Origin: Gammaproteobacteria bacterium | Lineage (GTDB): Bacteria > Pseudomonadota > Gammaproteobacteria > Pseudomonadales > Azotimanducaceae | Direction: 5' to 3' | Length of the DNA stretch: 64,000 bases | Assembly: GCA_028818795.1 (NCBI GenBank) | Contig: JAPPND010000231.1 | Location: 4,892-68,891, forward strand | In this document: one piece after another, positions 1 through 64,000 of the stretch | Layout of the letters: each line of letters begins with the position of its first letter | How positions within the stretch are numbered: position 1 is the stretch's first letter | The notes under the pieces: generated by a model | What the model was told of the DNA's origin: nothing | The model's database searches: none | Seen by the model: the letters and a program-made list of their open reading frames with translations, nothing else | Program-made: the position numbers and the translations under genes

Positions 1-1206
1 CACGACGGCTACGCTGCCGCCCGCCAGGCGCTGGCGACGGATCCCAACGACATTATCGACCTAGTCTCGGAAGCCAACCTGCGGGGCCGGGGCGGCGCGG
101 GATTCGGGACCGGCATGAAGTGGGGGTTCACCCGCGGTCCGGCGACGACGCCCGGTGGCAAGTACCTGGTCTGCAACGCCGACGAGATGGAGCCCGGCAC
201 GTTCAAGGACCGGTACTTGATGGAGTACAACCCGCATCTCCTCATCGAAGGCATCATCATCGCCGCGCACGCGATCCACGCGGAGACGGCATACGTCTTC
301 CTGCGCGGCGAATACCACGATCCCTACCGGGAGCTGCAACGTGCCATCGACGATGCCTACGCCAAGGGCTATCTCGGCAAGCGCATCTTCGGCACCGACA
401 TCAACCTGGAACTGCGTATCCACCGCTCCGCCGGACGCTACATCTGCGGCGAGGAAACGGCGCTCCTGAATGCGCTCGAAGGCAAGCGCGCGCAGCCTCG
501 GCAGAAGCCGCCGTTTCCGCCGGCAAGCGGCGCCTGGGGCCGACCGACCATCGTCAACAACGTCGAGACCCTGTGCAACGTGCCGGCCATCGTCCGCAAC
601 GGCGCCGAGTGGTATCAGGACCTCGGCATAGGCGACGACTCCGGGACGAAGATCTACGGCGTGTCGGGTCGCGTGAACAACCCGGGACTCTGGGAACTGC
701 CCATCGGCACCACTATTCGCGAAATCATCGAGGAGCACGCTGGCGGCATGCGCGACGGCTACAAGCTGCGAGGCTTGCTGCCGGGGGGCGCTTCCACGGA
801 TTTCCTCGTCGAGGAACACCTCGACCTCGCCATGGACTACGGCACCATCATGGCCGCCGGCAGCCGCATGGGCACCGGCACCATGATCCTGATGGACGAC
901 TCGATCTGCCCGGTGGACATGTGCCGCAACCTCGAGCATTTCTTCGCCCAGGAGTCCTGCGGCTTCTGCACGCCGTGCCGAGAAGGCCTGCCCTGGGTGG
1001 AGGAACTTCTGACCGACATCGAGGAAGGGCGCGGCAAGGAAGGCGATCTCGAACTCCTGGACCGAAACGCAATGTTCATCGGCGGGACGACGAACACGTT
1101 CTGCCTGCACGCGCCGGGTGCCATGGAGCCGCTGGCCAGCGCACTCAGGTACTTCCGGGACGACTTCGAAGAGCATATTCGCACGGGTCGCTGCCCGTAC
1201 CGGTAA
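1..1206 (+). CDS. nuoF: NADH-quinone oxidoreductase subunit F (5' end lies outside the window)
   Basis: The frame is open from nt 1 (HDGYAAARQAL...GRGGAGFGTGMKWGF). ESCGFCTPCREG matches the 4Fe-4S motif. nuoG-N lie downstream. Confidence 0.95.
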   Translation, partial: HDGYAAARQALATDPNDIIDLVSEANLRGRGGAGFGTGMKWGFTRGPATTPGGKYLVCNADEMEPGTFKDRYLMEYNPHLLIEGIIIAAHAIHAETAYVFLRGEYHDPYRELQRAIDDAYAKGYLGKRIFGTDINLELRIHRSAGRYICGEETALLNALEGKRAQPRQKPPFPPASGAWGRPTIVNNVETLCNVPAIVRNGAEWYQDLGIGDDSGTKIYGVSGRVNNPGLWELPIGTTIREIIEEHAGGMRDGYKLRGLLPGGASTDFLVEEHLDLAMDYGTIMAAGSRMGTGTMILMDDSICPVDMCRNLEHFFAQESCGFCTPCREGLPWVEELLTDIEEGRGKEGDLELLDRNAMFIGGTTNTFCLHAPGAMEPLASALRYFRDDFEEHIRTGRCPYR

Positions 1207-1257
1207 TCGTCGGGGCGCAGCGTCGTTAGGTTGAATGACGCTCTTTTCGGCCCTGCC

Positions 1258-1292
1258 GTGACAGATTCAAAGTCACACTTTGAATCTGTCAC
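1258..1292. repeat. Perfect hairpin or palindrome (16-bp stem, 3-nt loop) between the nuoF stop and the 3' end of the RES toxin gene; possible bidirectional terminator or insertion junction
   Basis: gtgacagattcaaagt-cac-actttgaatctgtcac; the arms are exact reverse complements. It is AT-richer than its surroundings and has no flanking T-tract. Confidence 0.6.
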
Positions 1293-1319
1293 ATGGCGCG
1301 TCCAATCCACCAATACCCA

Positions 1320-1814
1320 CTAACCCCCGCCACCGCCGGACTTCCGCACAAGTCGACGGTCCACAACGGCGGACACGGGGGCCGCGATTTCGATCATGGT
1401 GAAGTCCTCATGTGCCTGGTTGAACAAGACGTTCCGCTCGTAAGGCGACACGGCCGAGGGTACCCATAGAATCGCAGTCCGGCGTCGGTCATGCCAATTG
1501 TCCCCGTAGGCTCGCGTCGCCGCGTGGTCCAGCGTTCCAAGCGGCCTCGGGTCGACGTCGTCGACCTGCTCCTGCTGCATGTCGGCGGGGATAGTGGCTT
1601 CGACGCAGACCAATGCCGGAAGCAGCGCGTTCGTCTGCCAATGAACGAGGTTCTCCAATACCGCGAGCGCATAGGTCTCAGCCGCATGGACAACCTGGCG
1701 ACCGGGACTGATCCAACGGCTGCCCCACCGGTACGTTCCGCTTCCGTCGAAAGGGGGAGAGCGACCATGAACGATTCGATAGACCCGTGTTGCGGCGTCA
1801 TGCCGGAAGGCCAT
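1320..1814 (-). CDS. RES-domain toxin (MbcT/ParT-like NAD-targeting family)
   Basis: 164 aa. GSRWISPGRQVVHAAETYALAVLENLVHW is typical of RES proteins. It overlaps the upstream Xre-like antitoxin gene by 17 nt. Confidence 0.85.
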   Translation of the reverse strand: MAFRHDAATRVYRIVHGRSPPFDGSGTYRWGSRWISPGRQVVHAAETYALAVLENLVHWQTNALLPALVCVEATIPADMQQEQVDDVDPRPLGTLDHAATRAYGDNWHDRRRTAILWVPSAVSPYERNVLFNQAHEDFTMIEIAAPVSAVVDRRLVRKSGGGGG

Positions 1815-2274
1815 GCAGACCCCGTTCGATGATCTCCTCGACCTCGCGTCCGCCGACCTCCGTCAGCGCGACCTCGCAAGGTACCCGGTCGTCCAGTTCG
1901 GGGTGCGGGTTCGCGAGAAAACGGGCCGCTTGATCGGCGTTCTGAAAGGCGAACATCGCCAAGGCATAGAGACGGGCGAGCCGTTGTGTCGTTTCACTGA
2001 CTTGATGATTGAGGCGGTCTGCCCGCTGGTACGTCGCCCTCGGCACGATCTTGTTGCGTAGCCTCGCGCCCGTTGTCGCTCCGACACCTTTCGGTACGAT
2101 CAACATGATGACGCGATCCAGGGATCGTTTCGGAATGCCCTCCGGCACCGCGTCGTCAAGGTCGCGCATGGTCGCGACTTTACGGCCCAGTACCGGCGGT
2201 CCGCCCAATACTGCGGCTATCGTCCCGGCATCGAAGTTCATACCTTGATCCGCAGACTGCCTAAAACGAGGCAA
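1798..2274 (-). CDS. Xre-like/DUF2384 antitoxin partner of the RES toxin
   Basis: 158 aa. The C-terminal ARFLANPHPELDDRVPCEVALTEVGGREVEEIIERGLHG matches the DUF2384 antitoxin pattern. It sits upstream of and overlaps the RES gene. The start could be the internal MNFDAG. Confidence 0.8.
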   Translation of the reverse strand: MPRFRQSADQGMNFDAGTIAAVLGGPPVLGRKVATMRDLDDAVPEGIPKRSLDRVIMLIVPKGVGATTGARLRNKIVPRATYQRADRLNHQVSETTQRLARLYALAMFAFQNADQAARFLANPHPELDDRVPCEVALTEVGGREVEEIIERGLHGLPA

Positions 2275-2283
2275 CTATATGCC

Positions 2284-2693
2284 TCACTGTACCCGTTCAC
2301 GACAGCGGCGCCGGCCACACCAACGCGCAAGGAACAACAGGCCGTAGCGCCGGTAGAGGTCGAAGTGTTCCAGCACTTCGTCCCGGGCATCGACGATGGC
2401 TAGGTCGAGGTCGGCGTTGCGCGCGAGAACCGTCGGAAACGGCGGTTGGGCCGGAAGCCCTCAACCACGACGCGCAGCGGGACGCAGGCTTTGCAGCCGT
2501 CGCAATCCGGCAGGTGGAACGTGCTGCCATTGCGCCGGAACCCCGCCTGGGCCAAGTGCGAGTACACCGTCGGTTTGATGTCCTCGTCGGAGTCCACCAA
2601 GATGGCGTGCGCGATGCGGTCGGGAAAATAGACGCACGGATCGGGACCGACCACGAAGGCGTCCACGGGTTTATCGGGTTCGTCAAAGTCCAT
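2284..2693 (-). pseudogene. bpt: Remnant of aspartate/glutamate leucyltransferase (Bpt/ATE family): frameshifted and 3'-truncated
   Basis: The ATE_N-like region is intact from MDFDEP: PCVYFPDR...GFRRNGSTFHLPDCDGCKACVPLRV...FRPNRRFRR. Homology then continues in another frame (VLARNADLDLAIVDARDEVLEHFDLYRRY) after a shift near nt 2430-2436. It is lost about 130 codons early, next to the TA module. Confidence 0.65.
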
Positions 2694-2805
2694 CGCGCAG
2701 CATCCGGCGACATCGACGCCGCAGTCGGTGTTAGTGTCCCACCTACGCGGCGCGGTGTAGCCCCCAACCCCCCGCGTCGACGGCCGAAGCCTCAGGGAGA
2801 GACCC

Positions 2806-4179
2806 ATGGACCGATTGAACTCCGTCATCGACTCGATCAACGCCTTCGCGTGGGGACCGCCGATGCTCGGCATGCTGGGCGTAACCGGCGTGTTGCTGAC
2901 CCTGGGCCTGGTGTTCATGCCCTGGCGCAAGATCGGCTACGGCTTCCGGCTCCTCTTCGACCGGTCCGATCCGACCGGCTCGGGGGAGGTCAAACCGTTC
3001 AACGCGTTGATGACGGCGCTCTCGGCAACCGTCGGTACCGGGAACATCGCCGGCGTCGCCACGGCCATCGCATTGGGCGGGCCGGGTGCGATCTTCTACA
3101 TGTGGCTTATCGCGCTCTTCGGCATGGCCACGAAATACGCCGAAGCGGTGTGCGCCGTCGAGTACCGGGAGGTGGACAAGAACGGCAAACACGTCGGCGG
3201 GCCCATGTACTACCTGCGCAACGGGGTCGGGCAGTTCGCTCCGGAACTCGGCAAGTGGCTGGGGCTCGCGTTCGCCGTCTTCGGCGCGGTGGCAGCGTTC
3301 GGCATCGGCAACGCCGTGCAGGTCAACTCCATGGCGGCGGCCCTTGGCAACAGCTTCGCCGTTCCCCCCTGGGCGACCGGAGTCGTCGTGGCAGCGCTGG
3401 TGGGGGTTGTCATCATCGGCGGCATTCGGCGCATCGGGGAGGTGGCGGGCAAACTGGTGCCGGCGATGGTCGTGCTCTACGTCGGCGCCGCGCTGGTCAT
3501 CATTCTCATCAACATCGTCGACGTGCCGGCGGCGTTCGGATTGATCTTCACCCATGCCTTCACGCCCGCTGCGGCGAGCGGCGGATTCGCCGGTGCGGCG
3601 GTGGCGGCCGCGATCCGGTTCGGTGTCGCCCGGGGCGTGTTCTCCAACGAGTCGGGCCTCGGCTCGGCCGCCATCGCTCACGCGGCGGCGCAGACCAACA
3701 GTCCGGTCCGGCAGGGGATCATCGCGATGCTCGGCACGTTCATCGATACCCTGGTCGTGTGCACGATGACAGCACTGGTGATCCTGACGTCCGGCGCCTG
3801 GACGATGACCGGCGCCGATGGCGGCGGCTTGACCGGCGCGGTACTGACGTCGACCGGCTTTCAGAGTTCCATCATCGGCGGCCAGTACATCGTCACCATT
3901 GCGCTCGCGATCTTCGCGTTCACGACGATTCTCGGCTGGTCGTACTACGGCGAGCGGTGTTGGCAGTACCTGTTCCGGGAGAAGAGCCTGTGGATCTACC
4001 GCAGCCTGTGGGTCGCCGCGGCGTTGGCGTTCGCCAACGTCAAGGTCGACCTGGTCTGGAACCTGTCGGACACGCTGAACGGCTTGATGGCGATCCCGAA
4101 CCTCGTCGGACTGCTGCTCCTCGCGCCCATGGTGTTCAAGGTTACGCGGGAGTACTTCGACTCCCGGGGATCCGGCTAG
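2806..4179 (+). CDS. Sodium:alanine (amino acid) symporter, AGCS family
   Basis: 457 aa, multi-TM. SATVGTGNIAGVATAIALGGPGAIFYMW and FSNESGLGSAAIAHAAAQT are typical AgcS motifs. Confidence 0.9.
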   Translation: MDRLNSVIDSINAFAWGPPMLGMLGVTGVLLTLGLVFMPWRKIGYGFRLLFDRSDPTGSGEVKPFNALMTALSATVGTGNIAGVATAIALGGPGAIFYMWLIALFGMATKYAEAVCAVEYREVDKNGKHVGGPMYYLRNGVGQFAPELGKWLGLAFAVFGAVAAFGIGNAVQVNSMAAALGNSFAVPPWATGVVVAALVGVVIIGGIRRIGEVAGKLVPAMVVLYVGAALVIILINIVDVPAAFGLIFTHAFTPAAASGGFAGAAVAAAIRFGVARGVFSNESGLGSAAIAHAAAQTNSPVRQGIIAMLGTFIDTLVVCTMTALVILTSGAWTMTGADGGGLTGAVLTSTGFQSSIIGGQYIVTIALAIFAFTTILGWSYYGERCWQYLFREKSLWIYRSLWVAAALAFANVKVDLVWNLSDTLNGLMAIPNLVGLLLLAPMVFKVTREYFDSRGSG

Positions 4180-4197
4180 TCCGGATGCCCCTCCGCC

Positions 4198-5361
4198 TCA
4201 GGCCAAGTCGCGCAGCCTTTCGAGAAAGCGCTGCTTGCGTTCGTGGCGCTTGCGGAGGGCGTTCAGGCGATTGGCGAAGTCGGCCATCGCGCCGTCTTCA
4301 TCCGCCAATGTGCGCAGATCGAATATCAAGCCGGCCGCCCGGTCGTAGCCGGCTGCGTTGCGCCTTCCGACTTCGGCTTCGACCTCGCGCCAGACATCCT
4401 TCCCCCGTCGGCGGAGGGCTGCCAGATGCGTCCGCCTCGCCTGCTCCGCCAGGCGCTCCTGGCGCAGGCGTTCGTCGCGGCGGCGCGCCGCGGCAGCGGT
4501 CTCGCGTTCCTTGCGGATTGCCCTGGCGCGGTTGCGCAGCGCGGCTGCGGAGCGCAAGGTCGGCGACCCCAGCCCCAGTGACAGGGCGCTTCGAACCCGG
4601 CTGCGCAACTCCGCGGCCACATGCGGATCGCTCTCGGCAAGCCGGAGCAGCATCGCCGTCTTCTGCGACTCGGGCATACCCGCAATCACCGTGCGAAGGC
4701 GCATGGGGGAGGACCCCCGTTCGTGTGCGTTCGCAGGTGCCTCAGCCGCTGCCCGCACAAGGTCTTCGTCGATGCGGAAGAAGCCCGCGAAGGCTTGCAG
4801 GCCGCCGTTCAAGGGCGCGATGCCCGGCAAGGGTTCCAATGCATCGTCGCGGAGACTGCCGCTCTCCACCCCGGCCAGCCACAGAAGGTAGGGAAGCCGC
4901 CAGTCGCCGGACAGCAGGTCAGCCCGCAGCGGGGCCATCGCGCCGAGCCAACCGGAGCCATCGTCCCAACCGCGGTCCACGGCGTCTTCGCCGTCGGAGC
5001 AGATGTCGAGGATCAGGTTGTCTCCCGCCTCGAGGACTTCCGCCAGGTCCGTGCCCATCAGCCAAGCGTCGAGCCGGTCTTGATCGACCAACCGCTTCGG
5101 CAGCCGGATCATCAACTGGCGCGTTCCCCAGTTGGCGACGTAGAGATGGAGGTCGAACCAGCGTTCCACGAGTTTGCGCGGCGATCCCTTGAAGTCGCCC
5201 CATTCGTAGTGGTTGGTGAAGCTCGTCGCCGTGATCTGCGCTCGCGAGGACAGCCTCCGCAGCGCCTTCCGATCCGCCTCGTCGAGCGGCTTGTCGATGG
5301 CTTGAAACTCGTAGTACTGGTACTCGCTCAACGCTTCACTCCGAAATGGCCGGTCGCACAC
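4198..5361 (-). CDS. Conserved hypothetical protein (N-terminal YQYYEFQAIDKPL-type family, Arg/Glu-rich coiled C-terminal half)
   Basis: 387-aa ORF with protein-like composition. From memory, similar N-termini occur in hypothetical proteins usually next to SWIM/MoxR/VWA genes. The start codon is uncertain. Confidence 0.65.
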   Translation of the reverse strand: MCDRPFRSEALSEYQYYEFQAIDKPLDEADRKALRRLSSRAQITATSFTNHYEWGDFKGSPRKLVERWFDLHLYVANWGTRQLMIRLPKRLVDQDRLDAWLMGTDLAEVLEAGDNLILDICSDGEDAVDRGWDDGSGWLGAMAPLRADLLSGDWRLPYLLWLAGVESGSLRDDALEPLPGIAPLNGGLQAFAGFFRIDEDLVRAAAEAPANAHERGSSPMRLRTVIAGMPESQKTAMLLRLAESDPHVAAELRSRVRSALSLGLGSPTLRSAAALRNRARAIRKERETAAAARRRDERLRQERLAEQARRTHLAALRRRGKDVWREVEAEVGRRNAAGYDRAAGLIFDLRTLADEDGAMADFANRLNALRKRHERKQRFLERLRDLA

Positions 5362-5572
5362 GCAGGCAGCGCAAAACGGCCCGCACAGCGTCTCCGCGAA
5401 GCGGTCTTGGACGGTGCCGCTGCCCTGCGACAGTGCAGCGCATGGTCGTTTGGCGGGGCGATGGCGTCAACCCGGTCACGAACCGCCTCTTCCGTCCCGC
5501 CGCACCGCTTGCAGGCTCCCCGACCAGGCCCACGGGTATACTTGCGGGACGGCGACGCGGGTGACCACCACG

Positions 5573-6859
5573 ATGGCGGGGGATCGAATGGACTGGCGCG
5601 GGAAGCTGGCGCGTTGGGCGAACGTCGGCGAGCGGGGCGCACCGGTGGCGTTCGCGGGCCGGCAGCGCGAGATCGACCTCGCGATCAGGCAGCTCGAGGC
5701 CTGGCAACCCGGAACGACGCCAGGTCGGACGGTTGTCGCCCAGGGTGCGCCGGGTGCGGGCAAGACTGCACTCTTAGGCGAGATCGCGCGTCGTCTGCCC
5801 GAACGGTTGCCCAATGCCGAAGCCATATACATGCCGACCCCCTGGATCGACGACAACGTGCCGAACGTACTTGAAGAACTCGCCGTGAAGATGGCGGGGC
5901 TTCCGGCGGACGCTCTACGCACGACCAAAGGCTCGGAGACGGTGGCCGGGGTCAAGGCCGTGGCCACGGCCCGGCACGCCGGATCCCGCTCGGTTTCGCC
6001 GCCCACGCTGCAAACCTGGCGCGCGTTCAGCCGGGAGTTCGAGCGGGTTGCCCACCGGATGAACCCGACGCTGCTTCTGATCGACGAGATTCAGCGCATC
6101 GGCGAGGGGGAGGCGACTAGGGATATGCTCTATAACCTGCACGACCAGACGACGTTCCCCGTGGTGCTGGTTTGCGGCGGCTTGTCCACGTCCGCCGCCC
6201 GACTCGGCGAGGTCGGCTTGTCGCGGCTCGACGAAGGCAGCATCCTGCGCATCGATGCGCTAACGGCTGCAGAGGCGCAGCGAAGCCTCGAAGAGTCGCT
6301 CGGCATCATGGCCGACGACATGGGCGGCATCGCCGGCCACCCGGACCGTTGGGCGCGTGCGCTTGCGCCGCCGACGCAAGGTTGGCCGCAGCACGTCACC
6401 TGCCACTTCCGGGCAGCGGCGGAGGCGCTGTTGGCCTCGGATCGTCTGGCATTCGACGACGCCAACCTGCGCGACGCACTCGCCCGCGCGGAAGAAAACA
6501 TGCGGCATTACTACGACCGCCGACTGGAGGCGTCGCGGACCCAGCCGATGGTCGTCTACGCCGTACACGAGGCGATCAAGGCCCGGACGACGCGGCGGAC
6601 GGATGCCATGGCCGTGGTGGACGCCGTGCGTGGGTTGCTCGGTCGCCACGACGCGGAGGACCACGACGCGATCTTCCGACGTGCGGGCGACTGCATCAAC
6701 CAGATGCTCTACGCCGGAGTGGTCGCCTATGCGACGAACGTAACGACATCGCCCTTGAGCATTCCCATCCCTTCCATGGCGGCGCATATCGCCGGGCTGC
6801 TGACGACGGAGCAGCGTGATGCCGTTCGCCGCGCAATCGGCCCGGCCATCGCGCACTGA
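5573..6859 (+). CDS. AAA/ORC-Cdc6-like P-loop ATPase, function unknown
   Basis: Walker A is GAPGAGKTAL and Walker B is LLLIDEIQRIG. The start was set at ATG 5573 (MAGDRMDW); the upstream part of ORF 5414 looks non-coding. Confidence 0.75.
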   Translation: MAGDRMDWRGKLARWANVGERGAPVAFAGRQREIDLAIRQLEAWQPGTTPGRTVVAQGAPGAGKTALLGEIARRLPERLPNAEAIYMPTPWIDDNVPNVLEELAVKMAGLPADALRTTKGSETVAGVKAVATARHAGSRSVSPPTLQTWRAFSREFERVAHRMNPTLLLIDEIQRIGEGEATRDMLYNLHDQTTFPVVLVCGGLSTSAARLGEVGLSRLDEGSILRIDALTAAEAQRSLEESLGIMADDMGGIAGHPDRWARALAPPTQGWPQHVTCHFRAAAEALLASDRLAFDDANLRDALARAEENMRHYYDRRLEASRTQPMVVYAVHEAIKARTTRRTDAMAVVDAVRGLLGRHDAEDHDAIFRRAGDCINQMLYAGVVAYATNVTTSPLSIPIPSMAAHIAGLLTTEQRDAVRRAIGPAIAH

Positions 6860-6872
6860 TCTCCGTCCATCG

Positions 6873-7841
6873 ATGTTCGGCCTCGCCGACCTGGAAGCGG
6901 CACAACGCATCGTCGCGGCTGCGATGCCGCCGACGCCCCAATACCGATGGCCGGGCCTCTGCCGCCGCACCGGCTGCGAGGTCTGGGTAAAGCACGAGAA
7001 CCACACCCCCACCGGCGCGTTCAAGGTACGCGGCGGTCTTGTGCTGCTCGACGAACTCGCGCAGGCGGGCAAGCTGCCGCAAAGGATGGTCACCGCAACC
7101 CGGGGCAACCACGGTCAGAGCGTGCCCTTCGCCGCCGTTCCGCGGGGTGTCGCGGTCAGCGTGTTCGCGCCCAAGGGCAACAGCGTCGAGAAGAACGCCG
7201 CGATGGTGGGTTGGGGCGCTGAACTCATCGAGTTCGGCAGCGACTATGACGAGGCGCGTCTCGAGGCAGTTCGCTACGCGAAGTCCGAAGGAGGGGTCTA
7301 CGTGCCGCCGTTCCACCCGGCGTTGGTGCGCGGCGTCGCGACGTATGCGCTCGAACTCTTCACGGCCGTGGCGGATCTCGACGTCGTATACGTCCCCATC
7401 GGCATGGGGTCCGGCATCTGCGGGCTGATCGGGACGCGCGATCTGCTCGGATTGAAGACCGATATCGTCGGCGTGGTGGCGGCGCAGGCGCCGGCGATGG
7501 CACGGAGTTTCGCGGCGGGACGGGTCGTCGAGTCCAACGCCGCCGATACCTTCGCCGACGGTATGGCTTGCCGCATGCCCATGGACGAGGCACTCGATAT
7601 CGTGCGACGCGGCGCCGCGCGCGTTGTCGAAGTCGACGAAGCGTCGATCGCCGAGGCCATGCGAGTCCTGTACCGTGAAACCCACAACGTCGCGGAAGGC
7701 GCCGGGGCGGCGGCTCTCGCGGGATTGATGCATGAACGGGGCGCCGTTGCGGGCAAGCGCACCGGGGTCGTCCTGTCCGGCGGCAACGTCGACGCGACGG
7801 TGTTCCGGGAGGTGCTCGACGGTCGGATCCCCCGACCCTAG
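6873..7841 (+). CDS. PLP-dependent threonine/serine dehydratase-like enzyme
   Basis: VWVKHENHTPTGAFKVRGG carries the PLP lysine motif. GMGSGICG resembles the phosphate-binding loop. 322 aa counted from ATG 6873. Confidence 0.85.
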   Translation: MFGLADLEAAQRIVAAAMPPTPQYRWPGLCRRTGCEVWVKHENHTPTGAFKVRGGLVLLDELAQAGKLPQRMVTATRGNHGQSVPFAAVPRGVAVSVFAPKGNSVEKNAAMVGWGAELIEFGSDYDEARLEAVRYAKSEGGVYVPPFHPALVRGVATYALELFTAVADLDVVYVPIGMGSGICGLIGTRDLLGLKTDIVGVVAAQAPAMARSFAAGRVVESNAADTFADGMACRMPMDEALDIVRRGAARVVEVDEASIAEAMRVLYRETHNVAEGAGAAALAGLMHERGAVAGKRTGVVLSGGNVDATVFREVLDGRIPRP

Positions 7842-7855
7842 AGCGGTCCCGATGC

Positions 7856-7884
7856 TTGCCCAACACGCCCTCGGTCTGTATTGT
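7856..7884 (+). promoter_or_regulatory. Candidate sigma70-type promoter for the re-started nuoG-N transcription unit
   Basis: TTGCCC-N17-TATTGT, about 240 nt upstream of nuoG. Found by eye only. Confidence 0.25.
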
Positions 7885-8120
7885 GGCGCGGTTTTCGCGC
7901 TCCGCCTCCTTGAAGCCATTTCGCCGTGGAGGACGGGCAACGGTACGAGGCAGCGGTTGGCCGCAATCACAGGAGGGGCTGGTGCCTGAATCGGAGTGGT
8001 GCGCGCCGCCCCGGACATCCCGTTTCTGCAAGCTCGACCACCGTGCGTTCTTGCGCGCGAGCGAATCCGAGACCTCCCATGCCGTGACGTTCTTGGCGAC
8101 CGCCGCGGGGCAATAGCGCA

Positions 8121-10871
8121 ATGGCCCGGGTCAACATAGACGGCAGGGACTACGACCTTCCCGACGGTCAGAACCTCCTTCACGCCTGCCTGTCCGAGCA
8201 ACTCGATCTCCCCTACTTCTGCTGGCACCCGGCGATGGGCTCGGTCGGATCCTGCCGCCTATGCGCCGTGCTTCAGTACCGGGACGAGGCGGACAGCCGA
8301 GGCCGGCTGCAGATGGCCTGCATGATGACCGTCGAGGACGGCTTGAGGATCGGCATCGGCACCTCGGATGGCGAGCAGTCGCGACCCGCCGCCTTCGCGG
8401 CGGATTTCCGCAAACAGGTCATCGAGTGGCTGATGGAGAACCATCCCCACGACTGCCCGGTCTGCGAGGAAGGCGGCGAGTGCCACCTCCAGGACATGAC
8501 CGTGATGACCGGCCACTCCATGCGCCGCTACGGCGGCATGAAGCGCACCTGGACGAACCAGTACCTCGGGCCGTTCATCGGCCACGAGATGAACCGCTGC
8601 ATCACCTGCTACCGCTGCGTGCGCTACTACCGAGACTACGCCGGCGGCACCGATCTCGATGCCTTCGGTTCCAAGTCGCACATGTTCTTCGGCCGCGCCG
8701 GGGATGGCGTGCTCGAGAGCGAGTTCGCGGGCAACCTGGTGGAAGTCTGCCCCACCGGGGTGTTCACCGACAAGCCGTTCTCCAAGGTCTACACGCGCAA
8801 ATGGGATCTGCAGTCGGCGCCTTCGATCTGCCCCCATTGCGCGGTGGGCTGCAATACCTTCCCGGCGGAGCGCTACGGCGTCCTGAAACGCGTCCACAAC
8901 CGCTACCACGGCGAGGTCAACGGCTACTTCCTGTGCGACCGCGGTCGCTACGGGTCGCACTTCGTCAACCACGACAAGCGCATTCGGAATGCGGGCGTAC
9001 GGGCCGAAGACGGCGTGTTCGAAGCGCCGGGGCGCGATGCCGCCGTGGCAGCGGTCGCGGAACGGCTTCAGGACGCGGACGTCATCGGCATCGGCTCGCC
9101 GCGAGCGTCGATGGGGGCGAACTTCGCGCTCAAGGAACTGGTCGGGGCCGGCAATTTCTGCATCGGCATGGCCGACGACGAGGCGGCAACCATGGCCGCG
9201 ATGCTCGACGCCTACCGCGGCGGCGGCTTCAAGATCCCTTCGCTCACCGACATCGAGAACGCCGACGCGGTGTTGATCCTAGGCGAGGACATATCGAACA
9301 CGGCGGCCCGCATGGCACTTGCCGTCCGCCAAGCGGCACACGGGGTCGCCTTTGAAATGGCGAAGGAGGCGAAGATCCCGGATTGGCAGGATGCCGGCGT
9401 GCGGGGTCACGCGCAGCATGCCAAGAGCCCGCTTTTCATTGCATCCGTTGCTTCGACGCGTATCGACGACCTGGCGGCGGCGACCCGGCACGGCGACGCC
9501 CTCGATCTCGCCCGGGCGGGATTCGGCATCGCCCATGCCATCGACGCCGATTTTCCGCCCGGCACGTTGGATGCGTTCGTTACCGCGGCGGCGGAAGCGC
9601 TTGCCGCCGCCGATCGACCACTCGTCATCGCCGGCAGCGAAGCGCGGGAACCCGCGTTGGTGCAGGCGGCGACCAATATCGTCCTGGCGCTCGGCGCTCG
9701 GGGCAAGGATGCGATGCTGGCGTTGACGGCCTCTGAGTCGAACAGCCACGGCGTCGCGCTGCTCGGCGGTTCGCTGTCGCTCAGGGATGCCGTTCAACGG
9801 ATCGCCGACGGCGCGGTGGCGGTGATCGTGGAGAACGATCTGTATCGGCGCATTCCCGCCGACGGCCTCGATCTTGGTCGCGCCATCGTCATGGACTACC
9901 TCGAGACGCCGACGGCGGGGGCCTCGGCCGTGGTGCTGCCCGCCTCAACCTACGCGGAGCAGACCGGAACGTTCGTCAACTACGAGACGCGGGCGCAACG
10001 GTTCTACCAGGTGTTCGAACCGACCGATGAGATCGCGCCGTCGTGGCGCTGGATCTCGGCGATCGGCAACGCGATGGGCCGGGACGATCTTCGTTGGCGC
10101 GACATGGACAACCTTACCAAGGCCTGCGCCGCGGCCGGCGACGAACTGTCGGGCCTCGCCGACGTCGCGCCCGGCGCGGGCTTCCGGGTCGACGCCGAGA
10201 GCAAGATCCCGCGCCAGCCCCACCGATACAGCGGGCGGACGGCAATGCGCGCCGACGTTTCCGTGCACGAACCCAAGACCACGGTGGATCACGAGACCCC
10301 GTTCTCGTATTCCATGGAGGGGCTGAACACCGGCGACCAGCCGGGAGCCGTGCTGCCCTACGTCTGGTCGCCGGGTTGGAACTCCAACCAGTCGGTGTTC
10401 AAGTTCCAGCAGGAAGTCGCCGGCGCGCTCGCAGGGGGCGATCCGGGCGCTCGGCTTATCGGCGCGAACGGTGTCACGCGCAGAGACGGTTACCAAGATG
10501 TGCCACCTGCGGCCCAAGTCGACGTCTCGAACGGAACATTCCGCGCCGCACACGTGAGCTACGTGTTCGGCGGCGATGAGCTGTCAGCGGCCTCCGCCCC
10601 GATCCTCGAGAGAACACCCCCGCCCTATGTGCTGCTCAATCCCGCGGATGCCCAACGCCTCGGCGTGTCGGACGGGAACGGCGTGGCCATTGCCGAACTT
10701 GGAGCCAGCTACGAGGTGCGTGTGGATGACAGCATCGCATCCGGCGTCGCCGGCGTGGCTCGGGGCCTACCCGGGACCGGCGTACTGGCGACAACGCACG
10801 TGAGCCTCGCCGCAGACCCCGATTTCGTACGCCGGCCCGGCGGCGACCCCGGCCTCATCGCCAAAGGCTGA
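8121..10871 (+). CDS. nuoG: NADH-quinone oxidoreductase subunit G
   Basis: 916 aa. It has an N-terminal 2Fe-2S fold (CRLCAV), HPHDCPVCEEGGECHLQD and CITCYRCVRYY cluster motifs, and a molybdopterin-like C-terminal region. Confidence 0.95.
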   Translation: MARVNIDGRDYDLPDGQNLLHACLSEQLDLPYFCWHPAMGSVGSCRLCAVLQYRDEADSRGRLQMACMMTVEDGLRIGIGTSDGEQSRPAAFAADFRKQVIEWLMENHPHDCPVCEEGGECHLQDMTVMTGHSMRRYGGMKRTWTNQYLGPFIGHEMNRCITCYRCVRYYRDYAGGTDLDAFGSKSHMFFGRAGDGVLESEFAGNLVEVCPTGVFTDKPFSKVYTRKWDLQSAPSICPHCAVGCNTFPAERYGVLKRVHNRYHGEVNGYFLCDRGRYGSHFVNHDKRIRNAGVRAEDGVFEAPGRDAAVAAVAERLQDADVIGIGSPRASMGANFALKELVGAGNFCIGMADDEAATMAAMLDAYRGGGFKIPSLTDIENADAVLILGEDISNTAARMALAVRQAAHGVAFEMAKEAKIPDWQDAGVRGHAQHAKSPLFIASVASTRIDDLAAATRHGDALDLARAGFGIAHAIDADFPPGTLDAFVTAAAEALAAADRPLVIAGSEAREPALVQAATNIVLALGARGKDAMLALTASESNSHGVALLGGSLSLRDAVQRIADGAVAVIVENDLYRRIPADGLDLGRAIVMDYLETPTAGASAVVLPASTYAEQTGTFVNYETRAQRFYQVFEPTDEIAPSWRWISAIGNAMGRDDLRWRDMDNLTKACAAAGDELSGLADVAPGAGFRVDAESKIPRQPHRYSGRTAMRADVSVHEPKTTVDHETPFSYSMEGLNTGDQPGAVLPYVWSPGWNSNQSVFKFQQEVAGALAGGDPGARLIGANGVTRRDGYQDVPPAAQVDVSNGTFRAAHVSYVFGGDELSAASAPILERTPPPYVLLNPADAQRLGVSDGNGVAIAELGASYEVRVDDSIASGVAGVARGLPGTGVLATTHVSLAADPDFVRRPGGDPGLIAKG

Positions 10872-10917
10872 CGTTTAAGGACGACCCATCTTCGGTTTCG
10901 AGATCAACTGGGCCTAC

Positions 10918-11859
10918 GTGCTGATCCTGCCGCTCGCGGTGGGCACGCTGCTCGCCGTGATGTTCCTGCAATGGTGGGAACGGCGCCTGCTCGGCTGGTG
11001 GCAGGACCGGCAAGGGCCGAACCGGGTGGGCTGGTTCGGCGTGCTGCAGGGCGTCGCCGACGGCATCAAGTTCATTACCAAGGACGACTGGCTGCCCCCG
11101 TTCGGCGACCGGGTGCTATTTGTCCTTGCCCCGTTGATCGTCGCCGGTTCGATGCTCCTGGTCCTCGCGGTGATCCCCTTCGCCCCCGAGGTCCACGTCG
11201 CGGACCTGAACATCGCGCTCTTGTGGTTTCTCGCCATGTCGTCGCTGGCCGTCTACGGCGTCTTGCTCGGCGGCTTCGCCAGCAACAACAAGTACGCATT
11301 GCTCGGCAGCCTGCGCGCGGCGGCGCAGATGGTCACCTACGAGGTGTTCATGGGGCTCTCGATCATGGGCGTGGTGATCCACGCCGGGTCGTTCAGCCTG
11401 GTGGACATCGTCGAGGCGCAGCGCGACCTGTGGTTCATCGTTCCCCAGTTCCTGGGTTTCGCGATCTTCTTCATCGCCGGCCTCGCCGAGTCCCATCGCC
11501 TGCCTTTCGACCTGCCGGAGGCCGAGCACGAGCTGACCGCAGGCTTCCACACCGAGTACTCGGGGATGAAGTTCGTGCTGCTGATGTGCGGCGAGTACGT
11601 GGCGGTGATCGTCACGTCCTGCCTGCTCGTGCTGCTCTTCTTCGGCGGCTGGCTGGTGCCGGACTTCCTCGACTTCCTGCCGCCCATCGTCTGGTTCGGC
11701 GTGAAGGTAATGGTGTTCATCCACATCTTCGTGCTGCTGCGGGCGGCCATTCCCCGGCCCCGCTACGACCAGCTCATGAGCCTCGGCTGGAAGATCCTCC
11801 TGCCGCTCACCCTGGTGAACCTGCTCGTCACCGGCTTTTTCGTGCTCTGGGAGTTCTAG
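10918..11859 (+). CDS. nuoH: NADH-quinone oxidoreductase subunit H
   Basis: [22 protein letters not shown] motif and multiple TM segments. GTG start; the frame is open back to 10879, so the start is uncertain. Confidence 0.93.
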
Positions 11860-11861
11860 CC

Positions 11862-12380
11862 ATGCTGAGCCAGCTGCGAACGCTGTGGACCGTCTTCAAG
11901 CACACCTTCATGCGCAACGAGACGGTGCAGTACCCGGAGGAGATGCCCTACCAGGCGCCCCGGTACCGCGGCCGTATCGTGCTGACGCGCGACCCGGACG
12001 GCGAGGAGCGCTGCGTCGCCTGCAACCTCTGCGCGGTGGCGTGCCCCGTCGACTGCATCGCGCTGCAGAAGACAGAGCGCGAAGAGGACGGGCGCTGGTA
12101 CCCGGAGTTCTTCCGGATCAACTTCTCGCGCTGCATCATGTGCGGGATGTGCGAGGAGGCGTGCCCCACCTACGCCATCCAGCTGACCCCCGACTTCGAA
12201 CTCTGCGAATTCGACCGCGCGAGCCTGGTCTACGAGAAGGAGCACCTGCTCATCGACGGCGTCGGCAAGTACCCCGACTACAGTTTCTGGCACCTCGCGG
12301 GCAAGACCATCCACGGCAAGGGCAAGGGCGACGCGCAGCGCGAAGCGAAGCCGACCGATGTTCGGAGCCTGTTGCCTTGA
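11862..12380 (+). CDS. nuoI: NADH-quinone oxidoreductase subunit I
   Basis: Two 4Fe-4S ferredoxin motifs, [12 protein letters not shown] and [12 protein letters not shown]. The ATG lies 2 nt after the nuoH stop. Confidence 0.95.
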
Positions 12381-12382
12381 CG

Positions 12383-12898
12383 ATGGATCTAGCACTGTTC
12401 TGGATTCCAGCGGCAGTGGCGCTGGCATCAACGCTGCTCGTGATCACGCGCAAGAACGCGGCCCACGCGCTGATCTACCTGGTCGTGTCGCTACTTTCAG
12501 TCGCGGTGATCTTCTTCGTCCTCGGCGCGCCGTTCGCGGCGGCGCTGGAGGTCGTTATCTACGCCGGCGCGATCGTCGTGCTGTTCCTGTTCGTGGTGAT
12601 GATGCTGAACCTCGGCAACACCTCGGTGATGCGCGAGAGCCGCTGGCTGCGGCCCGGCATGTGGGTCGGCCCGGCGATCCTCGTCTCGATCCTGCTCATC
12701 ACGATGGTCTACGTGATTGTCGGATTGCCCAATGCAAACGTCACTACGGGCGAGATGGTGGGGCCGAAGGCGGTCGGCAACGAACTGTTCCGGCCCTATC
12801 TCCTCGCCGTCGAGCTGGCCGGGTTTCTGCTGCTTGCCGCCCTGATCGGCGCCTATCACCTCGGCCGCCGCTACCTCGAACAGCGCCGGGAACCCTGA
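12383..12898 (+). CDS. nuoJ: NADH-quinone oxidoreductase subunit J
   Basis: 171-aa hydrophobic protein in the conserved operon position. Confidence 0.9.
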
Positions 12899-12899
12899 C

Positions 12900-13211
12900 A
12901 TGGCCATCGAAGTCCCGGTCGAACACGTCCTCCTGGTGGCCGCCGGTCTGTTTCTGCTCGGTCTCCTCGGCGTGCTCGTGCGCCGCAACATCATCTTCCT
13001 GCTGATGTCGCTCGAAGTGATGATGAACTCGGCGGGCCTGGCGTTCATCGCGGCGGGCGCCAAGTGGGGTGCGCCCGACGGGCAGATCATGTTCATGCTG
13101 ATCCTGGCCCTGGCCGCCGCCGAAGTGGCCGTGGCGCTCGGTCTTGTCCTGCAGATATCGCGTCGGTTCGACACCTTGGACGTCGACGCCGCCAGCGAAC
13201 TGAACGGCTGA
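12900..13211 (+). CDS. nuoK: NADH-quinone oxidoreductase subunit K
   Basis: 103-aa protein with 3 TM segments ([19 protein letters not shown]) in operon position. Confidence 0.95.
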
Positions 13212-13217
13212 GCAAGC

Positions 13218-15053
13218 GTGCTCGAATACCTCTGGCTCGTGCCCGCGCTGCCGCTCGCCGGATTCTTCGCGCTCTTCGTCACCGAGGGCAAGCTGCCCGA
13301 CAAGATCGTCGCCGTCATCGGCGCGGGCTCCGTGGGCTTGGCGGCGCTCGTCGCCTTGGGCGCCGGCATGGAGTTCGTGCAGAGCGGCGAGGCGTCCTAC
13401 GCGCAGTCGCTCTGGACCTGGATGGCGGTCGGCAACTTCACGCCGTCGATTACCCTCTACCTCGACCCCCTGTCCCTCGTGATGTCGGGCGTCATCACCG
13501 GCGTCGGTTTCCTGATCCACCTGTTCGCCACCGGCTACATGTGGAAGGACCACCAGGAACCAGAGGGCTACAGTCGCTTCTTCGCCTACATGAACCTGTT
13601 CGTGTTCGCGATGCTGATGCTGGTGCTGGGCGACAACCTTCTCGTCCTGTTCCTGGGCTGGGAAGGCGTGGGGCTGTGCAGCTACCTGCTGATCGGGTTC
13701 TACCATCGGGATCCCGAGAACGGCTATGCGGCACGGAAGGCGTTCGTGGTGACCCGGGTGGGCGACACCCTGATGGCCATCGGCTTGTTCCTGTTGTTCA
13801 GGGAACTTGGGTCGCTCGACATCCAGACCGCGCTCGGGGATGCGGGCCAGCTCGACGCAGGCATGGCCACCGCCATCGGCCTGCTGCTGCTCGGCGGCGC
13901 CGTCGGCAAGTCGGCGCAGGTGCCGTTGCAGACCTGGCTGCCGGACGCCATGGCCGGCCCGACGCCGGTCTCCGCGCTGATCCACGCGGCGACGATGGTG
14001 ACGGCGGGCGTCTACCTCATCGCCCGCATGAAGGGCATCTACGACCTGGCGCCCGTCGCGCAGTTAGCGGTCGCCATCGTCGGCTTGGTGACGCTCCTGA
14101 TCTCGTCCTTCACGGCGCTTACCCAGACCGACATCAAGCGCATCCTCGCCTACTCCACCATGAGCCAGATCGGCTACATGTTCATGGCGCTCGGCGTCGG
14201 CGCCTGGTCGGCGGGGATCTTCCACCTCATGACCCACGCCTTCTTCAAGGCCCTGCTGTTCCTTGCGTCCGGCTCGGTGATCCTGGCGCTGCACCACGAG
14301 CAGGACATATTCAAGATGGGCGGGCTGTGGCGGAAACTGCCGGTGCCGTTCGCCAGCATGCTGATCGGCTCGATAGCCCTCGTGGCTGTGCCACTAACTT
14401 CCGGCTTCTACAGCAAGGACGCCATCCTGCTCACCGCCTGGGAACACGGCACCGGCCCATGGTTCTGGGCAGGTGGCGTGCTGGCGGCCTTCATGACGGC
14501 TCTCTACACCACGCGCATGATGGTGGTGGCGTTCCTGGGCGAGACGAAGACCGAGCCCCACGATGCGTCCCGGATCAACATGTGGGGACCGCTCGTCGTG
14601 TTGGCCGTGCTCTCGATCGGCGGCGGATGGATGACCTTCAGCGTACTTGACGATCTCCTTGGCGCCATTGACCACATTCCGCATATCCATCCAGCGGCGC
14701 TCGTAACGGTCGTGCTGCCTCTCTTGGGAATAGTACTCGGCTATTTCGTCTTCAGCGGCCGGATGAACGTCAACTCCCTGGTCGAGTCTTCCTTCGGCGA
14801 TGCCCTGCGACGCTTCTGGCAGAGCGGCTGGGCCTTCGACTGGGTCTACTACCGGGTGTTCGTCAAACCCTTCCTCTGGGTAGCGCGTGTCAACAAAGGC
14901 GACGTGGTCGACCTCGCGTTCCGCATCACGGCCGCCGTGACCCGGGGTTTCCACCACGTCGGCGCCCTGACCCAGACCGGTCGGCTTCGCTGGTACGCCG
15001 CCAACATGGCCATCGGCCTCATCGTGGTCCTCCTGATCGTGGCGAGCGTCTAA
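13218..15053 (+). CDS. nuoL: NADH-quinone oxidoreductase subunit L
   Basis: 611-aa antiporter-like subunit ([46 protein letters not shown]). Confidence 0.95.
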
Positions 15054-16514
15054 ATGATCCTGTTCGTCGTGATCCTTGCTCTCCTCGCCGCCGGCGTCGT
15101 GGCCTGGGCTTCCGAACGGTTGAGCAAGGACGCGCCCCGCCTGGTCAGCATCATGGCCTTCGGTGCCGGTCTCGTCTGGTCCGCGGCCCTCTGGCTGGAC
15201 GGTGCGGACGCCAACGGGCTCTACGCCGCCATGGACTGGCCGTGGATCGCGCGGTTCGGGATCCACCTCGCCCTAGAGATGGACGGCCTGAGCCTCCTAA
15301 TGGTCGCGCTCACGATGTTCCTCGGCATCGTCGCCGTGGTCTCCTCGTGGGACGAGATCGAGGCCGCCCACGGCTTTTTCCAGTTCAACATCCTTTGGGT
15401 GATGGCCGGGGTCGTCGGCGTGTTCACGGCCATGGACCTCCTGCTGTTCTTCTTCTTTTGGGAAGTCATGTTGATTCCCATGTACCTCCTGATCGCCATC
15501 TGGGGGCACGAGGAGAAGGCCTACGCCTCCATGAAGTTCTTCCTGTTCACGCAGATCAGCGGGCTCTTGATGCTGTTCGCGATTCTGGCCCTGGTCTACG
15601 TTCACCACGGCGCCACCGGGGAGATCACGTTCAGCTACAAGGCGCTGCTCGATGCTGAGATCGACCCCCGAATCGCGATCTGGCTGATGCTCGGCTTCTT
15701 CGTCGCGTTCGCCACCAAGCTGCCGTCGGTACCGGTGCACACCTGGCTGCCGGATGCCCACACCCAGGCACCCACCGCGGGGAGCGTTATCCTGGCGGGC
15801 ATCCTGTTGAAGACCGGCGCGTACGGGATCATCCGCTTCGCCGTGCCGCTGTTTCCCGAGGCGTCCGCGGACTTCGCGATCTGGGCGATGCTGCTCGGCA
15901 CGGTGAGCATCCTCTACGGCGGCGCCATGGCGTTCAGCCAGTCGGACTTCAAGCGCCTGGTGGCCTACAGCTCCATCGCCCACATGGGCTTCATCCTGCT
16001 CGGCGTGTACGCGTTCAACGAACTCGGCATGCAAGGTGCCATCGTCACCATGGTCGCCCACGGCTTCTCCACGGCGGCGCTCTTCATGATGGCGGGTGCC
16101 ATCCAACAGCGCCTGCATACCCGGGAGATGGGGCAGATGGGCGGGCTGTGGAAACATGCCCCGCGCATGGGGACCATGACCCTGTTCTTCGTGATCGCCT
16201 CCGTCGGCATGCCCGGGCTCGGAAACTTCGTGGGCGAGTTCCTGGCCCTTCTCGGCGCATTCCAGGAGAACTGGGTGATGGCCGTGGTCGCCACGGCCGG
16301 CATCGTGGTCGCCGCGGTCTACGGCCTCTACCTGATGCAGCGCTCGTTCCAGGGGACGCCGAACCCCGATGTCGCGTCCATGCGCGACTTCGGACTGCGC
16401 GAGATGAGCGTCATGGCGGCAATGATGGCGGGTCTAGTCTGGGTGGGCGTCTATCCCCAGCATGTGCTCGAGTTGTCGAATGCGACGATCCAGACCTTGG
16501 GAATCCTGCCGTGA
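15054..16514 (+). CDS. nuoM: NADH-quinone oxidoreductase subunit M
   Basis: 486-aa antiporter-like subunit (FATKLPSVPVHTWLPDAHTQAPTAGSVILAG). Confidence 0.95.
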   Translation: MILFVVILALLAAGVVAWASERLSKDAPRLVSIMAFGAGLVWSAALWLDGADANGLYAAMDWPWIARFGIHLALEMDGLSLLMVALTMFLGIVAVVSSWDEIEAAHGFFQFNILWVMAGVVGVFTAMDLLLFFFFWEVMLIPMYLLIAIWGHEEKAYASMKFFLFTQISGLLMLFAILALVYVHHGATGEITFSYKALLDAEIDPRIAIWLMLGFFVAFATKLPSVPVHTWLPDAHTQAPTAGSVILAGILLKTGAYGIIRFAVPLFPEASADFAIWAMLLGTVSILYGGAMAFSQSDFKRLVAYSSIAHMGFILLGVYAFNELGMQGAIVTMVAHGFSTAALFMMAGAIQQRLHTREMGQMGGLWKHAPRMGTMTLFFVIASVGMPGLGNFVGEFLALLGAFQENWVMAVVATAGIVVAAVYGLYLMQRSFQGTPNPDVASMRDFGLREMSVMAAMMAGLVWVGVYPQHVLELSNATIQTLGILP

Positions 16515-17947
16515 GCGCGGCTGAGGTCTGGGCACTGGCGCCCTATCTCGCGCTAGCCGGTGGCATCGCGCTCTTGCTGCTCGCCGTCGCCGCGTTGCGC
16601 TCGCACCGCCTCGCGTTCTGGGGCGCCATCGCCACGTTGGCGATCCCGCTGGCGTTCGTACCGACGGTCCTGGGAGGCGGCACCCAGATCGTCGACACCG
16701 TCCTCGAAATCGACGGCTACGCCCTGTTCTTCTTCGTCCTGTTCTCGCTCGCCGCGATCGCAACCGCCGTCCTCTCGGCGCGCTATCTCGGCAGCCGCGC
16801 CACCCACCGCCAGGAGTTCTACCTGCTGCTCACCACGGCGACCCTCGGGGCCGCCGTAACCGCGGGCGCGTCGCATTTCGCGACCTTCCTGATGGGACTG
16901 GAAGTGCTGTCCATCTCGCTCTACGCGATGATCGCCTATCCCGAAGAGGGCCACCCGCCGCTCGAAGCCGCCGCCAAGTACCTCGTGCTGTCGGGCGCTG
17001 CCTCGAGCACGATGCTGTTCGGCATGGCGCTCATCTACGCCGCCTCGGGCTCGTTGGCCTTCGAGGCCGCCGGGGACATCGCCGCGGGCGAGCACAACGT
17101 CCTGGTGCTCGGCCAGGCCATGCTGCTGGTGGGCGTCTTCTTCAAGCTCTCCCTGGTGCCGTTCCACATGTGGACGCCCGATGTCTACCAAGGCGCCCCG
17201 GCACCCGTTACGGGATTCGTCGCGACGGTTTCCAAGGGCGCGGTGTTCGCGGTGCTGCTGCGCTACGCAATCGACGCCGACCTGCTCTCATCGCCCGCCG
17301 TGGGCATCGTAGTCGCGGTCATCGCCGTGCTGTCGATGGTCGTCGGCAACATCCTAGCCTTGCTCCAAACCAACCTGAAACGCCTGCTGGCATATTCGTC
17401 GATCGCCCACCTCGGCTACCTGATGATCGCCCTGGTGGTGGCCGGCACGGCGGCAGGCCAAGCCCTCGGCGTGGAGTCCGGACTCTTCTACGTTGCCGGC
17501 TACTTCCTGATGACGCTGGCCGCTTTCGGCGTGATCACGGTCCTGTCGAACGAAACCGAGGACGCCGACCAGATCTCGGGCTACGACGGGCTACTCTGGC
17601 GTCGCCCCGTCGTCGCCGCCGTGCTCGCGGCCGCCGCGCTGGCGCTCGCCGGGATACCGCTCACCGTCGGATTCTTCGCCAAGTTCTACCTGGTGGCCGC
17701 TGGCGTCGGGAATGCGGCCTGGGGTCTCGTCTGGGCGCTCATCGTGGGCAGCGCGATCGGCATCTATTACTACCTGCGCATTGTTTTCGCCATGACGAAA
17801 CGCCCGGACGACGACCGCCCCGAAGGAGGTCGCCGGGTTCCGTGGGAGGGCTTCGTCACGGTGGCCCTGCTCGGCCTCTTGATCATCCTGCTTGGCTTGC
17901 ATCCATCCCCCTTTATTGAGTTCGTTAGGGAACTCGGTGGACCGTAG
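16511..17947 (+). CDS. nuoN: NADH-quinone oxidoreductase subunit N
   Basis: The GTG start overlaps the nuoM stop (GTGA). FFKLSLVPFHMWTPDVYQGAPAPVTGFV motif. 478 aa. Confidence 0.92.
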   Translation: MSAAEVWALAPYLALAGGIALLLLAVAALRSHRLAFWGAIATLAIPLAFVPTVLGGGTQIVDTVLEIDGYALFFFVLFSLAAIATAVLSARYLGSRATHRQEFYLLLTTATLGAAVTAGASHFATFLMGLEVLSISLYAMIAYPEEGHPPLEAAAKYLVLSGAASSTMLFGMALIYAASGSLAFEAAGDIAAGEHNVLVLGQAMLLVGVFFKLSLVPFHMWTPDVYQGAPAPVTGFVATVSKGAVFAVLLRYAIDADLLSSPAVGIVVAVIAVLSMVVGNILALLQTNLKRLLAYSSIAHLGYLMIALVVAGTAAGQALGVESGLFYVAGYFLMTLAAFGVITVLSNETEDADQISGYDGLLWRRPVVAAVLAAAALALAGIPLTVGFFAKFYLVAAGVGNAAWGLVWALIVGSAIGIYYYLRIVFAMTKRPDDDRPEGGRRVPWEGFVTVALLGLLIILLGLHPSPFIEFVRELGGP

Positions 17948-17956
17948 TATCCCAAC

Positions 17957-19024
17957 ATGAACGCCATCGACCTCTTTGCAGGCCCAGGAGGAATGAGTCA
18001 GGGTGCAGCCATGAGCGGAATCGACGTCCATACAGCGATTGACATCGACAAACACTCGGCTACGACCTACGCTCACAACCACCCAGCCACGAATCTGCTC
18101 GTCGCCGACGTTCAAGCAATCTCCACCCGCTCGATCCATGCAATACAGCGCGCTGCCCGGCCGAACGTCGTATTCGGCGGGCCTCCATGTCAGGGCTTCT
18201 CCTACTCCAATCCTAGACATCGGCGTCGCACCAATCCCAATAACTGGCTCTTCAGACACTTTCTCCGATTCGTCGAGATACTCAACCCCGACTGGGTCGT
18301 TCTAGAGAACGTTCCAGGTATCCGCGACACAGCTAACGGCTATTTCCTGGCATCCGTTATTTCCGGTCTAAGCCAACTTGGACGCAGAGTGCGCCACGGT
18401 CTATTGGATGCTGCTGACTATGGCGTACCGCAACACCGTCGACGCTATTTCATCGTAGCCCACAGACCAAACATTGATTTCACTCTCCCCGTACCGACCG
18501 TGAACGTTCACGTAACTGTCAACGAGGCGATCAGAGACCTCCCGCAGCTCCCAAACGGTAATACGATCTGCAAGAGAGAATACGGAACTTCGCCTCCGTC
18601 ACCTTACGCGAGGGGATTGAGAGGCCGCAGCAAGTTTTGCTACAACAACCTTGTGACGCGAAACAACAGCGCCGTAGTGGAACGTTATCAATTCATACCA
18701 CAGGGCGGGAACTGGACAGACATTCCCAAAGAACTGATGTCAACCTATCGAAATCTGTCTCAATGCCACACCGGAATCTACCACCGCTTACGGCCAGATG
18801 CCCCTGCAATTGTCATTGGGAATTTCAGGAAGAACATGCTAGTACACCCTTCAGCCGATAGAGGTCTTTCGATACGAGAGGCAGCTCGACTACAATCGTT
18901 TCCCGACCACTATAGATTCCACGGGTCAATTGGTTTTCAGCAACAACAGGTGAGCAACGCCGTACCTCCATTGCTCGCAAAGAGTGTCTTCGACTCTATC
19001 TCAAGGGCTCATACGACAACGTGA
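17957..19024 (+). CDS. dcm: DNA (cytosine-5)-methyltransferase
   Basis: All hallmark motifs are present: DLFAGPGGMSQG (I), GGPPCQGFS (IV), ENVPG (VI), QHRRRYF (VIII), REAARLQSFPD (IX) and NAVPPLLA (X). Confidence 0.93.
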   Translation: MNAIDLFAGPGGMSQGAAMSGIDVHTAIDIDKHSATTYAHNHPATNLLVADVQAISTRSIHAIQRAARPNVVFGGPPCQGFSYSNPRHRRRTNPNNWLFRHFLRFVEILNPDWVVLENVPGIRDTANGYFLASVISGLSQLGRRVRHGLLDAADYGVPQHRRRYFIVAHRPNIDFTLPVPTVNVHVTVNEAIRDLPQLPNGNTICKREYGTSPPSPYARGLRGRSKFCYNNLVTRNNSAVVERYQFIPQGGNWTDIPKELMSTYRNLSQCHTGIYHRLRPDAPAIVIGNFRKNMLVHPSADRGLSIREAARLQSFPDHYRFHGSIGFQQQQVSNAVPPLLAKSVFDSISRAHTTT

Positions 19025-20130
19025 CGGCTACCTCCGCACCATTAATCGAACACATCTCAGCCGACGAGAGTCAATACGGGATCAAGAGACCATCCCCTGG
19101 CGTGAACTACTACACGCGTTTCATGGGATTAAGCAACCATCTAAACAAGGAAGTCCATCCTAAAGTCAACGCCGGATCCACTGCGGCCGAGACAGTCTGG
19201 CTGACAGACCACGGTCCAGATCACATCGCCACCGTGATCGGCCGAATACATGATCTGGCATTCCAAAGCGGAGCCTATGTCGTTTCACCTTACGAAGCCT
19301 ATATCCTTGCCGTCGCGGCACATATGCACGACATTGGTAACGTATATGGACGCGAAGAGCACGAGCGTCGAGTTCGGGACATCCTATTCGGCCTCGATGA
19401 TACACTAATCGGTGACGACAATATCGAAAAGAGGATGATATGCGACATCGCCATGGCGCACGGGGGCAAGATTGGCTCCGACCCAAACGGAACGCCGGAC
19501 GCCATCGCCATGGATACAATCGGCAGAATGAGCCACGACCGACCAATTCGTAAACTAGCAGCTATTCTCCGACTCGCTGATGAACTGGCGGATGATCGGA
19601 CACGCTCGAACAAACTCGATCTCGAGGTATTGGCGGAGAACAAATCGTACAGAAGGCAGAGCGAGATTCATCATGTGTATGCACAGCGGCTACATCCGCC
19701 TGCCATCGATCACCAGACGCGGACCATTCAACTCACATTTGAATTATTGATGGAGCACGTAGTCGCCAAGTACTACAAGCGTGGCAAAGGGAGGTACCTT
19801 CTCGACGAGATATTCGAGAGGACTCTAAAGACGCACAGGGAACAAATCTACTGTAGCAGATTCATGTCCCCGGACATACTATTGGATCGCGTCGCCGTGG
19901 AAATCCTCGTCTGCACGCCAAAGTACCAAGAAGTCAGGGCACGGCTCGACTACACGCTGGAGCAGGCTTATCCTGTATACATCTGCAAAATCGCGGACGC
20001 TGTCCCCTCACTACATGGCGTATCCGGTCATGGTCTCGCCGGTACCATCGACGAGATCATGGAAGCACGCTACGACGGCTCACCGGTTGACCTGAATCCA
20101 ATTCTCTCGACGGCGGAGTATGAATCGTGA
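19021..20130 (+). CDS. HD-domain metal-dependent phosphohydrolase or nuclease-like protein
   Basis: HGPDHIATV...AAHMHDIGN...DIAMAHGG...RLADELADD gives an H..HD..H..D pattern. The GTG start overlaps the dcm stop (GTGA at 19021-19024). Confidence 0.75.
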   Translation: MTATSAPLIEHISADESQYGIKRPSPGVNYYTRFMGLSNHLNKEVHPKVNAGSTAAETVWLTDHGPDHIATVIGRIHDLAFQSGAYVVSPYEAYILAVAAHMHDIGNVYGREEHERRVRDILFGLDDTLIGDDNIEKRMICDIAMAHGGKIGSDPNGTPDAIAMDTIGRMSHDRPIRKLAAILRLADELADDRTRSNKLDLEVLAENKSYRRQSEIHHVYAQRLHPPAIDHQTRTIQLTFELLMEHVVAKYYKRGKGRYLLDEIFERTLKTHREQIYCSRFMSPDILLDRVAVEILVCTPKYQEVRARLDYTLEQAYPVYICKIADAVPSLHGVSGHGLAGTIDEIMEARYDGSPVDLNPILSTAEYES

Positions 20131-21929
20131 AAAGAAGCGGACTTCCCGACAATCCGTTTAAGGTGTTCACGCCAGAGGATCTGGATGCGAAGGAGATACT
20201 CGATCTTTTTGTGGAGGTCCCATATCTTAACAAAATTCAGGACCCGGGAAACACAATGCTAAACGGGCCTCGCGGTAGCGGTAAGAGCATGCTCTTTCGC
20301 TACCTAATGCCGGATTGTCAGATGGAGGCAAAATCGTTGGCGCTACGTGAACTCCCTTTCTTTGGTGTTCTAGTCTCCATTCGGAATACGGCCCCCAACC
20401 TCACCGAATTGCGACGGCTACCCGACCAATCTACAAGGGCTATCCTAAATGAGCACGCGCTGTCGTGCTTTGTTGCCTCCCGTTTTCTGCAGGCCCTGTT
20501 GGACTCATTGCCTGATCGCCCGCAGCCATCGTGGTCGGCCGCCTTGGCTAGCTACTACGACTACCTTGAATCCCTATTGGTACGATCCGGTCGACCGGCG
20601 ATTGGGCACGACGGGTTGGACGTTGCATCGCCCCAAGCCCTTCTGCAAGGCTGCCGAGACTTGTGTGAAGACTCTTATGCAGATGTAAATCACTATGCAA
20701 AGAGGATCTCCTTTGCCACATCCCTCCCGCCATACGATGGCGTTCTCTGTGACTACATGACTTTCCTTTGCCCACTTCTCGTTGAAGCTAGGAAACTTCC
20801 GTTCCTGCCCAACGAAGCGCCAATATACCTTCTGCTGGACGATGCCGACCATTTGAACAAGGACCAAACAATGGTCCTCAACTCCTGGCTTACCGCACGA
20901 ACTCAGGGAATGGTCAGTATCAAGATATCTACCCAACAGAACTACAAGACGTTGGCCACAGTGAGTGGGCACCTAGTTCGTTCGCCGCATGACTACCAAG
21001 AGATCAACATGTCGGATTTGTATACGACCAAACGCGGCCTCTATGAACGGAGCGTTAGGGAGATAGTTGATAGGAGGCTACGCCGAGCCAAAATCGCGTC
21101 TACAGGCGACGCGTTCTTTCCTCCCGATAGAGACCAAGAGCTTGAAATCACACAGATCGCAGAGGACCTTCGCAAAGCATGGAAGGATAGCGGAAGAGGT
21201 AATCGCCCGTCGGACGACGCCCTGCGATATGCCCGCCCAGAGTACATTCGGCGCCTCGGCGGTCCTTCTAAGTCACGCCACACCTATTTCTATGCAGGTC
21301 TCGATCAGCTCATTCACCTATCATCCGGGCAAGTACGGTACCTCTTGCAGCCCGCAGCTGAAATGTACGACGAGCAAGTCGGGCAACTGGCCGATAGTCC
21401 GATACGGGAGATCAGTCCGGGCATTCAGAATCGTGTCGTTAGGCAGGAGGCTGATAGATTGATGTTCTCGGAACTAGAGAATCTCGCAGTCAGTCCCACT
21501 GATGTCGATATTCCGTTCGACGAATACCGAGACCGCGTGGCGAAGCTGCGCAACTTGCTTGCGTTTCTTGGCGGGTTTTTCTTTCTCAAACTGGTCTCTG
21601 ACGATGCTGAAAGACGTGTCTTTTCAGTGGCCGTCTCGGGGGATCCGGACCTAGACGTGTTTGACGTCTTCGAATTCGGGGTCGTATTGGGTTACTTTCA
21701 TCGATCATCGATCGGCAATAAGGACGGAACCGGTAGAACCAGATTGTATGTGCTCACGAGGCGCTTAGCACCTCACTTCAACCTAGACCCTTCCTCCTTT
21801 AGCGGATACCAGTTCGTGACAAATGAAACACTGAGGAGCGCTATGGTTAATCCCGCTCGTACGGTGAGGGCGGTCCGGTCGAGGGTCAAACCTCGGCCTC
21901 TAGATGAGGGACAGATGGAGCTCTTTTGA
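20127..21929 (+). CDS. ORC/Cdc6-like P-loop NTPase (600 aa)
   Basis: Walker A is NGPRGSGKSMLFRYL and Walker B is IYLLLDDADHL. The GTG start overlaps the HD gene stop (GTGA at 20127-20130), with a GGAG-like SD 7 nt upstream. Confidence 0.75.
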   Translation: MKRSGLPDNPFKVFTPEDLDAKEILDLFVEVPYLNKIQDPGNTMLNGPRGSGKSMLFRYLMPDCQMEAKSLALRELPFFGVLVSIRNTAPNLTELRRLPDQSTRAILNEHALSCFVASRFLQALLDSLPDRPQPSWSAALASYYDYLESLLVRSGRPAIGHDGLDVASPQALLQGCRDLCEDSYADVNHYAKRISFATSLPPYDGVLCDYMTFLCPLLVEARKLPFLPNEAPIYLLLDDADHLNKDQTMVLNSWLTARTQGMVSIKISTQQNYKTLATVSGHLVRSPHDYQEINMSDLYTTKRGLYERSVREIVDRRLRRAKIASTGDAFFPPDRDQELEITQIAEDLRKAWKDSGRGNRPSDDALRYARPEYIRRLGGPSKSRHTYFYAGLDQLIHLSSGQVRYLLQPAAEMYDEQVGQLADSPIREISPGIQNRVVRQEADRLMFSELENLAVSPTDVDIPFDEYRDRVAKLRNLLAFLGGFFFLKLVSDDAERRVFSVAVSGDPDLDVFDVFEFGVVLGYFHRSSIGNKDGTGRTRLYVLTRRLAPHFNLDPSSFSGYQFVTNETLRSAMVNPARTVRAVRSRVKPRPLDEGQMELF

Positions 21930-22927
21930 GCATGGAAAAAGTCGATGTACTTCACGTCGACGAGTTGTCCTCTCGACAACTCGGTCAATTCGATGCGTTC
22001 GTGTGCTCAGCCAGCTACGAACGCAGATGTTTGTCTGTTCCGTGTGCACTACGAGAGGGGGAGGTACCGCTCGGCAGGACACTGGTTGTCTTCAATGGCA
22101 ACTATGAGGATGTCGTTCGCCTCAACCTCGATACGCTTCGGTCGCTATTCGTAGGCACATCGGACTGCACGATTGATACTGGTGACCCGGTGGCCACGGC
22201 GATCCACCTGCATCGAGAAATCAACGAGATCTGTACGCATGTCGGCACCCCGAGGCGTATTGGTGTTGATATAACTACGTTTACACGCGAGTCGCTCTTG
22301 ATAATGTTGAGTTGTTTGTGGCAGGTTCTTGAGCAGTCGGACGAAGTTGTTCTCTTCTATTGTAGGGCTCTCGAATACGACTCCCGGCATGAGGGAAGCG
22401 CAAAATGGCTTTCCCGGGGAATAAGGGAGGTCCGCTCAGTCATAGGATATCCAGGTAATCTCCGCCCTTCACGTCGTTCTCATCTGGTCGTTCTCGCAGG
22501 ATTCGAAGACGACCGGGCGCTCCGGCTAATTGCTGAGGTGGAACCAGCGGTCGTTTCCGTGGGTATTCCGGACGAAGCTGGTGGTCATGCTGCCGACCAC
22601 AGTGCAACTGCCGATTTGAAGATGCGTTCTATCAGGCGTGTCGTTGGCGACGTGAGGGAGTTCCGGTTCAATGCATACGACCCGTATGGGTGCTTTCGGT
22701 CAGTTGGACGGGAGGTTAAGAGAACCAGCGGGATGAATACGATTCTCGCTCCAATGAACACGAAGATCTCCACAGTCAGTGCAGGCATGTTTGCTATGGT
22801 CGAACCCGACGTGCAACTCTGCTATGCCCAAGCTGAGCTTTACAATTTGGACGCATATTCGGAGCCCGGAAAGGACGTCTACGTCTTTTGCCTACCGCTG
22901 CACGAAGGTGTGATTTCGGGGCTGTAG
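21926..22927 (+). CDS. Unknown protein with alternating beta/alpha (Rossmann-like) pattern; possible CARF-like ligand-sensing domain
   Basis: 333 aa. TTG 21926 overlaps the ATPase stop (TTGA); ATG 21932 is the alternative start. It has an FVCSAS strand end and DITTFTR (residues 115-121, nt 22268-22288). Low GC, coherent with the operon. Confidence 0.6.
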   Translation: MSMEKVDVLHVDELSSRQLGQFDAFVCSASYERRCLSVPCALREGEVPLGRTLVVFNGNYEDVVRLNLDTLRSLFVGTSDCTIDTGDPVATAIHLHREINEICTHVGTPRRIGVDITTFTRESLLIMLSCLWQVLEQSDEVVLFYCRALEYDSRHEGSAKWLSRGIREVRSVIGYPGNLRPSRRSHLVVLAGFEDDRALRLIAEVEPAVVSVGIPDEAGGHAADHSATADLKMRSIRRVVGDVREFRFNAYDPYGCFRSVGREVKRTSGMNTILAPMNTKISTVSAGMFAMVEPDVQLCYAQAELYNLDAYSEPGKDVYVFCLPLHEGVISGL

Positions 22928-23993
22928 CACCCGTACACGTCGAGGTCCGGCCTTTCGCAATTCCTGTGCGTTGCGACTTGATTGTTGTTCGCGGCAATGA
23001 CCCGTTTGCACAGTGCTTGCGCCGAGTCCTTCTCTTGCACGTCCGTCGGTCCGGGGTTTGACTTCCTCGCGCAACCCGCAAAAGGGGCGCAACCAAACTG
23101 GGTTATTCGCCTTCCCCGCATCAGCTACGCTCCAATCGTCAATGTCGGCCTGCGGTTTCGGCAGGTCATGTCTGGTCTTCACGGTCTGGCCACCACATTG
23201 AAGTCGGAAGTACATCAACGCGTTCAGAATGCTCGCGAGATCTGGTTCTCCAAGTGCGTCTCGCGCTCTGTTTTGTGCACGTCAGCAAGTCCGCTCTCAT
23301 GTGAGCATCTCTCTACTCCCGAGAACACTAACTCTACGGGATACCTACGGAGTGTCGAACTTGCGGATCGCAAAGAGGATCAGGCTGCTTCCGGGAACAG
23401 GCATGCCATCCACGCCGTCTACTTGGATGTCTCGACTGGGTCCTTCCAAGTAAGCAGTCTGATTCGCATACGCACAACATAGACAATCAGGCTGATCCGA
23501 ACGACGGCCAAGAAGGGATGACCTCGGTCACGAGCCTGCTTTAGGTACTGTAGGGCGACTACGGCACGGCGACGATAAAAAACCAGCGGGCCCCGGTCGT
23601 TCCGTTGCGGACGTCGTGCAATTGGGGCGGCAGTGGCCCGCAGGGGCGTCAGGGCAGGCCGGGGCCGTTTCAGGGCTGCGCCGGACGGCCCTCGTCGATT
23701 CGGTTGTCGGCGGGTGTCCGTCTTGCCGTTCAGTCGACGCGTCGGCGTGCGCCGGGCAGGCGTGGTTGTGCTCCATAAATGGCCGTATGCCTAGGCCTGA
23801 CGGCGGAAGGGGACACTGCGGACCCGACGACGTAACTCGTGCGTTGGAGACGTAACGTAGGTGGCACGGTTACCCTTGCCGCCCAGACCGGCATCGGTCC
23901 TCGTCTACGCTTGAATGCACGGTGATTCACCTTGCCGGACGTTGATCCTACGGTGCTAGAATCGAGAACCCCCCGAAGCCGAGGAACCGAATA

Positions 23994-25316
23994 ATGGGAC
24001 AACCCAACTGGCAGAACCGAACGCTGTTCCATGGCGACAATCTCGATTTCCTCCGCGCTATGAACTCGGAGTCGGTTGATCTGATCGCGACCGATCCACC
24101 GTTTAACAGGGGGCGCGATTTTCACGCGACTCCAGACAGCCTGGCCTCCGGCGCGAAATTCTAAGACAGATGGTCGTGGGAACAAGATGTTCACCAAGAA
24201 TGGGTGGACCAGATAACCGACGACTTCCCGAAGCTCATGGAAGCCATCGAAAGTGCTCGCTATGCTCATTCGGATGGAATGGGCGCGTTCATGTGCTTCA
24301 TGGCTGTTCGGCTGTTGGCCATGCATCGTGTGCTGAAACCCACTGGCAGCATTTATCTGCATTGTGACCCAACAGCCAGCCATTATCTAAAAGCGGTAAT
24401 GGACGCAGTGTTCGGGTGGAAGAACTTTAGAAACGAAATAGCGTGGTGCTATCGAGGAGGAGGTGTGCCACGAGACGGCTTCGGCAAAAAGCACGACCTG
24501 ATTTTTCGATACTCAAAGGGTAAGGCTGCCACCTTTAACGTTGATGCTGTTCGCATACCCTACTCGGAGGATTCGGCACAGCGCCTCAAATACAAGGCAA
24601 AAGCATTCACGTCGTCTGGCACATATGACAACTACGAACAGAATCCGAAGGGCAAGCACCCCGAGGATTGGTGGATAATGCAGCCCATAATGCCATCTGC
24701 CAAGGAACGCCTCGGGTACCCTACTCAGAAACCTCTCTCCCTATACGAGCGCATCGTCAAGGCATCTTCCAACGAAGGCGACGTCGTCCTCGATCCGTTC
24801 TGCGGATGCGCTACGACGCTCGTGGCCGCCGAACGGTTGAAGCGCCGATGGGTCGGGGTGGACATTTGGGAGAAGGCGCATGAAACGGTCATCAGACGTC
24901 TTCAACGGGAAGGACTCGAAGGACCCCGGGGAAGCGTCGGGGAAGCGCTGCCGTTCTACGGGAAAATACACTACGCTAAGGAGCCACCCGAAAGAACAGA
25001 CGACGGCGAGACGGCGGCTCCGTTCCTGCGCGTCAAGGAGAGGGTAAAGGAACCGGAGGGACCGAAATGGAGTCGTCAAGACATGTACGACCATCTCCTG
25101 AATCAGAACGGAATGAAGTGCCAAGGGTGTGATCGGGATTTCGATGATCCCAGATACTTGGAACTGGATCACAACACGCCCAGGGCTGACGGAGGAATCA
25201 ACCATATCTCCAATCGAATACTCCTATGTTCGCCCTGCAACCGGGCGAAAAGCAACGTCTTCACCCTGAGCGGATTGCGGCGTCACAACAAGAAAATGGG
25301 ATGGATGGCGAAATAG
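23994..25316 (+). pseudogene. Beta-class N4/N6 DNA methyltransferase fused to a C-terminal HNH nuclease, interrupted by an in-frame TAA (codon 57, nt 24162-24164)
   Basis: ATG 23994 gives ...DLIATDPPFN...ASGAKF-TAA-DRWSWEQD... in one frame. Downstream lie PTQKP, VLDPFCGCATT (AdoMet motif I) and the HNH region ELDHNTPRADGGINHISNRILLCSPCNRAKS. Confidence 0.7.
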
Positions 25317-25513
25317 CTAGAGACTCACTTGCAACGGGCGCTGGGATGCGTGTTCGAAACCCAGGGCGCCCAGAGTACTGCTCATCGGGTACTTCGCCAA
25401 GGCCTTCGTGGTCGCTGGCATCGGCAATGCCGCCGAGGTCCTGCCCTATGAATGCTCATCGTGCGCAACGCAATCGGACGAGGTCTGGCTGGACCGTAGT
25501 CGCCGGCCAAGCG

Positions 25514-25987
25514 ATGAACGTCGCCGTCAGTAGCCGACTAGCTCGCATGACCGGTCTGGTCACGCTCCTGGTTCTTGCCGGATGCGCTGCCGAACCGAAT
25601 CGCCACGAGACAGACCTGTCGTTCCAATTGGCGATGGAAGTCTCGATCACTGACTCCTGCGGCAAGCTGGCCGGATTCTTCGGGCTGGCCGAATTGTTCG
25701 ACGAACTTTTCCCGGAGCAACCCTTGGCGATCGACAACGACAGCGAGCAGGGCCTAGCCAAGCTACGGGCCGAATTCGAGAACCGCTGCCCCGACAACGC
25801 CAAACCGGACCTCGAAAACCTGGAGGCGGCCATCAACATACCCACCGTCGCCTGCGCGGAACTCCGCAGCCTGATAGCCATGGCCGATGCGTTCGGCATG
25901 GTGCCAGCGTCGGGACAACGGCAACAGGCGATCATGGCCGAACTGATGGCCTGCCTCGAAGACGAACTGGACCGGCGTTGCGACTGA
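25514..25987 (+). CDS. Putative lipoprotein
   Basis: Signal peptide with lipobox LVLAGC (MNVAVSSRLARMTGLVTLLVLAGCAAEP). 157 aa. Confidence 0.6.
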   Translation: MNVAVSSRLARMTGLVTLLVLAGCAAEPNRHETDLSFQLAMEVSITDSCGKLAGFFGLAELFDELFPEQPLAIDNDSEQGLAKLRAEFENRCPDNAKPDLENLEAAINIPTVACAELRSLIAMADAFGMVPASGQRQQAIMAELMACLEDELDRRCD

Positions 25988-26093
25988 ACCGATACGGCCA
26001 CACCGCAGCGCCACTACCGCCCCATCAAGCTCTGGCGAACCTGCTATTCTCGACGCCCGGCTACCGGGAAGATCCTGCGACAAGGAGGAATCC

Positions 26094-27542
26094 ATGATCC
26101 GCTCAACTCGGTGTAACGCAACGCATCTGAGTCGGCTACTGCCAACGGTTGTTGTCGCCCTCGCCGGGACCACCGCCCTCGCGGCCGAGCCCGACTGGCG
26201 ACTCGTCGAGGCGTACCTCGACCTCGACACGGCTTGGCACGAATTGGACCGAGAGATCGCAATGGCCGACATCGGGAGTGACGAGAAGGAGCGGCGGCGC
26301 GAGGAAGAACGGGGCGAACATCCCGACATCGTCCTCGCCGTGGGTGCCGCCCGGGCGATCATAGAGTCCGATGGCAAACGCGCCGTCGAGGCGGCGCAGT
26401 TCCTTATGGAGCATACGCCCGGCCTGTCGCCGACGGCCGATGCCGACATCGAGTTCGGCACGCTCGCGCTGGCGGAACGGGTCGGGCCGGACTGGTCTCT
26501 CGTCGACGATTTCAGGAGCCCGAAAGAGGGGTTCCTCGCCCGCCTGTTCGCCGGCGATCCCTCGGGAACCAAGGCGCTCGCCGCCGCTAGGGCGATCATC
26601 GACCTCGGCGGAACCCACGAGCGGACGGTCGACGCCGCCGAGTTTCTCGTCGAGCGCGGCGCCGGGATTCGTGGCGGCAGTCCGGACAACGTCCTCGTAG
26701 GAATTCGGACTCTGGCATCGCACGTACCCGACTACGACGACTGGCCGCGCATGCTCATGCATGTGGGCAGGGCGCGCGGGGACTCGGAGGAGATCGACGA
26801 GTTTCTGAACGGTAGGGCGGCCGAGGGCAACGACCCCTTGGTCCGCGCCACGGCCCGGTACTACGCCGCGTCCCGTCTGGCCCGGTCCATCAACACCGCG
26901 CCGGATGACGAGCGGGACGCCGTCCGCGAACGTGCGCTGAATCTCGCCGGCGGCTTGAGCGTCGGCGTGGAAGACGAGGAGTTCGTCGCCAAGGGACGCG
27001 ATGCCGAGGGCAATCCCACCACCCAGACCGTGGCCGATGCCGAACGGGACATCCTCGCCACGATCCGCTACGCCACCGTGGGCGGCACCGTTTCCGAATT
27101 CGCGGGAAACCGGCTCGACGGCGTCGAAGAGGGAATCGCCGACTTCGGCGGGCAAGTCGTTCTCGTGGACTTCTGGGCGACCTGGTGCGGTCCGTGCATC
27201 GCCGGGCTACCCAAGCTGCGCGATCTCGCCACCGAACTTCCGGCCGAACGGTTCGAGATCCTCAGCATCAGCATCGACGCGGAACTGCAGTCGGTCCTCG
27301 ACTTCCAGGAGGATGAGCCGATGCCGTGGGCCCAATGGCATATCGGAGTCCGCAGCGAGCTGGCCAAGATCTGGCAGGTCAACGCGATTCCCGCGTACGT
27401 GCTGATCGACGGCCAAGACAAGATCCTCGCCAAGGGCAATGCGCTGACCGAAGACTTCCCCGCGCGCCTGCGCGAAGCGGTGGCCGTTGCCGAGCAAGAG
27501 GATCCGACGGGCACCGCCGAAGATCCTGCGGTCGAAGCGTAG
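26094..27542 (+). CDS. Secreted TlpA/ResA-like thiol:disulfide oxidoreductase with a long N-terminal domain
   Basis: N-terminal signal-like segment. The C-terminal thioredoxin fold carries VLVDFWATWCGPC. Confidence 0.8.
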   Translation: MIRSTRCNATHLSRLLPTVVVALAGTTALAAEPDWRLVEAYLDLDTAWHELDREIAMADIGSDEKERRREEERGEHPDIVLAVGAARAIIESDGKRAVEAAQFLMEHTPGLSPTADADIEFGTLALAERVGPDWSLVDDFRSPKEGFLARLFAGDPSGTKALAAARAIIDLGGTHERTVDAAEFLVERGAGIRGGSPDNVLVGIRTLASHVPDYDDWPRMLMHVGRARGDSEEIDEFLNGRAAEGNDPLVRATARYYAASRLARSINTAPDDERDAVRERALNLAGGLSVGVEDEEFVAKGRDAEGNPTTQTVADAERDILATIRYATVGGTVSEFAGNRLDGVEEGIADFGGQVVLVDFWATWCGPCIAGLPKLRDLATELPAERFEILSISIDAELQSVLDFQEDEPMPWAQWHIGVRSELAKIWQVNAIPAYVLIDGQDKILAKGNALTEDFPARLREAVAVAEQEDPTGTAEDPAVEA

Positions 27543-27690
27543 GGGACGGACCCAGGAGTGCGCGCCACAGAAACGGCACGAAGTGCCGTTTCATGGCGCG
27601 GAGTCCTGGGGCGGTGGGGGCTGGGGCCAGACGGCGAGTGCGCGCCCTGGCGGGCGCGTTGGGGTCGCCCCTACGGCACCACGACCGTTG
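27539..27690. repeat. REP/BIME-like intergenic element bracketed by inverted GTAGGGG(A)CG motifs
   Basis: gtaggggacgg at 27539-27549 and cgcccctac at 27666-27674 are in inverted orientation. Internal GC hairpins are present (gcgcgccctggcgggcgcg). Confidence 0.4.
27570..27592 (+). terminator. Hairpin after the TlpA-like gene (10-bp perfect stem, 3-nt loop)
   Basis: gaaacggcac-gaa-gtgccgtttc, 28 nt after the stop codon. There is no strong U-tract. Confidence 0.45.
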
Positions 27691-27703
27691 CGGGGGTCAT
27701 TCC

Positions 27704-28699
27704 GTGAAGGCCTGGCAGATGCCGCGGCTGGGCGACCCCTGGCGAGAACTCGGTGCGGTCGAGGTGCCACCGCCGGACCCGCCGCCGGGCTGTGTACGCA
27801 TTTGCGTCGACGCGTCCGACCTGAACTTCGCCGACATCCTTCAATGCCAGGGCTCCTACCAGGTCAGGTGGACGCCGCCTTTCACGCCGGGGATGGTCGC
27901 TGCAGGGATCGTGGAAGCGGCCGCGGCAGGAACAGGGTTTGCGGCTGGCGAACGCGTCGTGGGGCCCACGGTCGAGCCCGCTGGCGGATTCGCCGAGCAG
28001 TCGCTCCTGTTGGCGGAACAGTCACACCGGATTCCCGCGTCCGTATCGTCGCGTTCCGCCATGGCGGTCCACATCACCTACGCCACGGCCTGGTTCGCTT
28101 TCCATCGACGCGCGCATCTGGAACCGGGCGAGTCGGTCCTCGTGCTGGCGGCGGCTGGCGGCGTCGGCACTGCAGCGGTTCAGATGGCCCGCGCCCATGG
28201 CTGCTGGGTGGTCGGCGCTGTGGGAGGTGGCGCGAAGGCGGAAGTCGCTACCCAAGCCGGTGCCGACCTGGTCGTCGACTACGAAGCCGACGACCTCTAC
28301 CGACGGGTCATGGATGCGACCGACGGGCGAGGCGTCGACGTCGTCTACGATCCTGTCGGCGGCAAACACTTCGACACGGTAAGACGATTGCTCGCCTGGG
28401 AGGGACGTCTTCTCGTCATCGGCTTCGCGGGCGGCAAGATTTCCGCCGCACCCGCCAACCACCTCTTGGTCAAGAACTACTCGGTTGTGGGCGTCCACAT
28501 GGGCGGCTACCGGGAACGCGACCCGGAACTCGTCGCACAGTGCTATGCCGACGTACACAGCCAACTCGCAGACGGCAGGATCAAGCCGTTGATCAGCGAG
28601 GTCGTCGGCTTCGATGCGCTGCCGAATGCGCTTGAGCGACTAGGCGCGAGGAAAACCGTCGGACGGGTGTTATTCGACCCGTCGAGCCCTAGTGCGTGA
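27704..28699 (+). CDS. NADPH:quinone oxidoreductase / zinc-type alcohol dehydrogenase family
   Basis: MDR fold (ICVDASDLNFADILQCQGSYQ; AAAGGVGTAAVQMA Rossmann motif). Start is GTG 27704 or ATG 27719. Confidence 0.85.
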   Translation: MKAWQMPRLGDPWRELGAVEVPPPDPPPGCVRICVDASDLNFADILQCQGSYQVRWTPPFTPGMVAAGIVEAAAAGTGFAAGERVVGPTVEPAGGFAEQSLLLAEQSHRIPASVSSRSAMAVHITYATAWFAFHRRAHLEPGESVLVLAAAGGVGTAAVQMARAHGCWVVGAVGGGAKAEVATQAGADLVVDYEADDLYRRVMDATDGRGVDVVYDPVGGKHFDTVRRLLAWEGRLLVIGFAGGKISAAPANHLLVKNYSVVGVHMGGYRERDPELVAQCYADVHSQLADGRIKPLISEVVGFDALPNALERLGARKTVGRVLFDPSSPSA

Positions 28700-29120
28700 C
28701 CATCAGCCCCGCGATGTTCGCCGGGGTTAGATCCAGCGCCTCGGCAACCATGTTGAAGAACCGCACTTCCCGGGCGGTCACCCGTTCGTCCACGAGGATC
28801 ACTTCGGCGAGCGCATTGGCGATCATGACCCGATCGTGGACGTCGATCTTGTTGCACACCCTGGCCAGATGGCGTTCCAAGGGATCGGAGTCGAATATCC
28901 CCGAGTGTGAAGCCATCCGCACATCCTTGGCGCTGACGTCTTCGCCGGTGCTCTTCTTGATGATCTCCCGCACCGATTCGACCTCGAGGTGCTTGATGTT
29001 GGTATCCGCCGCTGTCGCCCGCGCCAACACCAAGAGCACGGTCTCGTTGACGATGTCCTTGAGTTCGTCGGCCGTGGGTTCCGCACCGCCGAAAAACTTC
29101 AGAATGTGGTCGAGGTTCAT
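28689..29120 (-). CDS. TerB-like (tellurite-resistance TerB/DjlA-N fold) protein
   Basis: 143 aa from MNLDHILKFF. It shows a helical repeat pattern with DRVMIANALAEVILVDERVTAREVRFFNMVAEALDL. Confidence 0.6.
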   Translation of the reverse strand: MNLDHILKFFGGAEPTADELKDIVNETVLLVLARATAADTNIKHLEVESVREIIKKSTGEDVSAKDVRMASHSGIFDSDPLERHLARVCNKIDVHDRVMIANALAEVILVDERVTAREVRFFNMVAEALDLTPANIAGLMVTH

Positions 29121-29243
29121 CCGGCGCAGGCTCCTGTGGGGGTTGGTTACCGCAGCGAACTGTGAATTATAGCAGCCCCCGCTTGGACGAATCTCCTGAG
29201 GCGACCCTATCGCGCCGTAGAGCCGGGCGGCTCTCGCCGACGC

Positions 29244-29268
29244 GGGACGGGACAAGCCCGTCCCCTAC
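29244..29268. repeat. REP-like hairpin element (gggacggg-acaag-cccgtccc-ctac)
   Basis: Perfect 8-bp stem. The 16-mer caagcccgtcccctac recurs at 61753-61768. It is intergenic. Confidence 0.6.
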
Positions 29269-29305
29269 GTTCGGCATTCCGCGCTCGCCCATCCCCGGCC
29301 GAGGT

Positions 29306-30394
29306 TCAAGGCGTCGGGGCGTTGTCGTCGAGCAGTCCTTCCGCCTTGAACCGCCGCCAGACGTCGCCGGGTACTTCGGTATCGAGGTTGCGTCGATTGG
29401 CAGCGGGTTCGTCCGGCGACTTGGCACCGGGAATGACGGCCGCCACCGCCGGATGCGCGAGCGGAAACTGCAGAGCGGCCGCGGCGAGCGGCACGCCCTG
29501 ATCTTCGCAGATGGCCTGCATGCGCTCGGACTTGGCGACCACCTCCGGTGGCGCAGGGGCGTACATGTAGGTCGCGGAACCGGATGGGTCGGCCAGCCAG
29601 CCGCTGGCATACGGGGCGGCGATCACGACGCCGATCCGCCGCTCTTCGGCCAGCGGCAGGATGCGCCGCAGCGCGCGGGTCTCGAGCAGCGTGTAGCCGC
29701 CCGCAACGACGAAGAAGTCCAGGTCGACGAGGTCCGCGATGCGTGCGCAGAGATCCTCGTGGTTGCCGCCGTCCCAACTCCAAGCATTGCGCGACTCCAG
29801 GTTGCAGCCGCAGCCGATAGCGCTGATCCGGCCCGCTTCCCGGAGATGCTCCAAGGCCCGCGCACCCCCGCCGCCATGCCGCGCCAGTTCGTCGAGATGG
29901 ACCTCGATCTGTTCCGGCGAGTGATAGCCGTAGTCGATGTCGTGGATGGTCAAACTGTCGACCGATGCCAATCCGAGACGCTGCAGGGAGTCTTCGTGCT
30001 GCCGGAGAATCGCGGCCTCGTGGTACTCGAAACGGACCCGAAAGCCACTGACCGGATCCCGGGGCGTTCGGACTTCGCCGCCGGGGCTAAAGGTCTTGTT
30101 GCCTTCGTCGCGCACGGGCTCCGGGACAAGCGTCTTGCCGATCTTGGTGTTGACGCGGAACACGGGCCTCGGTGCCAAGCTGGCCAGCGCAAGTCCCAAG
30201 CGTCGTTCCGATCGTCCCAGACCGTACCAGGGCGCGGTGTCGTAGAACCGGACGCCGGTTTCCCAGGCGGCGGCAACGGTGGCGAAACTCGCCTCGTTGC
30301 CGATCGCCGGGCTGCCGATCGTGCCGCCGCCGAACCCCAGCGGCGTGACGGCAAGCCGGCTCTTGCCGACGGCGCGCATTGCGTTCGTGTCCAT
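29306..30394 (-). CDS. Aldo/keto reductase family oxidoreductase
   Basis: LGFGGGTIG...FYDTAPWYGLGRSERRLG pattern. 362 aa from ATG 30394. Confidence 0.85.
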   Translation of the reverse strand: MDTNAMRAVGKSRLAVTPLGFGGGTIGSPAIGNEASFATVAAAWETGVRFYDTAPWYGLGRSERRLGLALASLAPRPVFRVNTKIGKTLVPEPVRDEGNKTFSPGGEVRTPRDPVSGFRVRFEYHEAAILRQHEDSLQRLGLASVDSLTIHDIDYGYHSPEQIEVHLDELARHGGGGARALEHLREAGRISAIGCGCNLESRNAWSWDGGNHEDLCARIADLVDLDFFVVAGGYTLLETRALRRILPLAEERRIGVVIAAPYASGWLADPSGSATYMYAPAPPEVVAKSERMQAICEDQGVPLAAAALQFPLAHPAVAAVIPGAKSPDEPAANRRNLDTEVPGDVWRRFKAEGLLDDNAPTP

Positions 30395-30414
30395 CGTCGA
30401 TTCGTCGCGACCCG

Positions 30415-31578
30415 TCAATCGACACTCAAGGCGTCGACCCAAACCCGGGCGTTGCGCTTGGCCCCCGCAATGGCCCGAGGAGAACGTCCCTTGTGGTCCG
30501 CAAGCTCGCAATCTGCACCGGCGTTCACGATTAGGCGCACCACATCGTGCAACTTCGCCTTGTCCTTTACCGTTGACCGCAACGCGGAAGCGAGCGGCGT
30601 CTCGCCCTGTCGATCCTGGGCATCCACCTGTGAGCCGTGTTCAAGCAAGAGCGCCACGATGTCCACGAAGCCCGCCTTGGCGGCGCAATGCAGTGCGGAC
30701 TGGCCCTTGTGGTTGCGCACGTTCACGTCGGCACCCGCCTCGATCAGTGTACGCACCTTTGCCACGTTGCCGCCGCGGTCCCCACGGGATTGGAACACGA
30801 TTGGCGGCCAGCCGCCTTCCGCATGGTCCGGTCCGTAGTCCACGCCGTGCGCCTTCAGCAGACCGACCATCGCCGGGTTGGCGATTCCCGAACGCGGCGG
30901 CTCCGACGTCGATGGATCAAGGCCCGCCGCGATCAACGCCTCCAGGATGTCCACCCGATCCCGCCAGATGCAGAAACGGACCAGGAAGTAGCCGTGGGGA
31001 CGCGGATCGGCGCCGGATTCCAGCAACGCTGAGACGATCTCGGCATGCCGCGACGCGACGGCGTAGTGCAACGGGGTCGCCACGACGTTCATGTCGTTTT
31101 GTTTCCTCTCGGCCCCGGCAAGGTCGCGGTCGCGGTCCAAGTATTCCCGCACCGCCTCGATCTCGCCCAGGTAGGCCGAGGTGTGGATGTCGAGCGCGGC
31201 ACCCCGGTCGAGAAGGAACGCCGCGACGGCTAGGTGATTCTTGTGGCGGGCCGCGCAGTACGGCGAGATATCGACCAGGAGCGGCGTGAAGTGGCAGCCG
31301 CAGGCGTCGATATCCGCACCGAGGTCGGCAAGGTATTCGACCACTTCGAGCCGCCCGCGGTAGGCCGCCTCCCACAGCATGGTACGACCGTGGGAACCGG
31401 TGCGCCGCAGCCAGTGTGGTTTCTCGGCCAACACGGCCTGCAAGGTGCCGAGATCCCCGCGTCCAGCCGCGGCCACGCCGATCTTCAGGAAATCGCTGGC
31501 TTTGCCGGTCAGCAAACGACACACCTCCGCAGTTCCGCGACCGAGTCTATCAATGCGGGCGGCTACAATGGCGACCAC
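30415..31578 (-). CDS. Ankyrin-repeat protein
   Basis: Several ANK repeats (TPLHYAVASRHAEIVSALLESGADP; GQSALHCAAKAGFVDIVALLLEHGSQVDAQDRQGETPL). The start is uncertain: GTG 31578 was chosen to avoid overlap with the divergent gene. Confidence 0.75.
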   Translation of the reverse strand: MVAIVAARIDRLGRGTAEVCRLLTGKASDFLKIGVAAAGRGDLGTLQAVLAEKPHWLRRTGSHGRTMLWEAAYRGRLEVVEYLADLGADIDACGCHFTPLLVDISPYCAARHKNHLAVAAFLLDRGAALDIHTSAYLGEIEAVREYLDRDRDLAGAERKQNDMNVVATPLHYAVASRHAEIVSALLESGADPRPHGYFLVRFCIWRDRVDILEALIAAGLDPSTSEPPRSGIANPAMVGLLKAHGVDYGPDHAEGGWPPIVFQSRGDRGGNVAKVRTLIEAGADVNVRNHKGQSALHCAAKAGFVDIVALLLEHGSQVDAQDRQGETPLASALRSTVKDKAKLHDVVRLIVNAGADCELADHKGRSPRAIAGAKRNARVWVDALSVD

Positions 31579-31597
31579 GCTGGGCACACGTTGTCGG

Positions 31598-34201
31598 ATG
31601 AACGAACCGCTTGCAATCCCACTCGCCGACCCGAGGGCACTCGAGCCGTCGCTGGTGGGCGGCAAGGCTGCATCGCTCGGACGTCTGGTCGCCGAGGACT
31701 TCCCGGTTCCGCAAGCCGATCTGCTCACCGTCCGTTTTTTCGTCCCGTGGATCGAAGCGATGACCTCGGCGGCACAGTGGCACGACCTTCGCGCGGTGCT
31801 GATCGACTCCGACGGTTCCGAGGCCGGCGAAATCGAACAGCAGTGCACGGCACTCAAGGCCCGTGCCTTGCGCCTTGAGTTCGACATCAAGCAACGGCAA
31901 GCACTAGACGAAATCGTCAACCGCGCCCGGGATGGTGTTTTCGCGGTGCGCTCCTCCGCGCTGGAGGAGGATCTCGCTCACGCTTCCTTCGCTGGTCTCT
32001 ACGAAACCCGGCTGCATGTGACCCCCGGGGACTTGGTAGGGGCGGTGCGACAATGTTTCGCCGCCTGCTTCGATGCACGCCTCTTGGTCTACAAGGCCAA
32101 GCGGCACTTGGACCCGGCACCGAGTTTCGCGGCCATCGTCCAACGCCAGGTCGCAAGCGACGTGTCCGGTGTCGCTTTCTCCCTCAACCCGAACAACAAC
32201 GATTTCGACGAGATGGTGGTCAATGCCGCCCATGGTCTCGGCGACAAGCTGGTCGCCGGCGAGGTGGATCCGGACCAGTGGGTGATCGACAAGGTGAACG
32301 GCACGACCCTCGAAAACCGTGTGGGCGCACGGCCTCGCGAACCCCGCGCGGGGGCCTGCCTCGACGAGGCCAAGCTCGCCGCGGTCACCAACGCCGTGTG
32401 CGGGGTGGAGTCGCTGTTCGGCCTACCCGTCGATGTCGAATGGGCCTTCGAGGGCTCTCGCCTCTACCTGCTGCAGGCGCGTCCCATCACGACCTACATC
32501 CCATTGCCCGAGGAGATTCAGACCGCCCCGGGAGAACAACGTCTGCTCTACATGGATCCGAGCCTCGGCGAAGGCATCACCATGAGCGGCGCGATCACGC
32601 CCCTGTCCGTGGATCTGTTCGCCAAGCTGTTCGAGTGGCTCGGGGGCTACGTCTTTGGGCCGTCCTTCCTGGAACCCAACCTGAAGCGGGGCATCGTGGC
32701 TGCGGCGGGCGTGCGGCTCTACGGCAACGCCTCGCACCTCATGCTGTTTCGGGACCTGCGCAAGGTGGCCCCCGAGAAGCGCTTCGTCGACACCACGCTG
32801 GCGGAGCTGTTCGCGACGGCCGACCTCGAACCCTACCGGGTGAAACCACCACCCAACCTCGCCCGCCGCCGGATGATTCCCGCGCTCGCCAAGGCGACGG
32901 TGCGGCTGGGCCCCTTCGTCGTCTCCCTGGTGCGCGCCATCCTGCGCCCCAAGGCGTTCCTCGCGGGCTATCGGAGAGACCTGGCGGCCTTCGAGGCGGA
33001 GTTGGCGACGGCCGACACCGACATGCCGGTCGTCGAATTGGCCCGGCGGCTCTACATCGCCGTGGCGCGCGTGAGTCTGACCGCCACGGCGCCCGCCCTG
33101 CTGATGTTCATCTACGGCGGCACCGAAGCGCTCATGGGCTTGATCGAGACCTCCTCGTCCCGTCACCGGCGCTTGGCCATGGACATCCGGGGCGGGGGCG
33201 ACGAACTGGTGCTGGAAATGGGCCTTGCCATGTACCGCCTGACGCGGCTGCTGCCCGCTTCGGCGTTCGGCGACCCCGTCGCGCTAGCGGAGCGAATTGC
33301 GGTGCGCGAGGCGCCGGAGGACTTCCTTGCCGGATGGGACGGCTTCCTGCATCGGTTCGGCTGCCGCGGCCCGTTGGAGATGGACCTCGCCAACCCGAAG
33401 TACGGCGACGACACCCTCTTGCTGCTCCGCCAACTCGCCACCGTGGCACTCGGCGACGCCGACCCCGTTGCCACCCACGCGGCGCGGCGGCACGCCCGGG
33501 AAGCGGCGTACGCCGAACTGTCCGGGGAGCTTCCCCCGAGGAAACGCCGCAAGCTCGCGCGCATCCACCGCACCATCGAAGCCTTCGAGAGTGTCCGGGA
33601 GATGCCCAAGCATCATTTCGCGATGGCGAACATGGTGCTGCGCCGCCGGCTTCTCCAAGGCGCCGCGCGATGGGTCGCACAAGGGCGGCTTGACCATGCC
33701 GAGCAGGTCTTCCAGATGACGTTGGACGACTTCGACGGCGCCGAGACGGACGACACGCTCGATCTTCGCGCCCTGGTGGCGGAACGCGGCGCCTTCTACC
33801 GGGACGTCAAGGCCCGGGTCCGGCACTTTCCGCACCTGATCGACTCCCGCGGCCGAATCCTCAAGCCCGTTCGCGAGTACCAACCCGGCGAACTGAGGGG
33901 GGTCGCCGTATCGCCCGGCATTGTCCGCGGCCCCGCGAACGTGTTGGACTCCCCCCTCGACAAGACACTGCGGCCGGGCGACGTCCTCGTCGCGCACACC
34001 ACCGATCCCGGCTGGACGCCGCTATTCATCAACGCCGCGGCGGTTCTCCTGGAAGTAGGCGGCGAGTTGCAGCACGGGGCACTTCTGGCCAGGGAATACG
34101 GCAAACCGTGCGTGGCGGGAATCGTCGGCCTGATGGAGAGGCTCGAGGACGGTCAAGTCGTCGAGGTGGACGGCGATCAAGGCGTCGTGCGATTCGACTA
34201 G
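31598..34201 (+). CDS. PEP-utilising enzyme, rifampin-phosphotransferase-like architecture (N-terminal ATP-grasp, C-terminal swivel His domain)
   Basis: 867 aa. N-terminus has LVGGKAASLGRL..FPVPQ. C-terminus has VLVAHTTDPGWTPLF...VGGELQHGALLAREYGKPCVAG. Confidence 0.8.
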   Translation: MNEPLAIPLADPRALEPSLVGGKAASLGRLVAEDFPVPQADLLTVRFFVPWIEAMTSAAQWHDLRAVLIDSDGSEAGEIEQQCTALKARALRLEFDIKQRQALDEIVNRARDGVFAVRSSALEEDLAHASFAGLYETRLHVTPGDLVGAVRQCFAACFDARLLVYKAKRHLDPAPSFAAIVQRQVASDVSGVAFSLNPNNNDFDEMVVNAAHGLGDKLVAGEVDPDQWVIDKVNGTTLENRVGARPREPRAGACLDEAKLAAVTNAVCGVESLFGLPVDVEWAFEGSRLYLLQARPITTYIPLPEEIQTAPGEQRLLYMDPSLGEGITMSGAITPLSVDLFAKLFEWLGGYVFGPSFLEPNLKRGIVAAAGVRLYGNASHLMLFRDLRKVAPEKRFVDTTLAELFATADLEPYRVKPPPNLARRRMIPALAKATVRLGPFVVSLVRAILRPKAFLAGYRRDLAAFEAELATADTDMPVVELARRLYIAVARVSLTATAPALLMFIYGGTEALMGLIETSSSRHRRLAMDIRGGGDELVLEMGLAMYRLTRLLPASAFGDPVALAERIAVREAPEDFLAGWDGFLHRFGCRGPLEMDLANPKYGDDTLLLLRQLATVALGDADPVATHAARRHAREAAYAELSGELPPRKRRKLARIHRTIEAFESVREMPKHHFAMANMVLRRRLLQGAARWVAQGRLDHAEQVFQMTLDDFDGAETDDTLDLRALVAERGAFYRDVKARVRHFPHLIDSRGRILKPVREYQPGELRGVAVSPGIVRGPANVLDSPLDKTLRPGDVLVAHTTDPGWTPLFINAAAVLLEVGGELQHGALLAREYGKPCVAGIVGLMERLEDGQVVEVDGDQGVVRFD

Positions 34202-36249
34202 AGAGTCGGCAAGGCGCGTACTTCTATCCGGTTCGGCGCCAATTCACGCGCCGCTTCGATATGCCGGACCGCAGTCGACCGGTAATCCGGATCGGTCGCG
34301 CTGACCACGACGTACGTTTCCGCCAATGTCATGGGCACTTCCCAGTTTTCTCGCTCCCAGCGCGCTGCCGCCGGAGCTTCGGCATCGACCAGCGTCAGCA
34401 GTCTCGCCGCCTCCACCCGATGTCGAGTGCGCAGGAAACGCCAATAGTTCCGGGTGTATTGAAACAGGAACAGCCTGAACTGGTTCGCCATCGGTTCGAA
34501 TGCGTCGATGGCCTCTGCGAAGAACTCCCGGGTGTGGTGCGGCGCGATCCCCATCCCCGGCTCGGAACTGCGTATGGCCAACGCGCCGATGCTTGCCGAC
34601 GTAAAGGCGGCCTTGTTGGCCCAGAACCCAAATCCCGCCAAAGCGGCCGATACCACGACCACGGCAACGCCGAGGACCGGTCCCTTGACGCGGCCAAGAG
34701 TCAGTCTGAACCGATTGCGAATCGTGGCTGCCAGCCAGGTCGACCACAACGACGACGATCCCGTCTGACCCACGCTGCGGGACGCGACGGCCACGAACGC
34801 GAGCAGCAGGGTGAACTGCAGCGTGCTCGTGACGACTTCCGGGGAGACCAGGGCAAAGGCGAAATAGCCGACCAGCGCGCCGCCGGCGAACACCAACACG
34901 ATGCGCTCCCTCCGACCCATCCGTCGCGCCGCGCGCAACCCGACGATCAGCAAGCCGGCCCAGATGGCAAGGTGGCTGACGACGCCCAAGGCACCCTTGG
35001 TGGCAAGCTCCTCCGACAGGCGACCGTGGGCGTTGTCATGGATACGCATCTCGGCACCCATCTCCGAGCCGTGGCGCCCCAATACCACGACGTAGTTCTC
35101 GGGACCCCAGCCGAACAGCGGTCTCTCGAGGAAGCCCTTCGCCGCTGCATCCCAAGCTGCGAGGCGCGTCTCGACGGTTCGCTTGGAGAACGCCAACGTG
35201 CGCTCCACGAGCGGGTTCGCGGAATGGGTCCATTGGCTGTCCGCGGGCCGCTCGAAGGTCGTGACCATTAGCACGAACACGACGGTCCCCGCCGCCAGCA
35301 GTCCGGCCGCCGCACCGATCGCCAACCGCACGCGCCCCCGTTCCAGGTAGGCAAACAGGACGGCCACCGCGGCAAAACCCGCGATCAGCCCGAGAAACGC
35401 GCTGCGCACCGCCGTCAAGGTCACAACCCAGGCGCTGAGTAGTGCACAGGCGCCCCAGAACAGTGTCGAGAGCCAGGGCAGAACCGTTCGAAAGCGGCCG
35501 CCCCTCGCCTCCTGGCTCCGCCCTTCTTCAACATCGGCGGCGGACGTGGCCTTGGTCAGCGCGTCCACGAAGAACCCGGCCGCGACGACGGCGTTCACGA
35601 GCACGTACGCGCCCAGGTGAATGGGATTGCCGAAGGTCGCCGTGATCTTTCCGTAGCCCTCCCTCGACCACTGCCAGAGCAACGCCGCCATGTCGTAATG
35701 CTGGCCCACGGCCCATAGCGCGATCACCGCACCCACGACGAGGTTCGCCTGCAGAAGCAGGCGCCATTGCGCGACACCCACCACCGACACCAGGACGACG
35801 GCGAAGGCGAACCAATGGGCCTGGTCCAGGACGCCCCCCATCCGTTCGTAGGTGGAGAACAGGCTTCGTACGACGCTGACGCCCAGCAAGGCCGACACCA
35901 GGGCGACCCCGAGCGCCACGGCGAGCAGGCCGAGCAGGAGCGAACGCGGCGGCCGGTATGCGGGATTCAGCACGGCGAGGACCGTCCAGGCCACGAACAC
36001 GACCTCGACGATGCAACGGAACAACAGCCCTTTGCCGACCAGGTACGGGAAGATCGTGGGCGGAAACAGGACCGCTTGATCGTTCACGACGAGGGGAAAG
36101 AAGGCGTTCACCCCGCTGACCGCGAACGGAATCAGGAGAATCAAACCGATTCCAGCCCAGATCACGCCAAGCGCGGCACGTTCGATAGGGCGAATCGGCA
36201 TGGGGCGGACGGACTCGGGCGACATCGACACGCTAACACCTTTTCGCAC
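34198..36249 (-). CDS. Large polytopic membrane protein, O-antigen ligase/polymerase (Wzy_C)-like
   Basis: 683 aa with more than 10 predicted TM segments. The FGWGPENYVVVLGRHGS loop is typical of this family. Its stop overlaps the upstream convergent gene end by 4 nt. Confidence 0.6.
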   Translation of the reverse strand: MRKGVSVSMSPESVRPMPIRPIERAALGVIWAGIGLILLIPFAVSGVNAFFPLVVNDQAVLFPPTIFPYLVGKGLLFRCIVEVVFVAWTVLAVLNPAYRPPRSLLLGLLAVALGVALVSALLGVSVVRSLFSTYERMGGVLDQAHWFAFAVVLVSVVGVAQWRLLLQANLVVGAVIALWAVGQHYDMAALLWQWSREGYGKITATFGNPIHLGAYVLVNAVVAAGFFVDALTKATSAADVEEGRSQEARGGRFRTVLPWLSTLFWGACALLSAWVVTLTAVRSAFLGLIAGFAAVAVLFAYLERGRVRLAIGAAAGLLAAGTVVFVLMVTTFERPADSQWTHSANPLVERTLAFSKRTVETRLAAWDAAAKGFLERPLFGWGPENYVVVLGRHGSEMGAEMRIHDNAHGRLSEELATKGALGVVSHLAIWAGLLIVGLRAARRMGRRERIVLVFAGGALVGYFAFALVSPEVVTSTLQFTLLLAFVAVASRSVGQTGSSSLWSTWLAATIRNRFRLTLGRVKGPVLGVAVVVVSAALAGFGFWANKAAFTSASIGALAIRSSEPGMGIAPHHTREFFAEAIDAFEPMANQFRLFLFQYTRNYWRFLRTRHRVEAARLLTLVDAEAPAAARWERENWEVPMTLAETYVVVSATDPDYRSTAVRHIEAARELAPNRIEVRALPTL

Positions 36250-36309
36250 CGACGGACTATGATGTTTGGTCCGTAAATAGTGGGACTCAAGCTAGAGTTC
36301 GGCGAGCAG

Positions 36310-37038
36310 ATGGCCGACGTTTCGGCAAGCGCGGGTTCGGAACCCGTCATTCGGGTGCGCGACCTGCACAAGAACTACCGCATGGGATCCGACACGATCC
36401 ATGCGTTGAACGGCGTGGATTGCGCGATTCACGCCAACGAATACGTGGCGGTCATGGGGCCTTCCGGGTCCGGCAAGTCCACCCTGATGAACATCATCGG
36501 CTGCCTGGACCGGCCCACGAGCGGCGAATACTGGCTTTCCGGCGAGAACGTCTCGAAGCTGGGCGACAAGTCGCTGGCCCGCGTACGCAACCGCCGCATC
36601 GGCTTCGTTTTCCAGACCTTCAACCTGCTGCCACGGGCCTCGGCCCTGCAGAACGTCGAGATTCCCCTGATGTACGGCGGCGTCGGGCACCGCCAACGCC
36701 GCGCCCGGGCCCGGGACACACTGGAGCGCGTCGGCCTCAAGGACCGCATGAAGCACAAACCCAGCGAGCTGTCCGGCGGTCAACGTCAGCGGGTCGCCGT
36801 CGCCCGGGCCCTGGTCAACGAACCGGAAATCCTGCTTGCCGACGAACCGACCGGAAATCTCGACAGCCGCACCGGCGAGGACATCATGGATCTGTTCGAC
36901 ACCCTGTACCATGCCGGCCAGACCATCATCCTCGTGACCCACGAGACTCACATCGCCAATCGAGCCCACCGTCACGTGCAACTGCACGACGGTGTTGTCA
37001 CCCAAGACCATAGCCGGAGTAGGACCGATGTCCACTAA
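36310..37038 (+). CDS. ABC transporter ATP-binding protein (MacB/LolD-type)
   Basis: [25 protein letters not shown] and [12 protein letters not shown] motifs. Confidence 0.92.
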
Positions 37039-38596
37039 CGTCACCAAACGCGCCGCCTCCGACGGATTCGGCTCGAGCCCTCATCGCTTCTGGGCCCTCC
37101 TCGCAGTCGCCTTGGCAACGGCCGGGTGCGACCAGATCGTGGCAATGATCGAGGGGGGCGATGACCAAACCGTGGAGGAGGAAGCCTTCTTCGAGGCCGT
37201 GGGCGTGGTCCGCGGTGACATCCGGGTGGCGGTGGAAGCCGCCGGCGGCATCGAGCCGGTGACCACCGTCGAAGTGAAGTCCAAGGCATCAGGCGAGATC
37301 CTCGAACTCAACGTCGACACCGGCGACACCGTCGAGACGGGCACGCTGCTGGCGCGGATCGACCAGCGGATGCTCAAGAATTCGCTCGACCAGGCGAAAG
37401 CCAGTCTCGAAGTCTCCCGCGCCGAGTTGGCCAACGCCGAATCGCAGCTTGAACGGATCCGCAAGCTCTACGAACAGGAGTCCCTGTCGAAGGCAGACTA
37501 CGAGCAATCCATGCTGCAGCATGCGGCCGCGAGGTCCCAGGTCGTGCGCGGCGAAATTCAGGTCGAGAACGCCGAAATCGCCCTGGAGGACGCCATCGTC
37601 AGGGCACCGATCACCGGGACGGTAATCGAACGGCTAGTCGAACAGGGCCAGGTCATCTCGTCGCCGATGGGGGACGTCGGCGGCGGTACGCTGCTGCTGC
37701 AGATGGCCGATCTGTCCAGGGTGCGGGTGCGGATGCTCGTGGACGAGATCGACATCGGCAAGGTGCAGCCGGGCACCATCGCCCAGGTCAACGTCGCCGC
37801 CTACCCGACCCGCTCGTTCGAGGGCGCAGTTCTCAAGGTGGAGCCCCAGGCCAGCCCGCAACAGAACGTCACCATGTTCCCCGTGCTGATCGACTTGGAC
37901 AACCGGGAAGGTCTGCTGAAGCCCGGCATGAACGCCGAGGTCGAACTCGTGGTGGCGGACCGAACCGATGTCCTGACCATCCCGAACGCGGCCTTGCGCA
38001 CCCCGGCCGACGTCCACGTCGCCGGCGGGGTAGTCGGGTTGAGCACCGAGCAGGTCGACGAGATGCTCGCCGCGTCGACGCTTCCGCCACGGCCCGGTAG
38101 CTCGGAAGGAGGCGCCGCGTCCGGCCCGGGTGGCATGTCCGAGGAGGATCAGCAGATGCTTCGCTCCATTATGACCAAGCGTCGCAACGGCGAGGAACTC
38201 AACGAGGAAGAGCAGGCCTTTCAACGCAAGATGATGCAGCAGTTTGCGCGCCGGGGCGGACCCGGCCGGGGTGGCCCCGGCGGCGGACAGCGGGGCGGCG
38301 GTCCCCGGGGTGGTCCGCCGGGCGGCGGCTTCGGCGGTGAACGTCCCCGCAGTTCGTCCATCGAATCGCAGTTCGGCGGCGATTTCATCGTGTACGCACT
38401 GCGAGACGAGCAGCCCGTTGCCGTTCGGGTACGCACCGGAGTCACCGACCTCGACCGCACCGAGATTGTCCTGGGGTTGAAAGAGGAGGACGAGGTGCTG
38501 ATATTGCCGAGCGCATCGTTGATCCAGGCCCAGGAGTACTTCCAGCAGCGCATGCGCCGCTGGAACCAGAACCCGTTGATGAGCGGCTCCGGCTAG
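37028..38596 (+). CDS. HlyD/MacA-family periplasmic adaptor with a Gly/Pro/Arg-rich insert
   Basis: Coiled-coil and beta-barrel segments ([15 protein letters not shown]). The start overlaps the ATPase gene end. Low-complexity stretch at nt 38249-38350. Confidence 0.85.
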
Positions 38597-38625
38597 GACC
38601 GTTTACGCGATAGGATGAACTGAAC

Positions 38626-39837
38626 GTGACCGGCTTCGAAACCATACGGGTCGCCCTGGAGTCGATCATCCACAATCTGCTTCGGTCGACGCTCACGATG
38701 CTCGGCATCATCATTGGCGTGGCGGCCGTCATCGCGATCGTGGCGCTGATCACCGGCGCCCAGCGGGCCGTCGACGAACAGATCTCGCAGCTCGGCGGCG
38801 CACGGGTGCTGTCGGTGCAACCGGGGCAGTCCTACTGGCGCGGCGTCGCGTCCTCGGACCGGGTGTCGATGACCATCGACGACTACGAAGCGCTGCGGCA
38901 CGACGCCCACTACCTGTCGGAACTCGTGCCGGAGATCTCGGGCTACGGTCAGATCAAGTTCGGCAACCAGAACCTGAGCCACCGCATCAACGGCACGACG
39001 CCCAACTACCCCGACGTCCACCGCATCGAGTTGGAGCACGGCAGGATGTTCAGCGAGGGGGACGTGCTGGCGCACCGCCGAATGGCCGTGCTCGGCCAGG
39101 AGATTCCCGTCAACCTCGAAATGGAGCCCGAGACCATGCTCGGCCGGACCATCCTGATCAACCGCATCCCGTTCCAGGTCGTCGGCGTTCTCGAGCGCGT
39201 CGGCGCCCCTTGGATGAATCCCGACGACGACATCTTCATACCCATCACGACCGCGGAACAGCGCGTGATCGGGAATGACCGACTCGACCGTATGTCGGCC
39301 AAGGTCGCCGACGGCATCCCGCTGGAGACAGGCATGGTCGACGTCGAACGCGTTCTGCGGCGGGAACACAAGATCCGCCCCGGCGGCCAGAACGACTTCA
39401 TGATCATGAACCGCGAGCAGTTCGTCGAGGCGCAGCAACAGTCGATGGCGATTTTCGCGTACCTGCTCGGCGGCGTCGCCAGCGTCAGCCTGCTGGTGGG
39501 CGGCATCGGCGTGATGAACATCATGCTGGTGTCGGTCACCGAACGCATCCGCGAGATCGGCGTCCGCAAGGCCCTTGGCGCGACCCGGCTCAACATCCTG
39601 ACCCAGTTCCTCACCGAAGCGCTCACCATCGGCGCCCTCGGCGGCATACTCGGCATCGCCCTCGGTGCCGGCACCGCCGTGGCTATGGCCAAGCTCGCCG
39701 GCTTCAACACCTACGTGTCCGTCGAAGCCGTCATCCTCGCCGTCGGCGTGAGCGTCGGCGTCGGCCTCATCTTCGGCGTCTGGCCGGCCCGGCGGGCGGC
39801 GCAACTCGACCCCGTGGAGGCCCTGCGCCACGACTAG
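38626..39837 (+). CDS. ABC transporter permease, MacB/FtsX family
   Basis: 403 aa with MacB_PCD and an FtsX C-terminus (VGGIGVMNIMLVSVTERIREIGVRKALGA). Confidence 0.9.
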   Translation: MTGFETIRVALESIIHNLLRSTLTMLGIIIGVAAVIAIVALITGAQRAVDEQISQLGGARVLSVQPGQSYWRGVASSDRVSMTIDDYEALRHDAHYLSELVPEISGYGQIKFGNQNLSHRINGTTPNYPDVHRIELEHGRMFSEGDVLAHRRMAVLGQEIPVNLEMEPETMLGRTILINRIPFQVVGVLERVGAPWMNPDDDIFIPITTAEQRVIGNDRLDRMSAKVADGIPLETGMVDVERVLRREHKIRPGGQNDFMIMNREQFVEAQQQSMAIFAYLLGGVASVSLLVGGIGVMNIMLVSVTERIREIGVRKALGATRLNILTQFLTEALTIGALGGILGIALGAGTAVAMAKLAGFNTYVSVEAVILAVGVSVGVGLIFGVWPARRAAQLDPVEALRHD

Positions 39838-39920
39838 GGCACTTCGAGGACTTCCAACATGGACGCCTGCCTGCGCGCCCTAGCGACTCATCGACGTGGC
39901 GCACCGTAAGCCGAAGGCTG

Positions 39921-39950
39921 TCGACACCGGGGACGCTTGGCGTCTATAGT
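39921..39950 (+). promoter_or_regulatory. Candidate sigma70 promoter of the second RES/Xre module
   Basis: TCGACA-N18-TATAGT, about 30 nt upstream of the antitoxin SD (AGGAG 39966-39970). Confidence 0.3.
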
Positions 39951-39978
39951 GTCCTTATGGTAGTCAGGAGATGTCCGA

Positions 39979-40530
39979 ATGGTCGCTCAATTGCCGGTAC
40001 CCCACCCCGGTCCGATGTCTCCGATGTCGGAACAGCCCCGCGTCCCCGACGGCGAGAGCCACGGCGCGACCCTGAGTGAACCCGTCGCGGCACCCTCAAG
40101 CCAAGACATACTCTCGCTTCTGACCTCAACCGCAGGCGCGGTCACGTCCCTGGTGCCGGAAGACGGCGACATGGTCGCGATGGTACGCCAAGGGTTCCCC
40201 GTCACGGCACTGGAGAATCTGGTCGCGGCTGTTGGGGCACCCCAAAAGGAAATTGCCCACGCGGTTGGCATTCCGGCGACGACTCTGGGCAGGAGGCGTC
40301 AGAACGGGCAATTGACGGCCATGGAGTCCGACCAGGTCGTACGCGTCGCTCGTCTGGTAGTCATGGCGCGTGCCATGATGGCGGGCGATGTCGACGCGGC
40401 GCGACGCTGGTTGACGACGCCACACCGATTGCTGGGCGACGAGACGCCGCTGCGCCGAGCGTCGACAGAGACGGGCGGACGTGAAGTGGAGCAACTCGTC
40501 GGCCGACTGCGCCACGGCGTCTTCAGCTAG
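39979..40530 (+). CDS. Xre-like/DUF2384 antitoxin
   Basis: HTH-like IAHAVGIPATTLGRRRQNG, then ARRWLTTPHRLLGDETPLRRASTETGGREVEQLVGRLRHGVF. AGGAG lies 8 nt before the ATG. Confidence 0.85.
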   Translation: MVAQLPVPHPGPMSPMSEQPRVPDGESHGATLSEPVAAPSSQDILSLLTSTAGAVTSLVPEDGDMVAMVRQGFPVTALENLVAAVGAPQKEIAHAVGIPATTLGRRRQNGQLTAMESDQVVRVARLVVMARAMMAGDVDAARRWLTTPHRLLGDETPLRRASTETGGREVEQLVGRLRHGVFS

Positions 40531-40621
40531 CGGGGGCACCCTACGTAAGGCGAGTGATGATGCCACTACTGCATCGGAACTCGATTCGGGTGAGAGCCTT
40601 TTGCCGCGGACATCTGGAATA

Positions 40622-41089
40622 GTGCGGGTGGGCTGGCGGTTGGCGGCACCCGAGTTCGCTCGAACCGCCGAGGACATGCTGTCCGGCGAGGGCGCCCGGT
40701 TGTATGGCGGTCGTTGGAACAGTCCTGGCCGACCGGCGGTGTATCTCGGCGACAGTCTTGCGCTCGCGAGCATGGAATTGCTGGTGCATCTCGGCGAGGC
40801 CGAGGTTCTCGAGACCTATCGGAAGATGCCCGTCTACATTCCGGAAGACACGGTGATGCACATCGACCCAAACGAACTGCCAAAAGATTGGCCGACGGGT
40901 CCGCGCACCCCGACGCGCGCCATCGGAGACCGGTGGCTGGCCCTTGAACAGTCCGTTGTCCTGCAAGTTCCGAGTGCTGTTGTATCGGGCGAGAGCAACT
41001 TCCTCGTCAATCCGAACCACTCACGCTTCGGCGCGATCACCGCCGGATCTGTCTCGGATTTCCGTTTCGATGCAAGGCTCGCGCGTTGA
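40622..41089 (+). CDS. RES-domain toxin
   Basis: GGRWNSPGRPAVYLGDSLALASMELLVHL. The start is uncertain (GTG 40622; the ORF is open from 40481). Confidence 0.85.
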   Translation: MRVGWRLAAPEFARTAEDMLSGEGARLYGGRWNSPGRPAVYLGDSLALASMELLVHLGEAEVLETYRKMPVYIPEDTVMHIDPNELPKDWPTGPRTPTRAIGDRWLALEQSVVLQVPSAVVSGESNFLVNPNHSRFGAITAGSVSDFRFDARLAR

Positions 41090-41273
41090 GGCCCCTGCGG
41101 CAGCGAACCGACGGCTCTAGCAAATCAGCGAACGCGGATGCTGCTATTGGTCCGCTTCGATGTCGCTTGGAGGCGATGTCGTACCGCGCGTAGGACCAAA
41201 AACGCGTGTGTCCGGGAATCCTAACATGTTCACCGCCCCTTTTTCTGTAGGCTCCCGCGAAAATGGGGGTATG

Positions 41274-41804
41274 TCAAAACCTCGGCCCTCCCTCGCTTCC
41301 CGCGTTCCGCGCCTCCTTTGCCTTCGACAGGTCCCCTTCGATCATGGCGGTGGCCATGCGCACGAACTCGTCGCGCTCCTCGCCTTCCAGCTTCTTCTCG
41401 AGCACGACCGTGTACTTATACCAGCCGTCGAAGGCGGTCACGGCGGTCGCCCAGGTGCCATCCGAGTACTTGTAGGTCGTCACCGAACCGTCGTGGCCCA
41501 TTATGTGCAGGTTGGGGTCGTCGAAGTGGACGCCGGCAATTTCGGATACCTCGGCATACAGCACGCCGCCGAACTTCGTGTCCGAAACGACATCAAGCCG
41601 CTCGATGCCGTTGCCAGGAAGCATGTCGAACGAGTAGCTGGCGGTCGTTGCGGGTATCTCGTCATATGCCGACAGTGACGACTGGCCGCTGCCCAGTTGT
41701 TCTGCCTCCCGCAGCAGGCTCTGCCCCCGTGGGGGGGTGGCTTGTTCGTACCATCCCCGTTCCCGTGCCCGCCGGATTTGTTCTTCCATTTCGGGCGGAA
41801 TCAT
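41274..41804 (-). CDS. Hypothetical protein
   Basis: 176-aa ORF with protein-like composition. No recognisable motif. Confidence 0.5.
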   Translation of the reverse strand: MIPPEMEEQIRRARERGWYEQATPPRGQSLLREAEQLGSGQSSLSAYDEIPATTASYSFDMLPGNGIERLDVVSDTKFGGVLYAEVSEIAGVHFDDPNLHIMGHDGSVTTYKYSDGTWATAVTAFDGWYKYTVVLEKKLEGEERDEFVRMATAMIEGDLSKAKEARNAGSEGGPRF

Positions 41805-42108
41805 CTCCTCGATTTCCCGCGGATCGGGATCTGAGAACAGTTTATCCAGGAACTCTCTTGCCGCCGAGCGAGCGAGACCGCCCTTGATATTGTCGAGCGA
41901 GGCTATTCATGCCTTTGCAGTTGGCCCGGCTGAAATACCACCCCGGTGTGTGATCATCGCCGACCGCAATGGTCGGCGAAGCCACCCCGACGGCCAGAAC
42001 GACCGCCTGTAGACTTTTGAGTCCCATTTGGGTTTCCCCCTTCAGCAAAAAATCACCTTCCCGATCGCGGGAGCGCTCGGCCAAACTCGAGGCTGTCGCT
42101 CAATTCGC

Positions 42109-43272
42109 TTAACCCGCTTTATCCGAACCCAAGAAGGAGAAACACCCATGCCATCCGCCACACTCCGCCTCGAAGCGGCACCCTTTGAACGCCGCGGCCT
42201 TCCTTTTCGCGCTGGGCCCCCGCCGCGTCGTCGTTGGTCTTGTCCGGCTGCTCGCCGACCGGATCGAGAACGGGCGGCTGGGCGCCGCCGCCGCTCGACA
42301 TCGACCTCGCGATCCGGCGGCTGCCCGAGACGGCCTATGCGGCCAAGACGCGCAGGGTCTACGCCGGCGTACTCCGCGCCCTGAACAAGTGGCTGGACGG
42401 GCGGCCGGCCACCGACGCGCTGCTTGCCCGCTACCTCGGCGTGCTGTTCGACCGGGGCCACGCGCCGCCCAGCGCCGTACACCTCGTGGCGGCGGTGCAC
42501 TACGCCGCGAAGGAGTGCGCCCGCGCGGGCCTGCGCTCAACGGACCCGGTCGGACCTGCCACGAAAGAACGGCTGGAGCGTTTCCACCGGGAGGGCGCGG
42601 AGCGCGGGACGGGCCAGGTACGGGGGATCTCGTGGAAGGAAGCCAAGGCGATGTGCAGATGCGCCGAGGCGCCCGGCGACCCGGCGGGCAAACGCGACGC
42701 CGCGATCATCTCCGTCATGTCGGACGCCCTGCTGCGGGTGGCCGAGGTTTCGGCACTGAATGTCGACGACGTGACGTTCCTCCCGGACGGCACGGCGCGG
42801 ATCAACATCCAGCGCAGCAAGACGGATCAGCGCGGCCAGGGCGCGGTGCAGTACCTGCGCGCGGCCACGGTACGCCGCCTGCGGAGGTGGATCGTTGCCG
42901 GGGGCATCCGGTCCGGCGCCCTGTTCCGGGCGGTGGACCGGTGGGGCCGCGTCTCTGCGCGGGGTCTCGGGCCGGACTCGGTCCGCGCCGCGATCAAGCG
43001 CCGCGCGAAGGAGGCCGGGATCGAGGGCCGGGTGTCCGGCCACTCGCTGCGGATCGGCTCGGCGCAGGAGCTGGCCGAGAGGGGCACGTCGCTCGCCGAG
43101 TTGCAGAAGGAGGGACGCTGGAAGGATCCGTCCATGCCGGCGCTCTACATACGCAACCAGGAGGCGTCCCGTGGCACCGTGGCGCGGCTACGGGGGGATA
43201 CCGGAAAAAAGTCGAAAAAAGCGCTTGCGGCGTCCGAAACGGTGGTGGTAGAGTCCGGATAAAGCGGGTTAA
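42109..43272. mobile_element. Cre-like recombinase gene bracketed by a perfect 17-bp inverted repeat (invertible segment or minimal mobile unit)
   Basis: ttaacccgctttatccg at 42109-42125 and its exact reverse complement cggataaagcgggttaa at 43256-43272. The right arm overlaps the recombinase stop codon. Confidence 0.5.
42234..43262 (+). CDS. Tyrosine site-specific recombinase, Cre-like
   Basis: LLRVAEV (Arg I), INIQRSKTDQ and GHSLRIGSAQELAERGTSLAELQKEGRWKDPSMPALYIRN (H-x-x-R, W, catalytic Y) run in parallel with my memory of the P1 Cre C-terminus. It has a TTG start only, so the start is uncertain. Confidence 0.85.
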   Translation: MVLSGCSPTGSRTGGWAPPPLDIDLAIRRLPETAYAAKTRRVYAGVLRALNKWLDGRPATDALLARYLGVLFDRGHAPPSAVHLVAAVHYAAKECARAGLRSTDPVGPATKERLERFHREGAERGTGQVRGISWKEAKAMCRCAEAPGDPAGKRDAAIISVMSDALLRVAEVSALNVDDVTFLPDGTARINIQRSKTDQRGQGAVQYLRAATVRRLRRWIVAGGIRSGALFRAVDRWGRVSARGLGPDSVRAAIKRRAKEAGIEGRVSGHSLRIGSAQELAERGTSLAELQKEGRWKDPSMPALYIRNQEASRGTVARLRGDTGKKSKKALAASETVVVESG

Positions 43273-43374
43273 CCAGATGATTTTGTTCACATTTGTCGAA
43301 TGGGGCAAGAATGTCGTTGATGCGTGCCGTAGTTGACCCCGGCACGTAGTTCAAACGGGGGCGGGCCCCCGACT

Positions 43375-44916
43375 CTACGATGGTCGACTAGTGCCCGGAA
43401 GACTGCGTCGCAGCGTTTCCCCTATTCTTCCGGCTGCGGCCGTCGATTCCGAACGATAGCGCAGGCGAACCGTGTAGACATCGTCACCGGTAAGCACTCC
43501 GCCGCGTCCGAACAGCCGTCCGTGCTGCCAGTTCGATAGGCCGAGTTCGGGTTTGCCGAGGGCGAACTGACCGTCCACCCAGCGGGTGTGGTCATCGCCT
43601 ACGAAGGGCGAGTCCAGGGCGTTGAAGAACCGCTCGTGCTCGGCGGCGTCGTTCGAGAGGAGCGTCCCGACAAGGCGCGGACTCAGGTCGTTGAAGAGCC
43701 GCACCGCCTCGTCCAGGGAGTCGACGCCAACGATGCTGACTTCGGGCGTTTCCTCCCACTCCCACTCGGCACCCAAGTCCGCCGTCCCGATCGTCTCCGC
43801 CTGCGGTTCGCGAACCGGTCCCCCGGCCCGAACCACGTCGACCTCGCCAGCGAACAGGGAGTCGGGCATCAGGCCTTCGCTGCCTCGTGCGACGTGCACC
43901 TTGAACACGGCGCCCCTCGCTTCGCCAGCCCGGCGCAAACCCCGGAGTACTGCATCGGCCAGCCGTGACTGTCCCGGCCCGTTCACGAGGCAGCAGGTGT
44001 TTAGGGTGTTGCAGACCTTACGGTCCAGGGAGCGGAACACCGCCTCTTCCACGGCATCTTCGTCGACACTGTCCGAAACCACCATCCATGCGCCCCCCGT
44101 GCCGTGCAGGCTTACCGGCGTACCCGCGCTGCGGGCGAGCGACCCCAAGGCGGCCACGGCCGGGCCCGATCCGCGGGCCACCGCAAGCGACAACCGGCGA
44201 TCCAGGAACAGGGCCCAACCGGCGGCATGCGCCGAACTGTCCACCAGCGAGACGGCTCCGGCAGGGAGCCCGGCCTTTGCCAGCGCCGGTGCGATGGCAA
44301 CCGCCATGATCGTCCGGGCGGTGGCCAGCGCATCACTGCCGATCCGGAACACAACCGTGTTGCCGCCGCGCAACACCCCGCAGGCGTCGGCCAGTACGTT
44401 GGGTCGACCTTCGAATACGAAGGCGACCACACCGAGCGCAGCGCCCACCAAATCGACCTCGAAGCCATCCCGGCGCACCGTGTCGAGCACGGCACCCCGG
44501 CGTGAAGGCATCGATGCCCACCCGCGCAGGCCCTCGATCATCTTCTCGCGCATGGACTCCGACACGCCGAGGCGCGTCGTCGACCGGCCGAGTCGCCGCG
44601 CGTTCTCCACGTCGCCGGCGTTGACCGCCGCCACCTTGTTCCAAACGCCGTCGTCCGCCAACGCGCTCACCGCGTGGTCGTAGAAAGCGACGATCGCTTC
44701 GTCGGCGACCCCGGCCATGTCCGAGAAGGCAGCCGCGGCGGTATCCACGGCAGCGGTTGCGGTACGGAGTTCAGCGGCCGGAATGTGGAGCAGCCCGGCT
44801 TGGGAGTCGGCGACCATACGGTCCCCCGACCGAAATGCCGCTGCCAAGTCACCGTCCAGGGTGAAAGCCTGGCCGTCGGCGGCGAGAATCCGTGTGCCTT
44901 GCTTCAAGTCGTCCAT
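43375..44916 (-). CDS. Gamma-glutamyl phosphate reductase-like aldehyde dehydrogenase with an N-terminal extension
   Basis: FEGRPNVLADA and KVCNTLNTCCLV (catalytic Cys region) resemble ProA. It is 513 aa, against roughly 420 aa for a typical ProA (from memory). Confidence 0.7.
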   Translation of the reverse strand: MDDLKQGTRILAADGQAFTLDGDLAAAFRSGDRMVADSQAGLLHIPAAELRTATAAVDTAAAAFSDMAGVADEAIVAFYDHAVSALADDGVWNKVAAVNAGDVENARRLGRSTTRLGVSESMREKMIEGLRGWASMPSRRGAVLDTVRRDGFEVDLVGAALGVVAFVFEGRPNVLADACGVLRGGNTVVFRIGSDALATARTIMAVAIAPALAKAGLPAGAVSLVDSSAHAAGWALFLDRRLSLAVARGSGPAVAALGSLARSAGTPVSLHGTGGAWMVVSDSVDEDAVEEAVFRSLDRKVCNTLNTCCLVNGPGQSRLADAVLRGLRRAGEARGAVFKVHVARGSEGLMPDSLFAGEVDVVRAGGPVREPQAETIGTADLGAEWEWEETPEVSIVGVDSLDEAVRLFNDLSPRLVGTLLSNDAAEHERFFNALDSPFVGDDHTRWVDGQFALGKPELGLSNWQHGRLFGRGGVLTGDDVYTVRLRYRSESTAAAGRIGETLRRSLPGTSRPS

Positions 44917-44953
44917 GGAGGCGCGTCGGTACCCAGGTTGCCCGATTCTACGG

Positions 44954-46141
44954 TTACGGCACGCGGTGTTCGATCCGCAGCTTGACCGGTTCGCCGCCGC
45001 GCTTTCCAGCCGCCACGTCGCTCTCGAGGTCCCCGGTTCGCGCCGAAGGCGAGCCGCCGAGACTCACCCGTGCGAGCAGTTCCACGGAGTCCAGGTCGGA
45101 CAGGCTGTGCCCCGGCATCATGGCGTCGGCGTCGGTGAGTTCGATCCGCGCCGGCAGGTCGCCCACTGTCAAGCGTCGCACGGCCAAGGGCGGACGCGGG
45201 GCATCGGGATCCCGGGCGATGACAAAAACCGGCGTACCGGGATCCACGTTCGGGAACGCCCCCAGCGAAACCGCAACCGTGATGGCCGTCGGCGGATCGG
45301 GGTCGGCTTCCGCCGAATCCGGCAGACGCGACCGGGCCAGCGCCAGGATCTCCGCGAGTTCTCTTCGGCGTTCCGCAGCGATGGGCTGGCGCAACACGCG
45401 CGTTAGGTGGGCGATTGCCTCCGGGAAGTCCCTGCGGTGCAGGGCATCCACGGCCAACAGTTCCAACATCGTCGGATGGTCGGGCTGTTCCGCCAACACG
45501 CGATCGACGATGATGCGCGTTGCAGGAGACATCTGGCCGCCGTCCGCCCGGTACCGGGCCTGGGCCCAGGCGACACCGACCTCCGCTACCGGTCCCGCCA
45601 CATCGTGAAGCGCGGCAAAGGCCTCGGCGGCACCCTCGTAGTCCTTCAGCTGCATTCGCAAATGGCCCAGCACGAACCAGGAGTTGACATCCCCGGCCTC
45701 CCGGGCCAAACGACTCTCCAAGGCATCTTCCAGCGCCCGCATCTCGCTTGGGTTGTCGCCCTGCATGATCTCCGATGCCCGCGAGAGCAGCGGCGCCCCG
45801 GGTTCGCCCCAGACGACATAAAGGCCAATCGCGACAACGAGCGTCGCCACCGAGCCCGCGACAAGTGGGAGCAGCGGCACGCGACCGGCGGGTTCCGCGT
45901 CGGACGAGCCGAGTTGCGCCGACTCGTCGAGGTGGTCCAAGGCGAGTTCCTCCTCAAGGGCGGCACGTTCGTTCGCGTCGAGATCCTGGGCGTCGGCTTC
46001 ACGCTTGAGTTCAACGCGGCGATCGGCAAACAGCGCGGACGCGGTGTCCGGCTCGCGGGCGCGTCCGGTTCGGCAGGCGACGGTCACCACGCCGATCACC
46101 GCGAGCACGCCCAGCGCGCAGGCGGCGAGATAGACCTCCAT
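44954..46141 (-). CDS. ccmI: Cytochrome c-type biogenesis protein CcmI (TPR)
   Basis: N-terminal TM (MEVYLAACALGVLAVIGVV) and TPR region. The ATG overlaps the ccmH stop (ATGA). Confidence 0.8.
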   Translation of the reverse strand: MEVYLAACALGVLAVIGVVTVACRTGRAREPDTASALFADRRVELKREADAQDLDANERAALEEELALDHLDESAQLGSSDAEPAGRVPLLPLVAGSVATLVVAIGLYVVWGEPGAPLLSRASEIMQGDNPSEMRALEDALESRLAREAGDVNSWFVLGHLRMQLKDYEGAAEAFAALHDVAGPVAEVGVAWAQARYRADGGQMSPATRIIVDRVLAEQPDHPTMLELLAVDALHRRDFPEAIAHLTRVLRQPIAAERRRELAEILALARSRLPDSAEADPDPPTAITVAVSLGAFPNVDPGTPVFVIARDPDAPRPPLAVRRLTVGDLPARIELTDADAMMPGHSLSDLDSVELLARVSLGGSPSARTGDLESDVAAGKRGGEPVKLRIEHRVP

Positions 46142-46590
46142 CAGGTCCTGTCCCGAAGAAGGCGTCTGGCTCTGTCGAGGTCGTCCGATGACGTCGCGCT
46201 GGCCGCGCTTCGTCGCGCTACCCGCATTAGGACGTAGATACCGACGACGAGCAGCACCACGGGCGAGAACCAGAGGAACCACGTCGACGGCTTGAACGGC
46301 GGATCGTAGAGCACGAAGTCGCCGTAGCGTTCCTGGAGGTGGTCGCGAATGGCGTCGTTCGTGGCGCCCTCCTCCATCAGCCGGCGGACGGTGCGGCGCA
46401 GGTCCACCGCGATGGGCGCCCCCGAACTGGCGATGGACTCGTTCAGGCACTTCGGGCAGCGAAAGTCGGTGATCAGGCGCTGGTAGCGTTCGTAGGTCTC
46501 GGGATCGGGGAAATCAAAACCGTCGATTGCCGACCCGCCGAGACAGGTGGCAACCGCGAAAGCCAAGGCGAAGCCAGCGGGGCGGTTCAT
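46141..46590 (-). CDS. ccmH: Cytochrome c-type biogenesis protein CcmH
   Basis: FRCPKCLNESIASS CXXC motif, signal peptide and a C-terminal TM. Confidence 0.9.
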   Translation of the reverse strand: MNRPAGFALAFAVATCLGGSAIDGFDFPDPETYERYQRLITDFRCPKCLNESIASSGAPIAVDLRRTVRRLMEEGATNDAIRDHLQERYGDFVLYDPPFKPSTWFLWFSPVVLLVVGIYVLMRVARRSAASATSSDDLDRARRLLRDRT

Positions 46591-47141
46591 TCCGCGTTGC
46601 CGCCGGAGTCGTCAAGCGCCGCGATCCGAGGGGCGAACTCGTCGTCCCATACGCTGCGGTTCACGTCGCCGACATGCTTGTAGCGGATGACGCCGACAGC
46701 GTCGACGAGAAAGGTCTCGGGCGCGCCGTAGACACCGAGGTCGACGCCTAAGTCGCCGCTGCCATCCACGACATTGAAGTCGTAGGGATCGCCGTATTCC
46801 TTGAGCCAGGCGCGGGCCTGAGACGAAACGTCCTTGTAGTTGATCCCAACGATGGATAGCCCCGTCTCCCGGCGGATCCTCATGAGCTCGCCGTGCTCGG
46901 CGAGGCAGGTCGGGCACCAGGTCGCCCAGACGTTGACCAGCCGGATTTCGCCCAGCAGGCTGCTCCGGGAGGCCCGCTCCCCCGGTGCACCCGTCAGCAC
47001 CGGCAGGTCGAACGCGGGAAACGGCTTGCCCAAGAGCGCCGACGGCAGGAGCTTGGGATCCCGCAGCGTGAACCCGAGTAAGAGCACCACCGCGAGGATG
47101 CCGAATACCGTTACCGGCAGGAACAACCTCGCGCGGTTCAT
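46587..47141 (-). CDS. ccmG: Thiol:disulfide interchange protein CcmG/DsbE
   Basis: VNVWATWCPTC and GVYGAPETFLVD motifs. Start and stop both overlap the neighbours by 4 bp. Confidence 0.92.
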   Translation of the reverse strand: MNRARLFLPVTVFGILAVVLLLGFTLRDPKLLPSALLGKPFPAFDLPVLTGAPGERASRSSLLGEIRLVNVWATWCPTCLAEHGELMRIRRETGLSIVGINYKDVSSQARAWLKEYGDPYDFNVVDGSGDLGVDLGVYGAPETFLVDAVGVIRYKHVGDVNRSVWDDEFAPRIAALDDSGGNAE

Positions 47142-49084
47142 GGCGTCGCCGGTTGCGCCCGGCCGGTACCGGGGACCGAGGTGGCCGTTCGGTGCGCTCG
47201 TTTGGCCAGTCGACGATAACGCGGGTCGGTAATCGCCAGAATGGCGCCGAAGCCCATGAGCAGGGCGCCGAGCCAGACCCAGCGCACCAGCGGCTTGTCG
47301 TTGATGCGGACTCCCCAGGAGCCGTCCGGCAGGCGTTCCCCCAGGGTGATGTAGAGGTCGCCCAGGAACCCCGGTGCGATGCCGGCCTCGGTCATGACCT
47401 GGTCCCGGGCCGGGTAGTGGCGCTTTTCCGGGTACAGCGTTACCCCGGTGCCGGTCGTGAACTCCACCCGATCCGCCGTGTAGTTCGGTCCCGCGACGCG
47501 TTCGACACGATTCAGGCGATAATCGATGCCGTTTAGCGTCACGCTGTCGCCGACGTCCATACGGGCATCCACGACGTGGGAGAACTCGCTCGTGACCCCG
47601 ATCCCGATGAGGCTCACGGCGAAACCCAGGTGGGCGGTCACCATGCCCAGGTAGCTTCGGGTGAGCGACCGGCGGCGCTTGCCGATGTCGGCCGCATGGG
47701 TCATGGCGATCCACAGTCCGAGCCCGACGGCAAACATCGCACCGACGGCGATCGCGCCGCCGAGCACGAGGGGCAGCAGCACGCCGAGAGCCAGGGCCAC
47801 CAGGAGCATGAGACCGACATTCCTGAACAGCACGACGGGTGTGCGCCGCCAGCGCGACACCGGCATCGTGGCTAGAACGGCTGCCAGCAGCAAGGCCAGG
47901 GGCACGAACGCGCGGTTGTAGTAGGGCGGGCCGATGGATGATTTTTCGCCGGCGGTCACCGCCTCGTAGGCCACCGGGTAGAGCGTGTAGATGAGGATCA
48001 CCGCGAGCGCCAACACGAGCAGCATGTTGTTGCCGAGCAGCATCAACTCCCGGGACAGGCCCCAGTATTGCGCCCGGGCCCGGATCGCCGGCGCACGCAG
48101 ACCGTATAGGACCAAGGCGCCGCCGACCGCTACCACCAGGAAGGCGAGCAGATACAGCCCGCGCTCGGGATCCACCGCAAACGCGTGGACCGAGGTCAAT
48201 ACCCCGGAGCGCACGATGAACGCGCCGAGCAGCGACAGCGAGAACGCGGCGATGGCGAGGAATACGGTCCAGCTCTTGAAGGCACCCCGCTTCTCGGTGA
48301 CCGCCAGGGAGTGGATCAGCGCCGTCCCGGCGAGCCACGGCATGAACGACGCGTTCTCGACCGGATCCCAGAACCACCAGCCACCCCAACCCAGTTCGTA
48401 GTAGGCCCACCAGCTGCCGAGCGCGATGCCGACGGTCAGAAACGCCCACGCGACATTCGCCCAGGGCCTCGTCCAGCGCGCCCATACGGCATCCAGACGA
48501 CCGGCCAACAAGGCGGCCACCGCGAACGCGAACGCCACGGCGAAGCCGACGTACCCCAGGTAGAGCATGGGCGGGTGGACGATCTGCCCGAAGTCCTGCA
48601 ATAGCGGATTGAGGTCGGCACCCTCGGCGGGTCCGCCGATCAGCCGTTCGAACGGACTGCTGACGCTTAAGAGAAACAGCAGGAAGCCGGCGTTCAACAG
48701 GCCCAACGTCCCAAGCACCCTGCCGTGGATCTCTCTGGGAACCCGCCCGCCGGCCAAGCTGACCGCCCAGGTCCAGGCGGCGAGCATCAGCGTCCACAGC
48801 AGGAACGAGCCCTCGTGACCGCCCCAGACGGCGGACACCTTGTAGTACCAGGGAAGCGCGGTGTTCGAGTTCTCGGTCACGTAGAGCACCGAGAAGTCGC
48901 TGACCACAAACGCGTAGACCAGCGCGCAGAATCCCAGGCCCACGGCGAGGAATTGGGCGAACGCCAGCACGCCCGCAATCCGGGACCAGTTGACGTTCGT
49001 CGCGCTCAGGTAGCCGACGACCGCAAGTCCCGCGGCCATGCCGAGCGCAAGAATCGTCGCGAAGTGGCCCAGTTCGACGATCAT
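47138..49084 (-). CDS. ccmF: Cytochrome c-type biogenesis heme lyase subunit CcmF
   Basis: 648 aa from MIVELGHFA. WGGWWFWDPVENASFMPWL is the WWD motif. Confidence 0.93.
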   Translation of the reverse strand: MIVELGHFATILALGMAAGLAVVGYLSATNVNWSRIAGVLAFAQFLAVGLGFCALVYAFVVSDFSVLYVTENSNTALPWYYKVSAVWGGHEGSFLLWTLMLAAWTWAVSLAGGRVPREIHGRVLGTLGLLNAGFLLFLLSVSSPFERLIGGPAEGADLNPLLQDFGQIVHPPMLYLGYVGFAVAFAFAVAALLAGRLDAVWARWTRPWANVAWAFLTVGIALGSWWAYYELGWGGWWFWDPVENASFMPWLAGTALIHSLAVTEKRGAFKSWTVFLAIAAFSLSLLGAFIVRSGVLTSVHAFAVDPERGLYLLAFLVVAVGGALVLYGLRAPAIRARAQYWGLSRELMLLGNNMLLVLALAVILIYTLYPVAYEAVTAGEKSSIGPPYYNRAFVPLALLLAAVLATMPVSRWRRTPVVLFRNVGLMLLVALALGVLLPLVLGGAIAVGAMFAVGLGLWIAMTHAADIGKRRRSLTRSYLGMVTAHLGFAVSLIGIGVTSEFSHVVDARMDVGDSVTLNGIDYRLNRVERVAGPNYTADRVEFTTGTGVTLYPEKRHYPARDQVMTEAGIAPGFLGDLYITLGERLPDGSWGVRINDKPLVRWVWLGALLMGFGAILAITDPRYRRLAKRAHRTATSVPGTGRAQPATP

Positions 49085-50157
49085 TCGACGCCAGCCTCCG
49101 GGGGGTCCTGCGCAGGCCAAGCATGGAATACCGCCTTCACCAGGGTCGCCAGCGGTATGGCGAAGAACACCCCCCAGAACCCCCACAGCGCGCCGAATAC
49201 CAATACCGCCGCGATGATCGCGATGGGGTGGAGATCGACGACTTCCGAGAACAACAGCGGCACCAGCACGTTGCCGTCGAGACCCTGGATGACCAGGTAG
49301 GCCACCATCAACACCAGGAAGTCCACGCTCCAGCCGAATTGAAGCAGTCCCACCGTGGCCACCGGGATCGTCACCACGATCGCGCCGACGAAGGGAATCA
49401 GCACGGAAACGCCCACCACCAGTCCAAGGAGCGCCGCGTAGTTCACTTCGAGGAACCAGAACGTCAGGTACGTCACCATGCCCACGATGACGATTTCGAT
49501 CAGCTTGCCGCGCAGGTAGTTCCCGATCTGGAGGCTCATCTCGCCGCCGACCTCGTTCAGGAGGCGACGTTTCCGGGGTAGCAGGGACGCGAAGGCGGCG
49601 AGCATCCGGTCGCTGTCCTTCAGAAAGAAGAACAGGGCGACCGGGGTGAGGATGAAGAACAGCATGATCCCGAGGACGTTCGACAGCAACGCCACGACGT
49701 CCTGCACCAGGTCCGCACCAAAATCGACGACCTGCTGATTCAGCGCGCCGATCCAACCGCTTGCCGTGGTCTCGGAGAAGAACTCCGGATAGCGCCGGGG
49801 CAGTTCGGAAGCCAGATCGCGAAGCTGTTCGAGAAACCCCGGCAGCGCGTTCACGAGGTCGCGCAGTTGCTGCCATACCAGGGGGAGAATGACGATGACC
49901 AGGGCCGTCAGCACGCCTAGGAAGAGCAGTTCCACCAACCCCACCGCAGCGAGACGCGGCACCCGCCAGGCCACCAGGCGAGCGACAACCCCCCGCAGCA
50001 GGAAGGCGAAGGCGAGACCAGTCAGGATCGGCGTGAGCACCGCGCCGAAGAAGATCAGGATCAGGAGCGCCGCAGCCAGGAACACCACGAGGAAGATCGC
50101 TTCCTCGTTCGCGAAATAGCGGTTGATCCAGCCGCTGATAATCTTGACGAATTTCAT
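49081..50157 (-). CDS. AI-2E (PerM/TqsA) family transporter
   Basis: 358-aa multi-TM protein (IPFVGAIVVTIPVA...LLFSEVVDLHPIAIIAAVLVFGALWGFWGVFFAIPLA). Confidence 0.85.
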   Translation of the reverse strand: MKFVKIISGWINRYFANEEAIFLVVFLAAALLILIFFGAVLTPILTGLAFAFLLRGVVARLVAWRVPRLAAVGLVELLFLGVLTALVIVILPLVWQQLRDLVNALPGFLEQLRDLASELPRRYPEFFSETTASGWIGALNQQVVDFGADLVQDVVALLSNVLGIMLFFILTPVALFFFLKDSDRMLAAFASLLPRKRRLLNEVGGEMSLQIGNYLRGKLIEIVIVGMVTYLTFWFLEVNYAALLGLVVGVSVLIPFVGAIVVTIPVATVGLLQFGWSVDFLVLMVAYLVIQGLDGNVLVPLLFSEVVDLHPIAIIAAVLVFGALWGFWGVFFAIPLATLVKAVFHAWPAQDPPEAGVE

Positions 50158-50307
50158 CGCCGTCAAGCCGTCACGCATCGCCCCAAAGCCGGGTAGGCCG
50201 CGCCCGAAGAACGCGCCTTCGCTGTGCGCCCACTCCGCCTCCGGCCCAGCCACGCCGACCGCCCACGAACCAAACGCCACGGCCGCAGGTTCCCTTTGGC
50301 GCTTGTT

Positions 50308-50565
50308 TCATGGGAGTGTGGTTTTCGGACGGCCTTTCTCAAGCAGGTAGTAGTACCGACCGTCCTCCTGCCGCGACTCCAGGAGCGGATGGCCGCTTTG
50401 CGCCGAGAACACCTCGAAGTCGCGTACCGATCCCGGGTCTGTCGCAACCACCTCCAGATGGTCGCCCGGTTGGAGCGCGTTCAAGGCCTGTTTGGCCTTC
50501 AACAGGGGCATCGGGCAATTGAGACCGGTGGCGTCGAGACGCGCCGACGGTTTCGATTCGGTCAT
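50308..50565 (-). CDS. TusA/SirA-family sulfurtransferase-like protein
   Basis: LDATGLNCPMPLLKAKQAL carries the CPxP motif. 85 aa. Confidence 0.85.
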   Translation of the reverse strand: MTESKPSARLDATGLNCPMPLLKAKQALNALQPGDHLEVVATDPGSVRDFEVFSAQSGHPLLESRQEDGRYYYLLEKGRPKTTLP

Positions 50566-50733
50566 GGCCGGATTATGGCACCGATGGACTCGGGAATGGT
50601 CATATGGCGTATGATCACGCCCTCTGGATTCTCGTCCGCGGCAATGCGTTGCCACTCGAGTCAAGTTTCGATGCCGTATTGTTGCCGTCACTCGTCGAGC
50701 CGGAGTGCCGCCGCTAGGCTTGCCAATGGCTGC

Positions 50734-52179
50734 ATGGTTCGATTGTCGTTGCGCGGCTTGTCCGTCCTGACCCTGTCCTTCGCCGTTGGCGCCGCCCAGG
50801 CGGCGGAACTGCCGGAACTGGGCGACCGGTCTTCCGGACTCGTATCGCCCACCACCGAACGGGAACTCGCCCAGATAGCGTTGAAGCAGATTCGCTCCAG
50901 CGTCGACACGATCTCCGATCCGATCCTCAAGTACTACGTCAAGGTCAATGTCCACCGCCTCGCGGAGTTTTCGGGCATCAGCGAGCCCGCGCTGACGACC
51001 GTGTTGATCGACAACCCGCAGATCAACGCGTTCGCCGTGCCGGGGGGCATCGTCGGGATCAATCTCGGCTTGTTTCTATACGCCCATGACGAGAGCGAAT
51101 ACTCGGCGGTCGTGGCGCACGAACTGGCCCACTTGGGCCAGCGCCACTACGCCCGCAGCGTCGAGCAGCAGCGCGCCATGACGCCCTGGATGCTCGCCGG
51201 TCTACTCGCCTCCCTTGCCATCGCGGCCGGCGGGGGCGGTGAAGCCGGGATGGCCGCGCTGTTCGGCACCCAGGCATACGCCCAGGACAAGGCGCTGCGT
51301 TTCAGTCGCTCCCGGGAGCAGGAGGCCGATCGCATCGGCCTCAACACCTTGGAACGCGCCGGTCTCGACCCCGACGCAATGGCGCGCATGTTCGAGCGCA
51401 TGCAGACGGCCTTTCGTTTCGTGGACAAGCCACCCGAATTCCTGCTCACCCACCCGCTTACCGAGTCCAGGATCACCGACGCGAGGAACCAGGCCGAGCG
51501 TTTCGATTCCCGGTCCGTCGAACCCTCCCTAGACTACCAGTTCATGCGTGCACGTGCCCGGGTCCACTACGCGGAATCGCCGCGCCATGCAGTGGCGGAA
51601 GCCCAGTCCCTGCGCAGCGGTGGCGACGCCGACTCCTACGCCCTTGCCGTCGCACTGTCGCGGGCCGACCGTCACGACGAGGCGGTCGAGGCCGCCCGCC
51701 GAATCCTCACGGCGCACCCGGACAGCCTGTTGATGGTGGCTTCGTTCGCCGAAATCCTGATTGCGGCAGAACGGCTCGACGAAGGCCTGGCGCTGCTATC
51801 CGACAGACTGCGAATCAATCCCGACAACGAACCGCTGACCTACCTCAAGGCCGAAGCATTGGACGCCGCCGACCGCCACGCAGAGGCCGCCGACTTGCTA
51901 TGGGTGCATACCCGTGTCAATACCGACGACGTGGACGTCTGGCACTTGCTGGCCGAGACCGCCGGTCTTGCCGGCGACACGATCGGCGTCCATCGGGCGC
52001 ACGCCGAGTACTTCGCCCTGTTCGGCGCCTATCGACAAGCCATCCAGCACATCGACTTCGCCCGTCGGCTGGTGGACGACGACGACCGACCACTGCGCGC
52101 TCGCCTGGACCAGCGCGTGCTCGATCTCAGAACGGAATACGAAGCCGCGTTGGAACAGAGCGGGCCCGGACCCGGCTAG
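50734..52179 (+). CDS. M48-family periplasmic metalloprotease with TPR domain (BepA/YfgC-like)
   Basis: Signal peptide, HELAHLGQRH (HEXXH) and a C-terminal TPR-like region. Confidence 0.85.
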   Translation: MVRLSLRGLSVLTLSFAVGAAQAAELPELGDRSSGLVSPTTERELAQIALKQIRSSVDTISDPILKYYVKVNVHRLAEFSGISEPALTTVLIDNPQINAFAVPGGIVGINLGLFLYAHDESEYSAVVAHELAHLGQRHYARSVEQQRAMTPWMLAGLLASLAIAAGGGGEAGMAALFGTQAYAQDKALRFSRSREQEADRIGLNTLERAGLDPDAMARMFERMQTAFRFVDKPPEFLLTHPLTESRITDARNQAERFDSRSVEPSLDYQFMRARARVHYAESPRHAVAEAQSLRSGGDADSYALAVALSRADRHDEAVEAARRILTAHPDSLLMVASFAEILIAAERLDEGLALLSDRLRINPDNEPLTYLKAEALDAADRHAEAADLLWVHTRVNTDDVDVWHLLAETAGLAGDTIGVHRAHAEYFALFGAYRQAIQHIDFARRLVDDDDRPLRARLDQRVLDLRTEYEAALEQSGPGPG

Positions 52180-53525
52180 AGAACGGACTCGACGTTCACC
52201 GGCAACACGAGTCGGGCTTGGGCACCGCGCCTGTCCAACCGGTTCCGAAGGGTCAGCGACCCGCCGTGGTTCTCGGCGATGTGGCGACTCAGCGTCAACC
52301 CGACGCCGGTACCGTGCGGTTTCGTCGTGTAGAAGGGCACGAACAGGTTTTCCGTGTCCGCCAGGCCCGGCCCTTGGTCCACCACGAGAACCTCGACGGT
52401 GCCGCCGTTTCTAACCCATCCCACCGCAACACCGCCACGCGCGTGCGCCTGGAGGGAGGCGTCGACTGCGTTCGCCACCAGGTTGATCAGTGCCTGTTCG
52501 AGTTGGTCTCGATCCGCTCTCAAGGTGACCTTGGGCCCCCGGCGCACACAGACCGGCAGCCGGCTCTCCAGCGCGACGACCCGATCGATCCAAGCCTCGA
52601 CATCGACATCGGCGAGCACCGGCGGCGGCAGCCGTGCCAATTGCGCATACGTCCCCATGAACCGACGCAGCGAGTCCGATCGCGTAAGAACGATATCCAG
52701 CCCCCGCTGGGCATCCCGCGCCCAGTCCGGGCGGGGTTCCCGCTCAACCAGATCACGGACGCTCGCCGCGATGGACGAAATCGGTGCCAGCGAGTTGTTG
52801 ATCTCGTGGCTCAACACGCGCACCAGCCGGCGCCAGGCTTCCCGTTCCTCGGTGCGCAGGGCCGTCGACAGGTCCGTCATCACCACCAGGGTCAAGCGCT
52901 CCCCCTCCATGCGGATGGCGCTGCGCCGGATCTGCCAACGCCGACTACCCGTTGAGTCCTCCCGCGCGATCGTGCGCGGCGCCTCCCCTTCAAGGGTCTC
53001 CTCGAGGCCGAGCTCCGACGCCGCCTTCCCAGGGAGTGCGCCGGTGACGTGGCCGGTCAACCTCTCGGCTGCTTGATTGGCCAACCGCACCTGACCCGTG
53101 GCATCGAACGCGACGACGACGACATCGATCTCCTCTAGGACGCGACGAAGGAGATTGGTCGCCTCCACCGCGCCAAGCCGCTGTTCGCGAAACATGCGCT
53201 CCAGGGCATTCACCTCGGACAACGTCGCGGCCATGAAGTCCCCCCCGCCTTCGTCCCGGGCGCGCATCGAGAATTCGCCCTCGCGCAGCGCCGCCAGCAT
53301 GTTGGCGACCGTCGCCATCGGTCGGTTCACGCGGACCCTCAGGTAGTGCGCAAGGCCAATCCAAGCCACGAGCAGAGCCAGCCCAAGCGTCCACCGAAGG
53401 CCAGCGGGGTAGTCCCCGATCAACAACAGGACGAGTGCAAGGGCCGAGGCCGGCAAGCCAACGAGCAACGCCAGCAGGAGAGTCCGTTGGTCAAGCGTCA
53501 GCCGCGCTCGTCGCATGAAGGTCAC
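52176..53525 (-). CDS. Sensor histidine kinase (NtrB-like, membrane-anchored, PAS)
   Basis: H-box is LSHEINNSLAPI. N and G boxes are NLVANAVDA, DQGPGL and GTGVGL. Confidence 0.9.
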   Translation of the reverse strand: MTFMRRARLTLDQRTLLLALLVGLPASALALVLLLIGDYPAGLRWTLGLALLVAWIGLAHYLRVRVNRPMATVANMLAALREGEFSMRARDEGGGDFMAATLSEVNALERMFREQRLGAVEATNLLRRVLEEIDVVVVAFDATGQVRLANQAAERLTGHVTGALPGKAASELGLEETLEGEAPRTIAREDSTGSRRWQIRRSAIRMEGERLTLVVMTDLSTALRTEEREAWRRLVRVLSHEINNSLAPISSIAASVRDLVEREPRPDWARDAQRGLDIVLTRSDSLRRFMGTYAQLARLPPPVLADVDVEAWIDRVVALESRLPVCVRRGPKVTLRADRDQLEQALINLVANAVDASLQAHARGGVAVGWVRNGGTVEVLVVDQGPGLADTENLFVPFYTTKPHGTGVGLTLSRHIAENHGGSLTLRNRLDRRGAQARLVLPVNVESVL

Positions 53526-53576
53526 TCGCTCGCTGGCATAGCCGACGCTTCCCGCAGCGACCGCGAAGCGGTCGCG

Positions 53577-54965
53577 TCATGTGCGAGGCAGGCCGTGGCG
53601 CTGCACCTTCCGGTACAGAGCGGTCCGGCTCAGACCGAGGTCGCGCGCCGCCCGGGTCATGTTGCCGCCGTGCCTCTCCAGTGCCTTGCCGACCAAGATT
53701 CGTTCCGCCTCCGCCAAGGTCAGCGTCTCGAACCGCAGTTGACGCTCACCTGCACTACGCAGGCCCAGGTCGCCGCTGCTCACCCAAGAGCCTGGAGACA
53801 CCAGGACCGCCCGTTCGACCGCGTGCTGCAATTCTCGTACGTTGCCCGGCCACGGGTGGCGCCGAAGGACGTCCATGGCTTCGGCGTCGAAACCGTCGAA
53901 TTCCTTGCCGTAGCGCATTGCCTCCCGGGCGAGGAAACGCACTGCCAGGGCTTCGAGATCCTCCGGTCTTTCGCGCAGTGGGGGCAGATTGATCTCCACG
54001 GTGTTGAGGCGGTAGAGCAGATCCTCCCGGAAGTCGCCGTTGCCGATCGCGGCTTCGATGTCCGCGTTGGTGGCGGAAAGCACCCGCACGTCGACCTTGC
54101 GGGAACGGGTCGACCCGACGCGTTGCACCTCGCGGCTCTCGAGAACCCGCAACAGCTTCGCCTGCTGCCCATAGGGCACGTTGGCGATCTCGTCCAGGAA
54201 CAGCGTGCCCTGGTCGGCGAGTTCGAAGCAGCCCGCCCGGTCGCTCTTCGCATCTGTGAACGCGCCCCGGACATGCCCGAACAACTCGCTCTCGAAGACG
54301 CCTTCGCTGAAACCGCCGGCATTCACGGCCAGAAACGGCTGCGAGGACCGCCGCGACGAGGCGTGCAGCCACTTCGCGACCACTTCCTTGCCCGTGCCGT
54401 GTTCGCCGGTGATCAGTACATTGGCATCCGACGGGCCGACGCTGGCCATGAGGTCGAGAATCGGACGCATGGTCCTGGACTGGGCCACGAACTCCTGCAT
54501 AGGCAATTCGTTGCGGTGACGATTGGCGTCCGCGAGGCGTTGGTTGTGACGTTTGGCCTTCCCCAATTCCAGCTGAGTCCTGATCGTGGCGATCAGACGG
54601 GCGTTGTCCCAAGGCTTCTCGATGTAGTCCTTCGCACCCCGGCGCATGGCCTCCACGGCGCCATCGACGCTGCCCCAAGCAGTCATCACAACCACCGGGA
54701 GATCCGGATCCAGTTGCCGTACCCGCCCCAAGAGGTCCATCCCCTCCTGGCCCGACGTCGTGTCGCGGGTGTAGTTGAGATCCATTAGCAGGGCGTCGGG
54801 CGGTCGTTTCTCCAGAACACGCACGACCTCATCCGGAGAATTCGCGGCGTCGACGAGGAAGCCCCCGCCCTTGAGGAGCAGGCGCAGGGCTTCGACGACG
54901 TCGGCCTGGTCGTCCGCAACGAGGATCCGAGGTTTGTTCTCGCTCATATGACCATGCCCACTCAC
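53577..54965 (-). CDS. Sigma-54-dependent response regulator (NtrC family)
   Basis: Receiver domain (ILVADDQ), AAA+ domain (GEHGTGKEV, GAFTDA, ESELFGH) and C-terminal HTH (AARDLGLSRTALYRKVQRHGL). The start is at 54965 or 54947. Confidence 0.92.
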   Translation of the reverse strand: MSGHGHMSENKPRILVADDQADVVEALRLLLKGGGFLVDAANSPDEVVRVLEKRPPDALLMDLNYTRDTTSGQEGMDLLGRVRQLDPDLPVVVMTAWGSVDGAVEAMRRGAKDYIEKPWDNARLIATIRTQLELGKAKRHNQRLADANRHRNELPMQEFVAQSRTMRPILDLMASVGPSDANVLITGEHGTGKEVVAKWLHASSRRSSQPFLAVNAGGFSEGVFESELFGHVRGAFTDAKSDRAGCFELADQGTLFLDEIANVPYGQQAKLLRVLESREVQRVGSTRSRKVDVRVLSATNADIEAAIGNGDFREDLLYRLNTVEINLPPLRERPEDLEALAVRFLAREAMRYGKEFDGFDAEAMDVLRRHPWPGNVRELQHAVERAVLVSPGSWVSSGDLGLRSAGERQLRFETLTLAEAERILVGKALERHGGNMTRAARDLGLSRTALYRKVQRHGLPRT

Positions 54966-55010
54966 CGGTCAAGAGGAACGACGGAGTGTCGCGCCGACAC
55001 CCGACCGATG

Positions 55011-56625
55011 TCACTCAATCCGCAGGGCGTCCATCGGCTCAAGCCGTATCGCTCGTCCCGCCGCAATCCAGGTCGCCAGCAACGCGGCGAACACAAGCAA
55101 TCCCGCGCCGACGAGGTATACCAGGGGATTGGTTGGCGCAACACCATACAGAACGCCCCGCAAGGCGTCGCCCGCCGCGAGGCTTGCCAACAAGCCCAGC
55201 CCGAGCCCAACAGCGAGCAGCTTCGCGGTCTCCTGCACGATCGTCCGACGCACCTTCGCGGGCGTTGCCCCGAGCGCCAAGCGGACGCCGATTTCGCTGC
55301 TGCGCCGCGCTACCAGGTAACCGACGACGCCGTAGACACCAACGACAGCCAACGTCAGCGCCGCCGCCGCTGCGATTGCCAGCAGCGTCAACAGGAAACG
55401 GGTCTGCCGCAAGGAGTACGCGAGGACTTCGCGCATCGTCCCGGCTTTCTCGACGGCGATTTCCGGGTCTAGGGACTTGAGAATCCGGCGCAACTGCGGC
55501 AGGACGGCGGTGGGTTCCGACAACCGGGTTCGAACCACGATGGTCATTGCCCCGTAGTACCAGGGCGGCTGGCCCGGAATCTGCACCAGCGGGTAGTACA
55601 CATGTACGGTGGGGTCGTCCGTCAACGGCCTTTCCCGCACCGAGAGCGGCCCGGACCGCCATGTCGTGCCTTGCCGTCTCGACGCGTGCGAGCAGCAGGC
55701 ACGCGATGTCCGCCCAGGCAACGGCAAGCAGCAAGCCGGCGGCGCCGAACAGGATGCTCAAGACCGCTGCGGCATCGCCTACGATGTAGGTCTTCAAGCC
55801 CTCGAGGCGGGTCCGGAAGCCGAACCGCTCAAGGAAGTCTTCCCAGTAGACGTCGGGATAGGCATCCGGGAGTTTCGACGTCAGGCCGTCGATCTCCGTC
55901 TGGGCGCCCGGCAGCGTCGCATCGGGGCGGAGTTTCGCGACGACGAACAAACTGTGCTGGTTGTAGTGCGGGCCGCTCGGATTGATGACTTTCGGCAGCC
56001 ATACATCCGTGTCGTCCGTGAGCTTCTCGCCAAGCGGTTCGATGACGCCGATGATCGGAACGGCAAACGCGGGGCCGCCGATCGCGCCGGAGTCGAGATG
56101 GACCTTCTTGCCGACGATGTTCGCATCGGCACCGAACTGCGTCTCCCAGAAAGCGCGGGAGACAACCGCGGCAAGCGGTGCCCCGGGATCGTCATCCGTC
56201 TCGACGAAGGGACGCCCGACGATCGGGCGGGCGCCGAGCATCCGGTGGACGCCCGCCGTCGCAATGGAGATTCGCGCCCGGACGGTTGAACTCGCGCCCT
56301 CCGGTCGCACGCTCGCGACCTGGTACTCCATCGCGCCGATGTCCGCAAACGATCTGGCGTGTTGCCTGAAGTAGACGAACTGCGCCGACGAAGCGCCCCA
56401 CTCCGCGTCCTTTCCGGCACCCGGTACCTCACTGTGCACAACCACCAACCGGTCGGCATCGGGATAGGCCAGCGGATCGACAAGGGCCTGTTTGACCAGG
56501 GCAAAGACCGTCGCCGTCGCCCCGATCCCCAAACCGAGCACGAGCACGGCGACGACCGTGAATCCGCGCGCACGCGCGAGGCCCCGCGCCGCCTGGCGGA
56601 GTTCCGTTGGCCAAACAAGGGACAT
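55011..56625 (-). pseudogene. ADOP-type duplicated FtsX permease paralogue with internal deletion and frameshift
   Basis: The N-terminal frame (MSLVWPTELRQAARGLARARGFT...RAALGAGKA) and the C-terminal frame (VYYPLVQIPG...RLEPMDALRIE) each parallel the 839-aa neighbour. They are in different frames and about 280 residues are missing between them, with the junction near nt 55600-55640. Confidence 0.65.
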
Positions 56626-56633
56626 GGTCGCTA

Positions 56634-59153
56634 TCACTCCGTTCGCAATGCATCCATCGGTGTAATCCCCACGGCGCGGTTGGCCGCGAGCCAGCTTGCT
56701 CCTAGCGTTGCCACGGTGACGACCACTATGGCAATGGCGTACACCCGTAGGTCCGTGGGCGCGACGCCGAACACCAGCCCGCGCAGTGTCGCGCTTGCGG
56801 CAATGCTGCACGCGACACCGATCAACAATCCCGTCGCAATCAACTTCGCCGAACCCGCGACCACGATGCGGCGAACCTGGTCGGGGCGCGCGCCCAACGC
56901 CACGCGAACGCCGATTTCACTGCTGCGCCGGGCGACCAGGTAGGCAACAAGACCGTAGAGGCCCACTACCGCGAGACCTAGAGCCGTGCACGCCGACACC
57001 GAGATCAGGACCAAGGTGAAGCTCAATCGTGCCATCGAACGGTTCACCAGTTCGGACATCGTCCACGCTGCGCCGACCGCAACCGTCGGGTCGATGTCTT
57101 CGATCAGTTCCCGCAGCCGTGGCACGACGGCTGCCGGCTCGCCGTTGGCGGTACGAACCACAAAGTCGATTCCCCCGAAGTACCAACCTGCGTCCCCAGG
57201 TATGGGCGCCAAGGGGTAGTAGATCAGGTTGTGGGGCTTTTCCTGAACGGAGCCCCGGAACACGTCGCCGGCGACCCCGACTACCCGATACCAGTAGACG
57301 GATCCACCGTACGGTGAAACACGCTTGCCGAGGGGGTTCTCGCCCGGCCAGAAACGCTCCGCGAAAGCTCTGCTGACAACCACGACGCCTTCGGCGGGAT
57401 TGTCGAGATCCGCATGGGTGAAGCCTCTACCCCGGACCAGCGGGATACCAACCGCCTCGAAGTAACCGGGAGTGGCCACGGCCTGGGCGGCGCAGTAGGT
57501 CAGCCCTGCCGCCTCGACACGCTGGTACACGGCCGGTTCATCGAAGCCTTGTTGTACGCAGCCATGCCCGGTGAACCTCGAGAACGGGACAGCGGTCGTG
57601 GCACCGACAACCGCGACCCCGGGGAGTGCCTCGATCCTTTGAAGTACCTGCTTCACGAACGGCCACCAGTTGGACATGTCCTGCTCGCCGTGAAACGTCT
57701 TGATCGACACCGAACCCTCGGTTTCGATCCCCGTATCCGTGGCACGCAGGTTGCGGAAGCTCTCGACGAACAGCGCCGCGGCAACAATCAGCACGAGCGA
57801 CAGGGCGACCTGGCCCACGGTCATTGCGGCGCGAAGCCGTTGGCTCTCGCGGCCAGTGCCGCGCACGCCGCGTCCCGCGTGGGCCGTGCCGGTTGCGTCG
57901 ACCCGCCAGGCACAAAAACCCGCCAGCACCAGCGCGACCACGAGCGACAACCCTGCGAGGAACGCGAACACACCGCCGTCGAGCGCCACCTCGTCCATGC
58001 GGGGTATCCGCCACGGCGTCGCCAAAGTTGCCCACTGGACCATCCAGTAGCCTGCCAAGAGGCCCAACAGGCCGGCTGCGAGCGCGATCAACGCGCTGTA
58101 TGCGGCGAAATGGCGAAAGATGGCAAGGCGGCTTGCACCCAGCGCGACCCGGACGTCGATTTCGGCCCGGCGGACTTCCGCCCGGACCAGAAACAAGCTG
58201 GCGGCATTGACAACGGCGACCAGCAGCAGCAGAACCACACAACCGTGGATCAACCACAGGTTGCGGATGATCGGCCCGACCACGAACGACTTGAGATCGT
58301 GGGCGCGCGTTCGGAAACCGTACTTCTCGAAGAGCGCTTCGGAGTATGCATCGGGATAGCTGTCGACGAGGCCGCGCGTGAGTCCGTCCAGTTCGGCTTG
58401 CGCCTGGCGAAGCGAAACGTCGGGGGCAACCTTCGCGAGCAGACTCCAGGCGTGCGGACCGCGCGCTGCCGGATCGAGCCGCATCGGGAGCCAGATGTCG
58501 GGCCGCTCGGGCTCGCCGCCGTGGCCGCTGGAGGGCAACGCCACACCCGAAGCCAGCACTCCCACGATCTCGTAGGGTGGCGCCGTCAGCTCGAAGTACT
58601 GGCCAAACACGCCGGTCTGCATGGGAAGCGTCATGCCGATAATGTTCGGGTCGCCTCCGAAACGACGCTGCCAATAGCCGTGCGAGACCACGGCGATGGT
58701 TGGCGCCGCCAGCTCGTTGTCCGCTGCCTGAAGCCCTCGACCGAGCACGGCGCGCGCACCAATCAACCCCTGCACGCTGGCGCTCGCCACGGTGACCTGC
58801 GTGCGCTCCACGCCACCCGGCGACTCGATGTTCATCCCCACCGTTCCGTAGAGACCGATGCCGGCCAACGTCCGGGCCTTGTCGCGAAACTGGTAGTACT
58901 GCGGGAACGAGCCCTGCCATTCGGCATCCGTGCCGGCCCCGGGCACCTCGCTGCGCAGCATCACCAGGCGCTGGGCGTCCGGGTAGCCCAGCGGGTCCAG
59001 GACGATGTCCTTGATCAAGGTATGCGTGGCCGTTGCGGCACCGAGACCGACCCCCAGCGTGAGCACGATCGTAGCGGTGAAACCCGGTGTGCGCGCCAAG
59101 CTTTGGATCGCTTGACGGCATTCCAAAAGCCATCGCGAGAACGCCACCCTCAC
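56634..59153 (-). CDS. ADOP-family duplicated ABC permease (two MacB_PCD/FtsX modules)
   Basis: About 839 aa with FtsX motifs in both halves (RVALGASRLAIF; EIGVRVALGARPDQV). The proposed GTG 59153 overlaps the upstream stop (GTGA). Confidence 0.8.
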   Translation of the reverse strand: MRVAFSRWLLECRQAIQSLARTPGFTATIVLTLGVGLGAATATHTLIKDIVLDPLGYPDAQRLVMLRSEVPGAGTDAEWQGSFPQYYQFRDKARTLAGIGLYGTVGMNIESPGGVERTQVTVASASVQGLIGARAVLGRGLQAADNELAAPTIAVVSHGYWQRRFGGDPNIIGMTLPMQTGVFGQYFELTAPPYEIVGVLASGVALPSSGHGGEPERPDIWLPMRLDPAARGPHAWSLLAKVAPDVSLRQAQAELDGLTRGLVDSYPDAYSEALFEKYGFRTRAHDLKSFVVGPIIRNLWLIHGCVVLLLLVAVVNAASLFLVRAEVRRAEIDVRVALGASRLAIFRHFAAYSALIALAAGLLGLLAGYWMVQWATLATPWRIPRMDEVALDGGVFAFLAGLSLVVALVLAGFCAWRVDATGTAHAGRGVRGTGRESQRLRAAMTVGQVALSLVLIVAAALFVESFRNLRATDTGIETEGSVSIKTFHGEQDMSNWWPFVKQVLQRIEALPGVAVVGATTAVPFSRFTGHGCVQQGFDEPAVYQRVEAAGLTYCAAQAVATPGYFEAVGIPLVRGRGFTHADLDNPAEGVVVVSRAFAERFWPGENPLGKRVSPYGGSVYWYRVVGVAGDVFRGSVQEKPHNLIYYPLAPIPGDAGWYFGGIDFVVRTANGEPAAVVPRLRELIEDIDPTVAVGAAWTMSELVNRSMARLSFTLVLISVSACTALGLAVVGLYGLVAYLVARRSSEIGVRVALGARPDQVRRIVVAGSAKLIATGLLIGVACSIAASATLRGLVFGVAPTDLRVYAIAIVVVTVATLGASWLAANRAVGITPMDALRTE

Positions 59154-60358
59154 GCCACTTGCTCCGTCGACCAAGTGCCGTGGAAGTCGGCGTAGAGCGG
59201 GTGTCTTTCCATCAGTTGGCGGTGATCGCCGACATCGATGCCAACCGCGTCCATGACCATCACGCGCTTCGCACGCAATGTCGCCGACATGCGATGCGCG
59301 ACCACGATCAGCGTGTTGCCGGTCGCCATGAAGGCCCGTTCCGCCCTGTCCTCGGCGGCCGGGTCCAAGTGGCACGTGGCCTCGTCCAGGACGACGATCG
59401 GTGTCGCCGCGAGATGCGCCCGGACCAACGTCACCAACTGCCTCTCGCCCGCTGACAGTCCCGATTTGGCGAGATCGATCTCGACATCGAAACCACCAAG
59501 CCGGTCCAACACCCGCTCGAGCCCAACGGCCTGGGCGGAGGCGGCCAGATCCTCGTCCGAGGCCGATGGCCGCAGGTAGGTCAGGTTGTCGCGCAGAGAC
59601 CCCGAGAATACATAGGCTTCCTGGGGAACCAGCGTGACGAGTCGGCAACGGTCCCCGCCCAGATGCAATGAGGTGCCGTCGACTTCCACGACACCTTCAT
59701 CTGGAACCAGTACACCCGCGAACAGGGCCGCGAGCGTCGACTTGCCGATCCCGCTCGGGCCAACGATGGCGATGTGGTCGCCGTGTGGTACGTCCATATC
59801 GAGCCCCTCGACGATGGGCTGCGCCGAGGCACCGTAGGCGAACGTCAGTCCCCGTACCTGGATCGCCGGAGGTGTGGTCAACGACACCTCGACCCCCAGG
59901 TCGACCGGCGCCGACTCCTCGCCAACGGTCTCGACGAGGCGGCCGTGGTGCACTCGGAGCAGGTAGGCAAACGCGCCGACGACTTCCCCCGGTGTCAGGC
60001 TGCCGTTCTGAACCAACGCCGGCACGAACGCCAGCGCCGTCAGCGTCGGCAGCCACGTCGCCGTCGCATTGACCAAACCCGAACGTATAGCGTGTTGGTC
60101 GCCCTGTCGCACCTGGGCACGGTTGACGGCCGCTATTCGACCGCGCACGCGAGTCATCGCAAAGTCCTTCGCACCGGCCGCCATCAAGTCGCGAACGCCC
60201 TGAATGGACTTGGTCATCTCGCCGTAGGATGCCTCGCTCGCCAGCATGACCGCCCTCTGGCTGCGCGTGTCCCGACGCATGAGCGCTGCACAGCCCGCGA
60301 TCCTGCAAACGCGTCGCCGGTGCCGCAGGACGTAGGTGATCGGCGGTTGAATGGTCAT
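59150..60358 (-). CDS. ABC half-transporter with N-terminally shortened membrane domain plus complete NBD
   Basis: NBD motifs are GPSGIGKSTL, LSAGERQLVTLVRA and VLDEATCHLD. Only about 165 aa precede the NBD, which looks like the TM5-6 region only. The ATG overlaps the upstream stop (ATGA). Confidence 0.7.
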   Translation of the reverse strand: MTIQPPITYVLRHRRRVCRIAGCAALMRRDTRSQRAVMLASEASYGEMTKSIQGVRDLMAAGAKDFAMTRVRGRIAAVNRAQVRQGDQHAIRSGLVNATATWLPTLTALAFVPALVQNGSLTPGEVVGAFAYLLRVHHGRLVETVGEESAPVDLGVEVSLTTPPAIQVRGLTFAYGASAQPIVEGLDMDVPHGDHIAIVGPSGIGKSTLAALFAGVLVPDEGVVEVDGTSLHLGGDRCRLVTLVPQEAYVFSGSLRDNLTYLRPSASDEDLAASAQAVGLERVLDRLGGFDVEIDLAKSGLSAGERQLVTLVRAHLAATPIVVLDEATCHLDPAAEDRAERAFMATGNTLIVVAHRMSATLRAKRVMVMDAVGIDVGDHRQLMERHPLYADFHGTWSTEQVA

Positions 60359-61605
60359 CCGTCCTCCACCACGGCACTGTCCACGGCGCTGTCGCGCTCG
60401 GTCACCACGAACGCGGCGCGATAGGCCGGGTCGTCCCACAGGTCCGCGTGGGTGGCTACCCTCTCTATGCGCCCGTCCACAAGCCATGCCACGAGATCCG
60501 CAGTGGCCGCCGTGCTCGCTCGATGCGCGACGATGATCGCAGTCCGGTCTTGGGACAGGGAACCGAGTGCCGCAAAGACCCGCCCCGCCGTCGCGACGTC
60601 GAGGCTGCTCAGTGCGTCGTCGAGGACCAAGGCGGGGGAATCCCGCAGCGCGGCGCGCGCCAGACCCAGTCGCTGGCGCTCTCCCCCCGACATCGGTGTC
60701 TCGTCGAGGCACGTTCCGTAGCCCTTGGGCAGGCGCCGGATGAACGCGTCTGCCTCCACGCGCCGCGCGGCGGCTTCGACCTCCGCATCGTCGGCGTCGT
60801 AGCCCAGCGTGATTGCATCCCTGACGGTATCGCCCAGCAATGCCGGCGATTCGAAAGCGTAGGCGATGCGTTCGGCAAGCGCTTTCGAGGACCACGCCTG
60901 CACCGGCGTGGCGTCGATCCGGACCGTGCCCCGGTCGGGATCGTGAAGCCGTCCGAGGAGCGTCGCCAAGGTGGTCTTGCCGACACCGGATTCGCCGACT
61001 AGAGCGATCGTCGCTCCAGGCGGGATCTCCAGACTGACGCCGTGCAGGATGTCGTGGGCTTCGCCGTGTACCCAAACATCCTCCAACTGGATGTTGCGGC
61101 GCAGGGTGTCTGCGGGCGCCCTGCAAGAGCCCTCTTTCATCGCCGGCGCGTCGGCGAGTTCCATCACCCGGGACGCCTGGGAGCGCAGCAGCGCGATGTG
61201 GAACCAGCCGTTGTCGAACACGCCCGCGACCATTCGCCCGGTCAAACGACCACCCAGCGCGACACCGAACCGGGATGTCACCGGCCCGCTCGCCATGGCG
61301 AGGAGCGCCGAAGCTCCCATGGTGCCCGCCAGTCCCAGGAAACCCCAGCCGATGCGTCCCGCCACCGCCTGGTCGATCGCCACCGCCGCCAATGCCGGGG
61401 TCGCCAAGGCGACAAGTATCGAGAGCACGGCCAAAGAGGCTTGCAGCGTGAACCAGTGCCAGGCGCCGCGCGCGTAGGGCGCGAGAAACGCAACCATCGC
61501 GCGCGTGTCCGGCAGATGGCCCGTCAACGTCACGTCCGTCGATGAAACGCGCCTCTTTTTTCGGCCCATGGCCAGGAACCTGCGAATCGCGTGCCACATC
61601 AGCAA
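60355..61605 (-). CDS. ABC half-transporter with C-terminally shortened membrane domain plus complete NBD
   Basis: NBD motifs are GESGVGKTTL, MSGGERQRLGLARA and LVLDDALSSLD. Only about 175 aa precede the NBD, which looks like TM1-2 and the first cytoplasmic loop. Confidence 0.7.
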   Translation of the reverse strand: MLMWHAIRRFLAMGRKKRRVSSTDVTLTGHLPDTRAMVAFLAPYARGAWHWFTLQASLAVLSILVALATPALAAVAIDQAVAGRIGWGFLGLAGTMGASALLAMASGPVTSRFGVALGGRLTGRMVAGVFDNGWFHIALLRSQASRVMELADAPAMKEGSCRAPADTLRRNIQLEDVWVHGEAHDILHGVSLEIPPGATIALVGESGVGKTTLATLLGRLHDPDRGTVRIDATPVQAWSSKALAERIAYAFESPALLGDTVRDAITLGYDADDAEVEAAARRVEADAFIRRLPKGYGTCLDETPMSGGERQRLGLARAALRDSPALVLDDALSSLDVATAGRVFAALGSLSQDRTAIIVAHRASTAATADLVAWLVDGRIERVATHADLWDDPAYRAAFVVTERDSAVDSAVVEDG

Positions 61606-61744
61606 ACGCCACGCCGAGTCTCGGCGCGTTGCGCGCGATAGCGCCTATTCGCAGAACGGACACGTTCAGGAGCGAACGCAAAGTGTCCGTATCCGGTCGC
61701 ACCCGACCTCGTCGGCAGGATTCCCGACTCGATTCGCGGCGGCG

Positions 61745-61768
61745 GAACGGGGCAAGCCCGTCCCCTAC
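61745..61768. repeat. REP-like element, second copy
   Basis: ggaacggggcaagcccgtcccctac shares the 16-mer caagcccgtcccctac with 29253-29268. It is intergenic. Confidence 0.55.
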
Positions 61769-62098
61769 TCGGTCGTGGTGGCCGTCTCTCCGGCCCGTCA
61801 CACCACTCGGCAGGTGTCGCTGACGCTAGGCTGCCGGAGCAGCGAACGCCGATGAACTCGCAGTTGTACGTTAGTCGTCTCCGGCCCGGTGCCGGGCCGT
61901 TCGATAACGCACGCAGATACGTGGTAATTCCTGCCTGTTCGCCGGCTCGGGTAGCTACCCCGCGCCATCAAGGGCTGTTGTATTGGACAGGTAACCCGGC
62001 GCGGAGCGCAGAGCTATCTACATGCGTTATCGGAAAGGGACGCTAGCCGCGCCCATCGTGGTTGTCAATAGGCGCTATCACCATGACCACCATGGTCC

Positions 62099-62806
62099 CT
62101 ATACGCCCGGTCTCACACCGGCGTCCTCGTCGACGATGCGGCCGTCGAACAGATGAACCGTCCGTTGGGCCATGTCGGCGTAGCGCGGATCGTGGGTGAC
62201 CATGCAAACGGTAGCGCCTTCGGCGTGCAACTCGCCGAGCAGGTCCATGACCGCATGACCGTTTTCGGAGTCGAGATTGCCCGTAGGCTCGTCGGCCAAG
62301 AGGATCAGCGGATCGCCGACGATGGCCCGGGCGACGGCAGCGCGCTGCTGCTGCCCGCCCGACAGTTGGGCCGGGAAGTGCCGGGCGCGGTGCAGCATCC
62401 CAACCCGCTTCAACGCGGCATTCACCCTTTCCCTGCGCTCCGCGGAACGCGTGTCCCGATACACGAGGGGCAGTTCCACGTTCTCGAACACCGTCAGGTC
62501 CCCGATCAGGTTGAACGCCTGGAAGACGAAGCCGATCGCCTGGTTGCGGATTCGAGCCCGCTCGGCGACCGAGAGCCCACCTACCGAGTCGCCTTCCAGC
62601 CGATACTCGCCCGCCGTGGCATCGTCGAGCAAGCCGATGACGGAGAGCAGCGTGGACTTTCCGCAACCCGACGGACCGGCGATCGACAGGAACTCACCGC
62701 GTTCGATGTCGAGATGTACCTCGGTCAACGCGTGCGTCTCCAAGTCCTCCGTGTAGAACACCTTGCCGATACCGCTCAATTCGATCAGCGATGGACTGTC
62801 TGTCAT
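62099..62806 (-). CDS. ABC transporter ATP-binding protein (MacB/LolD-type)
   Basis: [25 protein letters not shown] and [11 protein letters not shown] motifs. Confidence 0.92.
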
Positions 62807-62821
62807 CTCGCTCTTCTCCGC

Positions 62822-64000
62822 CTATTCGATGCGTACGCGGGGGTAGTCGTCCCATTCGGACATGTCCGACAGCACGACCCGGTCCCCGGGCTCGAGCCCT
62901 GCTCGGATCTCGACCTCGTTCACCGAGATCTGACCGAAGACCACATTCACGCGTTCCGCTAGGCCATCGTCATGGAGACGGTAGATGCCGACTGCGGCGT
63001 TCGCACTCGCGTGGACGGGACGGTCGACATAGGTCACGCCATCAAGCTGTTCGAGCACGACTGTTCCGAATACGCTCATGTTGGGCCGCGCACCGCCCGG
63101 CAACCGCTCCGGCAGGGCTATGTCGACGGTAATCGTGCCATCGCGCACGGCGGGGTCGATTCGGCTGACGCGGCCTTCGAGTAGCACACCCCGGGTATCC
63201 ACCGTCGCCTGTTGGCCCAGCACGATACCCACCGCCTGGCTTTGGGGAACGCGAATCTCCGCCTTGAGCCCGCCGGGTTGAACGACCCGACCAAGCGTTT
63301 CGCCGGCGGCAACCCACTGCCCCTCCTCCGCCGACGACTCCGCGAGCACGCCGGGGAAGCGCGGACGAACGTCGAGCGAATCGACTCGCTCTTCGCTGAA
63401 CCGGACAATCGCCCGGAGTCGGTCGACCTGCTTCTCCTGGGCAGCCAACTGTTCGACGGCGGACTCGCCGCCCACCTCGAGGCGGCGCGTCTCGATATCC
63501 AGGCGATCCTCCAGTTGCGAAAGCCGTTGCCCGCTGCGGACCAGATCGACTTCAGGGACAAGCCCCGGAGTCTTGTCCTGCAGTTCCCGGTTCATCTCGT
63601 CGCGGTGCTTCGCTTCCAGGTATTGGGTCCGGACCTCCGCAATGACGGCTTGTTGAGCCAGGCGACTCGATTCCTGACCGGATCGAAGGGCCACGAGCTC
63701 AGCCTCCGCGTCGGCCAGTTGCTGACGGGCGTCCAGGAGTTGCACCTCGACATCCGGATTGGACAGCCGCAACAACACGGTATCGGGCGCCACGTTCGAA
63801 CCGGGCTGTACGAGAATCTCCTCGACGCGTCCAGCGGTCGCCGCCGTGATCCAGCGCCGCTCGATAGGCACCAACGTCCCGGTACCGCTCGCTTCGCGCA
63901 CAAACGTGCCCTGCTCCACCGTACCGATCCATATCGTGTCTGCCGACACGACCGGCCAAGCCGGGTCAACTCGCCAAAGCACCGCGGTCAGACCACCGAG
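62822..64000 (-). CDS. HlyD-family efflux adaptor (5' end probably beyond the window)
   Basis: Coiled-coil and barrel segments. The frame is open to nt 64000 (LGGLTAVLW...), so the N-terminal TM is likely cut by the window edge. Confidence 0.8.
   Translation of the reverse strand, partial: LGGLTAVLWRVDPAWPVVSADTIWIGTVEQGTFVREASGTGTLVPIERRWITAATAGRVEEILVQPGSNVAPDTVLLRLSNPDVEVQLLDARQQLADAEAELVALRSGQESSRLAQQAVIAEVRTQYLEAKHRDEMNRELQDKTPGLVPEVDLVRSGQRLSQLEDRLDIETRRLEVGGESAVEQLAAQEKQVDRLRAIVRFSEERVDSLDVRPRFPGVLAESSAEEGQWVAAGETLGRVVQPGGLKAEIRVPQSQAVGIVLGQQATVDTRGVLLEGRVSRIDPAVRDGTITVDIALPERLPGGARPNMSVFGTVVLEQLDGVTYVDRPVHASANAAVGIYRLHDDGLAERVNVVFGQISVNEVEIRAGLEPGDRVVLSDMSEWDDYPRVRIE

Follow-up and report, generated by a model that had tools for sequence, protein, structure and literature searches.

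A Cre-like recombinase gene enclosed by two inverted copies of a short dyad-symmetric site is, judged by sequence, the core of a large conserved family of modules found in sponge-symbiont MAGs of several phyla. We give about even odds (0.5) to the reading that the module flips itself, the gene being flanked by its own core site in two inverted copies. The copy from which the family was recognised lies in the window, by which we mean the whole stretch of 64,000 nucleotides of a gammaproteobacterial contig (JAPPND010000231.1) that was analysed. It is evidently a dead, decayed member, a relic whose chief value is as a lead to the family, and the family is of greater interest than this copy.

A decayed Cre-like gene within an exact inverted repeat

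The sequence TTAACCCGCTTTATCCG upstream of the recombinase gene is matched by its exact reverse complement at the gene's end, as the preliminary description had claimed (coordinates in Table 1), and the pairing continues to 20 nt if one mismatch is allowed. Shuffled sequence yielded a mean of 0.05 matches; the repeat is real, exact and non-random. The earlier statement that the window holds no further copy of the 17-mer held even when up to 3 mismatches were allowed, the two arms being the only matches. The right arm does overlap the stop codon (TAA 43260-43262, inside 43256-43272). The left arm was likewise found 22 nt ahead of an ATG at 42148 that follows the sequence AAGGAGA, but this ATG, which is the ancestral start, is out of frame with the catalytic ORF at 42234-43262. 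Tyrosine recombinases in general are not expected to duplicate their targets, and a search around the recombinase unit, which had been proposed earlier, revealed no target-site duplication or flanking direct repeats.

The likeness of the enclosed protein to Cre was confirmed at several levels. Pfam Phage_integrase (PF00589) matches it with a score of 61.9 bits (cut-off 27.1, E 8.3e-17), its best PDB match is Cre (E 1.5e-13), and the catalytic set R-K-H-R-W-Y is complete (R 42735, K 42819, H 43041, R 43050, W 43119, Y 43146). These six residues, R168 to Y305 in the numbering of Table 1, are invariant in alignments of 17 and of 47 sequences and align with the Cre residues. The PF00589 match assigns the catalytic domain to the tyrosine recombinase superfamily, with the frameshifts placed upstream of the catalytic residues.

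Comparison with intact homologues, which begin MPSATVHLEAAPLNAAAFLFALGPRRVVVGLVRLLADRIENGGWAPPPLDIDL, exposed two single-nucleotide insertions, a T in 42184-42186 and a G in 42272-42274, as a result of which the stretch is read in three frames in the window. The remaining family loci checked have ORFs of 336-382 aa, unlike this frameshifted copy. Sequencing error was ruled out for the first frameshift because an independent Logan assembly has the same insertion; that contig (L089) is 100% identical to the window up to 42265 and therefore confirms the first frameshift only. A scaffold in ENA (L088) is 99.994% identical over 17.2 kb in an ungapped alignment; since it may come from the same assembly or sample as the window, it provides no independent evidence for the frameshifts. 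With two frameshifts the window copy should be unable to make the recombinase, and the unit would consequently stay frozen unless a paralogue supplied the enzyme in trans.

The unit sits at the end of a strain-variable insertion of 3.5 kb that also holds an Xre/ParS antitoxin, a RES toxin and two ORFs to the left of the recombinase. These two ORFs look like one secreted-protein gene cut by a frameshift; neither has a Pfam or PHROG match, and the N-terminus resembles that of the left neighbour at another family locus (L081). Three relatives (L084, L085, L086) have merely ~85 nt in place of the insertion, and a near relative with an identical MacB protein (L087) has the toxin-antitoxin pair and lacks a 2.1-kb block. 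No empty site that differs by precisely the 1.16-kb unit was found among the relatives, which lack 3.5 kb or 2.1 kb instead. The island boundaries showed no direct repeats, att-like sites or shared island ends. An 11-nt match, GTCGCTCAATT, occurs at 39982 and 42095 and is unsupported as an island-end repeat. Rfam and tRNA scans returned nothing, and hence no tRNA target and no known RNA.

Table 1. Features of the recombinase unit and its surroundings, in window coordinates
Feature	Position	Strand	Remarks
Left arm of inverted repeat, left-site core	42109..42125	+	Site to ~42103-42130; conserved position and dyad symmetry in relatives
Proposed 6-bp crossover centre of left site, CCCGCT	42113-42118
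Right arm of inverted repeat, right-site core	43256..43272	-	Site to ~43251-43278
Right-site centre, AGCGGG (+ strand reading)	43263-43268
Cre-like tyrosine recombinase pseudogene	42148..43262	+	Ancestral SD 42134-42140, ATG 42148; two +1 frameshifts
Longest open frame, 342 aa, whole catalytic domain	42234..43262	+	R168, K196, H270, R273, W296, Y305
AT-rich tail outside right arm	43273..43300		Partly like tail of sulfatase-site relatives (ATGATTnTnTT...ATTT)
Divergent left neighbour, two ORFs	41274..42027	-	41842-42027, signal-peptide-like; 41274-41804
2.1-kb block: left-neighbour ORFs, recombinase unit and tail	41229..43376		Absent from near relative L087
3.5-kb strain-variable insertion	39838..43395		Between macB stop and aldehyde-dehydrogenase stop
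Xre/ParS antitoxin in 3.5-kb insertion	39979-40530
RES toxin in 3.5-kb insertion	to 41089

Conservation of the unit and of its sites

Flanking inverted repeats placed as in the window were scored in 80 related loci: 33 reach at least 14, against a null maximum of 13, and some ten others that carry these repeat motifs score 12-13. The family splits into several sequence subfamilies. What is conserved is the block from repeat to repeat, ~1.16-1.3 kb with one Cre-like gene, whereas the flanks change at the repeats and island content is wholly different between loci. The alignment of the window with six relatives (L001, L082, L083, L195, L196 and L197) runs from 42106-42110 to 43273-43294 in four different contexts. 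Synteny is broken at the left site among the sulfatase-site orthologues, and on both sides of the unit between L196 and L197. Many genomes hold several copies each (at least 6 in OY762824.1, 3 in OZ220680.1, 4 in COS4_bin_29), and pairs from the same genome are 95-98% identical with different flanks.

Some conservation reaches beyond the repeats. In subfamily 1, ~45 nt past the right arm are conserved with the unit, and in subfamily 2, ~30 nt past the left arm. The subfamily-1 tail motif was considered as an insertion target and rejected, as it is found solely beside right arms. On the left there is nearly always a divergently oriented gene whose N-terminus resembles a signal peptide, and at one locus (L047) such outward genes stand on both sides. 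Sulfatase-site relatives border a variable region in which an AbiEii gene is found. No third or hybrid site copy was found within 5 kb on either side of the units, which speaks against a circle integrated via one site and against integron-style cassette capture, both of which would be expected to leave extra copies there. Viral contigs in IMG/VR contained only relatives at 27-32%, so the family is not phage-borne in that collection. A metagenome scan for the 17-mer pattern was uninformative, its 100 single matches being chance-like and from unrelated environments.

Each arm is itself dyad-symmetric (YGR-TTAAC-NNNN-GTTAA-YCGR), with a core TTAAC-TCGC-GTTAA and conserved flank bases YGR. The arm reads CGATAAC-TCGG-GTTATCG at locus L026 and GGTTCCGCGAA-TCCGCT-GTTGCGGAACC in subfamily 2. 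Each thus looks like a complete core site and not a half-site, with two inverted binding elements and a short asymmetric centre. The symmetry can be read as 9-4-9 or 11-6-11 (13-bp arms and an 8-bp spacer in the lox type), and the predicted layout fits 11-6-11.

The centre of the sites behaves differently from their edges in the 29 loci compared. Within a unit the two arms are identical at positions 5-13 in every case, although positions 5, 6, 9 and 10 are polymorphic between loci; 47 arm-versus-arm mismatches fall at positions 1 and 14-18. The variants of the centre are CTCGCG, CCCGCG, CCCGCT (window only), GCCGCG, CTCGCA and CTCGGG; in subfamily 2 the 6 bp are invariant and give no covariation signal. 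Identity between partners combined with variation between lineages is how the overlap region of tyrosine recombinases classically behaves, as in lox, FRT and att. A concerted 6-bp centre is the pattern expected of two putative partner sites in inverted orientation; it could alternatively reflect co-evolution of binding specificity. The family-wide conservation of their position and the covariation of the arms support the repeats as probable functional partners of the enclosed recombinase. At locus L047, moreover, the right site joins a left-type outer flank, with its outward signal-peptide-like gene, to a right-type inner half. This would be a natural recombinant, the product expected of a crossover at the site centre.

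Predicted inversion of the unit and competing readings

As in an inverton, inverted recombinase sites bound the segment and the cognate recombinase lies near. Inversion is predicted because both sites of a unit carry the same centre in opposite orientation: the recombinase would synapse the two, and synapsis of inverted sites would invert the segment bearing the gene. Flipping would have to be rare or strongly biased towards the observed orientation, and it might couple transcription of the cassette to the outward secreted-protein gene that adjoins the left site.

In the assemblies, neither ~40 loci nor several orthologous sets contained an inversion from repeat to repeat. The external tail or flank is always at the stop-codon end, in subfamily 1 (18 loci), in subfamily 2 (12) and in five sulfatase-site orthologues; we estimate that, with an unbiased switch, all orthologous sets would agree in roughly one case in 500, which makes a freely flipping switch unlikely. 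The one orientation swap noticed, between L009 and L019, was rejected as a flip of the unit, since the swapped block comprises the left-neighbour genes and the recombinase; L019 has no right arm and carries an IS66 fragment. On the minus strand of the tail, 7 nt beyond the right arm, lies a -10-like box (CAAAAT in the window, TATAAT or TACAAT in relatives), seen only by eye: scans of the right flank for consensus sigma-70 promoters stayed at background or shuffle level. These scans gave no support to an inward promoter outside the right arm that would drive the gene after a flip. The self-encoded invertible switch put forward in the preliminary description is supported by the site anatomy, two complete inverted dyad sites with a matching centre as an inversion substrate requires, and is weakened by the two frameshifts and by the lack of flips in the assemblies. 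Inversion by itself also does not explain how the unit arrives at new loci.

Movement is what the next reading addresses, which we consider rather unlikely. Here the unit would be a minimal IS-like mobile element with the tyrosine recombinase as transposase, and each repeat would be the half-site that the element contributes to attL or attR. As in the coupling sequences of Tn916-type elements, crossover would fall at the outer tips of the repeats or immediately beyond them, and excision would give a 1.16-kb circle whose arm-spacer-arm junction is a lox-like site that integrates elsewhere. The layout is the classical one of transposable elements, terminal inverted repeats around a single ORF that fills the unit, with its start just inward of the left repeat and its stop within the right one. 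Moreover, the 17 bp can be divided into 13 bp + TTAA, in which case abutted ends would produce 13-8-13, the geometry of loxP. Yet terminal half-sites should need neither flank bases that complete the dyad, as YGR does at both ends, nor a concerted centre, and concerted change is seen only in the 6 central bp of each arm. The family is multicopy (the window has a single copy), spans phyla within sponge microbiomes and includes the closely similar same-genome pairs in different flanks; the window subfamily occupies four chromosomal contexts, with homology ending a few nt from the repeats. Copies of this subfamily in different contexts have diverged to the same degree (85-91%) as the host core genes, and so give no sign of recent jumps. 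Conservation past the arms also counts against this reading, the near-constant divergent left neighbour is unlike random insertion, and neither a direct repeat nor a common overlap sequence flanks the unit. The repeat-bounded mobile element offered earlier as an alternative hence keeps its multiple copies, varied contexts and boundaries at the repeats, and lacks the unit-sized empty site and the target duplication.

We find it clearly less probable that the protein is the integrase of the adjacent small island of toxin-antitoxin pair and secreted-protein genes, integrating it via other, unrecognised att sites, with the repeats as looping or autoregulatory operators that do not recombine. The gene does lie at the end of a variable insertion that starts with the toxin-antitoxin pair, the sulfatase-site relatives also edge a variable region, and the left arm, between any upstream promoter and the SD, has a typical operator position. 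The island ends, however, lack direct repeats and att-like sites, and island content varies completely, leaving the block between the repeats as the only conserved part. Operators would not need an asymmetric 6-bp centre that varies between lineages and is identical between arms, and the hybrid site at L047 suggests that crossovers do occur there.

A chance match, or a panhandle between the 5'UTR and 3' end of the mRNA, is very improbable: both arms would lie on one transcript and arm covariation would keep base pairing, but the shuffles and the conservation in dozens of loci exclude chance, and the panhandle was rejected since the arm differences are not G-U compatible (C vs T at position 15, T vs A at position 1), the conserved flank bases and arm-internal dyad would have no role, and no Rfam family matches.

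Relation to known recombinase systems

That tyrosine recombinases flip or move DNA is well known. The literature searched contained no description of the module, and no Cre-type gene set between two inverted complete sites of its own as a conserved 1.2-kb unit dispersed across symbiont phyla. We put forward only with considerable doubt that the family is an unrecognised class of autonomous recombinase cassettes in sponge symbionts, either a biased phase switch or an IS-like element. If it were the former, the self-flipping Cre-like gene would serve the adjacent secreted-protein gene as a biased phase switch and would be a hotspot of flank exchange; if the latter, it would be the first IS-like element with a Cre-type tyrosine recombinase as its sole protein. 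In both cases the family would supply natural enzymes of the Cre kind, each paired with a compact site and a 6-bp centre of its own. Should the sites be partners, dozens of naturally occurring pairs of enzyme and site, their centres diverged, could be useful as orthogonal recombination tools; the family would also help to show how symbionts of sponges vary their secreted proteins and rearrange small islands.

Several modules share part of this architecture. The pdif modules of Acinetobacter plasmids are discrete, bounded by inverted recombinase sites and have shuffled flanks, like the family, but are acted on by host XerCD in trans and contain cargo instead of a recombinase. RIT (recombinase-in-trio) elements are multicopy tyrosine recombinase units bounded by inverted repeats, but with three recombinase genes and with repeats no shorter than 100 bp. 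Tn916-type elements are large and have Xis and an integrase with an arm-binding domain, unlike the family. All three resemble it in causing no target duplication. An integron was set aside because IntI appears only at rank 41 or lower among the fold matches and because no further site copies turned up in the 5 kb to either side.

The nearest parallels for a self-inverting gene are the Hin/hix H segment of Salmonella and FLP/FRT of the yeast 2-micron plasmid, in both of which the recombinase gene lies between inverted sites of its own and flips itself. Hin switches a neighbouring gene through an outward promoter, the role that we tentatively propose for the sponge-symbiont cassette. Hin, however, is one of the serine recombinases and depends on Fis and an enhancer, and FLP belongs to a plasmid with 599-bp repeats and serves copy-number amplification. 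Both orientations are readily observed in these two systems, whereas the flipped one was unseen in the family.

Single-recombinase Xer systems (XerS/difSL, XerH/difH, archaeal XerA/dif) are also simple recombinases with a ~28-bp 11-6-11 site near the gene. They have a single site and a single copy per chromosome and resolve dimers, while each unit of the family has a pair of inverted sites and genomes carry many units. Chromosome-dimer resolution was rejected on this ground and because the NCBIfam Xer models score far under their cut-offs (XerA 53 vs 220, XerD 36 vs 330).

Closest of all is Cre/loxP of P1, together with the other Cre types (Dre/rox, VCre, Vika), which like the window family are simple two-domain recombinases. 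Cre shares with the family the R-K-H-R-W-Y set, the motifs GHS.R...GRW...Y.RN and a short dyad target with an asymmetric centre encoded beside the gene. Identity is just ~22%, and the family has an additional N-terminal helix of ~45 aa. Its gene lies between two inverted sites where Cre/loxP has one lox site upstream, and these read 9-4-9 or 11-6-11 against 13-8-13 for loxP. The family is also chromosomal and multicopy, not phage-borne like the P1 system. In a Foldseek search with an AF2 model of P0001, the protein of an intact homologue (pLDDT 80), ranks 1-31 were all Cre or Tre, followed by XerA and XerH, the next structural matches, and IntI; the Cre match had an E value of 5e-13 over ~322 aligned columns. 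The model indicates that the family protein has a two-domain Cre fold without an arm-binding domain, with Cre as its nearest solved relative.

The inverted repeat and the decayed gene it encloses

The preliminary description reported a Cre-like recombinase gene precisely bracketed by a perfect 17-bp inverted repeat, and this anatomy was recovered in full. The 17-mer TTAACCCGCTTTATCCG recurs as its exact reverse complement, the match stretching to 20 nt with one mismatch, and no further copy was found in the window beyond the two arms at up to three mismatches (mean of 0.05 matches in shuffles). The right arm overlaps the recombinase stop codon, and the left arm ends 22 nt upstream of a candidate start preceded by AAGGAGA. 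Between the arms lies an ORF with a match to Pfam Phage_integrase; among solved structures its closest relative is Cre (E 1.5e-13), and the GHS.R, GRW and Y.RN motifs align.

The catalytic ORF and the candidate start lie in different frames. Intact homologues are 370-376 aa long with the N-terminus MPSATVHLEAAPLNAAAFLFALGPRRVVVGLVRLLADRIENGGWAPPPLDIDL, and in the window this stretch is spread over three successive frames. DNA alignments against relatives (four in all) attribute the two frameshifts to an additional T in a TTT and an additional G in a GGG. By inspection, substitutions between relatives in the N-terminal stretch are mostly synonymous, and the stretch is therefore a constrained coding region. 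Every other family locus checked has an ORF of 336-382 aa whose end falls within the right arm or immediately short of it; the frameshifted window copy is therefore a pseudogene. A gap-free alignment over 17.2 kb shows 99.994% identity between the window and an ENA scaffold of sponge-metagenome origin (L088), but this scaffold possibly represents the very assembly or sample that the window comes from. The Logan contig L089 matches at 100% identity as far as 42265, and thus confirms the first frameshift alone.

Features of the window (64,000 nt)
Feature	Position	Strand	Remark
Low-GC island	17957-25316		53-60% GC vs 65-68% background
Xre/MbcA/ParS-type antitoxin and RES-domain toxin	39979-41089		left part of strain-variable insertion
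GCGCGTAGGACCAAAAACGCGTGTGTCCG, 29 nt	41186-41214		single copy
Two left ORFs	41274-42027	minus	
Hairpin, then T-run	42059-42072	minus	upstream of left ORFs
Left arm	42109-42125		
Candidate start ATG	42148		
Frameshift 1	42184-42186		
Catalytic ORF	42234-43262		
Frameshift 2	42272-42274		
Right arm	43256-43272		
Stop codon TAA	43260-43262		inside right arm
Aldehyde dehydrogenase gene, 3' end	43375-43425		2-nt deletion

A family of repeat-bounded units

A protein search retrieved 229 relatives, most from 'Gammaproteobacteria bacterium' MAGs, and a genome scan gave 80 related loci. MAGs carrying family loci are assigned to Pseudomonadales, Acidobacteriota, Azotimanducaceae, Binatia, Entotheonella, Poribacteria, Dehalococcoidia, Rhodobacteraceae and others, and their bin names agree with published sponge-microbiome MAG sets (e.g., PMC8163846). 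Many genomes hold multiple copies, at least six in OY762824.1. The records outside the matched sets are presumably of sponge origin too. Fold and sequence mark the recombinase as a Cre-type simple recombinase, with one additional N-terminal helix. The window protein is no Xer equivalog, the recombinase is not IntI-like, and the family was not found in the phage contigs searched.

In 33 of the 80 loci, an inverted repeat in the corresponding pair of flanking positions scored at least 14 (null maximum 13), and about 10 further loci scored 12-13 with the same repeat motifs. The repeat is TTAACYCGCGTTAWCCG in the window group and subfamily 1, TTGGTTCCGCGAATCCGCTGTT in subfamily 2 and GATAACTCGGGTTATCGGCA in the single locus L026; L063, L076 and L067/L077 carry other types. 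No repeat was found within the stretches searched around more distant members (~45-50% identity, e.g., Acidobacteriota). The distant members in Acidobacteriota MAGs (L020, L022, L023, L028, L033-L035), around which no flanking inverted repeat was detected, lie inside multi-kb regions that are conserved from genome to genome and also occur in duplicate within a genome; there the recombinase may belong to some larger repeated element.

Alignments of the window element with its closest relatives start at 42106-42110 and stop at 43273-43294. Copies with 95-98% identity occur within one genome in different flanks. Judged from such comparisons, the block from repeat to repeat is the conserved unit of the family. 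The window subfamily occupies four chromosomal contexts: adjoining a sulfatase gene (L001, L081-83, L195), in the macB/aldehyde dehydrogenase interval (this window), adjoining ccmE (L196) and adjoining a Golvesin_C gene (L197). Orthologues at the sulfatase site keep right-hand synteny and lose left-hand synteny right at the left arm's outer boundary; L196 and L197 have a wider left region in common, but both immediate flanks of the unit differ. In L196 (5001-6920) the unit sits directly 3' of ccmE, the usual place of ccmF, and the ccm operon of that genome appears split there.

Probable recombination sites, orientation and alternative readings

In subfamily 1 both ends read, from outside to inside, YGR-TTAAC-TCGC-GTTAA-YCGA, the three flank bases being kept despite differing context (G at -2 in 41/58 arms, a pyrimidine at -3 in 52/58). 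The L026 arm is CGATAAC-TCGG-GTTATCG, and the subfamily 2 arm fits GGTTCCGCGAA-TCCGCT-GTTGCGGAACC. Because of its internal dyad symmetry, each arm resembles an entire core site, in which two inverted putative binding elements enclose a short asymmetric centre. Across 29 loci, discounting an L197 left arm misregistered by one base, positions 5-13 are always identical in a unit's two arms and positions 1 and 14-18 show 47 differences between arms, while positions 5, 6, 9 and 10 are polymorphic among loci. The centre variants are CTCGCG, CCCGCG, CCCGCT (window alone, both arms), GCCGCG (L196, L197), CTCGCA (L016) and CTCGGG (L026). Overlap regions of lox, FRT and att sites likewise vary between lineages and are identical between partners. 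By this analogy, variation between lineages with identity between partners, limited to the central 6 bp, points to recombination between the paired sites of a unit. Since they are mutually inverted, recombination would flip the 1.13-kb segment.

In L047 (6057-6300) the right site of a subfamily-2 unit combines an inner half of right type with a flank of left type, and its outer half is probably left-type too. It is followed by a gene that faces outward and whose N-terminus is signal-peptide-like, mirroring the usual left side. This site appears to be a natural recombinant, the expected product of a site-centre crossover with another unit's left site. The L047 unit lies between two genes pointing away from it.

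Almost every locus has on its left a divergent gene whose start is ~50-400 nt away from the left arm. These neighbours are of diverse kinds, with N-termini that by inspection are signal-peptide-like, and the left flanks form a few classes that track the neighbour-gene class and are all joined at one same nucleotide. The two left ORFs of the window look like one secreted-protein gene, frameshift-split near 41830-41850; their N-terminus (MGLKSLQ...PGWYFSRANCKG) is similar to the 340-aa left neighbour of L081. After a flip, transcription of the cassette would exit its stop-codon end into the left-neighbour gene, making a biased ON/OFF switch, for which promoter scans gave no support.

No inversion from repeat to repeat was seen among the subfamily-1, subfamily-2 and sulfatase-site loci compared. 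The subfamily-1 tail (TCGACTAC..CGCGGACA..GACTCTA) and the subfamily-2 AT-rich flank are at the stop-codon end in every case, and the sulfatase-site genomes have one common orientation (5/5). It follows that flipping is either rare, strongly biased or extinct. The sole swapped pair, L009 (3757-6296) and L019 (3670-5952), has the same two flanks around a block in opposite orientations, but was rejected as such a flip: the block comprises left-neighbour genes plus recombinase, and L019 lacks the right arm and carries an IS66-family transposase fragment.

Inversion leaves the dispersal of the unit unexplained. An IS-like tyrosine-recombinase element with a circular intermediate would account for copy number, different contexts and sharp boundaries, but neither an exact empty site nor flanking overlap repeats were found, and the conserved sequence beyond one arm and the concerted change limited to the centre would be left unexplained; we consider it possible but rather unlikely. 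That the gene is an adjacent island's integrase, with the repeats as operators, is more doubtful still. RNA pairing or chance as an explanation of the repeat was rejected as highly improbable. The proposal of a self-flipping switch or minimal mobile element was half right: the sites are, at the family level, probable partners of the recombinase and their anatomy predicts inversion, but no flip was seen and the window copy is dead. For the family, mobility is as plausible as inversion.

Closest in working principle are Hin/hix and FLP/FRT, systems in which inverted copies of the recombinase's own site enclose its gene; pdif modules are alike as shuffled modules bounded by inverted sites. No published description of a Cre-type gene bracketed by its own sites was found in the literature searched. 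The interest is moderate, and rests on the family and not on the window locus.

Strain variability at the window site

In three close relatives (L084-86; dehydrogenase 90-93% identical), only ~85 nt separate the macB stop from the dehydrogenase stop, an interval that in the window spans 3.5 kb and holds the toxin-antitoxin pair, the two minus-strand ORFs and the recombinase unit. A closer relative with an identical MacB protein (L087) has the toxin-antitoxin pair and lacks 41229 to ~43376, that is, the two ORFs and the unit. The unit is therefore strain-variable at this site. The indels are bigger than the unit, with ends away from the repeats, and the 2.1-kb difference from L087, which has microhomology at its flanks, could be a deletion.

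In L087, GCGCGTAGGACCAAAAACGCGTGTGTCCG is in tandem (12222-12313, ~63 nt apart), exactly at the missing 2.1-kb block, and three more genes (DUF6714, two unknowns) lie between macB and the toxin-antitoxin pair. Compared with relatives, the window dehydrogenase gene has its deletion in the last ~10 codons, which replaces the C-terminal residues and carries the ORF 15 codons further, into the spacer. Elsewhere in the window, the low-GC island encodes a C5 DNA methylase, an HD-CE protein, an ORC-CDC6-like ATPase and an N6/N4 methylase-HNH nuclease fusion, and looks like a defence island.
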